From a virus, in IMG/VR virus record IMGVR_UViG_3300046330_000229, positions 18,266 through 82,265 of that record: 64,000 bases of DNA, one strand, 5' to 3'. Position 1 is the stretch's first letter. Each line of letters opens with the position of its first letter. Made by a program: the position numbers and the translations under genes. Positions 1 to 64,000 of this stretch are shown here, piece by piece. Below the pieces are notes generated by a model. That model did no database searches. It was not told the origin of the DNA and saw only the letters and a list, made by a program, of their open reading frames with translations.

Positions 1-1
1 A

Positions 2-418
2 CACAGAAAAGCTACAGACCCCTTCTTTAAATGGAAGAAATTAATTAGAGGGTCAGTCGGATCAGCGTTACATGCTTACAAAAAACACGGAACTATGTCG
101 TGCGTAAAGGATTTAGGGTGTGACATAGCTACTTTCGACAAACACATAGCAGATCAATACACTGCTGGTATGACTAAAGATCTACACGGTCGAGGTAGAG
201 GTAAAATACATCTGGATCATATAATTCCTTTAGACTTTCTAAAAGGAAAAGAAACTGACGAAGAAGCACATTTAGTTGTTTTAAATTATAGAAACTACAG
301 GCCTCTATGGTGGAATGAAAATCAAGCAAAAAAGAATAACATGCCTCAAAACTGGAAGTCTCTTTATGATACAATTTTAAAAGAATTAAAAAAAGACTTG
401 ACAAAAAAACAAAAATAA
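2..418 (+). CDS. HNH endonuclease, 5'-truncated by the window edge
   Basis: HLDHIIPL...NYRPLWWNENQAKKN HNH motif; the frame is open from position 2. Confidence 0.8.
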   Translation, partial: HRKATDPFFKWKKLIRGSVGSALHAYKKHGTMSCVKDLGCDIATFDKHIADQYTAGMTKDLHGRGRGKIHLDHIIPLDFLKGKETDEEAHLVVLNYRNYRPLWWNENQAKKNNMPQNWKSLYDTILKELKKDLTKKQK

Positions 419-426
419 GGTAGTAT
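398..426 (+). promoter_or_regulatory. sigma70 promoter, leaderless transcript
   Basis: TTGACA(398-403)-17 bp-TAGTAT(421-426); ATG at 433, 6 nt downstream, no SD. Confidence 0.75.
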
Positions 427-432
427 AATATT

Positions 433-750
433 ATGAATAAAAAAGATAAAAAACAAATTATGAAGAAATTAGAAGCTAACTTACTAGAGTTACAAAAAAA
501 AGTAGAGAACGTTGCTTGGGATCAGGCTAAAGCTAAAAGCAATCCTTACACTATAGGTAGAGAACTTTTTGACGAAGTTGAATCGATGATTTATTCTATG
601 ATAGAAAAAAATGAAAAACTTAATTCACCAATTGAAGACATAAATATGTTGATGTTGGGTTTTATGGACGAAGCGTTAGAGTGTTATATTGATATTCATG
701 AAGAAGAAGACACACTAGCTAACGTGGCGGAGTATATTAAACAGAAATAA
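433..750 (+). CDS. hypothetical acidic helical protein
   Basis: 105 aa ORF flanked by a promoter and a terminator. Confidence 0.7.
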   Translation: MNKKDKKQIMKKLEANLLELQKKVENVAWDQAKAKSNPYTIGRELFDEVESMIYSMIEKNEKLNSPIEDINMLMLGFMDEALECYIDIHEEEDTLANVAEYIKQK

Positions 751-778
751 AAAAAGGAGCCTTTCGGCTCCCCTTTTA
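751..778. terminator. bidirectional intrinsic terminator
   Basis: A-tract, GGAGCC-TTTC-GGCTCC hairpin, then CCTTTT; lies between convergent genes 433-750 and the major capsid gene. Confidence 0.85.
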
Positions 779-799
779 CTAATATCATCTTAATTAAAA

Positions 800-2032
800 T
801 TAAGAAACAACTAGATTTGTTACTAAGATCTGGCGACCTGGCTTTATGCAAAGTACAGCTTGATCAGTATAAGCACGTAATTCAACACCAGCGTGTGAAC
901 TAAGCTCAAGTAAATACTTGTCAGCTTGTCCAGGGCGTTTGAAAGTTACGTCAGTAGAACCGATACGTCTCCAGTCATCTTTACAGATGATGAAAGCGTG
1001 ACCTTGTTTAACGTGGATGTAAGGAACGATTTCAACCATACCATTTTGTGAATGGAATTTGATTGTACGTGCTCCGTTTTCAGCTACGTTAGTTGAGTAT
1101 GAACTGTCGTACATACGTAAAGCAGCTTGCTCAGTTAACAAGTCATCCCAGTGACCAGGATTACAAAGAACAGTTACGTCTTTATCTAATCCTTTTTCAA
1201 CACCTTTAGTAATCGCTTGTTGGATTACAGAAAATGACAATACATCTGGAGATGGTAAAGCGAATTGCGTACCTTCCCACAATTCATATTGTGCAGCATC
1301 GATACCGAACATTAATCCAGTATTTTCCATGATTTTCTTCATACCTAACATTTGCTTACCAAATGCACCTTGTGGGTACAATTTGTGACCAGCCGCGATA
1401 CCAACGATACCAAGACCTTGAAGTGTTACGATCTTAGTGTTAAGATCTACACGTTGAATTGAGGCTGTACCAACAAGAGTTACACCATTGTACGCGTCAA
1501 CTTTCATACCACGAGATCCAGCAAAAATACCAGCAGCAAATTCTGCATCAGTAATTTTGAATGAAGTCGCTGTAGGAGCTGGAGCAGCATCAACGATACC
1601 GATTCCATCTTGTCCGTATAGTAATTCTACTTCTAATTTCTTATAAAGTGAATCCATCATGTTTTGAACAACAAACTTAGTTGTTTCTTCAAAAGCTTGC
1701 TCATCACCTTCAGAACGGAAAATAGATTCATACGACATAGCCGCACGTAATACTAATTGGTAACCTTGAATAGTTGCTTGACGTACTTGTCCCGCTACTG
1801 CATCATTAAGAGCAAAAGCTCCGTCTTGTGAACCAGCGTATGTAATACCTTGTTCTAAGCCTAAAATGATGGCTTGGTTATATGATTCGCCTGTTTTTTT
1901 CTTTGGTAAGAAAGGAATCATTTCTGCTACTTTTTTGCCTACTGGGATAATGTTTTCTAAACGCTCCGCGTAAACTTTTTTGAAAAGACCATTAAACGTG
2001 TTAATGTCTCCTGCTCCTGGAAAATCTGCCAT
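800..2032 (-). CDS. major capsid protein
   Basis: 410 aa; follows a scaffold-like gene in the terminase-portal-scaffold order; ends in a strong terminator; capsid-like segments (NGLFKKVY, ELLYGQDG, FGIDAAQYELW). Confidence 0.8.
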   Translation of the reverse strand: MADFPGAGDINTFNGLFKKVYAERLENIIPVGKKVAEMIPFLPKKKTGESYNQAIILGLEQGITYAGSQDGAFALNDAVAGQVRQATIQGYQLVLRAAMSYESIFRSEGDEQAFEETTKFVVQNMMDSLYKKLEVELLYGQDGIGIVDAAPAPTATSFKITDAEFAAGIFAGSRGMKVDAYNGVTLVGTASIQRVDLNTKIVTLQGLGIVGIAAGHKLYPQGAFGKQMLGMKKIMENTGLMFGIDAAQYELWEGTQFALPSPDVLSFSVIQQAITKGVEKGLDKDVTVLCNPGHWDDLLTEQAALRMYDSSYSTNVAENGARTIKFHSQNGMVEIVPYIHVKQGHAFIICKDDWRRIGSTDVTFKRPGQADKYLLELSSHAGVELRAYTDQAVLCIKPGRQILVTNLVVS

Positions 2033-2182
2033 TTTAAATCCTTATTTCTGTGTCTATGACACTATATTTTTATTTGTTTATTTAGGTATATGTACTATTT
2101 ATACGCTTAGTGTTCTCTTGGTATCTCAGAGGCTAGTGCTTGTCCGAAAGCCGAAAAATATGACGTATTATTTTATACTATA

Positions 2183-2203
2183 TATCTACTATATATGTTA
2201 AAT
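2183..2203 (-). promoter_or_regulatory. putative phage late promoter upstream of major capsid
   Basis: TTAACATATATAGTAGATA; 21 bp identical to 12862-12882. Confidence 0.7.
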
Positions 2204-2221
2204 CTTAGTAAAAAGAGGGGT

Positions 2222-3187
2222 TTACCACCCCCCAATGTCCTCAATCTTCACTTTTTTAGCTACAGGCTTAACTTCCGGCACTACTGCTTTAGCTACGCTA
2301 TTCGTTGCTGCGTTAGCTGAAGTAGGTACTTTTTTAACCTTAGAGATCTTATGTTTACGATATTTATCTAAACGATCTTTACCTAAAAGCTTCTCTAATT
2401 TCTCTGGATCGCTGTGTTTATCTAGTAAACCCTTGAAATCATTATGTAATTTTGATTCTACGTAAGGCATAATGTCTTCAATTGTACAATCTTCCCAACC
2501 ACCTTCAATAGCCGCTGACCAGATGTCGCTAACTCGACGCACAAAATACGGCTCTGCTGGAAAAGAACTAGCTTCTAGTGCTGTAATCATCTTAGTTTGG
2601 ATCTCTTCGTAATTGCGACGTGTTGCCTCTTCTAGACGAGCTTTACGAGTCTCTTCTTCCTTAGTCTTCTCTGATTCTTCGTAAGCTTTAAGTTTACGCT
2701 CATATTCTTCAATTTTCTTTTGTTCTGGAGTCTTAGACTCTTCTTCTAGATCTTGTAATAAGATTTGTTCAGCTAACTTACGAACATCGTGACCTAGTGC
2801 TGGATTACGTAAAACCTTCAAAGGGTCTTCTTGTAACATCTTAACTAGTTGATCAGCTTGTGCTCGATATTGTTTAGCTTCTGAGAACTTCTCTTCTGAG
2901 GCCATAGCTTTTTGTACGTAAGACTTGATAGATTCTTCGTCATTCATATCAATTTCAACGGTTTTAGATTTACCGTTTACTTTAACTTCTAGAGATTTAA
3001 TTGCTTTTTTAATCTCTTTAGCTTCTTCTTTACTGACATCTTCTAGATCAATAGCTTCTAATTCAGCTAGATCCGCTTCTGCTGTAGCATTTGCCGGAGC
3101 TGTATTATTTGTTGATGTTTCTACTGGGGCGGGAGCGTTTGTAGCTGCTTGAGGCGTAGCTGTACCTTGACTGTTGTCTTCTGACAT
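2222..3187 (-). CDS. capsid scaffolding protein
   Basis: Acidic low-complexity N-terminus, VKVNGK motif, long charged coiled coil; directly upstream of major capsid. Confidence 0.75.
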   Translation of the reverse strand: MSEDNSQGTATPQAATNAPAPVETSTNNTAPANATAEADLAELEAIDLEDVSKEEAKEIKKAIKSLEVKVNGKSKTVEIDMNDEESIKSYVQKAMASEEKFSEAKQYRAQADQLVKMLQEDPLKVLRNPALGHDVRKLAEQILLQDLEEESKTPEQKKIEEYERKLKAYEESEKTKEEETRKARLEEATRRNYEEIQTKMITALEASSFPAEPYFVRRVSDIWSAAIEGGWEDCTIEDIMPYVESKLHNDFKGLLDKHSDPEKLEKLLGKDRLDKYRKHKISKVKKVPTSANAATNSVAKAVVPEVKPVAKKVKIEDIGGW

Positions 3188-3268
3188 TGTATTTTCCTTT
3201 GTTCGTTCCTATACTTGATAGGGTACGGGTTTAAAGTGAGCATCCACAAAATGCGGGTAGTCTCATAA

Positions 3269-3279
3269 ATATATGTTAA
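3269..3279 (-). promoter_or_regulatory. putative late promoter upstream of scaffold
   Basis: TTAACATATAT core in an intergenic gap. Confidence 0.65.
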
Positions 3280-3291
3280 TTTACTTTCAAT

Positions 3292-4419
3292 TTAGTGTAG
3301 ATCAATCCAAATAGATCCATCGTATACTTGTAATTTTGTAACTGTAGTGTTGAAAATAATCATACCACTTACTGCTGTTAGAGCATCTCTCACTAAGGTA
3401 GTCATATTGGGAGCAAGAAACGGTTTAGTATCTATGTAATTTTTAGTAGCCGCGTCTTGCGGGTCTACCGGATTTGCCATATTCTTAATATTTTGATTAT
3501 CTAAAGTTATTACATCTGAGAAAAAAGTAACACTATTTGAAGCATTAAATTCAATATCACCATTTGGATAAATGCTAAAATCTGATGAAGTACTATTTAC
3601 ACTATCTAAAGAAAATGCAGCAACTTGAGTTAAATCTACACTAAGACCTGAACTTAATCCGGTTCCAACAGTCGCTAAACTGATAGAACTAGGAGCATTT
3701 AAAATAGTACCAGTGTTAGCTCCATTAACAGATTGTAAAGAAATGGTATCAGAGCTATCGATATTCACATCACCGTTAGCATATATAGTTGTAGATGCAG
3801 AATTAGAGTTTACATCGTCAAATATATACATTGACTGTTCTGTGGTAGTTGAATAATAACCAGACGCTCTTTGTAAAACAGTATTATTTGTCTCATGCTC
3901 TACAGTTGTAGGCTTTACATTAAAAAAAGTCGTATCAGTTAAATCGGTCCTACCAATATTAACTTCTGTAGCATTTGTAGTACCTATTTGCAAAGGTGCT
4001 GCTGTAGATGAGTCTAAATCAGCGGACAGTAACACGTCATTTAAAAATGTTTTTGCACCAGCAAGCTCTTGAGCGCCAGTAGTTACATAGCCTTCATCAG
4101 TCGCCGAAGCAGGAGTCATGCTAATATTAGGAGTTGTTGTTCCGTCAGTAACATTTACAGGTAGCGTAGCCGTGACTTCCGATACTGTACCAGAACCGCC
4201 CCCACCCGCACCGACTTCTTCCCAGTTTAAATCTACATCGTCAGTAAGTTTTTTATATACATTACCGTCAGTTTTACACAAATATAACGAACCCTTTTTA
4301 GCTACAATAACTTCGTCTGTTGGAATTTTAATACCACTTTCAATAGATAAATTAGTATCTTTAAATGTAAGCTGCCCTTTAATATTTGATATTTTTTTGT
4401 TAAATAAATTTTCTGACAT
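3292..4419 (-). CDS. virion fibre/structural protein
   Basis: GGGGSGTV linker, NMANPVDPQDAATKNYID fibre-neck motif, C-terminal GMIIFNTT..LQVYDGSIW domain. Confidence 0.65.
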   Translation of the reverse strand: MSENLFNKKISNIKGQLTFKDTNLSIESGIKIPTDEVIVAKKGSLYLCKTDGNVYKKLTDDVDLNWEEVGAGGGGSGTVSEVTATLPVNVTDGTTTPNISMTPASATDEGYVTTGAQELAGAKTFLNDVLLSADLDSSTAAPLQIGTTNATEVNIGRTDLTDTTFFNVKPTTVEHETNNTVLQRASGYYSTTTEQSMYIFDDVNSNSASTTIYANGDVNIDSSDTISLQSVNGANTGTILNAPSSISLATVGTGLSSGLSVDLTQVAAFSLDSVNSTSSDFSIYPNGDIEFNASNSVTFFSDVITLDNQNIKNMANPVDPQDAATKNYIDTKPFLAPNMTTLVRDALTAVSGMIIFNTTVTKLQVYDGSIWIDLH

Positions 4420-4421
4420 AA

Positions 4422-5138
4422 TTAGTTTCCTTTTATAAATGATTTTAGTTTTTCAAATCCAATAGGATTGTACACTTGATCGGCTACATCTTCTACTTGA
4501 TCGTTGCCTATAAAATGTCCGCGATTGTAATATTCTGACACTTTAGGAAAATCATTATTAAGTATAGCTTCTTCTACCTGACCCGCGTCTACGTTAAATG
4601 TATTTTCTAAATGAGCTTTAACGGAAGGCGTGTCAGGATAAGGAATTTTAGTTTGTTCTCTAGGTAAAGTCATCTTATTTATATTATTAAGTAGAGGAGA
4701 CAAACCCTTTTTACTATCACTAGCATGCTTCATTTCATGAATTACAGTAGATAACTGTTGATCTCTATTTAAGTCGGAATTAATACTTAGTGTGTCATTT
4801 TTGGGATCATACTCACCCATGCGAGTGTTACTTGACATTTCTTTATATACAGGAGGCGATATATCAGCTTTTTTTGATAACATTTGAACTAATTTTTGAT
4901 TAGTTGTGTTCGGATTTCTATCGTTAATTAATGCTTTTTGTAAATTATCCACACGAGAATTATAATAATCACTAGCTTTTCTATTCACAGCGTCCGCGTA
5001 TATGTCGTCATTTAATGGAGTAGGCACTCTTTGTGGATTAAAATCCTTTTGTCTTTCGCCTAGACGCACTTTTAGAGCTTCTGTGTCCAACTGATCGTAA
5101 TCCTCTCCTAATAATTCTTTAAGCATTTTATCTTGCAT
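4422..5138 (-). CDS. HExxH zincin-like protein, possible internal virion protein
   Basis: MGEYDPKNDTLSINS...STVIHEMKH; start re-assigned to ATG 5138, directly after the upstream stop. Confidence 0.6.
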   Translation of the reverse strand: MQDKMLKELLGEDYDQLDTEALKVRLGERQKDFNPQRVPTPLNDDIYADAVNRKASDYYNSRVDNLQKALINDRNPNTTNQKLVQMLSKKADISPPVYKEMSSNTRMGEYDPKNDTLSINSDLNRDQQLSTVIHEMKHASDSKKGLSPLLNNINKMTLPREQTKIPYPDTPSVKAHLENTFNVDAGQVEEAILNNDFPKVSEYYNRGHFIGNDQVEDVADQVYNPIGFEKLKSFIKGN

Positions 5139-5139
5139 A

Positions 5140-5364
5140 TTATTCAGCCTTGTTGTCTTTTTCAGCAAAACTTTGAGCAACCTTGCCAGTAAATGCCGCG
5201 CCTAAAAATACAGAAACTACTCCAACAACACTATCAACAGGTTGTTGTCTGTAAAGACATACTACGGTAATAAGACACGCAGATAGTACACAAACTAGAC
5301 TTAAAAATCTAGTCATACTTAAATTTCCAGTATCCGACATAAGTGCTAAGAAGAAATTTTTCAT
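5140..5364 (-). CDS. holin-like protein with two TM helices
   Basis: 74 aa; LSMTRFLS motif, two hydrophobic segments, charged C-terminus KVAQSFAEK. Confidence 0.6.
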   Translation of the reverse strand: MKNFFLALMSDTGNLSMTRFLSLVCVLSACLITVVCLYRQQPVDSVVGVVSVFLGAAFTGKVAQSFAEKDNKAE

Positions 5365-5365
5365 A

Positions 5366-5566
5366 CTAAACTGTTACAGTCATTCCCATTATTTGAGACA
5401 ACTTCGTACATATAGTATTGATACCCCAGTGAGTATCTATGGAAAGTAAATCTAATGATAAGACTTCTACTTTTAAATCTACAGATTTGCCTTGTACTGT
5501 ATAGGTAACTTCGCAAGTTAGTTTGTTTGAGGACACGACGTGTGTATATTTTGTTAATTTTCCCAT
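5366..5566 (-). CDS. hypothetical protein
   Basis: 66 aa ORF with AAGGA SD in the late operon. Confidence 0.55.
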   Translation of the reverse strand: MGKLTKYTHVVSSNKLTCEVTYTVQGKSVDLKVEVLSLDLLSIDTHWGINTICTKLSQIMGMTVTV

Positions 5567-5583
5567 TTTTAATTTCCTTTGTA

Positions 5584-6108
5584 TTAAGTTGTTATTAAGT
5601 AGTAATCACCCTGATTGGCGCATTGCAAGTTGTTATCGCTATATCTGTTACAAAGAGATGTAATAATAAAATCACAATCTAGACCTTGATTAAATGCGTA
5701 AAAGTATTTACTTTGAAATGCGTATCTTTGATCAACTTTTACTTTAATAATTTTATTACTAAAAAGCTCTACACACTCTTCATACAAATCAACTAAATCG
5801 TAGGACGCTTGTATTCTACTAGTATTATCTCCACCAAAAGGTGCCGAAGGATTTTGGTCAATTACATACCTATCTATTGCATTACTTACTGGCTCCGGTT
5901 GTTGTGTAATACCTAAACTTGCTGTAGACAATAAATCTTTTAAAATATCTATGATTTGTGTGTTTTGAATTGATTGTAAATACTCTGTGTAATAAAATAG
6001 AACGTCCCCTGGGTTTAGTGTACCCTCTTCCATTCTAGTTTTAATGTCCTCGTACATTTTAACAGCGTCTTTGTGATATTGGTATAATTCTCTCGGTTGT
6101 GCTGCCAT
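5584..6108 (-). CDS. hypothetical protein
   Basis: 174 aa ORF with GAGG SD in the late operon. Confidence 0.65.
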   Translation of the reverse strand: MAAQPRELYQYHKDAVKMYEDIKTRMEEGTLNPGDVLFYYTEYLQSIQNTQIIDILKDLLSTASLGITQQPEPVSNAIDRYVIDQNPSAPFGGDNTSRIQASYDLVDLYEECVELFSNKIIKVKVDQRYAFQSKYFYAFNQGLDCDFIITSLCNRYSDNNLQCANQGDYYLITT

Positions 6109-6276
6109 CTAAATACCCTCTTCTTCTTGTAAAATTATAGTACTAAAACCATCAAAGTGTTCTATAGAATATTCAACTTCTTCTATTTTTGTAAAAGAAT
6201 CTAAAGCTTCTCTATTCACAGAACTCATTAATAAAACCCTATCACCATTTGGTAAAACTTCAAATAAACTATACAT
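6109..6276 (-). CDS. small hypothetical protein, not in the ORF track
   Basis: 55 aa MYSLFEVLPNGDRV...QEEEGI; exactly fills the gap between its neighbours. Confidence 0.55.
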   Translation of the reverse strand: MYSLFEVLPNGDRVLLMSSVNREALDSFTKIEEVEYSIEHFDGFSTIILQEEEGI

Positions 6277-6277
6277 A

Positions 6278-8566
6278 TTAAAACCCTTTCAGTAAAACAT
6301 AACCAGGAGTAACTCCGACACCGGCAGTACTTACTCTTGCTCTAATTAATTGTGTTTGAACGTCGACTATAGTAACCTGTACTGTACTAGACGCCACAGC
6401 AGTTAGCGGCGTGCCTAGAACGTACCAAGAAGCGCCCATATCGTCAGAACCTTCGAGTTGTAGCTCTGGTGGCGTTGTTACAATCGCACCTACGTTAAAA
6501 ACCAACTGAACATTAGACGCATTGTGAACTCTTAGTGAAGGAGTTGTAGCATTTGGTGTAGTTAAAACAACGCTTCTGTTTATTATTTGGCTTATTCTAC
6601 TAGAAAGGGAACCGCTGCCTTGTAGTCTTTGAATTTGTCGAGTAAAAGAAGGTGTAGTACCGCTGATAGTCTGAACATATCTGACCTGACCTACAGCCGC
6701 GAACTCGGGAGTAAAATACTGACCGGTAGTAGTAATTCTAGGCATGTCGTATATTCTAGTCCAAGAAACCCCGCCATCATAAGACTGCTCTATACCTAAA
6801 TCATAGGTAGGTAAAGTCCCCGATACTGCGGAAATATTTAATACTAATTGGAAAGTAGTACCGAACGTAGGTGTAACGCCTGCGGTAGTTGTCGTGGTAG
6901 TGACAGCAGCAAGTGTTGTGTCCTGTATTCTACCAGGTATAGCCAGATTCGCAGCAGTAACACCTGTCACAGAAGACACGGTAGTAATAGTACCGGAAGC
7001 AACCGTTACGGTAGAGGAACCTCCGCCAACAAACACGCTATTTGTAGTGAAGGGAGCTTGTTTTGTTATAGTTCTAGTGTTTACTGTACCAGTAGAAGCC
7101 GAAGCCATTCTAATTCTAAAATACTGAGCCATTATAGGAAAATTGTATATAGTTTCTGTAGTACCTATACCGATAGCGCTAACTGACGTTGCAAGCGACG
7201 TAGATGCTGAGTTTTGAACGGGTAAAACTATACCAGAAGTTTGAGCCGGATCTCCGGTTTGTTCTACAGCAAATGTCCCAGATGCGACGCTACCTCTAAT
7301 GCTAAAACTTACAGAGTTCATACCCTTAGCATCAATCCATCCAGTAGTCGATACTACACCTGTCATCAAATTTGTGTTTATAGCGGGAGTAGCTAATGTT
7401 TGTGTAAATAATTGTCCGTCTTCTGTTTTTGTTGGTATTGTTGATTGATTTGAAGCAATAACAACTGGAGTAGAAGTTATCATAGGCGCTTGGCCTAAGT
7501 TTGGAGTTTTAATATCAATACTATTTACAGAGGTGGCGGTATTTGAAGTATTTGTTGCTATTCCACTGGATATAGAAGCATTAGTACTGTCAGAAACAAC
7601 CAACGCTTCTCCGTTAAAAACAGCCTCTCTGTACTCATTATTATCTACGTCAAACCCTCCAATTTTAACAAAGTCTACGCCAGGGTCAGGACCAATAGTA
7701 CCGGTAGTAGCGGTGACCGTAGGCATAACGGTAGGTTGAACGTCTAACGGCTTAATTTCATCTATAGTATCTTGTGTTAAACTAAATTCACCAGTTAGAG
7801 AATTAGACACTTCAACAATTTGATGACCTTTGGAATTTAAAATAATCTCAGATTGATCTCCATCAGTTAAAGTTGGCGGAGTTTGTTTATACACACCACC
7901 TACTAATTGATCCACGGATGCTGCCCCTATATTCGTACCCGCTGCTGCAATTGTAGAGTATGTAGTCCCTGATACAACTTGAGTATAAGATTCTATAGTA
8001 GTTAGAATATTAGTTTGAGCTTGTTGTTCAGTTAAAGTTGCTGCACCTGTTGGTAACGGCAAAGATGTTGTTGATACGGGGACCGGAGTGGCTCTTAGTT
8101 GTGTATTAGTTAAAGGTCCTGTTACAGCAATCGGCGAAGTTAACTTTGAATCAATGGAAGCCAGTGAAGCGTTTCCAGTTGTTTGTAGTGCTGAAGTAGA
8201 TGCGCCTATCGGTAGAGGTAAAGATAATGCTGATATAGGAATAGGATTTCCCGAGTCATTCCCAATTTCAACTTCACCAGGAATTGTTACTGGACCCGTG
8301 ATGTTCACAACGGCAGCGCCTAGATCTACAGGTATTCTACCTAGTACGGGAGTAACGCCCATAATATTTGTGTTAATAGATCCATCAGGATTAACAGTCA
8401 TTAAGTCGCCGGTGATTCTGTCACCAATAGCAATACTATCATCCGAGGCGTCAATTGTTACAGTAAAAGCTCCTCCTGAAGTAGTACGAAGTGAGTCAGT
8501 AGTATGATCAAACACCTTTTTTATGATGTTTTCCATATTTAACATTGATCCTGGTATTGAAGCCAT
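6278..8566 (-). CDS. Thr/Ser-rich fibre or surface protein
   Basis: 762 aa; LPLPxGA and TQLRATPVPVS repeats; two C-terminal beta-sandwich-like repeats (EQSYDGGVSW, EGSDDMGASW). Confidence 0.6.
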   Translation of the reverse strand: MASIPGSMLNMENIIKKVFDHTTDSLRTTSGGAFTVTIDASDDSIAIGDRITGDLMTVNPDGSINTNIMGVTPVLGRIPVDLGAAVVNITGPVTIPGEVEIGNDSGNPIPISALSLPLPIGASTSALQTTGNASLASIDSKLTSPIAVTGPLTNTQLRATPVPVSTTSLPLPTGAATLTEQQAQTNILTTIESYTQVVSGTTYSTIAAAGTNIGAASVDQLVGGVYKQTPPTLTDGDQSEIILNSKGHQIVEVSNSLTGEFSLTQDTIDEIKPLDVQPTVMPTVTATTGTIGPDPGVDFVKIGGFDVDNNEYREAVFNGEALVVSDSTNASISSGIATNTSNTATSVNSIDIKTPNLGQAPMITSTPVVIASNQSTIPTKTEDGQLFTQTLATPAINTNLMTGVVSTTGWIDAKGMNSVSFSIRGSVASGTFAVEQTGDPAQTSGIVLPVQNSASTSLATSVSAIGIGTTETIYNFPIMAQYFRIRMASASTGTVNTRTITKQAPFTTNSVFVGGGSSTVTVASGTITTVSSVTGVTAANLAIPGRIQDTTLAAVTTTTTTAGVTPTFGTTFQLVLNISAVSGTLPTYDLGIEQSYDGGVSWTRIYDMPRITTTGQYFTPEFAAVGQVRYVQTISGTTPSFTRQIQRLQGSGSLSSRISQIINRSVVLTTPNATTPSLRVHNASNVQLVFNVGAIVTTPPELQLEGSDDMGASWYVLGTPLTAVASSTVQVTIVDVQTQLIRARVSTAGVGVTPGYVLLKGF

Positions 8567-8579
8567 TTATATCTCCTGA

Positions 8580-10550
8580 TTACTGTCTTGGTGGTTGGAT
8601 GTTAGGATTCATCTGTAAAGATGGATCTACTGCCGGAGCTTCTGGTACAGGTCCGGTGTTATCTGGTTCACTCATTGGTCCAGCTTCAGGAGACATTTGT
8701 CCCTGTACGTTCTGACCACCCTGTTCCGGTGGAGGTTGCATGCCAGCAAGACTAGGGATTTTTAAAATACTTAACAATCCTGGGTCTGTTGTTTTCATAA
8801 GATCGACATGCTCTAAAATATGTTGATAAACTAAATCAGCAACTTCACCTTCGCGTAAATCTGGATCAGCAATCACAGCTTGATGTTCTAAAATATGCTG
8901 TACGTGATCATCTAAGGCAATAGCTCTAACTGGAACACCTAACATCATCTTTTCATTTTCAGATAAAGCTAAAATAGTATGACGTTGAGTTGGATCGATC
9001 ATTACATCTAGTCTTCCTGATGTAAGTACCGTTAAATAGTCAGCAGGATTTTTGATGATACCGTATTGCAACATATCTGTAGCAATTTGAGCACGTCCTG
9101 CGTGAGTTTGAGACAACGGATTGGCAACTTCAACAGTGACGCGATTGATTTTATCTAGATCGTCACCAACAAATTGTTTCTCAATATAATTTTTATTAGC
9201 TAATCCACCAAGCATAACGATGCGAGGAGTGTTTGCAAATGTTTTCAATAAATTAATTACACCAGTTCCAACATCTTCCATCAAACGTATATATTGTTGC
9301 TGAAGACCTGACATGTATTGTAAAGATGTAGATTGAACTAGAGCTAAAGCTGTACCTGAACGTAAAGATGCTTCTGGATTTCCTCTGGTTACAGAAGATA
9401 CTCCAGAGATTGTTTCCATTTGTGTCTCTAACGTTTTAGCGAAATTAAATACTTCTGCTGGAGTGTTAGTGAAGTTGATAGGAACTGGAGCTTCGTTACC
9501 TTCAATGATGTTTAATCCACCTTCTAAAGATTTAGGCATAATATCAGATCCGCGTTTAACGAAAATACTTTGCACAGCAAATGCTGATTGATTAGAAAGA
9601 ATAGCAGAGTATGTAGCATTTAACGCATCTTGAATTTGTAGTAAAGGAAACATCGGAGAGTAACCAAAAGATGTACCCATAACGTCACGAGCTGCAACAC
9701 GGTAAATTGGTAAACCTGGATACGGATTAGCCATGTCCATTAACGTTGTTGTATCATCTACGAACAATAAATAACGACCATCAGGCATAGCGTCTGTTTT
9801 TTTATGAATAAATTCATATACAGCAATGTCATCTGTTCTATTTTCAGAGAATAAGTCCATACCATAATTAAAGTAATCGTCTGCTGGACGAACGTTCTTA
9901 ATTTTCTCAGCTTGATCAGGGTATTTAGCCATTAGGTCATATTTGTTTTTAAATGTACGGCATAAAACCCAGTCGTGTTCTTCTGACGAACGATTAACAT
10001 CAAACATAACATTGAAAGGTGTAATATTACGAAATTCAATATCACCTTCTTTAGTTTCAACGCCAGTTTCATCATCAATATCATAAACAGCACCAAGTGT
10101 AGCATTCCATTCCATTTTAATGTAACCAGTACCTAAAATAAGAGCAGATTCAACAGCCTTAGACAAATACTTCTCTAAGTTTTTTTCTCTCATGTAATAT
10201 TCAAGAAGAGAGGCAGCTAATTTGGATTGAATAATAGATTTACTGTCAGAATTAGAAGCTTTAGCAGCAAATGCCGGCTTATTAGCTGTAATCATGACGT
10301 GCATGTGTTGAGCAATATTACAATAGTGATTAATGTCTATTTTAGTAAGCTCGCCTTGTTCGCCACCAAAAGAAATTTTGTGTCCGTCTGAACCACTAAA
10401 CATTCCATGATAAGCTAAATACGAACGTTGTATTGTATCGAAGTAGTTATTAGAATATAACCCTTTGTACCAGTCATTAGCTCGACGAAGCAAATCCGAT
10501 GCTGTCGTATCCGAGTCCTGGGCTGCGAAGTACTTGTTTGAATCTGACAT
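8580..10550 (-). CDS. portal protein
   Basis: 656 aa directly after the terminase; LGTGYIKMEW, METISGVSSVTRG, SGTAL motifs typical of podovirus portals; Pro-rich tail. Confidence 0.85.
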   Translation of the reverse strand: MSDSNKYFAAQDSDTTASDLLRRANDWYKGLYSNNYFDTIQRSYLAYHGMFSGSDGHKISFGGEQGELTKIDINHYCNIAQHMHVMITANKPAFAAKASNSDSKSIIQSKLAASLLEYYMREKNLEKYLSKAVESALILGTGYIKMEWNATLGAVYDIDDETGVETKEGDIEFRNITPFNVMFDVNRSSEEHDWVLCRTFKNKYDLMAKYPDQAEKIKNVRPADDYFNYGMDLFSENRTDDIAVYEFIHKKTDAMPDGRYLLFVDDTTTLMDMANPYPGLPIYRVAARDVMGTSFGYSPMFPLLQIQDALNATYSAILSNQSAFAVQSIFVKRGSDIMPKSLEGGLNIIEGNEAPVPINFTNTPAEVFNFAKTLETQMETISGVSSVTRGNPEASLRSGTALALVQSTSLQYMSGLQQQYIRLMEDVGTGVINLLKTFANTPRIVMLGGLANKNYIEKQFVGDDLDKINRVTVEVANPLSQTHAGRAQIATDMLQYGIIKNPADYLTVLTSGRLDVMIDPTQRHTILALSENEKMMLGVPVRAIALDDHVQHILEHQAVIADPDLREGEVADLVYQHILEHVDLMKTTDPGLLSILKIPSLAGMQPPPEQGGQNVQGQMSPEAGPMSEPDNTGPVPEAPAVDPSLQMNPNIQPPRQ

Positions 10551-10569
10551 ATATACACATCCTTATATT

Positions 10570-10580
10570 ATATATGTTAA
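10570..10580 (-). promoter_or_regulatory. putative late promoter upstream of portal
   Basis: TTAACATATAT in the 34 bp terminase-portal gap. Confidence 0.65.
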
Positions 10581-10584
10581 ATTA

Positions 10585-12108
10585 CTAGCGTTTACGGCCT
10601 CTAAGTTTAGGGGTAAACAGCTCCTTGGCAAAAGTCTCAAATGGGGTCTTATTTGCGTCTTGCGGGTTCTGATTATAGAAGTAATTAGAGTTATAACCTT
10701 CTGATGGGTTAGGGTTTTTCTGAAAATTGACGTTACGACACAAGTACATAAGTGCAGCTATACCATCGTAGTGACCTTTATCGGGACTACGAGAGAAACT
10801 AGTCTTGGCTTTGTTCCAAGTACCTGATTTTAAATGCTTTATTAGGTTTACACACTTAGGATCTATGATGATTTTCTCCGATTTTATCAACATTCGCATG
10901 TTATTAAGGGCACCATCGAAGTTATCCTTGGCTGTAGGCATAAAAGTAAGATTGTGCTTTACTGACAAATCTTGTAATAAGATCAAATTATTGTTATCCG
11001 CCACTCTCAAATGTGGTTTATTGGGTTCACCTAGCTGAAAGTTGAAATAACTAGCTAGTTCCTTGTTTTTAACCTCTAAGGCTAAATTATCAGTAAGCAT
11101 TGACTTTCCTGATAGCACTAGTTCGTCTTTTATAACTAGTTTTGCATTTTGGAAATCATATAAAGCGAAAATAACAAAAGTTAAATCTTTAAAACCAATA
11201 TCCATAGATACGTAACCATCATAGTGCTGAGGGTTAATCCACGGTTTGATAATTTTATCTCGTAAAGCTTCGTTTGTAAACTCAGGCACAACGCAATTAT
11301 CTTCATCGACAACAATGTTACACAAATACTCTCGTTGAAAAGAAGAAGACTCTAAACCACCAATAGGTGCTGCTATTTCTTTAGCAATATACTCGCGTGT
11401 GTCTGTGTAACCGCTATCGATAGCATCGTTATCCATACGTTCATTGTCGTAAATAGTATATTTAATTAGTTTATCATTAAATTCGTAATCATTCATGTAC
11501 TTAATGAAATCATGATCATTAGTTTTAGATGGAGTTGAAGCCATTAGGATTTTTTTACCCTTTGTACCTGTACCTCGAGTGATAGTTGGTAGCAAAATAG
11601 ACTTGATGATGTATTCTAAGTCATGACAGAAGCCCGCCTCATCAACGATACACAGATCTGCGGAGATACCACGTACCTTTTCAGCATTACCCTTTTCAGT
11701 ACCAGCCAGATGTATCTCCGAACCATTCATTTCAAAGACAATCTTACCTTCATTAGCTTTATATTTAATTTTATCACGAATATTCTTTGGACAGTCTTCC
11801 AAAATAGCTCTGAAATTAGGCAAAACTACGGTCTTAAGATCTTTTGCTGTAGGAGCAAGGTATTTAACAATAGCGTTAGGTTTTTTTAGACACAATTCAA
11901 TAGCTGTAGTCAATAAAGCGAAGGTTTTACCCCATGCACGAGAACAAGCAACTACCATAATCTTATCGGTGCTATTATGTAGCTTATTGTACATATCTTT
12001 TTGTGTTCTATGCAATTTATAAGTTAAATTAGGAATAGCCCAAAGCTTAGCAATTGCTGCTGCCTTAGAAATAGCAGGACTATTCTTTTCTGGTGGCTGC
12101 TGCGACAA
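10585..12108 (-). CDS. terL: terminase large subunit
   Basis: Walker A SRAWGKT, Walker B IVDEAG, motif III ASTP, FQREYLC, nuclease MDIG and HYDGIAAL. Confidence 0.92.
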   Translation of the reverse strand: MSQQPPEKNSPAISKAAAIAKLWAIPNLTYKLHRTQKDMYNKLHNSTDKIMVVACSRAWGKTFALLTTAIELCLKKPNAIVKYLAPTAKDLKTVVLPNFRAILEDCPKNIRDKIKYKANEGKIVFEMNGSEIHLAGTEKGNAEKVRGISADLCIVDEAGFCHDLEYIIKSILLPTITRGTGTKGKKILMASTPSKTNDHDFIKYMNDYEFNDKLIKYTIYDNERMDNDAIDSGYTDTREYIAKEIAAPIGGLESSSFQREYLCNIVVDEDNCVVPEFTNEALRDKIIKPWINPQHYDGYVSMDIGFKDLTFVIFALYDFQNAKLVIKDELVLSGKSMLTDNLALEVKNKELASYFNFQLGEPNKPHLRVADNNNLILLQDLSVKHNLTFMPTAKDNFDGALNNMRMLIKSEKIIIDPKCVNLIKHLKSGTWNKAKTSFSRSPDKGHYDGIAALMYLCRNVNFQKNPNPSEGYNSNYFYNQNPQDANKTPFETFAKELFTPKLRGRKR

Positions 12109-12493
12109 GATCTACCTCACTGACATCACGAAAATCAACGTTAGTTGTGTTTTCTGTGGGTTGAGAACGAATCAATCTTAAATTCTTAATCAATAAATCT
12201 AATTTTTTAACATCATTGATGTCTAGTTCTCTAGTTTTAGACCGTTCTTTAAGAATACCAATTTGTTCTACACAAATTAGTTCTTCTTCGTTACCGTGTC
12301 CACCAATAATTAATGATGGGTTGTTTTTTAATAAATCATTTGCGTGTTCTAATTGCTTTTTTAACTGTTCGCATTCACGCATAAACTTTTCAAGCAGCTC
12401 TTGTTGTTTTTGTACAAACTCTTTCACGTCTTTAGGTTTAGATTTTTCGAGAAACTCCTTACGAAGTTCTTCGATACTAATTATATTAGACAT
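12080..12493 (-). CDS. coiled-coil protein, possible terminase small subunit
   Basis: 137 aa helical protein overlapping the terL start; positional call only. Confidence 0.4.
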   Translation of the reverse strand: MSNIISIEELRKEFLEKSKPKDVKEFVQKQQELLEKFMRECEQLKKQLEHANDLLKNNPSLIIGGHGNEEELICVEQIGILKERSKTRELDINDVKKLDLLIKNLRLIRSQPTENTTNVDFRDVSEVDLVAAATRKE

Positions 12494-12771
12494 TAGAAGT
12501 ACCGTTGATTCTCTTTAGGTAGCGGTTTTAAGTTATTTTTTACAGCAATACCACTAAGAGTGTCTCGCATTTGCTCTAACTCAGCCTTAACTTGTTGATC
12601 TAACGGTTTAATAGCTTTACTGTCTAAGTATTTACTATAAGCGTAAAGTCCTGTAAGGCTTATACCAAATATAGCCATAGGGAACGATGCGTCAGCAAAC
12701 AACATACGTATAGAAATTAGACAAATCAAAGCCAAAGATACATTAATTTTTTTAATATGATCCATAAACAT
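12493..12771 (-). CDS. small membrane protein, first gene of the late operon
   Basis: Two N-terminal hydrophobic helices followed by a coiled coil. Confidence 0.6.
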   Translation of the reverse strand: MFMDHIKKINVSLALICLISIRMLFADASFPMAIFGISLTGLYAYSKYLDSKAIKPLDQQVKAELEQMRDTLSGIAVKNNLKPLPKENQRYF

Positions 12772-12861
12772 CCTTATTTTTAGATAACATGAACTTTTCG
12801 TGCGTCTATATTGCTTATAAGCATTGTGATAACGTCACATTACGCGTACTTCGTCTTCTAC

Positions 12862-12882
12862 TATCTACTATATATGTTAAAT
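12862..12882 (-). promoter_or_regulatory. putative late promoter heading the packaging operon
   Basis: 21 bp identical to 2183-2203; back-to-back with a divergent sigma70 promoter. Confidence 0.7.
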
Positions 12883-12888
12883 AAACAC

Positions 12889-12917
12889 TTGACAAAGCTT
12901 AAATTATATGATACAGT
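12889..12917 (+). promoter_or_regulatory. sigma70 promoter
   Basis: TTGACA-17-TACAGT with TGn extension. Confidence 0.75.
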
Positions 12918-12947
12918 GTAATAAACATAAAACAAGGAGATGGAATT

Positions 12948-13766
12948 TTGAACAAAGCTATTATTATCGGAGTATTAGGAGTAACGTTACTCGCGGGCAC
13001 TGTTGTAGTCAGTGGAAACTCGTCAACACCAGAAGTATCAACAACATTAATTAATGTACCGCAGTTAGGTGGAACTGAAACTTCCAGCAAGCCTGGATCA
13101 CAAGAGGGAACTGTAGTACCAACCACAGTAAGCGTTACAAAAATTAGCGTGGATTCATCAGCGGTGTTGAAATTTAATGTCCCAGTCGTAACTGAATCAG
13201 TAGATATTGCTATTGACTTCTTATCCAAGTCAACTGCTGATAAGATCTATTTAGAATTAGACAGTCCTGGCGGTAGTGTGGTTGACGGTGCACGTTTAAT
13301 TGAGTACATTAAACATTCTAAAAAGAATATCTACACGGTGTGTAACAATTTTTGCGCGTCTATGGCGTTTCATATTTTTCAAACAGGCAAAGAGCGTCTT
13401 TTAGTTGACAAAGCTATTTTGATGGCGCATCCTGCGTCTGGTGGCGCACAGGGTACTTTAGAAAATATGAGTGAACAGTTAAAAATGTTCCGACTATACG
13501 TTGATCGGATGGACGCTGATGTTGCTAAGCGTGCTAAAATTGACTACAGTGTATTTAAAACTATGGTGGCTAACAATTTATGGGTAGAAACTCCTGAAGC
13601 TCTTGCTCTATCTCTTGCTGACAAAGTTGTACACTTAGAAGTTAATTATTCTGGATTTTCTGGAGATCGAGAATCGGTAACGGATGTTATGCAGATTATG
13701 CGCGATAAAAAATTATGGAATGATCGCATTTCTAATATTAAAGGTTATCAGTTCATTTTAAAATAG
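12948..13766 (+). CDS. ClpP/S49-like serine protease with N-terminal signal or membrane anchor
   Basis: LDSPGGSV, CASMA (Ser), MAHPAS (His); hydrophobic N-terminus plus Ser/Thr linker. Confidence 0.8.
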   Translation: MNKAIIIGVLGVTLLAGTVVVSGNSSTPEVSTTLINVPQLGGTETSSKPGSQEGTVVPTTVSVTKISVDSSAVLKFNVPVVTESVDIAIDFLSKSTADKIYLELDSPGGSVVDGARLIEYIKHSKKNIYTVCNNFCASMAFHIFQTGKERLLVDKAILMAHPASGGAQGTLENMSEQLKMFRLYVDRMDADVAKRAKIDYSVFKTMVANNLWVETPEALALSLADKVVHLEVNYSGFSGDRESVTDVMQIMRDKKLWNDRISNIKGYQFILK

Positions 13767-14029
13767 TTTTTGACGGGATGTGATCGTGAACATAGCTGGT
13801 AATGTAAATAAATTAAAAGCGATATCTGAAAAACTCAACATGATAGACATCTCTCTATCATGTCCCGTTGTTACCTCACAAGCATATAGAACGCAAGTGT
13901 CATTACAGTATGATTACTTTATGGAATTTATAGGATTGTACGAAGATACGCAAAATTATCTAGACGAACAAGAACAGACGTTGGATATTCGTAGATATAA
14001 AAAAGAATTAAATCAATTTTGGAGAATGT

Positions 14030-14554
14030 ATGAAATTTAAAGTTGGAGACGTTGTTACAGCAAAGGACTACGGCATTGAAGCTGGGTATGTTTTGACTTC
14101 TTTCATGGACGGTTCATCTGAAGTTTATGAAATTAAAACTACTAACGGGTCTATGTATTTTGATGGCAACACCTTAAGTCTATACACTCCTCCTATGATA
14201 GAAATCACAGATACGAACACTTCTGAAGGTGTTAAATTTGACCAAGGTAAGCCTGATTTAACCGACATTCCTTTAGAGGCTATGTGGGAAATGGGAAAAG
14301 CTTTTACCTACGGTCAGAAAAAGTACGGCAAATCAAACTATCGCAAAGGTATGTTGGTTTCTAGACAACTTGCTGCAGCAATACGACATGTGTATCAGCA
14401 CTTAGACGGAGAGACTATTGATCCCGAATCTTCTGCTTTTCATCTCGGGCACGCGTTGGCTAGTATTTCAATGGCTATTTATAATTTAAAAAACAACCCA
14501 CATTTAGACGACAGGTTTCCTGGGGATTTGAAAAAACATGAAACAAGTAAATAA
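14030..14554 (+). CDS. dATP/dGTP diphosphohydrolase (DUF5664-like)
   Basis: GVKFDQGKP, YGQKKYG..NYRKG, AAIRH, DPES..HLGHA signature. Confidence 0.85.
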   Translation: MKFKVGDVVTAKDYGIEAGYVLTSFMDGSSEVYEIKTTNGSMYFDGNTLSLYTPPMIEITDTNTSEGVKFDQGKPDLTDIPLEAMWEMGKAFTYGQKKYGKSNYRKGMLVSRQLAAAIRHVYQHLDGETIDPESSAFHLGHALASISMAIYNLKNNPHLDDRFPGDLKKHETSK

Positions 14555-16355
14555 ATTTATTAAGTTCTGGAACGTTGTTCTGTTATTTATCCCATTTTAC
14601 TTAGCATTTGCTGTACATAGTCCTACCAAAGTTGCATACATTAACAATACGATATGTTCATATCTTTATGTTATAAGTGCTTTTATTTTAAATGAAGTAA
14701 TTCTTAATATAGCATTATCAATTAGGAGTATTTTTGGATCTTAAAGGTAAATTCATTAAACACGAACTGAGTATGGACGTTTGTTACAAAGTACTTAACG
14801 ATGATGAAAACGACGTACTGGTTGACGCATGGAATATGGGTCAAACATCAGCGTATCCTATTGGTGAAACTTTTACACTAGTGAAGAATTTGCTTGACAA
14901 AAAATGGTTTGTGTGTGATAATGATAAGTATATATTAGATAATAATCTTTCTTTTTCGGAGGCAAAATGGACGCGATTAGGTACGTAGCTATTAAACTTG
15001 AAACAGGACTTAACGGTTTTGTTGATACTATTCAAAACACTTTATGTGATATGATGGGTATTAACGAGACGCCTGTAATAGATAATGAAATTAAAAAAAC
15101 ATACAGATTGAATCGTATTATTTCTTATTTTAAAGGTAACATTGATTCTCAGTACATTCTTAAAACGGATAAGGACGAAGCAACGTTATACACTAGCGAA
15201 CTAGATACATCTTGGTGGAAAGCAAAAACTCCTTTAATGAAAGTAAAATCTAACGGAAATGGCATTACCGTAACACATAGACCTGGAGATGTTAGAAGTA
15301 AATTTAAAAAATTCGAACTAAATTATGCTGACGCTGAATATCTATTAATTCTGTTAAAATCTTTAGATTATGGTCAACACACTAAGCACAGAAAGATCGA
15401 GTACTAGTATGAAGTTCGAGATAAATAAGATGTATAAAAATCTTTATAAAGATGAAAAAATGGCATTCATTGTTGACGAAGTTTTAGGTCAAGGTGCTAA
15501 CGGATCAGATCTAGTAGTGACGTGGTATCAACAAACTGATAACGGTAGATACATTAGCATAGGTATTGATGGAGAATTTCATATTCCCAAAGATAGCGTT
15601 ATGTATTATATGGAAATTTAATGTTTAATAATAAGCGGTTTATACAAACAGTAGTTGATTTTATTAAAGCACATCCGCTTTCTTTATCTATGTATGCAGA
15701 AGATGTTACTAGAGACGGCATAAAAAATGAAAATACAAAAATTAGAATTTTATCAAACGATGACGATAGAGACCTCTACATAATACTAACCGTAGATTTT
15801 TCAGGTAACATAGTACAGGTCAACGGGGTGGATATTGACTTACAATTTGTGACAGAACTTCAGTCATTAATAGAAGAGTCTGTTATAAATAAATACCAAG
15901 TAATTGAGAAACTTAATAGAATAGGAGCTTTAGAATGAAATGCACAGCTTTTGATAGATTTAAAAAAAGACTACAAATTGAAGTATTAGACGGCGCAGAA
16001 GAGACCGTTATCACACAAACTGTAGGCGGGCGCGATTACAACGTTACATTTATTCTTCAGTTTTACGATATGAAACAAAAGCCTATTTACGTAGAAAAAA
16101 AACGAGAACCTGCGGACGGACAGAAAGACAAAAATGATTAAATATACATTAATTTTTACTTTACTTTATAGTAACCACTCTACGGCTGAAACGTGGAATT
16201 ATAAAAACGGCATGAGCATTACAGCAAAAGATTATAAATCTGCCGCAAAAGAGTGCTACAGAAAACTTACTGGCGGTAAATACGTAGGCGAAGAAGCTTC
16301 GCTAAATATTATCGATTTGTGTGTAAACCCTAAATCCTTTCAAGGAGTAAAGTAA
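14538..16355 (+). other. run of about 7 small hypothetical genes
   Basis: Tightly packed plus-strand ORFs at 14538, 14734, 14967, 15409, 15621, 15935 and 16134 (last has a signal peptide and a Cys pair). Confidence 0.6.
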
Positions 16356-16356
16356 C

Positions 16357-17319
16357 ATGTCTAGTGTATTTCAAAAACATTCCGGTAAATATTTATTGGC
16401 TAGCAAATCTGAGATATTTGAGGAACTTCCATCTGACGTATATACCGTACAAAACACACGTGAAGGTGTATTCTTTACACCATTAAAAATTCAAAAAGAT
16501 TCTTTAATCCGCGTACCAAATTCTATCACTGATGAAGTTGTGTCTTTTATTGAAAACTTTACAAAACAAGAAACAAAAGAACGATATAAACAGTGTAAAA
16601 TTACACACAAAACTGCGGTATTGTTACACGGAACTGCTGGATCAGGTAAGTCTGGAACATTAAATCTAATTATAGATGATATAGTAAGAACCGGCGGCAT
16701 TGTTCTTTTTGACACTGATCCTAAGTTAGTTGCAGCCATTTTACCCGCTTTACGCGAACAAAATCCTGAAAAACTTATTTGTGTGGTGTATGAAGAGTTT
16801 GATGAATGGTTGCAGTCAAGTCAATCCACTATTAATTCTTTTCTTGACGGACAATTAAGCGTTAATAATATGGTAGTGTTAGCCACTACAAATTATTTAT
16901 CGCGCATTCCTAGTAGGATTAAAAATAGACCATCGCGATTTCAACTAGTGAAAGAAATTGGCGTACCGTCTGCTGAATTTAGACAAGAATGGTTATCTCG
17001 CAAGCTAGAAGAAATTGGTCAATCTGATAAGTTGGCGGAAATGGTACAAGTATCTGACGGTATGGTTGTGGATCAAATGAAAGATTTAATTGTATCACAC
17101 ATCGCTTTGCAGATTCCTTTGCACGAGGTGGTGAAAAAGTTACAGGACATGTCTTCTAACGCAGCAGGCATGGACGACTACAATGACTTCGAAACGCAGA
17201 AGCATATAAATGCTTCAAATGAACGTTTTAAGCTAGAAAAGGTTTTTAAAGCTCTTTCTGTACCTAATATAGTGTCTTTGTCATCTCAAAATGAACCAGA
17301 AGAGCCTACGGATTGGTAG
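16357..17319 (+). CDS. AAA+ ATPase
   Basis: Walker A GTAGSGKS, Walker B VVYEE, ATTN sensor, RPSRF arginine finger. Confidence 0.85.
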   Translation: MSSVFQKHSGKYLLASKSEIFEELPSDVYTVQNTREGVFFTPLKIQKDSLIRVPNSITDEVVSFIENFTKQETKERYKQCKITHKTAVLLHGTAGSGKSGTLNLIIDDIVRTGGIVLFDTDPKLVAAILPALREQNPEKLICVVYEEFDEWLQSSQSTINSFLDGQLSVNNMVVLATTNYLSRIPSRIKNRPSRFQLVKEIGVPSAEFRQEWLSRKLEEIGQSDKLAEMVQVSDGMVVDQMKDLIVSHIALQIPLHEVVKKLQDMSSNAAGMDDYNDFETQKHINASNERFKLEKVFKALSVPNIVSLSSQNEPEEPTDW

Positions 17320-17334
17320 AATTAAAAATAATAC

Positions 17335-17363
17335 TTGACAAACCATAAAAAGTAGTTTATTCT
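17335..17363 (+). promoter_or_regulatory. sigma70 promoter for the MoxR/vWA/array operon
   Basis: TTGACA-17-TATTCT, followed by AGGAG SD. Confidence 0.75.
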
Positions 17364-17397
17364 AAGTTAAACAAACAAAGAAGTAGGAGTACCTTCG

Positions 17398-18465
17398 ATG
17401 AATATTAAAGAATTAAAACAGTTTTTACCATACGCATTAACAGTGAAAGCTTCCGTTATGATTAACGGTTTACACGGCATTGGTAAGTCTCAGCTAGTAA
17501 AACAATTTGCTGACGAGAATGGATTAGATTTTATCGACATCCGATTATCACAAATTGATGCTACAGATTTGATCGGTTTACCTGATGTGTCAGGTGAAAC
17601 TACTAAATTCAAGCCGCCAGCTTGGTTACCTCAAGACCCAAATTCTAAAGGTATTTTATTTCTAGACGAATTATTTCGCGGTCGTCGTGACGTATTACAG
17701 GCTGTCTTTCAATTAGTACTAGACAGAAAGACCGCTTCTTATTGTCTACCTGAAGGATGGCACGTTGTGTCAGCGAACAATCCCTCGACTGACGACTACG
17801 ACGTAACTAACGTATTTGACGCTGCACTATTAGACCGTTTCTTACATATTAAACTTGAGCCAACAAAAGCTGAATGGTTTGATTACGTAAAGAAAGATGA
17901 ATCAGTTGATCAGATGTTTGTTGAATACCTACAAACACAAGAAGGTATGATTGAAGACTCCACACTAAAAGCTGCTGACTTTAAACGTAAACCTTCACGC
18001 CGATCTAATCACTTGGCTGGGCGCTTATTAAAAACAGGACTACCTTCAAATCTAATGATCGAAGCTATTGCCGGACTTGTTGGTATCGAATCAGCCATCG
18101 CTTTTGATGCTTATAAAAAAGATAACGAAACTGCCCCGTTTAAACCAGAAGAAATCTTAACTAAACTTAAAGATATTAAAGATAAAGTAGTTAAGTATGC
18201 TGACATGGAAAAGGGTAGACATGACGTACTAACTGTGTCTTTAGACAACTTACGTATGGCTATTGAACAAAAGCAGCCTACAGTTAAACAAACCGACAAT
18301 CTAGTTGTTTTCTTAAAACTTATTCCTAAAGATATGTCTGTTGGATTTGTTCGAACACTTGCTGTAAGTAATATTAAAGAAGTTACGGCATACTGTTTAG
18401 AAGTATTGTTCAAACACCCAGACATTGATGAAGCATTAGGTTTACCAGCAAAAGAGAAAGCTTAG
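17398..18465 (+). CDS. MoxR-type AAA+ ATPase
   Basis: GLHGIGKS, DLIGLP, ILFLDE, SANNP, ALLDRF, PSRRS; paired with a vWA gene. Confidence 0.85.
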   Translation: MNIKELKQFLPYALTVKASVMINGLHGIGKSQLVKQFADENGLDFIDIRLSQIDATDLIGLPDVSGETTKFKPPAWLPQDPNSKGILFLDELFRGRRDVLQAVFQLVLDRKTASYCLPEGWHVVSANNPSTDDYDVTNVFDAALLDRFLHIKLEPTKAEWFDYVKKDESVDQMFVEYLQTQEGMIEDSTLKAADFKRKPSRRSNHLAGRLLKTGLPSNLMIEAIAGLVGIESAIAFDAYKKDNETAPFKPEEILTKLKDIKDKVVKYADMEKGRHDVLTVSLDNLRMAIEQKQPTVKQTDNLVVFLKLIPKDMSVGFVRTLAVSNIKEVTAYCLEVLFKHPDIDEALGLPAKEKA

Positions 18466-18473
18466 TACTTAAT

Positions 18474-19652
18474 ATGAAAAATAATCCATTAACTGACACA
18501 GTGTCGTCTATGTTATCCGAATTTCCATACTACGCACAACTGCTGTTGTGTATGGATAGACGATTAACAGACCAAGTACCGATTGCTGGAGTATCCTTCA
18601 AACACGGTCGAGTTACTTTACACATTAACCCTAATACGTTTAATACGCTAACACCGTCACAACGTAAAGGGGTTTTATTACACGAATGTTGTCATATTAT
18701 TTATAATCATTTCGGTAGATTTGAATTAAATAACAAAACTAACATTGCTACTGATCGCGTAATTAATGAAATAGTTAATAAGGTGTACTACGATAGTATT
18801 CCCGATGTATTAAATGTAGAAGGTATTGGTGACGTTAGACCGATTACGCCGCTTAATTTTAAAAGCTATTTAAAACCTAATACTCCAGTTCTTGAATTTC
18901 AACCAGCAGAGTATTATTTAAGTCTTCTTAATACAGAAGGTAACGGTAAAGCTGACGAGCCTCAAGAATTTAATTTTGATGATCATTCTGGTATGGATTC
19001 AGAAGGTGACGGAGCGGGATCAGCAAATGAAGTGATTAAACAACAAATTCGTGCTATTTTAAATAAAGCTAAGGAAAAAACTAAAGCTATGGCTGGCAAT
19101 ATTCCTTCAGATGTTCTACTAGCCTTAGATGCTATGAATAATGATACGCTGCCGTGGAATGCTGTACTACGTAAATTTATTGATAAAGCTACAGACGTTG
19201 TTCTTGATGGATCTAGAAAAAAAAGAAATAGACGCACAGGCTTACTAGCTCCAGGAATTATTAAAGAGCCTAAGTTAAAAATTGGTGTAGCTATGGATAC
19301 ATCTGGTAGTGTTAGTGACGATTTTATTTCTGCATTTTTAGGAGAACTAGATAAAATTTACGGTACAGGTATTACTGATATCCGTGTAACTTTTGGTGAT
19401 ACAGTACCGAACGATGTTGTACAATATAAGCCTAGAACTAAAATGAACATGTCTGGACGTGGCGGTACGTTATTTCAACCATTCTTGGATAAGTTAAATG
19501 ACGAAGATGTTGATGTAATTGTTTACTTCACTGATGGCGATAATTATGATACTATTCAAACAAAAATTCCCGTGTTATGGTGTCTATGTCCTAACTATTC
19601 AATACCTAAAGGCGCTAAAGAGCGCGACTGTGTGAAGATGAAACTTGGCTAG
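18474..19652 (+). CDS. metallopeptidase-vWA protein (DUF2201-like)
   Basis: LLHECCH zincin motif; MIDAS DTSGS, GGT, FTDG. Confidence 0.85.
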   Translation: MKNNPLTDTVSSMLSEFPYYAQLLLCMDRRLTDQVPIAGVSFKHGRVTLHINPNTFNTLTPSQRKGVLLHECCHIIYNHFGRFELNNKTNIATDRVINEIVNKVYYDSIPDVLNVEGIGDVRPITPLNFKSYLKPNTPVLEFQPAEYYLSLLNTEGNGKADEPQEFNFDDHSGMDSEGDGAGSANEVIKQQIRAILNKAKEKTKAMAGNIPSDVLLALDAMNNDTLPWNAVLRKFIDKATDVVLDGSRKKRNRRTGLLAPGIIKEPKLKIGVAMDTSGSVSDDFISAFLGELDKIYGTGITDIRVTFGDTVPNDVVQYKPRTKMNMSGRGGTLFQPFLDKLNDEDVDVIVYFTDGDNYDTIQTKIPVLWCLCPNYSIPKGAKERDCVKMKLG

Positions 19653-28447: not shown

Positions 28448-30327
28448 ATGAAAATTTCAAAAGAATTACAAACTGAATATAAAAGACTAACAAGACTCAA
28501 TAAAGCTATGATTAAAGCCGTTTTAAATTTTAATGATTTTGATTCTTATGTTTTAAGTATCAAGGATAGTCTAGAGCGTATTGAACAGATTAAAAAAGGA
28601 GTAAAATAATATGTATAAAATTGAGACAAACTTAACTGAAACACCTTACGTCAATCAAATATGTGTAAGACTTAACGCTTTAAAAGGCATATACGGATTA
28701 TGTCAACTAGAATCTTGTCTTGCTGTAATCCTAGCCGGTCAATCGTCTAAACAAGTAATTTTAGCAAGACATATACATAACCTTGTGTTAAGCTATGACA
28801 AGACAGATATAAACGACGCACTATATATCATGTGCTTATTACAAAATACACAAGAGGTTGCATAGTTATGTACAAAAGAAAAACACAAGACGAATATATT
28901 TTATTAGGTAACTACGGCTACGGTCATGGTTATGAGGAGTTAACTGCGGAAAGTAGTCGCATTGAAATTAGACAGCGCCTAAAAGAATATAAAGAAAACG
29001 ACTCTTATGCTTTAGACTTTAAAATAATTAAAAAACGCGTGAAAATTGAAACTAATGAGGTAACTTAACATGAAAACAGCATATGATTTTTTAATGAAAC
29101 TGTACGATGATATGACTAATGACGAAAATAGAGACGAGCAGCTTTATTCAGAATTAGAATCAACACTAGTCACACTTAAAAATGAAATGGACGGACTTTA
29201 ATATGGAAAAACAATTTTATACAAAAACCGGTCAACTAACAGACTACGCACTAGCGTGCGGATATATGCAGACCTTTGAAGCATTAGACGAGCGCCTTTG
29301 TTTATATAAAGAACACAATGCGTATCATGTAAAAATGACAAGCAATGTATCAAGAGTCTGGGAGGTGTTCGACACGTTAACAGAGGCTAGACAGTTTTAT
29401 AAAAAAGAATATCTAAAGCTTGAACTAGCAAGATTAAATTCAAGACTAGGCTTTACAGCAAATTGTGACTTGTTATATAAAAAGATTGATAAAATAGAAA
29501 AAACTTTAAAAGGAATGAACTAGTATGATGAAATATCAAGTAGATATTGAATTTAGGTATACGACAAAAAATGATGACGACGAAACTGATTATCATTTTA
29601 AAACTTGTGTTATAGGCATATACAACACACTAGACGATGCTGTACAAGCTGGAAACATTATGCTTGAGTCACAACTAGAGACTAGGTTTAAATTAAATGA
29701 ACATTGGAACGTAAAGGAACGGTTTTCTAAAAATAATGTCTTAATAAGTGAACTAGCATATTTAAGGACACCATTTCAATTTTTTGCTAGAATTAAGCCG
29801 TTACACTTTACAGATGTTGGTGAAGCTGTTGAAAATATACTAGGACTTAAATAGTATGATGAAATATGCAATATACTTCTATGACAAAAAAGGTAACAAT
29901 ATAAAAATCATATCGAGACATAAAACTATTTCAAGCGCAATGAAAAAACGAGCAAAAGGCGGCTCTAGACTTGAGGATATTGCAGCATCTATGGTAGGTC
30001 TTGAATATGTATTTTTTAAAATAGACACAATGCAAGATTTATTAGAAAAACCTTATAACATAACTTATTTTAGAGGAGTGAAGTAATATGTCAAAATTGC
30101 AATGGAATATGCGGACTTCTGTCAGCGATCAGATTCCTTTTTTTGTTAACAACGACTATCTAGTGCCCTATATTATTCGTCTTAACTCAAACAATACATA
30201 TACAGTATACGACACGCGTCGCTATGGCTCGCGTCAAGACTTTAATTTTTTTGGATACAGCGTTGTGTCTGTACATAAAAGTCTAGTTCAAGCTAAACGT
30301 AAGGTTAGCATTTTAAATAAAGGCTAG
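28448..30327 (+). other. run of small early hypothetical genes
   Basis: Closely packed 50-110 aa ORFs, most with SD sequences. Confidence 0.6.
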
Positions 30328-30329
30328 TC

Positions 30330-30776
30330 ATGTTTTACTATGTAACAAACACTATGCTATTTATATCAGGATTGATCTTGATATCACAAGGTTGCGCAAA
30401 AAAAGAGCCTGAAATGTTCGATCAATATCTTGTGACTTTCCAAGTCGAGGCCATAAACAGAGGCATTGATATTCAGCGCATGAGACTGCCTACTATGCAC
30501 ATATACGACCGCTTTCCTGACAGTCTAGGCAATACGCTAGGATATTGTAGGCGAGGGGACGGCGTGCCCTCTGTACATATAAGCTTGTATCAATGGAATA
30601 AAATGACAGCCGGCTGTAAAGAACGACATATTTTTCATGAACTAGGTCATTGCGTGCTGAACAAAGGTCATACAGAGGGCGGCTTTTCAATCATGACTAC
30701 ATATCAGCAATGGAATTGTTCATTTTACGAAAATAATAGAACGGCGAGCCTAGATGATTTATTTGAGAGGAAATAG
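30330..30776 (+). CDS. lipoprotein zinc metallopeptidase (matrixin-like)
   Basis: Lipobox-like SQGC, FHELGHCVLNKGH (HExxHxxxxxH), Met-turn SIM. Confidence 0.75.
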   Translation: MFYYVTNTMLFISGLILISQGCAKKEPEMFDQYLVTFQVEAINRGIDIQRMRLPTMHIYDRFPDSLGNTLGYCRRGDGVPSVHISLYQWNKMTAGCKERHIFHELGHCVLNKGHTEGGFSIMTTYQQWNCSFYENNRTASLDDLFERK

Positions 30777-31374
30777 ATAAGATGAAATTTAAAAATATAA
30801 ATGAACTATATGACAGATACGAATATTTAAAAGTTATGGCAGACAGAAAATCAGCGTGGAATAAGGAATCAATATCTTATGATCTTAATATTCAAAAACT
30901 AAGACAGTACGCTTTTGAGTTACGCTGTACACTTAAAGACTTAACACCTAGCGAGCAAGTTTTATTGGTCAACATAACAGAAAGTAATAGGTAGTATAAT
31001 GAATCATATACAGTGGCTTTATTCGCAATTAAAAGATCATGGTCAAGCGACGCAACGTGACTATCTGAATCATGTACCCGAGTCAATATCACGCAACGAC
31101 GCTCTGCTATGGTTGTATAAACTAGAAAAGAAAAGACTAGTTATGATTGACTATACTAAGAAAAATCCAGTGTTCTATCTACGCGAATACACTGGGGAAT
31201 ATTCAAATTAACGCGTAAAGGGGTCTTGCGGAATTTTAAATTTTGGGGTATACTTAACCATACCCTCGAAATAAAAAACTTTTTACCTCTAAGAGACTTT
31301 TATATTTTGAAAGTGAAAATCAAAGCCAGAAATTACGAATTGACCCTAAGTCCCCCATATACAAAGGATGCAGC

Positions 31375-32397
31375 ATGAAAATAGTTAAGTGTAAAGAATC
31401 AGCGAAAAGCCACTACGGAAGATCGGTTTTGTTTTACAATCCAACAAAAGGTTTGTATAGTTTTAATTCTGGTATAAAATTGGCCGTCTTGCAAGTAAAC
31501 ACAACCCAATTGATCAGTTTACGATCTGGAGAAGATCAATACTTAGACCAAATAAGTAAAGAGTTAGGGGTAGACAGAAGCAATTTTATTATTGAAGAAC
31601 AATTTGTTGAAGACGTGTCAGTTAATCACGCAGGTGAACACACTCATTTAGTTAGTGTAATTAAAACGGAGAACACTTCACTACCTTTTGGTACATATAA
31701 GCTTGTAACTATTAATCATACCGATTATTTGAAGCCTATTAAAATGGATAGTACTATTATTAAAGTTGGTGACAATCGTATTCACAACGAGGTGGCGGGA
31801 TTCTTTAAAGATGCGCCAGTAGGACGCAGAAACAAAAAGGGTATCCTTGCTTATGGTAGGCCAGGCAACGGTAAGACCAGCGACATCATGCAGTTAGACG
31901 CATTAGCTAAGACTGAAGGGTTCTACGTTCTTATTCCACAAGATATGATTATTTTACAAGACTTTGCTGAAGTGTTTAAGAATAAAAATACTGTAGTCAT
32001 TTTAGAAGAGACTACACAAATGCTGGAACGCGGGGCTTTAGAGAGCATTCTTAGCTTCCTTGACGGTGAGTATTCATGGGACAACTGTGTTACAGTGTGT
32101 ACAACCAACTATCCTGATGACTTCCCTTCTAATATTATCGATAGACCTGGACGCATTGATACGTTTATTGAGTATAAGAATCCAAGCAGCGAGGAAATTA
32201 CAGCATTGGTACTGAAGTTCGGATTACCTGCTGACGACGCATTACCGCTTCAAGGTAAAGACTTGTCCTTTGATTACGTGTCACATGTGTGTAGTATAGC
32301 TAAACAAACTGGTGAGCCTGTCAGCAAGGTTTACAATGATATGAAAGATCGTCGTAAGTTCTTATCTGAAACATTCAAAGGGAAGATGGGTTTATAA
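31375..32397 (+). CDS. AAA+ ATPase, similar to 16357-17319
   Basis: GRPGNGKT, VILEE, LSFLDG, CTTNYP, RPGRID. Confidence 0.85.
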   Translation: MKIVKCKESAKSHYGRSVLFYNPTKGLYSFNSGIKLAVLQVNTTQLISLRSGEDQYLDQISKELGVDRSNFIIEEQFVEDVSVNHAGEHTHLVSVIKTENTSLPFGTYKLVTINHTDYLKPIKMDSTIIKVGDNRIHNEVAGFFKDAPVGRRNKKGILAYGRPGNGKTSDIMQLDALAKTEGFYVLIPQDMIILQDFAEVFKNKNTVVILEETTQMLERGALESILSFLDGEYSWDNCVTVCTTNYPDDFPSNIIDRPGRIDTFIEYKNPSSEEITALVLKFGLPADDALPLQGKDLSFDYVSHVCSIAKQTGEPVSKVYNDMKDRRKFLSETFKGKMGL

Positions 32398-32398
32398 T

Positions 32399-32740
32399 AT
32401 GAAGCTAACTGAAAAAGAACAACAAGAAGTGTCGGCTATTCTACGCAACACACAATCGGTATCACCTATCGTAACAAGTATGTACGACGAAACAATTGAA
32501 TGCAATCCCGAGCTTAGACTATTACGTAAGAAGTTGTACAAGGCTATTGCGTTTAGTAAGCCAACGTATGGGAGACATACCAACCATTTCCGTAACGTTG
32601 ACATGACCCTGGACTACATCTTTAACGATATGAAATATTATGAACTGAGTAAGAAGTACAAAGTATGCCGGACTTTAGTTAGCGTTACAATAGCTAGAAC
32701 TGTATCTGACTTAAAGAAAGAAATACTTGAGCACATTTAA
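32399..32740 (+). CDS. HTH DNA-binding protein (sigma region 4-like C-terminus)
   Basis: MKYYELSKKYKVCRTLVSVTI HTH pattern. Confidence 0.5.
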   Translation: MKLTEKEQQEVSAILRNTQSVSPIVTSMYDETIECNPELRLLRKKLYKAIAFSKPTYGRHTNHFRNVDMTLDYIFNDMKYYELSKKYKVCRTLVSVTIARTVSDLKKEILEHI

Positions 32741-33287
32741 TCTATACAAAATTATAGCTAGAACAAGTGCTAATCATCCTCTGATTAAAAAATTCATCAG
32801 CAAACATCACTATATCGGTACTCTTAGTCGCGGTAATCAGTATGTGTATTGTTTGGGTATAGGTAACAAATTAGTAGGGGTGGCTATCTACGGTACTCCG
32901 GTTGGAACATATTGTAGTCAAAAATACGGAAACGTAATAGAACTTAAACGCTTCGCATTGTCTCCGGAATGTCCTAAGAACACAGGCTCGTGGTTTCTAG
33001 CTAAATGTCATAAGCTATTACCCAAAGGTCTGTCAGTTCTATCGTACTGTGATCCTAGCGCCGGACACGAAGGCACCCTATATCGTGCGGCTAACTTTAT
33101 GTATCTAGGTAAACAAAAACACCCATCTTTTATGATTAAAGTAAAAGGAGAGAAAAAACTATACCCAGCTAGTGTTATGTACAGATCAAAGAAAACAGGA
33201 GCTAGACTTAAACTATTGAAACAGCAAGGATTAGCCAAACAAGTTACAGCACCCTCTAAACACATATTCATATACAAAAGAACTTAG
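32727..33287 (+). CDS. mom: Mom-family (GNAT-fold) DNA adenine modification enzyme
   Basis: FISKHHY, LVGVAIYG, ELKRF, PKNTGSWFL, LSYCDP..GHEGTLYRAANF, as in Mu Mom homologs. Confidence 0.8.
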   Translation: MSTFNLYKIIARTSANHPLIKKFISKHHYIGTLSRGNQYVYCLGIGNKLVGVAIYGTPVGTYCSQKYGNVIELKRFALSPECPKNTGSWFLAKCHKLLPKGLSVLSYCDPSAGHEGTLYRAANFMYLGKQKHPSFMIKVKGEKKLYPASVMYRSKKTGARLKLLKQQGLAKQVTAPSKHIFIYKRT

Positions 33288-33289
33288 AC

Positions 33290-33654
33290 GATACACCGAG
33301 CAATCCATAACATAACACTGGTTACATTAGGAGTCTTCTTGTGTAGCTATTCTTTCCCAGTGTTTACTTCAGCTAGCCATAAGTCTTTGTGCATTACAGC
33401 ACCATAGATTAATGTCTTCTCGTCTTTGCTATCTCGTTACGTTACCCTATTTAAGTTCGGGCACTTCTCTTGACCTAGCAAGCTCACACTCGTATATCGT
33501 CTGAACGTTGTCTCTTGATTTGTTCTCGGTATTATCGATAGCACAAACCCAGGTTTTCATTTCCTGCCATATACTGAAACAACTTCCATGCGCTTATCGT
33601 TACATAAGCCGTGCCTTGTTTAAAGAGCGGTAGGCGTTGCATGCTCTGTGTATC
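33290..33654 (-). ncRNA. candidate ~365 nt structured ncRNA
   Basis: No ORF; 13 bp terminal inverted repeat (12/13); internal hairpins; dedicated minus-strand promoter at 33655-33683. Confidence 0.55.
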
Positions 33655-33720
33655 AATATAACACAAAATGTAGCAATTGTCAAATAAAATCTTGACATTA
33701 CGTTAAATCTATGTTAAAAT
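33655..33720. promoter_or_regulatory. back-to-back divergent sigma70 promoters
   Basis: Minus: TTGACA(33683-78)-17-TATATT(33660-55). Plus: TTGACA(33692-97)-17-TAAAAT(33715-20). Confidence 0.8.
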
Positions 33721-33729
33721 GGATAAATT

Positions 33730-34326
33730 ATGGAGTTAAACCAAATGACAATACAATTACCAAGTCCGTATATATGGGTTACAGAGTTTAACGATCAAGC
33801 TGTTCAAAAGTTCTTTGACCAGTTTACACAAATGGAATCAGATCCTACCATTGAGGTCATCACCGTTGTGATAGATAGTTTTGGCGGACAAGCTTACTCT
33901 ATGTTTGCTATGCGCGATTTAATCAAAACTAGTAAGAAGCCGGTTTCAACTGTAGCTCTAGGTAAGGCCATGAGCTGCGGGGCGTGGTTGTTAGCTGCCG
34001 GTACAAAAGGACTACGTTACATTTCACCTAGTACTCATGTCATGATTCACCAGATCTCTTCAGGTGCGGCTGGTAAACTAGAGGACATGAAAGTGGATTT
34101 AAATCACAGCACAGATTTGAGTGTGCAAGCTTTTAATTTGTTAGCCAGTGATATTGGTATGCCGGTCAATAAACTTAAAGCTTTAGTTAAGGGTGAAACT
34201 AATTCCGATCTTTACTTAACACCTAAAGAGTGCTTGAAGATGAAGATTGTTGATTTTATAGATATACCTCGTATGGCATTTATTCCACCTATGCAAACAT
34301 TAACCACTAATGTTAAGAGACGATAA
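33730..34326 (+). CDS. clpP: ClpP-like protease
   Basis: IDSFGG, GKAMSCG (Ser), MIHQIS (His), DLYLTPKEC...IVD. Confidence 0.85.
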   Translation: MELNQMTIQLPSPYIWVTEFNDQAVQKFFDQFTQMESDPTIEVITVVIDSFGGQAYSMFAMRDLIKTSKKPVSTVALGKAMSCGAWLLAAGTKGLRYISPSTHVMIHQISSGAAGKLEDMKVDLNHSTDLSVQAFNLLASDIGMPVNKLKALVKGETNSDLYLTPKECLKMKIVDFIDIPRMAFIPPMQTLTTNVKRR

Positions 34327-35189
34327 TGGATAGACCTTGGGTACATATTAAAAATACCCAAGATACATACCGAACTTTATACAGGCTTTTGTACTTGGGG
34401 TTTGATGTTGTTGTTGAGTATACGATGAAACATAATAGCAAAGGACACCTTTTTAATTTTTATTGTAACTACCATTGTATTTCCGGCCGAGTTAGAATGG
34501 TTGCTAATGTTAAAGTTTACTCTGAGGATTTTGATAGTTTTAATGAAGATGTATATAGTAGTTTTATAAGAAAAGAATCAGATAGACTCCATCCAGAAGG
34601 TGCGATAGTTTGTTAAATTTAAGGTACACCAGAACTAATGAAAAACTCATACCTTGGTTGTTTAAACTAGGGTGCGATGATATACATTTACATTTTACTA
34701 CACATACTATAAATTTTACTGTATGTTTACACATACACGACACCGATTCTAGTATGATGTTTAAAGATACTTTTAGAGTAAAAAATCCGGATACGGCAGT
34801 TAGCGATGCTTTAAAGCACATGACAAGGATTTATATATTTTTATCAATTGATGACATAAAATATTGCGATGAATAAATATATATCAATTACTTATCAAAA
34901 CGAACATACAATTAACACAATCAGGCTGTTACATTATGTAGGTATTGATAAAATTGAGCTATGCTTTTATATAAAAAATAGCAACACAAGAGTTTATATA
35001 GAAACTAGACGACTAACCTCGGAAATATATCCGTTTGGCTTTGAAGCTCACGGCGGCGAGCTTATTGGATGTCGGGGCACAGAAGTCGATTTTAAGAATT
35101 GTGCGTATGACACTATAACTAAAACTACCCGCATGTCTCCATCAAACTTCGACGAACTGGTTCAAACTGATCCGATTTTTCTTTTATAA
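34326..35189 (+). repeat. three tandem diverged paralogs coupled to the ClpP gene
   Basis: RLLYLGFD / WLFKLGCD / LLHYVGID motif at a similar position in ORFs 34326, 34610 and 34869. Confidence 0.55.
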
Positions 35190-35249
35190 TAAAATAAGTA
35201 TTGACATATTAATTCTTTTATGTTAAACTGTATACAACAAGGAGACAAT

Positions 35250-36236
35250 ATGAAATATATGTATATGATTCTAACTTTAGCTATTGCGGGATGTTCTGTG
35301 GAGCGTTCATTAGAGGCTACGGTAACAGCAGTTAACGGTACGTCTTGTTCTGTGGCACCAGAATACGCCGTAGATGAAAGCGAAGAAGTTACTTCAACTT
35401 CATTAAAACAAATCGGAGCCAGAATTTCCTGTACAGACGGAAGTTACTCCATCGTTTTAAACGGAGAAAAGGGTGTTGACGGTATTCAAGGTGAAGCCGG
35501 ACAAAGCTGTCAAGCTTCACGTAGCAGAGGATCTAATCACGTAACCCTTCAATGTCCCAATCAGCGCCCATTACACATTTCTGATGGAGAAGATGGTACT
35601 AGTTGTTCTTCTGTAAGATTACGTAATTCGGTACAGATTAAATGCGGTAATCGTATTACTTATGTATACGATGGTGACGACGGGCACTCTGTTGTGACAC
35701 AAACTCAACCAGCATCTACTAGAGAATGTCTAACAAGCGGTACGAGATTAGATTTATACATGGATCGAGACGACAGTTTATCAGTTACACGCTCGGATTC
35801 TTATTTAAGTTCTGTAATTACTTGTAACGGACTAAACGGCCTTCAAGGTGTAGCTGGTCCCATTGGGCCGCAAGGATTGACTGGTTCTGTCGGCGCTACA
35901 GGGACAACTGGTGCTGTTGGACCTCAAGGTTTGACTGGAACCGCTGGACCGGTTGGCCCTCAAGGTCCCATTGGACCACAGGGCATTCAAGGTCCTTCTG
36001 GTACAAACTCAGGAGCCACCATAACAAATTACGGATCAAATTCGTGTACTAGGATTACTGGAACAAACAGTTATGTAAAACCGACTGGATCTAATAATAT
36101 AGGATTATACACAACTTCTAATTGTGCGTCAAATTCTAAATTTGCTGAAGTATCTCAAGGTGAAGCGTATTGGGTGTCGTCTACGTCTTTAGGTACTTGG
36201 GTTGACGGTTGTTTACGAGTAATCACTTTTAACTAA
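35250..36236 (+). CDS. collagen-repeat, Cys-rich lipoprotein
   Basis: Lipobox IAGC, repeated Cys-paired G-x-D-G-x-S-C modules, ~20 Gly-X-Y triplets; own promoter TTGACA(35201)-17-TAAACT. Confidence 0.8.
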   Translation: MKYMYMILTLAIAGCSVERSLEATVTAVNGTSCSVAPEYAVDESEEVTSTSLKQIGARISCTDGSYSIVLNGEKGVDGIQGEAGQSCQASRSRGSNHVTLQCPNQRPLHISDGEDGTSCSSVRLRNSVQIKCGNRITYVYDGDDGHSVVTQTQPASTRECLTSGTRLDLYMDRDDSLSVTRSDSYLSSVITCNGLNGLQGVAGPIGPQGLTGSVGATGTTGAVGPQGLTGTAGPVGPQGPIGPQGIQGPSGTNSGATITNYGSNSCTRITGTNSYVKPTGSNNIGLYTTSNCASNSKFAEVSQGEAYWVSSTSLGTWVDGCLRVITFN

Positions 36237-36247
36237 TAGGGGTATAT

Positions 36248-36760
36248 ATGAATAAATATTTAATTACAACACTAACTTTAACAGCGGCAGCTTTAATCTT
36301 ACTTGTGGGAGCAACCTCTTCAGCAGCTTCATGCGAATATGACCGAAAGATGGTAACAGAGCCAGTAGAATATTCGGTAAACAAAGGACTACCTTCACAT
36401 TTAAAGGGAGCGACGATCACTATTACATTATCTGACGGTAAAAGTTCAACGGTCTCGGCTGAAAAGTTTATGGTAGTACCGCGAGTACAACGTACAATAG
36501 TAGGTGAGAATAAGCTTATTATTGTTAAAAAAACATGTCAAGATGATTTAAATAAGAACACCCTTATGATTGAAGGTCGTCACGACATTAAGAATGTTGT
36601 TACAGAGAAGCAAGGACTATCGGCACACACTTACGCTGAAAAAGAACTAATTCCTGGAATTGACTACTATCGTCGTCAGATTTTAGACACACCCATCGGC
36701 GCTGGAATCGGCATAGATACTAATGCTACACCTAAAGTGTTTTTAGGCATTGATTTCTAA
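36248..36760 (+). CDS. exported protein with C-terminal beta-strands
   Basis: Signal peptide; ends in VFLGIDF, resembling an outer-membrane beta-signal. Confidence 0.55.
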   Translation: MNKYLITTLTLTAAALILLVGATSSAASCEYDRKMVTEPVEYSVNKGLPSHLKGATITITLSDGKSSTVSAEKFMVVPRVQRTIVGENKLIIVKKTCQDDLNKNTLMIEGRHDIKNVVTEKQGLSAHTYAEKELIPGIDYYRRQILDTPIGAGIGIDTNATPKVFLGIDF

Positions 36761-36765
36761 TATTT

Positions 36766-36832
36766 GCGGGAGTCATCAACAAATAGACTGAATATGTTGC
36801 GGAACACGTTCTCTAGATGGCTCTCGCTTTTT
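36766..36832 (+). terminator. long-loop stem with U-tract (terminator or small RNA)
   Basis: GCGGGAGTCATC / GATGGCTCTCGC 12 bp stem with G-U pairs, then TTTTT. Confidence 0.55.
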
Positions 36833-37410
36833 CTTAAATATCACTTGACAATAGTGCGGTTTTGTGTTATCTTTAATTAACAAAGAGGAACTATGAAAAA
36901 ATTAATGTACAACGTTGAGTTTGATCAGATGGGTATTTTAATTAAACGACACGGCATGTGGTTAATTGACATAGGATTTGTTACAGGCAATAGAGCCTAC
37001 ACGCCTAAGTGGATTGAAATAGGGGTATTATGATTGTTGAATTATTGTTATTTTATATGTGCTTAGTAATGACAGGAGCACTTTCTATCTATCTGAGAAA
37101 CAAAGCCCCTTCCCCCTGTAGTGAATGCGGAGACACAGTAAAAACAACAGGTTACGACAATATTAATGGAACTACCATTAAAGTTAAAGTGTGTAGAAAC
37201 TGCAAAAAGAGGCAATAATGAAATTTAAAGGCGTATTGATTACTGACATTGACGGCACTAAATTAATTAGACAATACACAAAAGATGGCGAATTTATAGA
37301 TTATAAGATTAATAACAGCAGTCTTATTATTGAAGTTAACGATAAGACCGCTACTACTAGAGTGGATGAAGACGGTCAGCATTGGATTGAAGAGTTAATA
37401 TAAATAGTTC

Positions 37411-37439
37411 TTGACAATAGAGGTAGTTTAGTGTATACT
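37411..37439 (+). promoter_or_regulatory. sigma70 promoter, leaderless
   Basis: TTGACA-17-TATACT; ATG at 37446. Confidence 0.75.
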
Positions 37440-37937
37440 GATAATATGACTAATGATGATTTGTACTACATAGCTCGGCATCTTGTTGATAATATGGACA
37501 CTTTGTTTTCTAACTACGTGGAAGCTAAAACACCCGTTGGAATAAAAGAGTACATTCAAGCACGGACTGCTACGGACTTAAACCACAAATATACTAGTCG
37601 TCAAATTCAAGAAGCTTTTGAAAGTACTAAAATAAAAACTCTAATGGAGTTCTACCTAATGGAAGATGATTATGACAAAAAGAATAGTATACATTAAAAA
37701 CCAAGATGGATCTTTAAAATCCAAAGGTGAAATTAGAAACAAGTTTGGTCACGGTTTTGTTGTGGCTGTAATTTCTACAGGCAGAGCAGCAGTGATTACC
37801 AGTTCTGACAGCACTATTACACAGCTAACGCTTACTGCTACTAGTTTCCATAAAATTAAAATCAAGATCAAAAAGACTCTAACCGAACTTGGTTGTGAGT
37901 TTGAGCCTGAAGTTAGAAAACCTAGAAAATAATGTTT

Positions 37938-38125
37938 GCGAGAGCCGTGTGGAAAGCTGTGGCGCGTGCGGACGAAAGTCTACGAACCACTAGAGACATA
38001 CATACTTAGATTGAGCTAAGTAGCAATGGGTTTACGTAACAACGGCTCGTAATACGTTGTTTATGAGTACAGGGTAAGAGGCTGTACACCTTTACTGCAA
38101 GTCATAGTAGCGTATGACCTCTCAC
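37938..38125 (+). ncRNA. candidate tRNA-like multi-stem ncRNA upstream of nrdB
   Basis: Closing GAGAG/CTCTC stem; five internal hairpins including GGAC-GAAA-GTCT and a T-arm-like GTCATA-GTAGCG-TATGAC. Confidence 0.65.
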
Positions 38126-38145
38126 TTTTTTAAACAAAGGACACC

Positions 38146-39099
38146 ATGTTAAGAGACACCAGAGAAGAATTTAGACCCTTTGAATATCCAGAATTTGAAG
38201 CAATACATACAAAACTTATGTCTGGATTTTGGCACCCTTTTGAAATTACTTTAAGTGACGACGTGTCTGATTATAAAACTAAACTATCCAATGATGAACG
38301 TGAAATTATCAATAGAATTTTAAAGAATTTTGTTCAGGCAGAAATTCACATTTCTAATTTTTGGGGAGATCGAGTAGCTGAGAATTTTAAAAAGCCCGAA
38401 ATACAAAATGTAGCTAGATATATTGCGGGCCAAGAAACCATTCACGCCGTAGGGTACGACTTATTAAACACAACGTTAGGACTTCAGGATTATGATAAAT
38501 TAAAAGAAGACAAAGCGTTGTATGCTAGAATTGCAATTTTAATCAATAAAAGAGCGAAGACAAACGACAACATACTGAAAGAACTATTTTTATACTCTGT
38601 AATGGGAGAAGGTGTTTCCCTTTTCAGCAGCTTTCTCACTATTTTTGCTTTTACTAAAAAGAACATGCTCAAAGGTGTAGGACAAATTGTAAGCTGGAGC
38701 ACGTTAGACGAACAGGCTCATGCGGACGTAGGTTGTTTACTGTTCAATACATTTAAAAAAGAGTACAATTTATTTACCGCTGAAATGAAAGAAGAGTTGT
38801 ACGCTTTATCTAAAGAAGTGGTTCAAATTGAATTGAATTTAGTTGACAGAGTGTTTGACGGAGTTACTACTGATGTCATCAATCCTACTCATATTAAAAA
38901 TTATATTCACGATAAAGCTAATAAACAATTAAAAAAAGTAGGCCTTAATAAAACATTCAAAGTGGATAAAGAAATGTTGAAAGAAACTGAATTTTTTGAT
39001 ATAGTGATTAACGGAGCCTCTGTACAGGACTTTTTTTCTAGCAAAGAAACGAATTACTCTAAAGGAATTTTAACATTTAACGATGACACCTGGAAATAA
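38146..39099 (+). CDS. nrdB: ribonucleotide reductase class I beta subunit
   Basis: RPFEYP, FWHP.E, ETIHAVGY, EGVSLFSSF, DEQAH, DFF...TNY. Confidence 0.95.
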   Translation: MLRDTREEFRPFEYPEFEAIHTKLMSGFWHPFEITLSDDVSDYKTKLSNDEREIINRILKNFVQAEIHISNFWGDRVAENFKKPEIQNVARYIAGQETIHAVGYDLLNTTLGLQDYDKLKEDKALYARIAILINKRAKTNDNILKELFLYSVMGEGVSLFSSFLTIFAFTKKNMLKGVGQIVSWSTLDEQAHADVGCLLFNTFKKEYNLFTAEMKEELYALSKEVVQIELNLVDRVFDGVTTDVINPTHIKNYIHDKANKQLKKVGLNKTFKVDKEMLKETEFFDIVINGASVQDFFSSKETNYSKGILTFNDDTWK

Positions 39100-39100
39100 C

Positions 39101-40804
39101 ATGACACTACAAGAACTAAAAGATAAAGACTTGGCTCCTCAATTTATGACAGAAGAGTCATATAATACATTACGTAACGGTTATCTGTTAGATGAAGAAA
39201 CTCCTCGCGATATGTACCAAAGAGTTGCTGACTTTTCAGCTAAGAACTATAAAAATCCAAAAGATTATGCGAAAGATTTCTTTGATGCTATGTGGAACAA
39301 CTGGTTATGCGCAGCAACTCCGGTGTTAAGTAACGCAAACACAAAGAATTTACAAATATCCTGCTACTCAGGAACTTCAGCAAATAAAATGTCCGGTATA
39401 ATGAATCATCTTAAAGAAGCAGCTATGCTTACAAAATATGGTGGAGGTTGTGGTAGCAGCTTCGATTTATTAAAACCCGAAGGTGGAGACATAGTACCGT
39501 TCTTAAAGATGCTAGAGTCGGTTGTCGATGGAGTTAAGCAAGGAAAAGCTCGTCGAGGCGCGGTAGCAAGCTATTTAAATATTACACACGTAGACGCTGA
39601 ACAATTCATCAATATTAGAAGTCAAACTGGAGACTTATCTAGAAAATGTCATTCAGTAGCATTTCATAACGCTATCACCATTGACGATCAGATTATGAAT
39701 GAAATTACAACCAGTAGCGGAAAATATAGAAATATGTGGAACCAGATAATGACACAGAGATCTGAAACTGGTGAACCTTACATCATGTTTACCGGTAATG
39801 CAAATAAAAATTGCCCAGATGAATATGAAGGAACTATTACTCAAAGCAATTTATGTAGTGAGATTATGGCTCCAGTAAGTCCGGAAGAAACGTTTGTATG
39901 CTGCTTGTCTTCTTTAAACTTAGCCAGATATGACGAATGGAAGTCTCATAAGTTTTTAAATACAAGTCTATCTTTAGTTGAGTTGTCTATTTATTTCTTA
40001 GATAGTGTCATTACTAATTTTGTAAAGCAAACTGAAAATATGGAAGGTTTAGAAAATGCTCGACGTTTTGCCGAACGACACAGAATGTTAGGACTAGGGG
40101 TCCTTGGGTGGCATACGCTACTTCAGTCTAAATTAATTCCTTTCGAGTCATTTCAAGCTATGCAATTAAATAATGAAGTGTTTAAAATGATTAGAGAACA
40201 AGCATATAAAGCTAGTGACGATTTAGCTATAATGTTCGAACCGTGCATCGTTAACGGTAAACGTCGCAATACAGCACTGTTAGCTATCGCACCAACTATG
40301 AGTAATAGTCTTATATCCGGCGGAGTGTCTCAAGGTATAGAACCTTTAACAGCTAATCTATTTAGCCAAAAAGCATCAAAAGGAACGTTCATCAAAAAGA
40401 ACCGGCAGTTATTGGGTATTCTACAATCAAAAGGATTAGACACTACTGAAGTATGGGAGCAGATAAATAAAGATCGCGGTAGTGTAAAAAACGTAAAACA
40501 ATTGAGTGATGAAGAAAAGCAAGTATTTCTAACAGCGAGAGAGATTAATCAGTACGCTCTGGTACAACAAGCCTCACAACGTCAAAAATACATAGATCAG
40601 GCTCAAAGTCTTAATTTATTTTTTAGCACACCGACTAACGCTACAGAAGGCAAACTTGTGGCTAAGTATATCAACGACGTACATTTAGAGGCGTGGCGGT
40701 CTGGCGTTAAAAGTCTGTATTACTTAAAAACCGAAAGCCCGCTCAAAGGTGACACCGTGTTTATTGATAAAGAAGATGGTAGCTGTAAAGCGTGTGAAGG
40801 TTGA
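39101..40804 (+). CDS. nrdA: ribonucleotide reductase class I alpha subunit, no ATP cone
   Basis: ATPVLSN, ISC, SNLCSEI, LGLGVLG, IAPT, KSLYY, C-terminal CKACEG. Confidence 0.95.
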   Translation: MTLQELKDKDLAPQFMTEESYNTLRNGYLLDEETPRDMYQRVADFSAKNYKNPKDYAKDFFDAMWNNWLCAATPVLSNANTKNLQISCYSGTSANKMSGIMNHLKEAAMLTKYGGGCGSSFDLLKPEGGDIVPFLKMLESVVDGVKQGKARRGAVASYLNITHVDAEQFINIRSQTGDLSRKCHSVAFHNAITIDDQIMNEITTSSGKYRNMWNQIMTQRSETGEPYIMFTGNANKNCPDEYEGTITQSNLCSEIMAPVSPEETFVCCLSSLNLARYDEWKSHKFLNTSLSLVELSIYFLDSVITNFVKQTENMEGLENARRFAERHRMLGLGVLGWHTLLQSKLIPFESFQAMQLNNEVFKMIREQAYKASDDLAIMFEPCIVNGKRRNTALLAIAPTMSNSLISGGVSQGIEPLTANLFSQKASKGTFIKKNRQLLGILQSKGLDTTEVWEQINKDRGSVKNVKQLSDEEKQVFLTAREINQYALVQQASQRQKYIDQAQSLNLFFSTPTNATEGKLVAKYINDVHLEAWRSGVKSLYYLKTESPLKGDTVFIDKEDGSCKACEG

Positions 40805-41005
40805 TGAAAATATCTGTTGACTTTATTTAAATTGTGTGTAATACTCTATAAAAGAGGTAAATATGCAATATGCTAGATACAATACATACAATCTATTAGA
40901 GTCTCAATATGGTATTAAGATTACCAAAAGACGATATATCAAAGATAAGAGTTTGATAGTAGCGTTCTTTTTTAATACAAAAAGTTACGTTTTTACATTT
41001 AACGC

Positions 41006-41034
41006 TTGACAATAACCCGAACATGTGATATGGT
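41006..41034 (+). promoter_or_regulatory. sigma70 promoter, leaderless
   Basis: TTGACA-17-TATGGT; ATG at 41041. Confidence 0.7.
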
Positions 41035-41040
41035 ATATAA

Positions 41041-41724
41041 ATGAAGTTATTTTTATTATTATTAATGACCCCTATGGTGTGTTTTACTCAAGCACAGTAT
41101 GAACTTGTGTATAATAAAAAAGCATCTATCAGATTAGCTGTTCTAGATAGTGGCGTGGATCATAATTACTTATCGGGTGTAAAGTTGTGCGATAATCCTT
41201 TTCAAGATATGACGGGATCAGGCATTCGGGATGAATTTGGTCACGGATCTAATATTCTAAAGTTAGCAACTAAAGATTTAGAAAATGTAGATTATTGTGT
41301 TACAATTATAAAGATTTTTACAAAGTCTACCGACAACAGTATTTATTCCATCATAAAAGGTTTAATATACGCTAGAAATAATAATTTTACAGTAGCCAAC
41401 CTTTCTTTTGGTGGTGTAAATAGCGAAATTGATTTAGAAAAACAGTTGATAACAGAAATGCTAGACTTAGGTGTTAAACTATTTGTAGCCGCCGGTAATG
41501 AGCGTACTAACTTAAGTAAAACGCATTGTAACTACTTTCCAGCATGTTATGACGATCGAATTATTTCCGTAGGAAGCACAACCGGAACATACAGTAATTA
41601 CGGTCCTTATATAAAAGCATGGAACGACGGAACTGACATCACAGCCGGCGGTCATAAAATGAGCGGAACTTCACAGGCAACGGCTATAGAGACAAATAAG
41701 TTTCTTAAGTCGTTTGGGAGATAG
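41041..41724 (+). CDS. secreted minimal subtilisin (peptidase S8)
   Basis: AVLDSG (Asp), HGSNI (His), AAGNE oxyanion, SGTSQA (Ser); signal peptide. Confidence 0.88.
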   Translation: MKLFLLLLMTPMVCFTQAQYELVYNKKASIRLAVLDSGVDHNYLSGVKLCDNPFQDMTGSGIRDEFGHGSNILKLATKDLENVDYCVTIIKIFTKSTDNSIYSIIKGLIYARNNNFTVANLSFGGVNSEIDLEKQLITEMLDLGVKLFVAAGNERTNLSKTHCNYFPACYDDRIISVGSTTGTYSNYGPYIKAWNDGTDITAGGHKMSGTSQATAIETNKFLKSFGR

Positions 41725-41726
41725 TC

Positions 41727-42812
41727 ATGAGAATGAGTCACAGTTCCCGTGGTAAATATGCAACGTGTCCATATTCTTACTATTTACACTATATTAAAAA
41801 AATTCGTCCAAACTGGACATCTTCAGCACTTCTGTTTGGCGATGCTTTAGATAAAGCTATTAATGAACTACTTTTAAAAACAGACAACCTTCCCTATGAA
41901 ACATTCTTGAAAGGATGGACTAATGGATTTATCAACAAAAAGCCCGTCTATCTACCAACGAGCGAAAGCCTTTTATACGCAAATAAAGATTACAATTCTA
42001 ACTTACTTACAAAAGACGATTACGACGAAATTGATAAAAGAGTTAAGAGCGGAGAACTTGAGGATCATGAATACGGAGAACTTGTTGACAGAAAAAAACA
42101 ATTCGGTTGGGAAAAGTTAAGCACCCAACAAAAACGTTACTTTAATTTTGTAAATTGGCTGTGTATGAAAAACAAAGCAAAATACATATTAGAAGGTTAT
42201 GAAAAACAGATTCTACCGAAACTAACAAAGATCCATGCTGTACAAAAAGAGTTTAACGTTGACAATGGTCAAGGTGACTCATTAACTGGATTTATAGATC
42301 TTATAGCTGACGTAGAAGGTCATGGAACGGTAATACTAGACAACAAATCATCGGCGCGGCTGTATGACTGGGATTCGCCTAGCAAAAGCCCGCAGCTAGC
42401 CTTATATGAGCACATTGAAGGATCAACATACCAAACGTCTAAGGTCGGCTTCATCGTAATGTTGAAGCAATTAAAAGACAATAAACAGAAGACGTGCAAA
42501 TCGTGCGGTCATGTAGGACAAGGTACGCATAAAACTTGCGATAACGTAGTCAATACAAAACGATGCGGCGGCGAGTGGGATGAAGTTATTAAACTAGAAG
42601 CTGACTTTCAGTTCTTAGTTCAAGAAGTAGATAAATCTTTTGGTAATATGACTATGGAAAGTATGGACGAAACGGCACAAGCAATTAACGCTAATATTTT
42701 TCCTAAAAACTTAAGCAGTTGTTACGATTCTTTTGGATCAGACTGTATCTATCTAAAGTATTGCTTATCTTCGTGTAAAAATAAAACAGGATTAACAGAG
42801 GAAACAGAATGA
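41727..42812 (+). CDS. PD-(D/E)XK exonuclease (RecB/Cas4-like)
   Basis: SHSS...CP, GFIDL...ILDNKS, QLALY, C-terminal Cys cluster, extra zinc ribbon. Confidence 0.85.
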   Translation: MRMSHSSRGKYATCPYSYYLHYIKKIRPNWTSSALLFGDALDKAINELLLKTDNLPYETFLKGWTNGFINKKPVYLPTSESLLYANKDYNSNLLTKDDYDEIDKRVKSGELEDHEYGELVDRKKQFGWEKLSTQQKRYFNFVNWLCMKNKAKYILEGYEKQILPKLTKIHAVQKEFNVDNGQGDSLTGFIDLIADVEGHGTVILDNKSSARLYDWDSPSKSPQLALYEHIEGSTYQTSKVGFIVMLKQLKDNKQKTCKSCGHVGQGTHKTCDNVVNTKRCGGEWDEVIKLEADFQFLVQEVDKSFGNMTMESMDETAQAINANIFPKNLSSCYDSFGSDCIYLKYCLSSCKNKTGLTEETE

Positions 42813-43449
42813 AGTACGAATATTCAACGCCTATGAAAACAATCGAATACGATTTATTATCTCAAAAAGAACAACAAAGTCCTGCTATTATACTTAATAG
42901 TGGTAGTATTTATAGTATAGATGCTTCTCTTGATACAAGTTGGCTTGATAATATCTCTGGTAAAATTATAGAGGATGCAGTAAAAAAATTCGAAGAACGT
43001 ATGAAAGGTGGTAATTCGTGGGATCGATAGGATTATTAACAATAATGGCAATGCTTACGGCACAAGGTGAGCCTTGGCCTGAAACACTAAAAACTAACTC
43101 AGTCACTATTGTGTGTAAAGATATAAAAGCTGTTGTAAGTAAAACCGGATATAAATACTCAGGTGTAATGGTTAAACAAGACGTGTATATGACTGAATTA
43201 AACTCTGATGAACTATCAGATTTAATAGTAAAGCGTTGTTATTAGTGCAAGAGTTGTTAGTTATTTTTTCTTGTATGAACAACGTAGGATGCCAAGAGGC
43301 GTACTCCGCATATTACCAGTACAATCCTCAAGTTATTGCTGACATTAAACTGCTGGAGAAAAGTTATAAAGATGCTGCGGGTCCAGTGATTACTAATTAC
43401 GGACTACCCGTTGTGTCAGCACTAATTACTAACAAAATTAATTTAAGTC

Positions 43450-43478
43450 TTGACAAAAACTTATTTTTAGAGTATAAT
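43450..43478 (+). promoter_or_regulatory. consensus sigma70 promoter inside ORF 43236-43517
   Basis: TTGACA-17-TATAAT. Confidence 0.75.
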
Positions 43479-43892
43479 CAAGAAAACTATAAAATTATAT
43501 TTAGGAGATCCTTTTAATGGCTAACAAAAAAGAAACAGACGAATTACTACGATTACTAGAAGAACAAAAAGAGTTGGAGATCTTAAAGAAATCTAAATCT
43601 CTAAAAGAAACTATTGATAAAGCTGAAAAAGAAGCTAAACAAACCGTTAAATTTACTGGAGTAATGGTTGGTAAAACTGAGAAAACTATTAAAAGTAACG
43701 TCACGGACGAATTAGTTAACATTAAAAAATACGAAGTGTACGAATTAACAATTGATGGTAACGATAAAATTACAAGCAAACAACTGATTCATTCGGAATC
43801 AAACGAAGCGGTTGCGTTTAGTAAAGCTACACAACATTTAACAAGCTCTTACATGAAGGGCACAAAATTTAAAACAAAGAAGGAACAATAAA

Positions 43893-44435
43893 GTGTTAAA
43901 ACCTTCCGGTCGCCCCAGATCCTTTAATAAATGGGAAATTTCTGGAGATACAGCATACGCTAGTCTTAGACACGGTGTCGTTGTTATTTCTAAAGCTTCC
44001 CTTGATTTGGTTCAGGCTTATAGATGGTTCACTAAACTAGCTAAACCGTCAAACGCGGCTTATGTTTACACGCACCTTTACGGAAATAAAAAAACAACAA
44101 TTCATAGAATGATTATGGGAATAACGGATTCTAAAATTTTAGTGGATCATAAAAATAGAAACACTTTAGATAATACTATAGAAAATCTAAGAATTGCTTC
44201 TAAAGCTCAGAATAACATAAATACTAAAAAACGTAAAAATTGTAGAAGTATATATAAAGGTGTCACGATTAGACCTTCGGGTAGATACGGATGTTATATT
44301 TCGTTTGATAAGAAAATGATCTGTCTTGGTACTTTTGATCTAGAAGAGGACGCAGCTTTAGCTTATAATATAAAAGCTGAAGAGTTATACGGTGAATACG
44401 CAAATTTAAATAAAATAAAAAGGAGAACTAAATGA
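43893..44435 (+). CDS. HNH-AP2 homing endonuclease
   Basis: HRMIM, VDHKNRNTLDNTIENLR; AP2 domain YKGV...LGTF..EEDAALAYN. Confidence 0.9.
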   Translation: MLKPSGRPRSFNKWEISGDTAYASLRHGVVVISKASLDLVQAYRWFTKLAKPSNAAYVYTHLYGNKKTTIHRMIMGITDSKILVDHKNRNTLDNTIENLRIASKAQNNINTKKRKNCRSIYKGVTIRPSGRYGCYISFDKKMICLGTFDLEEDAALAYNIKAEELYGEYANLNKIKRRTK

Positions 44436-44983
44436 TTAAATTGTTACAAAAACTAAGCAAAGTAAAAGCGAAAATGGGTGCGGTAGCTAAAACCTCGGAT
44501 AATCCATATTTCAAGAGTAAATATGCCGACCTCAATTCACATCTAGAAGCAATCGAGCCTCTACTACAGGAAAATGGTTTGTTTTTAACACAACCTTGTG
44601 AAATTGTTGGTGGAAAGAACGTAGTTTCTACTCGGGTGTATGATGTCGAAACCGGCGAATCTATCAGTTCTTCTTTAGAACTTCTAGTTAAAGATGTGGA
44701 CATGCAGAAATTAGGATCGGCAGTTACTTATGCCCGTCGATACACGCTTTCTGCTATTTTTGGAATGAAAGCTGAAGACGATGACGCAAATGTTGTGTCA
44801 GGCAAAGTTACACAAAAACAACCTTCATCGTTCATCACTAAAGTTAAAACAGAATTACAGCCTATTTCTGCGGTTGAGAACGTAACAGTTTCACACAGCA
44901 GTCCTCCAGCTAAAACTACAATGGGATCATTTAAGCGTCCAGCTCCAGCAGCGAAAGTTGCTACTAGCGGAGATGAGTTATAA
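44432..44983 (+). CDS. erf: ERF-family single-strand annealing protein
   Basis: NPYFKSKYADL, QKLGSAVTYARRYTL, EDDDAN. Confidence 0.92.
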   Translation: MIKLLQKLSKVKAKMGAVAKTSDNPYFKSKYADLNSHLEAIEPLLQENGLFLTQPCEIVGGKNVVSTRVYDVETGESISSSLELLVKDVDMQKLGSAVTYARRYTLSAIFGMKAEDDDANVVSGKVTQKQPSSFITKVKTELQPISAVENVTVSHSSPPAKTTMGSFKRPAPAAKVATSGDEL

Positions 44984-45145
44984 TGACTGAATTTTCATTG
45001 GGAGTATTTATATCACTAATTACGTTTGTGTTAATTAGTTTAACCTCCGCAGCTACTTCTGCCTTAATATTTCAGGTATTAGCCGGCGTAGCTGTAGGAC
45101 ACTTGAGTGTTAAACTTTCTAAAACTATTTTAAAAAGGACAAAAA

Positions 45146-46003
45146 ATGAGCGAAAATAATCCAAAGTTAGAAGTGACAGATGAAGAAATTGAAGCAGTAA
45201 GCGGTATTGACGAAGATACAGCAGATCTGTACGCAGCAGCAATGATGTATAATGGCGGTACAGTAGAAAAGGCTTTGATTCAAATCAACAAACTACAGGC
45301 TCCACAAGGCGGCGTGGAACAGTTAAACATTATGTTAAAATCTCTGTTGTGTGCTTTAATCACAGACGAGACGTTTAATTATAATAAGTTTAAAAATGTT
45401 AAATTAAAAGAGTTACACAAAACTATGTTTGACTTACTAAAAGCAAAAGCAATCATTAGCGCTGACATTCGTAAGCGTGTTCGTTCAGGTGATACAGCGG
45501 AGCCTATTAGTCAAGAAGAAAAAGAAAGTATTTTAAAGAGGATTTAATGGTTAATATCACTAAATATTTAAAAGGTAGTGTTCCACATTTCGAGAGAGTA
45601 TTAATTGATGCACAAAATGCTCTTTCATCACAGGAAGTACCAGAAGAAGTTCGATTGGAATTAGCAGAAACAGTAGTTTTTGTTAATAATATTTTAAAAG
45701 AAATTGCGGAATTACCCGCACAAGAAACAAACGGAGAACAGAATGTCTGAAAAGAAAGTATACAAACAACCGAAAAATCGAGTTGGTTATGTATCTAAAA
45801 CCAAAACAGGTAAGAATAAAATTACAGTAGAGCAGGACTTTTCTTTAAAAGCCGGCCAAACTCTTATTTTCAATACACCAGGAGAAAATATTGATAGTCT
45901 AGTCAAAGGTGGATTTATCACTGAAGAACAAGGTGAAGAACGTAAGACTAAAGTTCCAGAGTGGAAAAAGTTTGAAGTAGATCTTTTACCGGATAGAGAT
46001 TAA
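45146..46003 (+). other. three hypothetical genes in the replication module
   Basis: ORFs 45146, 45547 and 45743-46003. Confidence 0.6.
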
Positions 46004-46143
46004 TTTATACCGCGTCAAGGATGACGCAATTTCAATAAACCTGTCACCTAGGTTAGTGGTGAGGCTGATCTGCTTGTGAAGTTCGCGCACACACGAACAA
46101 TCATTTGTGTGCAATTTTTTATTATACAACTAAGGAGTTATGT

Positions 46144-48099
46144 TTGTATTACAAAGCTATTTCCATCGGTGTTAACAACAGAAAACTAGTTCCTGAAAAA
46201 GATGTTATTACAACTCTATCTGAGCTATATCAAAAAGATCCAAATAAAGATTACTACGTTTCAGTCTTTCGTTACAACCAAAGACATTATGATCAATTTC
46301 AAAAGACCAACTCATTAGCCGGAATTAAAGATGTAAAAACTAAAACTTTACTATTTGATTTTGACGACAAGGCAAACCCAGAGAATGCTAGACAAGATAC
46401 TATTACTTTAGTTGATAGGCTAACTTCTCACGGTATCAGCAGTGAGCAAATTAACGTTTCTTTTTCCGGTAACAAGGGTACTCACGTCGAGGTTAACTTT
46501 AATCAAGAGCTAACACGCGACGAAGTAAACAACATTAGAAATACTATGGCTAAAGATTTAACGTCCAACGATCCGTCCGTTAAAGACGAACAAAGACTAC
46601 TCCGTGCTGTATTATCTAAAAATAATAAAAGTGGACTATACAAAATCCCGTTGACGGTAAATGAACTACGGACTCTAACTGTGGACCAAATTAAAAACAA
46701 AGCGACCGAAGTGACGGACTCACACATGGAACTGGCTGAAAAGCAGCTAGCTGTGTCTATAGATATTCCAAAGCAATTAGAACAATTAAAGTATAAAAAA
46801 GAATTAGTAAAACCTAAATCTATAGTGGTCGATTCTCCAGATTTCAATAAAAATAAAACAGGGCTAACGAATGCCAAGTACGCTTTGTCAGAAGGGTATT
46901 TTGAAGAGGGTGAGAGACACGAAGCTATCATGATTCTGTCTGCTACTTTCCTAGGACTAGGATGGCATAAAGAGTTAACGTACAACGCGTTGAAAGCGAC
47001 TCTACGACTACGTGCTGAACGATTGGGTATTGATGATTTAAATGATGAAAGCAAAAGAGAATTATGGAGAGAGGTAGAACAAGTTTACTCGCCGCTTTGG
47101 AAAGGTGGCATGTACAGTGAAGATACTAATGAATTATTAATCGCCACAAAAGAGCGTTACAATATACAAGATAAGTATGATAGAAATTTATTGATTAATT
47201 TACCGCAAATCAATAATATTTTTGCTGACTTTGCTACAAACATAGATAAGAACACTTTAAAACTGGGAATACCTTCGTTTGATCAAGAAATACGTGTAAC
47301 AACTAGTACGTTAGTGTCGATATTAGCAGCTCCTTCAGCGGGTAAGTCTAGTATTAGTTTTGGTATATTAAACAGTACTTCAAAAGAAGGGATTAAGTCC
47401 ATGTTCTTCTCTCTTGACATGGCCGCTCCGCAAGTGTATCAACGTTTAGCACAAAGACACACAGGGTATCATAGTGATAGACTCTTTTCTGCATATCAAA
47501 ACAAAGACACTGCTGTTATTGATAAAGTAGAAAAAACTTTAGAGGACGAATATAAAAATGTTAAATTTTGTTTTCGTGGCGCAATGAATGTTGATATTAT
47601 TAGAGATGCTTTACTAAAAGAAAAAGATTTAACTGGAGAATTTCCTAAATTAATTGTTGTCGATTATTTAGAAAACGTTCTAACTGATTTATCTAATGAT
47701 CCAACGATAGCGAAAGGTTTTGTTGCTCGATCTTTAAAAGATATTGCTAACGAATTTGCTATCTGTGTAATTTTATTAACGCAACCAGCCAAAGTTACAG
47801 GCGGCCCAGCAGAAGAACTAAACTCTTATTTTAATATAAAGGGATCTGGACTAGTCGCCGAGGCGAGTGCCCAAGTAATAACCATGCACCGTCCAGGATT
47901 CGATCCTAAAAATCCAGCAGACGACAATTTCATAACGTTAACTGTTGTTAAGAATCGTATGGGAACGTTAGGTACTTTTGATTATCATTGGGAAGGTGTG
48001 CGCGGTACAATTAGAGAACTAACATCAGAGGAATCGCAAACATTAAAAGTTGTTAGAGAACAAAATTTTGCCAAGAAAAAAGGAATGAGTGATTTATAA
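46144..48099 (+). CDS. AEP primase fused to DnaB-like helicase
   Basis: AEP motifs FDFD and FSGNKGTH; helicase APSAGKS, FSLDM, IVVDYL, KNRMG; TTG start after AAGGAG. Confidence 0.88.
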   Translation: MYYKAISIGVNNRKLVPEKDVITTLSELYQKDPNKDYYVSVFRYNQRHYDQFQKTNSLAGIKDVKTKTLLFDFDDKANPENARQDTITLVDRLTSHGISSEQINVSFSGNKGTHVEVNFNQELTRDEVNNIRNTMAKDLTSNDPSVKDEQRLLRAVLSKNNKSGLYKIPLTVNELRTLTVDQIKNKATEVTDSHMELAEKQLAVSIDIPKQLEQLKYKKELVKPKSIVVDSPDFNKNKTGLTNAKYALSEGYFEEGERHEAIMILSATFLGLGWHKELTYNALKATLRLRAERLGIDDLNDESKRELWREVEQVYSPLWKGGMYSEDTNELLIATKERYNIQDKYDRNLLINLPQINNIFADFATNIDKNTLKLGIPSFDQEIRVTTSTLVSILAAPSAGKSSISFGILNSTSKEGIKSMFFSLDMAAPQVYQRLAQRHTGYHSDRLFSAYQNKDTAVIDKVEKTLEDEYKNVKFCFRGAMNVDIIRDALLKEKDLTGEFPKLIVVDYLENVLTDLSNDPTIAKGFVARSLKDIANEFAICVILLTQPAKVTGGPAEELNSYFNIKGSGLVAEASAQVITMHRPGFDPKNPADDNFITLTVVKNRMGTLGTFDYHWEGVRGTIRELTSEESQTLKVVREQNFAKKKGMSDL

Positions 48100-48384
48100 T
48101 GGCTACACCAAAAATAAATAAACTATTAAAAGCATTAGGCGGTAAGGTTGTTACTGTCACCATGAAATATTCACCGGCATATAAAAGTAACCCTGTTGTT
48201 ATGGGTGTGCTACTAGATGCGGATGACACACACTACTATTTGGGCGAGGACTTAGAAGTGGCTATAGCTATACCGGTACATGCTGTAAACTTTATTGCTG
48301 ATAGTGAAATTGTAACCGCGCCTTTATCTGAAGCTAAAGAAGAGACTCCTGTAAAAAAACCTTTTGGGACTAAATTACAATAGC

Positions 48385-50658
48385 ATGATAAAATTACACG
48401 AAAAAAAAGAATACTACTTACTACAGTCTTTAGACGATATTCAGTTTGCTGTAACAGAAATAAATAACACGGAACTTATTGCTTTTGATACGGAAACAGA
48501 TGGATTAAATGTAAGAAAAAACAAAGTGATAGGATTTTCTTTTTCTACTCAAGTTGGCAATGGTTATTATATTCCATTGTGGGAATTTGATGGCGAACAG
48601 CTCATTGCTCTGGATAATAGGTATGAGAAAATATCCGTACTTAAGTTACTATCTACTAAAAAATTAATTATGCACAACGGAGCTTTCGATACTAAGATTG
48701 TGTATAACAATTTGGAAGTAGATACTCTAGGATCTTTATTTGCAGATACTCAGCTTATGAGACACACTTTACAAGAGGACGGACCTTTCGCATTAAAAGA
48801 TATTGCAGTAGAACTACAGTCTTTTATAGGAATAGATAGCGACGAAGTGGCAAATCAAGAACAAATTGAATTAGAACAGAACGTAAAATCCAAGGGAGGA
48901 TCTTGGACTAAAGCAAACAAAGAAATGTACAAAGCTGATCTGCCTATACTGGCTAAATATGCGTGTGCTGACACAGATTTAACACTAAGATTATTTCACT
49001 ATTTTGAAAAAAAGCTTATTCAAGAGTCTCTACACGACTTCTTTTACAAAGATGAAGTTATGCCGCTGTATACACTTGTAACAATTCCTATGGAGTTTGA
49101 AGGGGTACATTTAGATTTACAAACGCTTCAAAAGTTAGACGTAGAAATTGGTTTAGAAATTGACAAAACTAAGCAGTACGTTGTTGACGAGATATTTAAA
49201 AGTCAATATGGAAAAGAGCTTACGGAATTGTTACTAGAAGACTATCCCGTATCCAACAAAGGCTCTTTTGCCCAAGCCTTGTGCGCCGAAGCTAATTTAA
49301 ACCTACCCTTAAATAACAAAGGAAAATACTCTATTACAAAAAAGTCATTAGAGTGTTTGGGACCTGACGGCACAATAACAAAGTTTCTCAAAGGAGAGGA
49401 CACAGAGCTGGCTGAAGAATTAGTTAAAAAAGTTAAAATGAGAATGTTAAAAGAAGACGAACCTTCTCTGATAAACATTAGCTCTAAACAACAGCTAGGT
49501 AAGCTAGCATTTCAAGTTATGGGACTAGAGCCTTTAAGTAAAACTGAAAAAGGCGCTCCTCAATTCAATGAAGCTTTTCTAGAGACTATTAAAGAACCTT
49601 GGGCGGCAGAGTTAAGAGTATACAATAAACTTTCTAAAATAAAAGGAAGTTATTACGAGAGATTTTTAGAGCAACAAGAAGATGGCGTATTTTACCCAAC
49701 ATTCAAACAATTTGGAACTACCAGTGGACGTTATGGCAGTGACATGCAGCAATTAAGTCGTCCTGTAGAAGAAGATTCCGATGATGCTAGAGTTGTTAAG
49801 TATATTAATTCTTTGAGAAAGCTGTTTATACCTAAGAGCGGACATGCCTACATAGATGACGATTATGAATCTCTAGAACCAAGAACCTTCGCTGACGACG
49901 CTTCCGATCAAGCTCTAATTGATATTTTTGAATTAGGGGAAGACTTTTACTCTAAAGTGGCTATACAGGCTGAAAATTTAAAAGGCATGTCTGCACATAA
50001 GTCACACGAAAACTTTTTAAAGAACATTAGACCAGATATACGTCAAAAAGCCAAGGCTTACTCTTTAGGAATTAGATACGGAATGAAGGCTGGTAAACTT
50101 TCTATGAGTTTAGGTATTTCGGTAGAAGAGGCACAAGATATAATTGACGGATACTTTAAAGCATTCCCTAACTTAAAAACTAAAATGGATCAATATTTAG
50201 CTGAGGCTAAAAGTAAAGGTAAAGTTACTAGTAAATATGGCAGAGTCAGACATTTACCAAGAGTTAAGGCTATATATGAAAAATACGGCGACGACATTGC
50301 TGACTACAAAAAACTATACCCTCTAGCTAAAAAATTCCACAAGTCTACTGACGATTTAAAAATGTTAAGAAAAGAATATAACAACTCTCTTAACAATGCC
50401 CTGAACTTCCCTATCCAAGCAGCAGCAGCTAGTATTGTAAACAGAGCTATGATTGCCATGACTACTAAATTTAGAGCTATGGGACTAGAGGCATGGGTTA
50501 GTCTTCAGATTCACGATCAAGTAGTTGTAACGTGTTTAGAAGAACAAGCTGAGACAGTTAAGACGGTTGTTCAGGATTGTATGGAGAATACAAACAAACT
50601 AGCCATGAAATTGATAGCAAAGCCTGAAAAAGCTTATAATCTTAATGATGGACACTAA
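48385..50658 (+). CDS. polA: DNA polymerase, family A, with 3'-5' exonuclease
   Basis: AFDTET, HNGAFD, YACAD, TSGRY, DYESLEPR, KAYSLGIRYG, QIHDQ. Confidence 0.95.
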   Translation: MIKLHEKKEYYLLQSLDDIQFAVTEINNTELIAFDTETDGLNVRKNKVIGFSFSTQVGNGYYIPLWEFDGEQLIALDNRYEKISVLKLLSTKKLIMHNGAFDTKIVYNNLEVDTLGSLFADTQLMRHTLQEDGPFALKDIAVELQSFIGIDSDEVANQEQIELEQNVKSKGGSWTKANKEMYKADLPILAKYACADTDLTLRLFHYFEKKLIQESLHDFFYKDEVMPLYTLVTIPMEFEGVHLDLQTLQKLDVEIGLEIDKTKQYVVDEIFKSQYGKELTELLLEDYPVSNKGSFAQALCAEANLNLPLNNKGKYSITKKSLECLGPDGTITKFLKGEDTELAEELVKKVKMRMLKEDEPSLINISSKQQLGKLAFQVMGLEPLSKTEKGAPQFNEAFLETIKEPWAAELRVYNKLSKIKGSYYERFLEQQEDGVFYPTFKQFGTTSGRYGSDMQQLSRPVEEDSDDARVVKYINSLRKLFIPKSGHAYIDDDYESLEPRTFADDASDQALIDIFELGEDFYSKVAIQAENLKGMSAHKSHENFLKNIRPDIRQKAKAYSLGIRYGMKAGKLSMSLGISVEEAQDIIDGYFKAFPNLKTKMDQYLAEAKSKGKVTSKYGRVRHLPRVKAIYEKYGDDIADYKKLYPLAKKFHKSTDDLKMLRKEYNNSLNNALNFPIQAAAASIVNRAMIAMTTKFRAMGLEAWVSLQIHDQVVVTCLEEQAETVKTVVQDCMENTNKLAMKLIAKPEKAYNLNDGH

Positions 50659-50732
50659 ATAAAACAGAGCTAAGTACGATTTAACTTGACACGGCATGAA
50701 TTTTGATGTATATTGGAATGATTGGGAGAACT

Positions 50733-51554
50733 ATGAAAAATAGAACAAAGACACTACCTAAGACAAAACGACCGAAGGTACTTATTTTCGACGTTGAAAC
50801 CGCTCCAATCCTAGCTTGGGTTTGGGGACTCTGGGATCAGAATGTAGCTCTTAATCAGATTCACACAGACTGGCATATTATCTCATGGTCAGCAAAGTGG
50901 TTAGATGATCCTCCTAGTAAAATTATGTATATGGATCAACGTAAAGAAAAGAATGTAGAAAACGATCTAAAGCTATTGAAAGGTATATGGAAATTACTAG
51001 ACGAAGCTGAAGTTGTCATCACGCAAAATGGCATTAAATTCGACTCTAAAAAACTAAATGCTCGCTTTATTCTTGCGGGTCTTGGAAAACCTAGTCCTTA
51101 CAAACACATAGACACTCTTAAGATTGCTAAAAAGAATTTCGCCTTTACTAGTAATAAACTAGAATACATGACAGACAAACTATGCACAACTTATAAGAAA
51201 CTTACTACTGATAGAAAATTCAGCGGCTTTGCTTTATGGAAAGAGTGTATTGTTAATAATAATCTAAAAGCTTGGAAAGAAATGGAACGATACAACAAGT
51301 ATGACGTTCTTTCGCTAGAGGAGCTTTATGGTAAGCTTCAACCGTGGGATACGAGCGTCAACCTTCAAGTGTTTAGTGATGCCAATACACCCACTTGTAA
51401 CTGTGGTAGTGAGCACTTTCAGCGTAGAGGGTATGAAACAACTGCTGCCGGTAAATATCAACGGTATCAATGTACAGGTTGTGGTAAATGGCACAGAGGC
51501 AAGGAAAACTTGCTTTCTGTTGACAAAAAGAAATCAATGGTTGTAGCAATTTAA
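50733..51554 (+). CDS. DEDD/RNase H-like exonuclease with C-terminal zinc ribbon
   Basis: FDVET, QNGIKFD, HIDTL, YNKYDV, CNCGS...CTGCG. Confidence 0.85.
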   Translation: MKNRTKTLPKTKRPKVLIFDVETAPILAWVWGLWDQNVALNQIHTDWHIISWSAKWLDDPPSKIMYMDQRKEKNVENDLKLLKGIWKLLDEAEVVITQNGIKFDSKKLNARFILAGLGKPSPYKHIDTLKIAKKNFAFTSNKLEYMTDKLCTTYKKLTTDRKFSGFALWKECIVNNNLKAWKEMERYNKYDVLSLEELYGKLQPWDTSVNLQVFSDANTPTCNCGSEHFQRRGYETTAAGKYQRYQCTGCGKWHRGKENLLSVDKKKSMVVAI

Positions 51555-51562
51555 GGAAATAC

Positions 51563-52072
51563 ATGCAATACCTGCAAGCTGAATTTAAACGTTTATGTAA
51601 ATATACCGAGGGTCTTGGTATTAAGATGACGTTTATTGAAAAACCTAGATACCCAGCTAATGCAGAATGGGCAGTGGACGGCTCCGAAATAATTATATAC
51701 AATAGATCAAAAAAAGGTCCGCTACAGTTGTGCCTAGATCTAATTCATGAAATTTCACACCACTTACACTGGTCACATAACGGTCGTAAGGGTAATTTAA
51801 AGACTGATAAAATCCTTGCCAAACAAGAGGCTGGTAAAGAGTTAACTAAAAAACAACGTAAGCATATTTATGAGATGGAAAAAATAGAAAGTCAATATCA
51901 AACTATTATCCACAAAGAAATAGGCAGTAAGATACCGTTGTCAAGACTTCTTGTTGAAATAGACTATGATATTTGGATTTATAAATACTGGTATATAAAC
52001 GGCGTGTGGCCTAAACGTCCAGAAATGCGTGCCGAATTTAAAAGCTTAAGAGTTAAACATGGACTTAAGTAA
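51563..52072 (+). CDS. HExxH metallopeptidase-like protein
   Basis: LIHEISHH followed by a downstream Glu helix. Confidence 0.55.
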   Translation: MQYLQAEFKRLCKYTEGLGIKMTFIEKPRYPANAEWAVDGSEIIIYNRSKKGPLQLCLDLIHEISHHLHWSHNGRKGNLKTDKILAKQEAGKELTKKQRKHIYEMEKIESQYQTIIHKEIGSKIPLSRLLVEIDYDIWIYKYWYINGVWPKRPEMRAEFKSLRVKHGLK

Positions 52073-52310
52073 ACATTTAATTTTAAACAAAGCAGATAAT
52101 ATGCTTCCAGGTGGATCGCAGTATAACCCTGAATTTATTAATATAATGTTCGAAACTATGATCAAATATCAAAGTCTATACCCTGACTGGTTGAAAAATA
52201 AAATCATAAATCGAAAATATGACTTGACTTTTATCTCAGAAGTGTGTAAAATAAGAGAACACAACGCAGACAGTTACTTAACGTACTTATACATAGTTTA
52301 CGGGATTTAA

Positions 52311-53177
52311 ATGAAATTAAATATAGCTTTTGACGAATTAGGCCTTCCTGTGGATACTACAGGGAATAACACACAAAGCTGTGCTGATGTAGGCAAGTAC
52401 TTCACGCTTTTAAATATTAATAAAAAGATATTAGATCAACAGGTAGCTAAAACTAATCCTCCTCGTCCTAAAGGTGAAGTAGAGTCTTTTGAAGAGTACG
52501 ACGATTATATTAATACTCGTAATTCTTCTTATAACGAAATGCTTACAAATAGAGGACTAGGGGCCGTAGTAGACAGCGACTTATCATTTATTGACAAGCT
52601 TAGTACACTAAAGACTGTCAAAGGTAAGTTACTTAGTCACCCCTCAATCGGCGCAGAAGCTTCTGAGGAACAAGTACGTTCGGTATTAACCGGCATAGTT
52701 CTTTATGATTTTACAGAAGAGTTAGCGAATCAAAAAACTCACCTGTTAAATAAGTATAAATTTTCTATCCCAACTAGGAATTTATTAGAAGGTCGTAAGA
52801 ACAAAATATACAGATTACTCGACGACGCTATGACACTAGTTCAGACTGTAAAATTTACAATCACAAGCTACATTTATGGCACAGTGACAGATGACACAAC
52901 TTTGCTGATGAAATTGGTAGCAGCAAAAGTAGTACATCCCACTGCTCTGTCTAGAGCAGCAACAAAGTTTATGTTTAAATTTAGAAGTCGCAGCACTGGA
53001 GATACCTACCGAGTGGGTATGGACAGGGGTGTTGCTTTTGCGTGGTATAAAGCGCGTAATAGGTGTAACGTTACGTCCGCCGTGTCATGGGAGTATAGAC
53101 CTTCCTGGCTAGGTGGAACCAAGGGCGAGGGCTGGATGGGATTATGGGAACCTGTAATTAATTGGCTAAAGGAGTAA
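52311..53177 (+). CDS. hypothetical protein
   Basis: 288 aa ORF with no recognised motif. Confidence 0.65.
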   Translation: MKLNIAFDELGLPVDTTGNNTQSCADVGKYFTLLNINKKILDQQVAKTNPPRPKGEVESFEEYDDYINTRNSSYNEMLTNRGLGAVVDSDLSFIDKLSTLKTVKGKLLSHPSIGAEASEEQVRSVLTGIVLYDFTEELANQKTHLLNKYKFSIPTRNLLEGRKNKIYRLLDDAMTLVQTVKFTITSYIYGTVTDDTTLLMKLVAAKVVHPTALSRAATKFMFKFRSRSTGDTYRVGMDRGVAFAWYKARNRCNVTSAVSWEYRPSWLGGTKGEGWMGLWEPVINWLKE

Positions 53178-53470
53178 CTTCTGGCTAAAACTAGGAATAA
53201 AAACCACAGCGAACTTGAATCTTTCCGTGGCTACATTCGTGAATTAGAATCAGAAATTCGCAGCCTCAGAAAACAGATTAAACAATATGAAAAATACGAC
53301 AGATCACAAGATGACGAGCCTAGAAACGACAGCGAAGACACTATAGTTGAGTTAAAAAGAACGTGCTCATGTGAATCATGCGGTAAAGGTAAAATGGTAG
53401 AAACTTTAGACTTAGGCAAACGCGGCGTTTTTGGTGAATGTTCTTTGTGCGGATCAAAAGGTAAAATGAA

Positions 53471-56400
53471 ATGATTTCTGAAATAGTAAGACTGCCATCA
53501 TATTTAATATTAAGAACACTTCGCCGTAAACGTGTTGAAGTTTCTGACGATATATCTAGATTTGATTTAATAGACACGGTGCGCACAATGATACGAGATA
53601 ATAAAATCAAAAAAGAAGACTTTGACAAAGAATTAGAGTTGTACCTAAATGAGAAAAAAGAAGAATAACTCTTGACAATAACTGATAACCGTGTTATCTT
53701 AGTTTAAGAGGTGTTTATGGATATGTTTTTTACTGTAATAGGTGTAGCATTTATACTAAGTGTTGCTTATTTTTTAATTAAAGCTTTATCATACGATTTA
53801 AATAACAATAAAGAAATTATTCTAATGAGTAAAACGTACGGTAATTTGATTATTGTTAAAAAAGAGTCTTATGTTAACTTTCCAAATCACCTAGTCGGTT
53901 TTGAATACATAGGTGAGTTATGATTACAACTTGGCGAAAAGAGTTGACACGAGCTACGGCTTCAAATAATGAATGTTTACAGGATTTAGTTATAGCTATA
54001 GATGAATTAGATCTAGATAAAGAGTTTGACTCTGATTACGGAACAGAAGAAGGCGTACCTTTTACAGCGTGGTCTGGTAAATTTGTGTACTTTCCCGTGT
54101 GTTACGACGGCAGAGAGTGGGTAGGCTCTGTTCCAAGAAATCCAAATGACGTACGAACTGATCACCAAGGTGGAGGATAGTATGAATATTTATGAAAGAT
54201 TAGCTCTTGCGTTAGTTGTCACACCTGTAGCCGTTACGTTGGCCGTTGTTTTATTTATCGTAGCATCCGATGCTATTAAGAAACGTGACTTTAGATTACT
54301 AATAAAAATTTATATCCTTATTGTCTTGTCTCTATTTTTTATAGGACGAGCAAACGCATCTAACTCACAAGCATATTTACACATCCAAGGGGTCGTAAGA
54401 CCCGTTGTAACATTTACTGTTACAAAAGAGTCTTCTAAAGTATACAATATATCAGTGTTATCAAATAATCCAAACGGATTTACGGCAATAGTTACGACAG
54501 ACACAGAGCAGCGTGTGCTTGCTGTTGCTTCCCAAACTGAGACAAAGACTTATAATTACACTTTAAGCTTTACAAATGCACCAGCTTATGTTAACGTAAG
54601 TGTACAGGGAGATTAAATGTTACTAAACATAACAATAACAGCTTTTTCAATATGCTTAGCGAGTATTTTTTACCGCCGTCTAGTGTTCAAAGTATGGGAT
54701 AATGAGGCGATTCTAATTCTCGTTTTGAGCCTCGTACCAATATTAAATATACTAGTAGCCCTAGCCGCGCTTACCATCTCAGCGAGTGATGTAGTAGCTA
54801 CGCCTACAGCCTTAAAAATGAACAAGAAGCAATTAAACAACTTTCATAAACGTAGAACTACTGGCGGCTCAGACTACGGTTCGAGTGTTTAAAATAAAGA
54901 GCGAAAAACTAATCAGCGCCGTAGCCTCAGAAGCTCCACAATCGTTATAAGCTCGGCGCCTAATTTGCATTTAAACTTAGCAGGAGACCCGATAATATGC
55001 CTCATAAATTATACCAGTGTTGCGATAGTAATAGATGTACTTGCGGAGACTATTCTAAACTTTATGAACCAGACACAGTAGCAGGGGCCTCAATAAACAT
55101 GGGCAAAATTAATATATTTAAACCAGAAGATTTTTTAGGAACCTGCGGGGCAAGGGCTTCATTATCTCGAGAGTTATGTGCACAAGTTGCAAACACCAAA
55201 CTACAAGCGCTTATAGAAGCTGCGACTACAGTCTACGGTTACGGAGAGACGCCAATGGCCTCAAGTTTATGGAACATGAATGGACCCGAGACAGAACGCA
55301 GTGCCCATACGCACCAAGCCCGCCTCATGTTCATCGAAAAGCTGCCAGTGAAAGAATGTGTACACGAAGGATTTTCTGTAGAAACGCCAACATTATTAGT
55401 CGATTGGAGTTCAACAGGCCAAATCATTCCTTCAAGAACAGTTATGAAAACAAATTTTAGATGTAAACATTGCGGCGTCGAGCTTAAAGCAAAATGGGAG
55501 GCTGTAAAATGATTGATAAGATTAAGAATCGCTTGGATAAGTATAATAAAATGCCTTACGAGTATATCCCTAGACAAGACCTGTTAAAAATCATCGAATT
55601 ACAGGCAGAGGCTTTAGATGCGATTACAAAAGTTGATTATGACCAAGATGATATTTTTCGCATGATAGCTATATCTAGAGAAGCTTTAGAAAAAACAGCA
55701 AAATTGTTGGGGGTTGAATGAGCCAATGGTATAGAGACCGACCTGCACCACTTTCTAATAAGTTAGTTATCGGAAACCCACCTTGCTATGAGCATGAAGG
55801 CAACTGGTACGACAACGAAACGCACAAGAAATTAGAAGTTACAAATTTTTTCGACATCATGGAAGAGCTAGAAAAAGAAAACGAACTTAAAAGACAAGCC
55901 GCTAACCCACCAGCCACGGCGCAAGGAGAATAGAAGAATGAAAAAGCACACAGTAGTTTGTTCACTATGTAACAAAGAATCAAGTATGTCTTATAATGGC
56001 GAGCACTTTTTATGTCCTGAAGGTTGGTATGAATTATACGACGACCATAAATCTATAATGAGCGACATTCATATTTGCGACAAATGCTTTGTATCACTTA
56101 AAACCCAGCCTAAAGAGGAGTAATAGAAATGAATTTATTAGAAGAAACTATTGAAGACATTAAATCATCTGGTCACACCGAAAAAGACATTATTTTTATT
56201 GGCTCTGAACAATCAGGCCATTCTTGCTCATGGGAAGAGTTCAAAACATTAGCTGATATAGAATATGACTGCGGATTTGGTGCGCAAGAAATAGCAACTG
56301 ACTTAATTATTGCATTTGAAGATGGCTCTAAAATGTGGAGACACGAGTATGACGGTTCAGAACGGTGGGAATACTCAAAACCATTTAAGATGCCTAAAGA

Positions 56401-57838
56401 ATTAAAACCAATCGCAAGACTAACATTTGATGGATGTATGTGGGAAACGCTCGAAGACATTCAATCAGCTAAACAAGGACTCTAAAATGAATACCGCAAC
56501 ACGAAATAAGAGAGATGAGTTGGCAGAGGAATATAAAAAGATGTTAGTACCGCAAGACGGTTACATGACTCAAAGATGCTTTAATGCTGGCTTCGACGCC
56601 GGTTATGCCATAGCCCGAAAAGAAGCTGAGGTTTTGGTTGAGGCTTTGAATGAGTTGAAAGACGATGTAAATTTAATTCATCAATTTGCTCTCAAGGCTT
56701 ATGAACAGGGGCAAGCAGAATGAGTGAAGTAATAAAGCTAGACGACGGACACGCATCTTTGCAGTTCGATTACGACCCAGAGAATTTAGGCAAAGGTGTT
56801 TTTATCCTAACCATGGCTGACGGAGGTGGTTTCACCTCTCTTTATGTAACGCCTACAGATTGGCGTGAGTTTAAAAAAAATGTAGATGAATTTTTAGCAA
56901 ACAACGAGGACTTAAAATGAAAACTAACTCTAAAATTCGTTGGATATATCAGGAGCAATGCAACGTCATGGCTATAGCTGATTGCACAGGCGGAGGACTG
57001 CCGTTAATCACAATCTGCGACGACTTCGGTTATCCAGGAATTAATCCGTATTATAGCTATCCGTTTGAATATTTGATTAAATGGTATGGCTTTACTGATT
57101 TAGGAGAGTTTTAAAATGACTCATATCATAGGTAAGGTCTACGACGTAACACAAAAGAATATGAATAAGTTAATTGCTGAGCTGGAACTAACACAAGCTA
57201 GATTAAAAATAGCTACGGAAGCTTTGGATTCAATCGCAGCTATACATTTAGTTGGTAAACCGATATGCGAACCTGACGAAGCTATACACGTCTTACACGC
57301 AGACACACAAGTAGCTAGAGCAGCGCTGAATAATATGGAAAGAGTGGTAAAAAACAATGAACAAACCTAAAGAATACTATTTAGTAACGTGGGACGATTC
57401 TTACACAGGTTTAACTGAAAGAGTAAACGACGACGACCTACACGTTATCGAGTATTCAGAAGTTCAGCGATTAAAAGATGTTATTTCGGACTTAGTTACC
57501 GTATGCGAGAGACAAATGAGAAGTGACGATGCTTGTGGTCACCCATTTAATGAAGATATGGACGATGTTCTGAACCTAGTCAAGAAAGAATTAGAGTAAT
57601 GGACGTATTAATTTATTTTACAGCATATTATTGGGATAACTATCAAGGCGGCAGCGGTAAATATATTGAGCACAAAATAAGACACACTCTAACTAAATAT
57701 GAAGATACTGAGGCGTTTCCAACTATCTTCAACGATAGCGTACGAGAATATTTAAAGCGCACAAGACCTTTCGATCAATCTGTATATTTAAAACAACAAG
57801 GCGAGTATGTAATTACGAAAGTTGAGTTTATATGGTAA
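53471..57838 (+). other. cluster of about 16 small accessory genes
   Basis: Overlapping starts and stops; promoter TTGACA(53672)-17-TATCTT; 53920 and 56129 share D.E[FY]D..[YF]G and YDG.E motifs. Confidence 0.6.
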
Positions 57839-57997
57839 GAACCGCACAATGGATTTTTCTATTAATTAATACATTCTTTGCTTTCTACTTGGTTAATATA
57901 CATTTAGGTACAGCACTGGTTAACCTTGGTGCAGCCGTGTTTATAGCTTTGGCTATATATTTAGACATAGGAGCCACCAAAGAATAACATATATGGT

Positions 57998-58438
57998 ATG
58001 AGCACAAGAAAGCCTATATCAAAGAAACAGTTTATTATACAAACATTGAGACGAGCTTCGTACAGATGGTATGCTAGAACTCAAGCTATATCGCACGCCA
58101 GAGTGTCTAGAGGGCTATATAAATGTGCTATGTGTGAAAAGCTTATAGGCACCAAGGATAAAAAAATGGATCACGTAGATCCAGTTGTAGACCCAATTAA
58201 AGGGTACACAACGCTCGACGAGTATGCTGAAAGAATGTTACCTGATCACCATTCAGGCTACCAATGTTTGTGTTTAGATTGCCATTCTGAAAAAACCAAA
58301 GGTGAGAACGAGATAAGAAAACAGAATCGTGTTAAAAAAGTATCCGCTTCAAAGCCTAAGTCTAAAAAGAAAATAAAAGACCAAGTAGTTGATTTACTTG
58401 AGGAATTTGATATTGGCATGGATATAGCAAAGAAATAG
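57998..58438 (+). CDS. HNH endonuclease with zinc finger
   Basis: LRRASYRW, CAMC, MDHVDPVV, QCLCLDCHSEKT. Confidence 0.85.
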   Translation: MSTRKPISKKQFIIQTLRRASYRWYARTQAISHARVSRGLYKCAMCEKLIGTKDKKMDHVDPVVDPIKGYTTLDEYAERMLPDHHSGYQCLCLDCHSEKTKGENEIRKQNRVKKVSASKPKSKKKIKDQVVDLLEEFDIGMDIAKK

Positions 58439-58475
58439 CTTGACAACCATCTCCTTTTGTGGCATACTGTGTGCA
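58382..58475 (+). promoter_or_regulatory. IHF site, two sigma54-like sites and a sigma70 promoter
   Basis: AATCAACTACTTG(-) 58382-94; TGGCATGGATATAGCA 58414-29; TTGACA 58440-45 with CATACT; TGGCATACTGTGTGCA 58460-75. Confidence 0.6.
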
Positions 58476-58896
58476 AGAGGTAAATAATGCTTAGTGTTGA
58501 TAAACTAGATTCTATGTACGCTGACTTTTTGAGTAAATGGGTTAACCCTATCGAAGTATCTGTTGCTGTTACTACCGCGCAAGTTGATGAAGGTGCGTTC
58601 GCTTTAAACTCCGAAGGATTTACCACAGAGGTTAGTGGTGAGGTTGATGAAACAAAAGATACAGTGGTAGTTAGAGCTTATATTCCATATACTATGGTGG
58701 ATAAGTTTGATGATTACGATATCGGTATTAAATATTTAGCCGTAATTCAAAATGAAATGCTAAAAAAAATGAAGTCTTTGAAAAAAGACATTAGTAAAGT
58801 GTCTTTCCGTCGAGCTGGCATGCCTCAAAAAATGTTTATAGACTGCTCAGACAGGCCTGCTGTCGAAATTAGATGTTTTTTAATGGGACAGAGATA

Positions 58897-59280
58897 ATGA
58901 ATAAAACTACCAAAATACTAATTGCTATAGTCGCTCTAGCTGTTTCCTACGGAACAGGTCGTTATTTATCTCCTTCTAAAGTTGAGACAAAAGAAACTGT
59001 TAAAACTGAGACAGAATACATCACTCGTATCATCAAACAAAAAGATGGTACAATCATTAAAGAGAAAATTAAAAAAGACACAAAAGATACTACAAAAGAA
59101 TCTAAAACCGAATCAATCAAACCACAATACAAAGTGTCAGTGTTCCCGCAGTATAATCTTGAAACATCAAAAACGAAGTATGGTGGATCTGTTGAGAAAC
59201 GAGTACTAGGAAACGTGTTTATCGGTGTATATGGTGACACAGATAAAAACATCGGCGTGGCTGTAACATTGGAATTATAA
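58897..59280 (+). CDS. membrane-anchored protein, possible spanin-like
   Basis: N-terminal TM, Lys/Glu/Thr-rich stalk, C-terminal amphipathic beta-strands. Confidence 0.45.
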   Translation: MNKTTKILIAIVALAVSYGTGRYLSPSKVETKETVKTETEYITRIIKQKDGTIIKEKIKKDTKDTTKESKTESIKPQYKVSVFPQYNLETSKTKYGGSVEKRVLGNVFIGVYGDTDKNIGVAVTLEL

Positions 59281-60238
59281 TGGATGATATTGCGAAGCTA
59301 TTAGAAGCTGCTTCAACCAAAACAGACGATAGTATATTTAATTTAGGAGACAGCGAGTTAGACGTATTTCTGAAAGAGAACCTTTACTCCGAGGATGATC
59401 TTTCTAAACGCGTCTTTCTCGTTGACTTGTTTGAAATGTACGCACACTGGTATCACGCTAAACACAACAACCTACCTAGCATTAAAACTTACACTAGAAA
59501 TAGTGGAATAATTAAAAAACACACTGTGAAGGGTTTCAAGAAAGAAACTCAACAACTGATTAACGCTTTAAAATGTTCAGCAATATTTAAGATTAATTAC
59601 TTAAAATTCAAGGAAGAAAATCCAGCATGGTCAATCAAACTAAAAAGAATACAGTCAGCAAAAAAGGCCCACCTAACAAAAAAGGGAAAAAAGCTGGAAC
59701 TGACACCAAGAGAAAAAGAACATTTAGAGATGTTAGCCAGTTCGCAGGTCTTAATAAAAGACTCTTCTCAAGAGTAAAACAAGAGTATCACGACTGCGAC
59801 TACGCTGATCAACTAGACGATAAAACTAAAACATGGCTTAATTCTTTTATGGAAGAGACATTAGGGGCTAGATTTAATCATGCTGGTAAAAAACTAATAA
59901 AGAGTGTAGCTAAGAAGAAAGAAATATACACTGAAAATAATGCCCGCCAAAGGGATATATATGGTCAGAGCAAAGCGTCTGGACGTAATGTTGATATTGA
60001 CCCTGATTTTATTATAGAGACCATGCAGTCATCTATATACACAGACGATCACGAGGAACAGCTACTACAGCGCAGAGATGATGAAAATGAACTACTTACG
60101 GTATCGGAGTATTTAGCTTTGAAAAGAAATGGAGCTATCATACCAACGGAAGTAAAGAATTTTTATGACGAGTTGTTTAAAAATGATCCAAAGTTTCTTA
60201 AGCTAAAAAATCACACCAAGAAAACTACTAAAAAATAA
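59280..60238 (+). other. two hypothetical genes ending the plus-strand block
   Basis: ORFs 59280-59777 and 59627-60238 (basic N-terminus, QEYHDCDYADQL..WLNSFMEE). Confidence 0.6.
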
Positions 60239-60239
60239 A

Positions 60240-61172
60240 CTACTTAGTTTGTTTCTGTTTTAAATAATTTACAAGACCTGTGAATTTTGGTATTAGTGGT
60301 GTTTCTGTAACCATTTTTGCAGAATCTTCATCTATAGCCCAATCAGGTAGTAATCCGGTTTTTTGATCCGCAAATATAGTATTTTGTGGATTAGCCTTAT
60401 TGTAAGCAGCATTATCTCCAAAATTTACAAAGCTATTTTGACCGCGAGTTTCTGTCGCCAAAGCTTTTTGTGCTTCAGGAGAGAACATAGCCTTGTGGTT
60501 TTGGTAGGCAACTTCTTCGCCTTTAGGACCAAAAGATGATTTAGGTTTCACATGCCCGTGATAATCATGTACCACTCTGAAAAGATCGTTAGCCAACATT
60601 TCGTCTCCAGAAGCATTAAATTTTCCAGTTTTTTGTAATAACGGGTTATCTAATACCTGTCCGGACCCGAATCCTTGTTCGGTAGGAAAGTATTTCATTT
60701 GATTTGACGATGTTACCGAATCAATAAGATCTTTAGATGACTTGTACGGATTTTCTCCTACAATTTTATCTACCTTTAGTCCACTTTTTACCAAATCGTC
60801 GTACTGAGAGGTTACTTCTTCAATTAGCTTTTGATACGCAGATTTTACCCCTGGGTCGGTTGGGTCGTGTTTCATTTCTTTAAATGCCCTAGCAACTCTA
60901 GATGCTAAATCCGGATTAAATGGTGCGATTTTAAGTGCAGCCTTTCCTATACCACCCAGTCCCATATTCAATACTGCATTTTCTGGGTCTGTAAGGTCAT
61001 TTGTGTGCTGCTTTCTATCTGCGACACTGATTTTAGGAATAGATACTCCTATATTTTCAAGGTAAGGATTTATTTTATCTGCTATAAAATTACGAGGTTC
61101 TTCGTCAAGATAGGTACTTTTATCTTGTTCTGCTATTTTATATTTTTCTAGTAAATTTTTTAGTCTATCCAT
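60240..61172 (-). CDS. putative internal virion protein with HDxxxH domain
   Basis: NDLFRVVHDYHGH...GEEVAY..H...ALATETRGQNS; lies in the late block. Confidence 0.55.
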   Translation of the reverse strand: MDRLKNLLEKYKIAEQDKSTYLDEEPRNFIADKINPYLENIGVSIPKISVADRKQHTNDLTDPENAVLNMGLGGIGKAALKIAPFNPDLASRVARAFKEMKHDPTDPGVKSAYQKLIEEVTSQYDDLVKSGLKVDKIVGENPYKSSKDLIDSVTSSNQMKYFPTEQGFGSGQVLDNPLLQKTGKFNASGDEMLANDLFRVVHDYHGHVKPKSSFGPKGEEVAYQNHKAMFSPEAQKALATETRGQNSFVNFGDNAAYNKANPQNTIFADQKTGLLPDWAIDEDSAKMVTETPLIPKFTGLVNYLKQKQTK

Positions 61173-61459
61173 TACTTAACTGCTGTATATACGGCTACGA
61201 GTAGTGTTATTACTGCACCAATAGAAGCTAACACTTTCAATGCACCGATAGACATATCTTTAAATGATTTAACTTCAGCGATGTCTTTGTCTTGACGAGC
61301 AGACCACTCTTCTAGGTTGTTTGATCTTCGAATATGTTCAGCTAAACTTGTTTCTTGTTTACCGAGAGTAACATCAATATTGTCCACTCGACTGTCTAAT
61401 TTGTCAAGCTTGCTGTCCAATTTATCTAGCTTTGCGATTATCGCCTTTGCATCCGACAT
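61172..61459 (-). CDS. coiled-coil protein with C-terminal TM (XhlA/holin-like)
   Basis: KLDKLDSKLDKLDS heptads, LAEHIRRS, terminal hydrophobic helix. Confidence 0.55.
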   Translation of the reverse strand: MSDAKAIIAKLDKLDSKLDKLDSRVDNIDVTLGKQETSLAEHIRRSNNLEEWSARQDKDIAEVKSFKDMSIGALKVLASIGAVITLLVAVYTAVK

Positions 61460-61471
61460 AAATACATCCTT

Positions 61472-63013
61472 TTATTTCTTATCGTCCTTAGTTAAAGTTC
61501 TAAACCACGGCTGTTGTGATAACACAAAAAGACTTCTGTCTCGCATAGTAGGTTCCATAGCTAATGTATCTGTTATTTTCTTACCTAAATTAGAATTACC
61601 TAACTTTGATGCTAGTTTTTGTGCCGTTTGTACAGCAATATTACTATCAAAAGCTTTAGCACCTTCACCGACAAGCTTAGCGCCGCCGTATAAAGCACCC
61701 TTACCAACAGCAGAAAACGTTTTCATATTACGAGGATCTGTAGCATCTGCTACTTCTCTATTGAACACTAAATCATCTGCTTGTGAACGTAACTTATTAA
61801 TATCATCTGTTTTACCAGTAACCAAACCTAGATCATCTAGCTTACTGCTGGCACGGTTAACAGGATTTCTTGTAGAAGTCTTTAGATCTTCAAATAGATT
61901 TCTAATTACTTCTAATTTTTTATTCTGATCAGACGAGTAAGACGTAGCGTCTACACCCCCAACACCTTTAAACGCGTCATCAGCTTGTGCGGCAGGAATA
62001 AAAGCTTTTTTTGCTTCCGAAAGACTTTGAGAATAAGTTGGGTTGTTAGCATAAATTGCATTGTTAACCCCGCTCATTGCTTCTTTAAGATCGCCACCTT
62101 GTAATCCGGCACCTTCAAATTGAGACTCGATGAATTTCATTTGTTTATCTATATCTTTAGCACTCATGTTATCTAAATTTGCTGACATATTCTTTATATC
62201 TTCAACAACTCCGCGATACTTAGAAGCATTCATATCTCTAGATAAATTATTGATAACTTCATCTAAAGCGTCTTGTGTTTGTCTAATGTTCTCAGGTTTA
62301 AGTTCAGATTTAATAGTACCAAGCTTAGTTCCAGCGGTCTTTACATTAGAAGCAGCTTCATCAGCTATACTAGTTATGCCTGATTTAATATCAGTAGCCA
62401 TAGTTTTAGCAACGTCGTCGCCAAGTTGACCTTTACGAGCAGCTCCAGCAACTTTACCCAAAGGCGTGTTCTTTAAAGCACCTAAAGTATTTCCAACACC
62501 AGCAACACTACCGCCCAATAGTCCACCAATAAGAGCACTCTGTGCAGTATCTTTGTATAGATCAGCATCGGTAATACTCGCTTCAGACTCACCAGCACCA
62601 GCTAATGCACCAGCACCAGCACCTACTGCTGTAGCACCTAAGATACCTTTACCAGCGTTTAATACAGCCATTCCAGGAACCAGTGATGTAGCTAATGCTC
62701 CACCGACTTGTCCCGTACCGTAAGTAATAGGATTTGCATCTTGTGCAGCAGCGTAGTTAGTTCTAGCTTCGTTACGAGCCTGTTCATACGTTTTATCAGG
62801 AACAACACCTAAGCTACCAAGAGCAGCTTCACCTGCACCTGTAATTTCATCAGCGAAACCAAAGCTCGCACCTTGACCTGTGCCACGAAGAAAGCTTTCT
62901 AATTTAGAAATACCTTCAGGTGATTCAAAATCACTAAAATCCATTTTAGGAGCAGAGTTAGCTTGTTGTTTTGGAGCGTCATCGAAATCTGAAAAATCAT
63001 ACTGTTTAGACAT
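61472..63013 (-). CDS. putative DNA ejection/internal virion protein
   Basis: RGTGQGASFGFADEI motif, Gly/Ala-rich TM-like helices, repeated DFSDF. Confidence 0.65.
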   Translation of the reverse strand: MSKQYDFSDFDDAPKQQANSAPKMDFSDFESPEGISKLESFLRGTGQGASFGFADEITGAGEAALGSLGVVPDKTYEQARNEARTNYAAAQDANPITYGTGQVGGALATSLVPGMAVLNAGKGILGATAVGAGAGALAGAGESEASITDADLYKDTAQSALIGGLLGGSVAGVGNTLGALKNTPLGKVAGAARKGQLGDDVAKTMATDIKSGITSIADEAASNVKTAGTKLGTIKSELKPENIRQTQDALDEVINNLSRDMNASKYRGVVEDIKNMSANLDNMSAKDIDKQMKFIESQFEGAGLQGGDLKEAMSGVNNAIYANNPTYSQSLSEAKKAFIPAAQADDAFKGVGGVDATSYSSDQNKKLEVIRNLFEDLKTSTRNPVNRASSKLDDLGLVTGKTDDINKLRSQADDLVFNREVADATDPRNMKTFSAVGKGALYGGAKLVGEGAKAFDSNIAVQTAQKLASKLGNSNLGKKITDTLAMEPTMRDRSLFVLSQQPWFRTLTKDDKK

Positions 63014-63996
63014 TAGATTTTACCCGCAGCCTTTAGTATTTTAACAGCTTCTTTACGATCTGTAATGTTATTCTTTTTCATAAAATTATCAACACGAGGG
63101 TCATTTTCAATACTAGGCGGTTTCATATCGACAGGATTCATCATCATAGGATCAATCATGTCTAAATCTTGCTCACCGAGTCCACGTTGTAATGCGTTCT
63201 TTTTAATACCGTCAACATGTCGGCCATATTGTTTTTGCGCCACTTGTCTATTTACTTCAGCAAGCTTCACAACTTGTTCGATAAATTCTTTAGGTATAAC
63301 ACGAGGGTTATTTCCTAGACGAGACATTTGATTTTCTAACACAGCTTTAAGTGAAACACCTTGTTGTGCCAAACCAATCTCACCCTCACGCACCGCTGAA
63401 TTGGGATCGAAGCCTCGAACTGTTCTATAAAGAACGTCGATGTCTTTAACTCCAGAAGGATCTTTAAGTGCGGACATAGCTGAAACATACTGTTCTTCTG
63501 CTGTAGTCATTTTTTTATACGGCTCAGATTTAGTGATACGATCATGTTGTCGTTCAGCGAAGTCTAAGTTTTTCATAGATTGTTTTTCGATTTTATTTGA
63601 AGCATTAGCCTCACGAGATAAAATCATATTATCACGTCTAGCATCCTGTGCCATTTTAGCTGAAACAATGTTACCAAGAATGCCTGTAGTTTTTTGTAAA
63701 TCGGCCATAGACATGTTATCGCTGATTTTAACAGGAAGATTAGCAGCTTGTGCGTAACTAAGCATATACTCACGATAAGCTTTAGAAACGTCACTATTCG
63801 GATCGTTCTCTTTTTCTTTATCACCAAGTTCCATTAATGCTTTTTTCTCAGCGATAGCATCTTTACGCTTATCAGAAATAGCACGCTCGTCTTCTTTAAT
63901 AGCAGTACGCTGTTCTTTTACATTAGTTACTTTATTACCAGCTAGGTCTCGAAAGTTACTTAATAAATTATTGTCAGCTTTACTTCCACCAGCCAT
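63013..63996 (-). CDS. putative ejection protein, probably 5'-truncated
   Basis: Helical; FDPNSAVREGE motif common in podovirus injection proteins; runs to the window edge. Confidence 0.55.
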   Translation of the reverse strand: MAGGSKADNNLLSNFRDLAGNKVTNVKEQRTAIKEDERAISDKRKDAIAEKKALMELGDKEKENDPNSDVSKAYREYMLSYAQAANLPVKISDNMSMADLQKTTGILGNIVSAKMAQDARRDNMILSREANASNKIEKQSMKNLDFAERQHDRITKSEPYKKMTTAEEQYVSAMSALKDPSGVKDIDVLYRTVRGFDPNSAVREGEIGLAQQGVSLKAVLENQMSRLGNNPRVIPKEFIEQVVKLAEVNRQVAQKQYGRHVDGIKKNALQRGLGEQDLDMIDPMMMNPVDMKPPSIENDPRVDNFMKKNNITDRKEAVKILKAAGKI

Positions 63997-64000
63997 AGCG

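What the first reader, a model, noticed from the sequence alone, without database searches (positions are those of the whole stretch)
33290..33683. ORF-free ~365 nt structured element with its own promoter, converging on the mom-like gene
Seen: GATACACCGAGCA (33290-33302) and TGCTCTGTGTATC (33642-33654) form a 12/13 inverted repeat bracketing the whole interval. Internal stems include AACACTGG/CCAGTGTT (33314-21/33357-64), GTGC/GCAC (33389-402), CAGG/CCTG (33550-66) and GCTTAT/ATAAGC (33592-609), and several loops contain GTAA/GAAA on the minus strand. A TTGACA-17-TATATT promoter fires into it against the otherwise all-plus block, and its far end lies 2 nt from the mom stop codon. It lacks the hallmarks of tmRNA and RNase P. 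Inference: an undescribed large phage ncRNA (ribozyme, scaffold, guide or antisense regulator of the DNA modification gene). Caveat: the expected TSS falls inside the 5' repeat arm, so only part of the closing stem would be transcribed.
Basis: partly seen in the sequence, partly recalled or inferred. Interest (0 to 1): 0.75.

Follow-up and report, generated by a model that had tools for sequence, protein, structure and literature searches.

The report
Conserved ORF-free spacer after phage mom
A 365-base stretch without genes, between a DNA-modification gene (mom) and a protease gene of an uncultured freshwater phage, has a strong backward-pointing promoter and barely varies between strains, so it is probably a non-coding regulatory transcript unit; nothing shows that it is a large folded RNA.

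Summary
The sequence features are real. There is a 442-bp gap (33288-33729) between a Pfam-confirmed Mom gene and a ClpP-like gene. All six frames carry stops. A 12/13 inverted repeat brackets 33290-33654. A near-consensus sigma70 promoter (33683->33655) points against the gene flow, back-to-back with the clpP promoter.

"Structured" is not supported. The predicted transcript folds no better than shuffles (z about -1.1). Rfam, tRNA and tmRNA searches are empty, and the listed stems are short. There is no terminator, so a discrete 365-nt RNA is not defined.

No homologue exists at DNA or protein level in any collection reached, so covariation cannot be tested. No RNA data were available.

Three new observations:
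- The minus strand is purine-rich, like a sense strand.
- The plus strand is C-rich and G-poor after the mom stop, like a Rho loading site.
- In one variant strain the stretch 33291-33668 shows 1-2 differences, while flanking genes differ by about 3% (about 7% at third codon positions) and promoter spacers by about 10%. This means either strong constraint or a recombination block.

Best reading (about 0.37): a convergent non-coding transcript unit that damps or insulates mom. A new structured RNA class remains possible (about 0.15). The scan noted this same stretch once more in the same genome, not on other DNA.

The parts
32727..33287 (+). Mom-family DNA modification gene (186 aa); stop codon TAG at 33285-33287
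   Evidence: Pfam PF25680 Mom, E 2e-24. Homologues of 63-67% identity exist.
33290..33302 (.). Left arm of the bracketing inverted repeat (GATACACCGAGCA)
   Evidence: 12/13 complementary to the right arm. An inverted repeat this good arises in 7/300 shuffles. The motif occurs nowhere else in the window beyond chance.
33642..33654 (.). Right arm of the inverted repeat (TGCTCTGTGTATC). It lies at about -6 to +7 of the minus-strand promoter, so only 6-8 nt of it would be transcribed.
33288..33648 (-). Predicted untranslated, purine-rich transcript body. The transcription start (TSS) is inferred at about 33647-33649. No terminator follows, so the transcript would run on antisense into mom.
   Evidence: No ORF over 44 aa. 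Minus-strand composition over 33288-33654: A127 G90 T85 C65. Skew. Fold z -1.06. No terminator.
33655..33683 (-). P-minus: -35 TTGACA (33683-33678), 17-nt spacer ending TGT, -10 TATATT (33660-33655)
   Evidence: 11 of 12 matches, TG present. Both hexamers are unchanged in variant strain X17, while the spacer has 3 changes.
33692..33720 (+). P-plus: TTGACA-17-TAAAAT, promoter of the clpP operon, back-to-back with P-minus. The two -35 hexamers form TGTCAA-N8-TTGACA at 33678-33697.
   Evidence: It is one of 14 exact TTGACA-N16-18-TAnnnT matches on the + strand.
33250..33627 (+). C-rich, G-poor untranslated tail after the mom stop codon (candidate Rho loading region for + strand read-through)
   Evidence: C/G ratio in 78-nt windows is 1.3-2.75, which is the 88th to 99.9th percentile of the + block. 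No intrinsic terminator lies between mom and clpP.
33492..33502 (.). Alternative partner (GTATATCGTCT) of the left end 33286-33296, 10/11 complementary
   Evidence: pair I3.
33500..33505 (.). Probable polymorphic spot. Contigs of three independent runs break here (ends at 33499/33510, starts at 33505/33506).
   Evidence: table 8.
33730..34326 (+). ClpP-like protease gene. The real start is perhaps ATG 33745, which follows GGAG.
   Evidence: Pfam CLP_protease 2.2e-28; sequence.

Best explanation
The gap is a non-coding, minus-strand transcription unit inside the early, plus-strand gene block of a virulent 82-kb freshwater phage.

Host sigma70 RNA polymerase would start at P-minus (33683->33655) at about 33648. 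It would make a purine-rich, untranslated RNA that runs 360 nt to the mom stop codon. With no terminator, it would continue antisense into mom.

Read on the plus strand, the same DNA is a C-rich, G-poor untranslated tail behind mom. That is the composition Rho needs to load.

The most likely function acts in cis. Convergent transcription and antisense RNA would damp or time the potentially toxic mom gene. They would also separate the mom operon from the clpP operon, which has its own promoter 9 bp away, back-to-back.

Shown: the anatomy, composition, absence of coding, and low variation between strains. Inferred: promoter activity, extent of the transcript, the effect on mom, and Rho termination.
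For: - The gap is ORF-free with stops in all frames.
- There is no coding signal beyond composition.
- No protein family or homologue was found.
- P-minus matches 11 of 12 consensus positions with an extended -10. Its architecture (TTGACA-N14-TGT-TAnnnT) is the same as four plus-strand promoters of the phage.
- Its hexamers are intact in strain X17 despite 3 spacer changes.
- The minus strand is purine-rich, as are the sense strands of this genome's genes. It is one of only three such places in the 47-kb plus block.
- Another of those places (24797->24550) is a minus-strand promoter driving a real 75-aa ORF, so embedded leftward units exist in this phage.
- No terminator is found on either strand.
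- The plus-strand C/G ratio reaches the 99.9th percentile at the mom stop.
- The stretch 33291-33668 has 1-2 differences in 378 nt in X17. Flanking genes have 22/788, ClpP third positions 11/153 and the promoter zone 6/61 (Fisher p = 0.006, 4e-5 and 1e-4).
- Precedent: convergent promoters and antisense RNAs regulate phage switches and a toxic DNA-modification system (PMC5001618, PMC3141266).
Against: - There is no transcript evidence of any kind.
- About two TTGACA-17-TAnnnT matches per strand are expected by chance in 64 kb (my own estimate from base composition). Other minus-strand matches lie inside genes. P-minus could therefore be a by-product of a palindromic operator at the clpP promoter.
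- A simple antisense or terminator spacer should tolerate substitutions. The near-invariance of all 378 nt is more than this model needs. It points either to denser constraint or to a recombination block.
- Only one variant haplotype was available.
- Sixty-three Mom loci of other phages had enough downstream DNA to judge. None shows a comparable convergent unit as a rule: 51 of 63 are followed by a co-directional gene.
Confidence: 0.37

Rival explanations
1. Stand-alone functional RNA gene of a new class (structured RNA, ribonucleoprotein scaffold, decoy or ribozyme) that acts through its own fold or sequence rather than by antisense.
For: - Near-complete conservation of exactly the ORF-free block in strain X17. 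Variation resumes at the mom stop and 14 nt beyond the right arm.
- GC of 0.39-0.45 is above the genome mean of 0.36, unlike the AT-rich promoter spacer at 0.25.
- The bracketing repeat could join the 5' and 3' ends.
- It has its own promoter.
Against: - Folding of the predicted transcript is like shuffles, z -1.06. Local 120-nt windows range from -2.7 to +1.4.
- Only 6-8 nt of the 5' arm would be transcribed.
- There are no true tetraloops.
- No Rfam match even at E <= 10.
- No terminator or other 3'-end signal.
- No homologue anywhere, so there is no covariation.
- No partner enzyme: reverse transcriptase, TnpB and recombinases are absent.
Confidence: 0.18
2. Non-functional remnant: a decayed or replaced minus-strand gene (a small accessory gene slot) that keeps its old promoter and composition. 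Its identity between strains would be a recombination (mosaic) block.
For: - Skew and GC resemble a minus-strand gene.
- Successive open pieces lie in three minus frames.
- The region is an orphan with no conserved synteny in ClpP or Mom relatives.
- Strain X17 is visibly mosaic elsewhere: unlike sequence begins at 31399 (table 7).
Against: - The dicodon signal is not above shuffles.
- No protein homologue was found for any piece or for the read-through frame.
- The identity block coincides with the edges of the ORF-free stretch on both sides, within a few to about 14 nt. That is unlikely for a random recombination tract.
- The same frame interruptions, with no indels, appear in contigs of four independent runs.
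Confidence: 0.2
3. Tiny proteins. The transcript would encode a 36-aa peptide (ATG 33642, 5-7 nt from the predicted start) and an overlapping 37-aa peptide (ATG 33560).
For: - Both ORFs start with ATG just downstream of the promoter.
- The purine-rich sense strand is coding-like.
Against: - Neither has a Shine-Dalgarno sequence, although this phage's genes usually carry AGGAG.
- The coding score is not above shuffles.
- Neither ORF is in a collection of 15 billion predicted proteins.
- No family hit.
- They cover only 193 of the 378 conserved nt.
- No synonymous variation is seen, where about 5 changes would be expected.
Confidence: 0.08
4. DNA-level element defined by the inverted repeat. Options are a miniature mobile element, an invertible switch, two operator half-sites that loop DNA over P-minus, or a transcription-primed replication origin.
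For: - 13-bp terminal inverted repeat (p about 0.02).
- The identity block between strains is roughly bounded by the arms.
- The right arm sits on the start site of P-minus, which is an operator position.
Against: - No target-site duplication.
- Single copy in the genome.
- No other repeat-bounded copy in 185,579 species genomes or in IMG/VR.
- No serine or tyrosine recombinase in the phage.
- Only one orientation is seen in contigs of four runs.
- The arm motif occurs nowhere else in the window.
- No iterons.
- The stretch is not AT-rich, and GC skew follows transcription with no inflection here.
Confidence: 0.08

Closest known systems
Phage cis-antisense and convergent transcripts (lambda oop and paQ RNAs, P22 sar RNA, coliphage 186 pR/pL interference)
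   Same: A host-polymerase promoter on the opposite strand, downstream of or facing a regulated gene. The transcript is untranslated. Regulation acts by antisense pairing or polymerase collision. (Established knowledge; phage 186 system in PMC5001618.)
   Different: Those RNAs are short (about 70-200 nt), have terminators and overlap their target directly. Here 360 nt of conserved spacer precede the target, no terminator is seen, and there is no sequence relation. Expression is untested.
Antisense promoters in the EcoRI restriction-modification operon (PMC3141266)
   Same: Reverse-oriented promoters tune the expression of a potentially self-toxic DNA modification or restriction system.
   Different: The EcoRI promoters lie inside the coding region. 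This system is plasmid or chromosomal, not phage Mom. There is no homology.
Mu mom regulation (Dam/OxyR, C protein, Com)
   Same: The same enzyme family is under presumed tight control. An upstream overlapping small ORF (32399-32740) is positioned like com.
   Different: Mu uses transcriptional activation and a translational activator. To my knowledge no convergent RNA is known for Mu mom. Com-like function of the 113-aa ORF is untested (no Pfam hit).
Large phage-associated ncRNAs (GOLLD, ROOL) and retron msr-msd RNA
   Same: ORF-free, hundreds of nucleotides long, found in phage genomes. In retrons, inverted repeats bracket the element.
   Different: No Rfam match. No reverse transcriptase. 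No folding signal.
Rho-dependent terminators (rut sites)
   Same: An untranslated, C-rich and G-poor stretch directly after a stop codon.
   Different: This is a compositional resemblance only. rut sites are usually about 80 nt long and poorly conserved. Function was not tested.

Membership tests
Any Rfam family (tmRNA, RNase P, 6S, group I/II introns, GOLLD, ROOL, HEARO, known phage sRNAs) | Covariance-model score at or above the family's gathering threshold | tested here: not met
   The best hit is MCS4 at 19-21.5 bits against a threshold of 56, E 2.6-5.8, and it lies over the promoter zone. ARAGORN finds no tRNA or tmRNA in the window or genome.
Structured ncRNA (generic) | Folding energy significantly below dinucleotide shuffles, and/or covarying base pairs | tested here: not met
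   z is -1.06 for the predicted transcript and -1.36 for 33288-33700 minus. Covariation is not testable because no homologues were found.
Cis-antisense / convergent regulatory transcript | Promoter on the opposite strand directed at the target gene | tested here: met
   TTGACA-17-TATATT with TG, 11 of 12 matches, 360 nt downstream of the mom stop. This is in silico evidence only.
Cis-antisense / convergent regulatory transcript | Transcript exists and overlaps the target gene | not testable with these tools
   No RNA run was listed. The absence of any terminator before mom makes overlap likely, but this is inference.
Protein-coding gene or pseudogene | Open frame, codon-level signal, or homology of a translated frame | tested here: not met
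Miniature inverted-repeat transposable element | Terminal inverted repeats, target-site duplication and multiple copies | tested here: not met
   The terminal repeat is present. There is no duplication of flanking bases. The genome holds a single copy, and no other copy was found in GTDB species genomes or IMG/VR.
Invertible DNA switch (inverton) | Flanking inverted repeats, a site-specific recombinase, and both orientations in a population | tested here: not met
   No resolvase or tyrosine recombinase in the phage. Contigs of four runs show only the reference orientation. Contigs can miss rare forms.
Retron msr-msd | Bracketing inverted repeats with an adjacent reverse transcriptase | tested here: not met
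   No RVT_1 match in the genome.
TnpB/IscB guide (omega) RNA | An adjacent RNA-guided nuclease gene | tested here: not met
   No TnpB/Cas12f-like domain in the genome.
Rho-dependent terminator | Untranslated region with C greater than G, and Rho-dependent 3' ends | tested here: inconclusive
   The compositional criterion is met: C/G 1.3-2.75, up to the 99.9th percentile. Termination itself is not testable here.

The most novel reading that the evidence does not exclude
The block 33291-33668 is an RNA gene of an undescribed class. It would be made from its own sigma70 promoter, with nearly every position under selection. It might be a ribonucleoprotein scaffold, an anti-defence decoy or a catalytic RNA, specific to an orphan lineage of freshwater phages.
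Probability: 0.15. Interest if true: 0.7.

Novelty: new member of a known kind. Interest (0 to 1): 0.35.

Why it matters
Mom-type DNA hypermodification is harmful to the host cell. Outside Mu, nothing is known about how it is controlled. A convergent non-coding unit behind mom would be a second, different solution to that problem.

If the strain-level invariance reflects selection, this would be a densely constrained non-coding element in a phage lineage with no cultured relatives.

As it stands, the finding is an orphan. It has no transcript data and no relatives for covariation, so its value is as a well-defined target for RNA-seq of freshwater samples.

Tried and rejected
The contigs of the nearest ClpP relatives and of the 63-67% Mom relatives (P0121-P0123) could therefore not be fetched.
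- No RNA holder was listed among public runs.
- The DNA search of GenBank phages found no match.
- A 21-mer of the region is absent from IMG/VR and the JGI metagenomes. Records of this genome or of very near ones may be masked there.
- The repeat-bounded pattern is absent from GTDB genomes and IMG/VR.
- 160 loci around ClpP or Mom relatives show no blastn or tblastx similarity to the region and no synteny. The nearest cultured relatives by DNA polymerase are Flavobacterium phages at 43%. Mom relatives in GenBank phages are at most 35% identical.
- Relatives cannot be drawn for a virus record.
- Stop-codon reassignment is rejected, because stops of all three kinds occur in every frame.
- The frameshifted-gene idea: the successive open pieces score no better than shuffles. 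The read-through frame hit only a repeat protein, and BLASTP does not align the two.
- A trans-target search found no complementarity longer than 14 nt elsewhere in the genome.
- An operator family was sought but the arm motif is not repeated.
- An R-loop origin is unlikely: there is no G-richness, no AT-rich unwinding element and no skew inflection.
- Genome terminus at 33499/33506: contig ends coincide in three runs. However, similar coincidences occur inside clpP (33943, 33981/2). A shared strain polymorphism is therefore the simpler reading.
- The minus-strand promoter-like site at 30094 lies over the start of a coding ORF and is probably a chance match.

Full report
**Context**

The window is bases 18266-82265 of an 82,265-bp viral record that assembles as a circle with a 24-bp end overlap. 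The phage occurs in many freshwater metagenomes. It has no tRNA genes, no integrase, no resolvase, no reverse transcriptase and no TnpB.

Terminase and portal genes lie in a minus-strand block. The plus-strand block from about 12.9 to 60.2 kb carries replication and nucleotide-metabolism genes: primase-helicase, family A DNA polymerase and others.

The finding lies inside this plus block. On its left are an AAA ATPase gene, a 113-aa ORF and a Mom-family gene (32727-33287; Pfam Mom 2e-24). On its right is a ClpP-like gene (33730-34326).

**The observation**

All stated sequence features are present:
- the 12/13 inverted repeat 33290-33302 / 33642-33654;
- the four short stems;
- the 2-nt distance to the mom stop codon.

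The 442-bp gap has no ORF longer than 44 aa. TAA, TAG and TGA occur in all six frames, so no single codon reassignment opens it.

The consensus scan finds two 11-of-12 promoters back-to-back. The minus-strand one is TTGACA-17-TATATT (33683->33655). The plus-strand one is TTGACA-17-TAAAAT (33692->33720). Both carry TG before the -10.

An inverted repeat this good arises in 7 of 300 dinucleotide shuffles of the gap.

The claim of structure fails its test:
- The transcript predicted from the promoter (33648->33288) has z = -1.06.
- The wider stretch 33288-33700 gives -1.36 (minus) and -2.38 (plus).
- Only with both complete arms does z reach -2.6, equally on either strand.
- 120-nt windows range from +1.4 to -2.7.
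- The loops quoted as GTAA/GAAA are 6-9 nt loops on a purine-rich strand, not tetraloops.

Rfam gives nothing even at E <= 10.

**Is it coding or a dead gene?**

On the minus strand, three successive open pieces lie in three different frames, which looks like a frameshifted gene. But a dicodon score trained on this phage's long ORFs is no higher than in dinucleotide shuffles of the same strand (p = 0.14 and 0.31).

No piece hits Pfam or PHROGs.

The frame with the fewest stops was read through (P0131, 110 residues). Among 1.84 billion representatives it found only a five-fold repeat protein, and BLASTP does not align the two.

The ATG-started small ORFs have never been called as genes in a 15-billion-protein collection. 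The ClpP of this phage is on record from 8 contigs there.

Contigs from four independent runs show the same sequence without indels, so the frame breaks are not assembly errors.

**Relatives**

None could be reached.
- ClpP relatives are at most 52% identical.
- The 80 IMG/VR loci around them have tightly packed co-directional genes upstream of clpP. They share no other gene with the window and have no similarity to the gap.
- Mom has relatives of 63-67% (P0121-P0123).
- IMG/VR Mom loci are at most 45% identical, not syntenic and not similar in the downstream DNA.
- GenBank phages give no DNA match.

Covariation therefore cannot be tested.

**New evidence 1: composition**

In this genome the sense strand of genes is purine-rich. 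GC and AT skew are about +0.1 in the plus block and negative in the minus blocks.

Between 33250 and 33650 both skews fall to between -0.13 and -0.33. The minus strand of 33288-33654 is A127 G90 T85 C65.

Only three places in the 47-kb plus block look like this:
- One is a hydrophobic plus-strand ORF.
- One is 23700-24800. There a consensus minus-strand promoter (24797) drives a 75-aa minus-strand ORF, followed by about 850 nt of ORF-poor DNA.
- The third is the finding.

Embedded leftward units therefore exist in this phage, and the finding has the composition of one.

Seen from the plus strand, the same skew is a C-rich, G-poor untranslated tail that starts at the mom stop. The C/G ratio is 2.75 in 33250-33327, the 99.9th percentile of the block, and 1.3-1.8 up to 33627. 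This is the composition of a Rho loading site. No intrinsic terminator separates mom from clpP.

**New evidence 2: variation between strains**

Contigs of four runs were laid on 31300-35300. Three runs carry the reference strain. Run X17 carries a variant haplotype and no reference-type contigs at the variant sites.

| Stretch | Differences in X17 |
|---|---|
| AAA gene | 10 in 330 nt |
| clpP | 12-13 in 458 nt; 11 of the 12 listed are at third codon positions |
| Promoter zone 33669-33718 | 6 in 50 nt |
| 33291-33668 | 1-2 in 378 nt |

In the promoter zone, five changes fall in the spacers and one in the plus -10. The differences in 33291-33668 are unlisted because they lie near contig ends around 33500-33510.

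One contig (33505-33914) carries both the invariant part and the variant flank. The left contig starts with four unaligned bases at the mom stop.

Fisher tests give p = 0.006 against the coding flanks, 4e-5 against clpP third positions and 1e-4 against the promoter zone.

At the neutral rate seen next door, about 30 differences would be expected. There are two ways to explain the shortfall. Nearly all positions could be under selection. Alternatively, this block was recently exchanged between strains. X17 is mosaic elsewhere (unlike sequence from 31399).

The edges of the identity block coincide with the edges of the ORF-free stretch, which favours a unit, either functional or mobile, over a random tract. 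But this is one haplotype only.

**Other models tested**

- Mobile miniature element: there is no target duplication. The genome holds a single copy. No other repeat-bounded copy exists in 185,579 species genomes or IMG/VR.
- Invertible switch: no recombinase is present, and only one orientation is seen.
- Retron or guide RNA: no reverse transcriptase and no TnpB.
- Operator family: the arm motif is not repeated.
- Trans-acting sRNA: no complementarity over 14 nt in the genome.
- Origin: not AT-rich, no iterons, no skew inflection.

**Reading**

The most economical model that uses all parts is a convergent non-coding transcription unit.

P-minus would fire an untranslated purine-rich RNA toward mom. 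That RNA is a poor Rho substrate and has no terminator. The plus-strand read-through from mom would meet this traffic and a Rho-type tail. The clpP operon would restart from its own promoter 9 bp from the P-minus -35.

This resembles known phage and restriction-modification antisense controls (PMC5001618, PMC3141266), but without any homology to them.

The model does not explain why all 378 nt should be invariant. For that reason a stand-alone functional RNA (0.18) and a mosaic remnant (0.20) remain serious rivals.

Promoter activity, the extent of the transcript and any effect on mom are inferences.

**Verdict**

The features are real. 'Structured ribozyme-like RNA' is not supported. A non-coding regulatory unit is plausible. 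The strain-level conservation is the one result that keeps a more novel reading alive.

The scan noted the same stretch once more in the same genome (e1-6073837), and not on other DNA.

Noticed in passing
window 23700-24800: A second leftward island in the plus block. The consensus minus-strand promoter TTGACA-17-TATAGT (24797->24769) drives a 75-aa minus-strand ORF (24550-24777; no family). About 850 nt of ORF-poor, minus-strand purine-rich DNA follow. It is paired with a plus-strand promoter at 24924.
   Followed up: partly
window 33675-33704: The two -35 hexamers of P-minus and P-plus form a palindrome, TGTCAA-N8-TTGACA. In strain X17 this 30-bp core is unchanged, while three changes lie on each side of it. 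It could be a shared operator.
   Followed up: partly
window 12889-53700, + strand: Fourteen exact TTGACA-N16-18-TAnnnT matches lie on the plus strand, 13 of them in the 12.9-53.7 kb block. My own estimate from base composition is about 2 per strand by chance. Of the 15 plus-strand sites printed (the 14 plus one TTGACT site), 12 have a C just before the -35, and most of those I read are followed by an AGGAG-type ribosome site. The host therefore uses canonical sigma70 and Shine-Dalgarno signals, although the nearest cultured DNA polymerase relatives are Flavobacterium phages (43%).
   Followed up: partly
window 33499-33510: Contigs of three independent runs end or start here (33499, 33505, 33506, 33506, 33510). 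This is probably a shared polymorphic hexamer (33500-33505) inside the otherwise invariant block. A fixed DNA end or nick cannot be excluded with contigs.
   Followed up: no
window 33730-33747: The ClpP start may be ATG 33745, preceded by GGAG at 33733-33736, rather than ATG 33730. ATG 33730 would be almost leaderless from P-plus, whose start is predicted near 33727.
   Followed up: no
window 31399 onward (AAA ATPase gene, N-terminal part): The contig of strain X17 matches up to 31398, then continues for 109 nt with unlike sequence. This is a strongly divergent or replaced segment within the AAA gene of the variant strain.
   Followed up: no
window 33285-33404: The mom stop codon is TAG. The same frame stays open for 39 more codons, which encode a hydrophobic stretch (ITLVTLGVFLCSYSFPVF). 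The genome has no suppressor tRNA, so this is probably meaningless.
   Followed up: no
proteins P0121-P0123: Mom proteins of 63-67% identity exist on Logan/ENA/NCBI contigs of up to 8 kb. They are the only sign of genus-level relatives of this phage and the best route to a comparative test.
   Followed up: no
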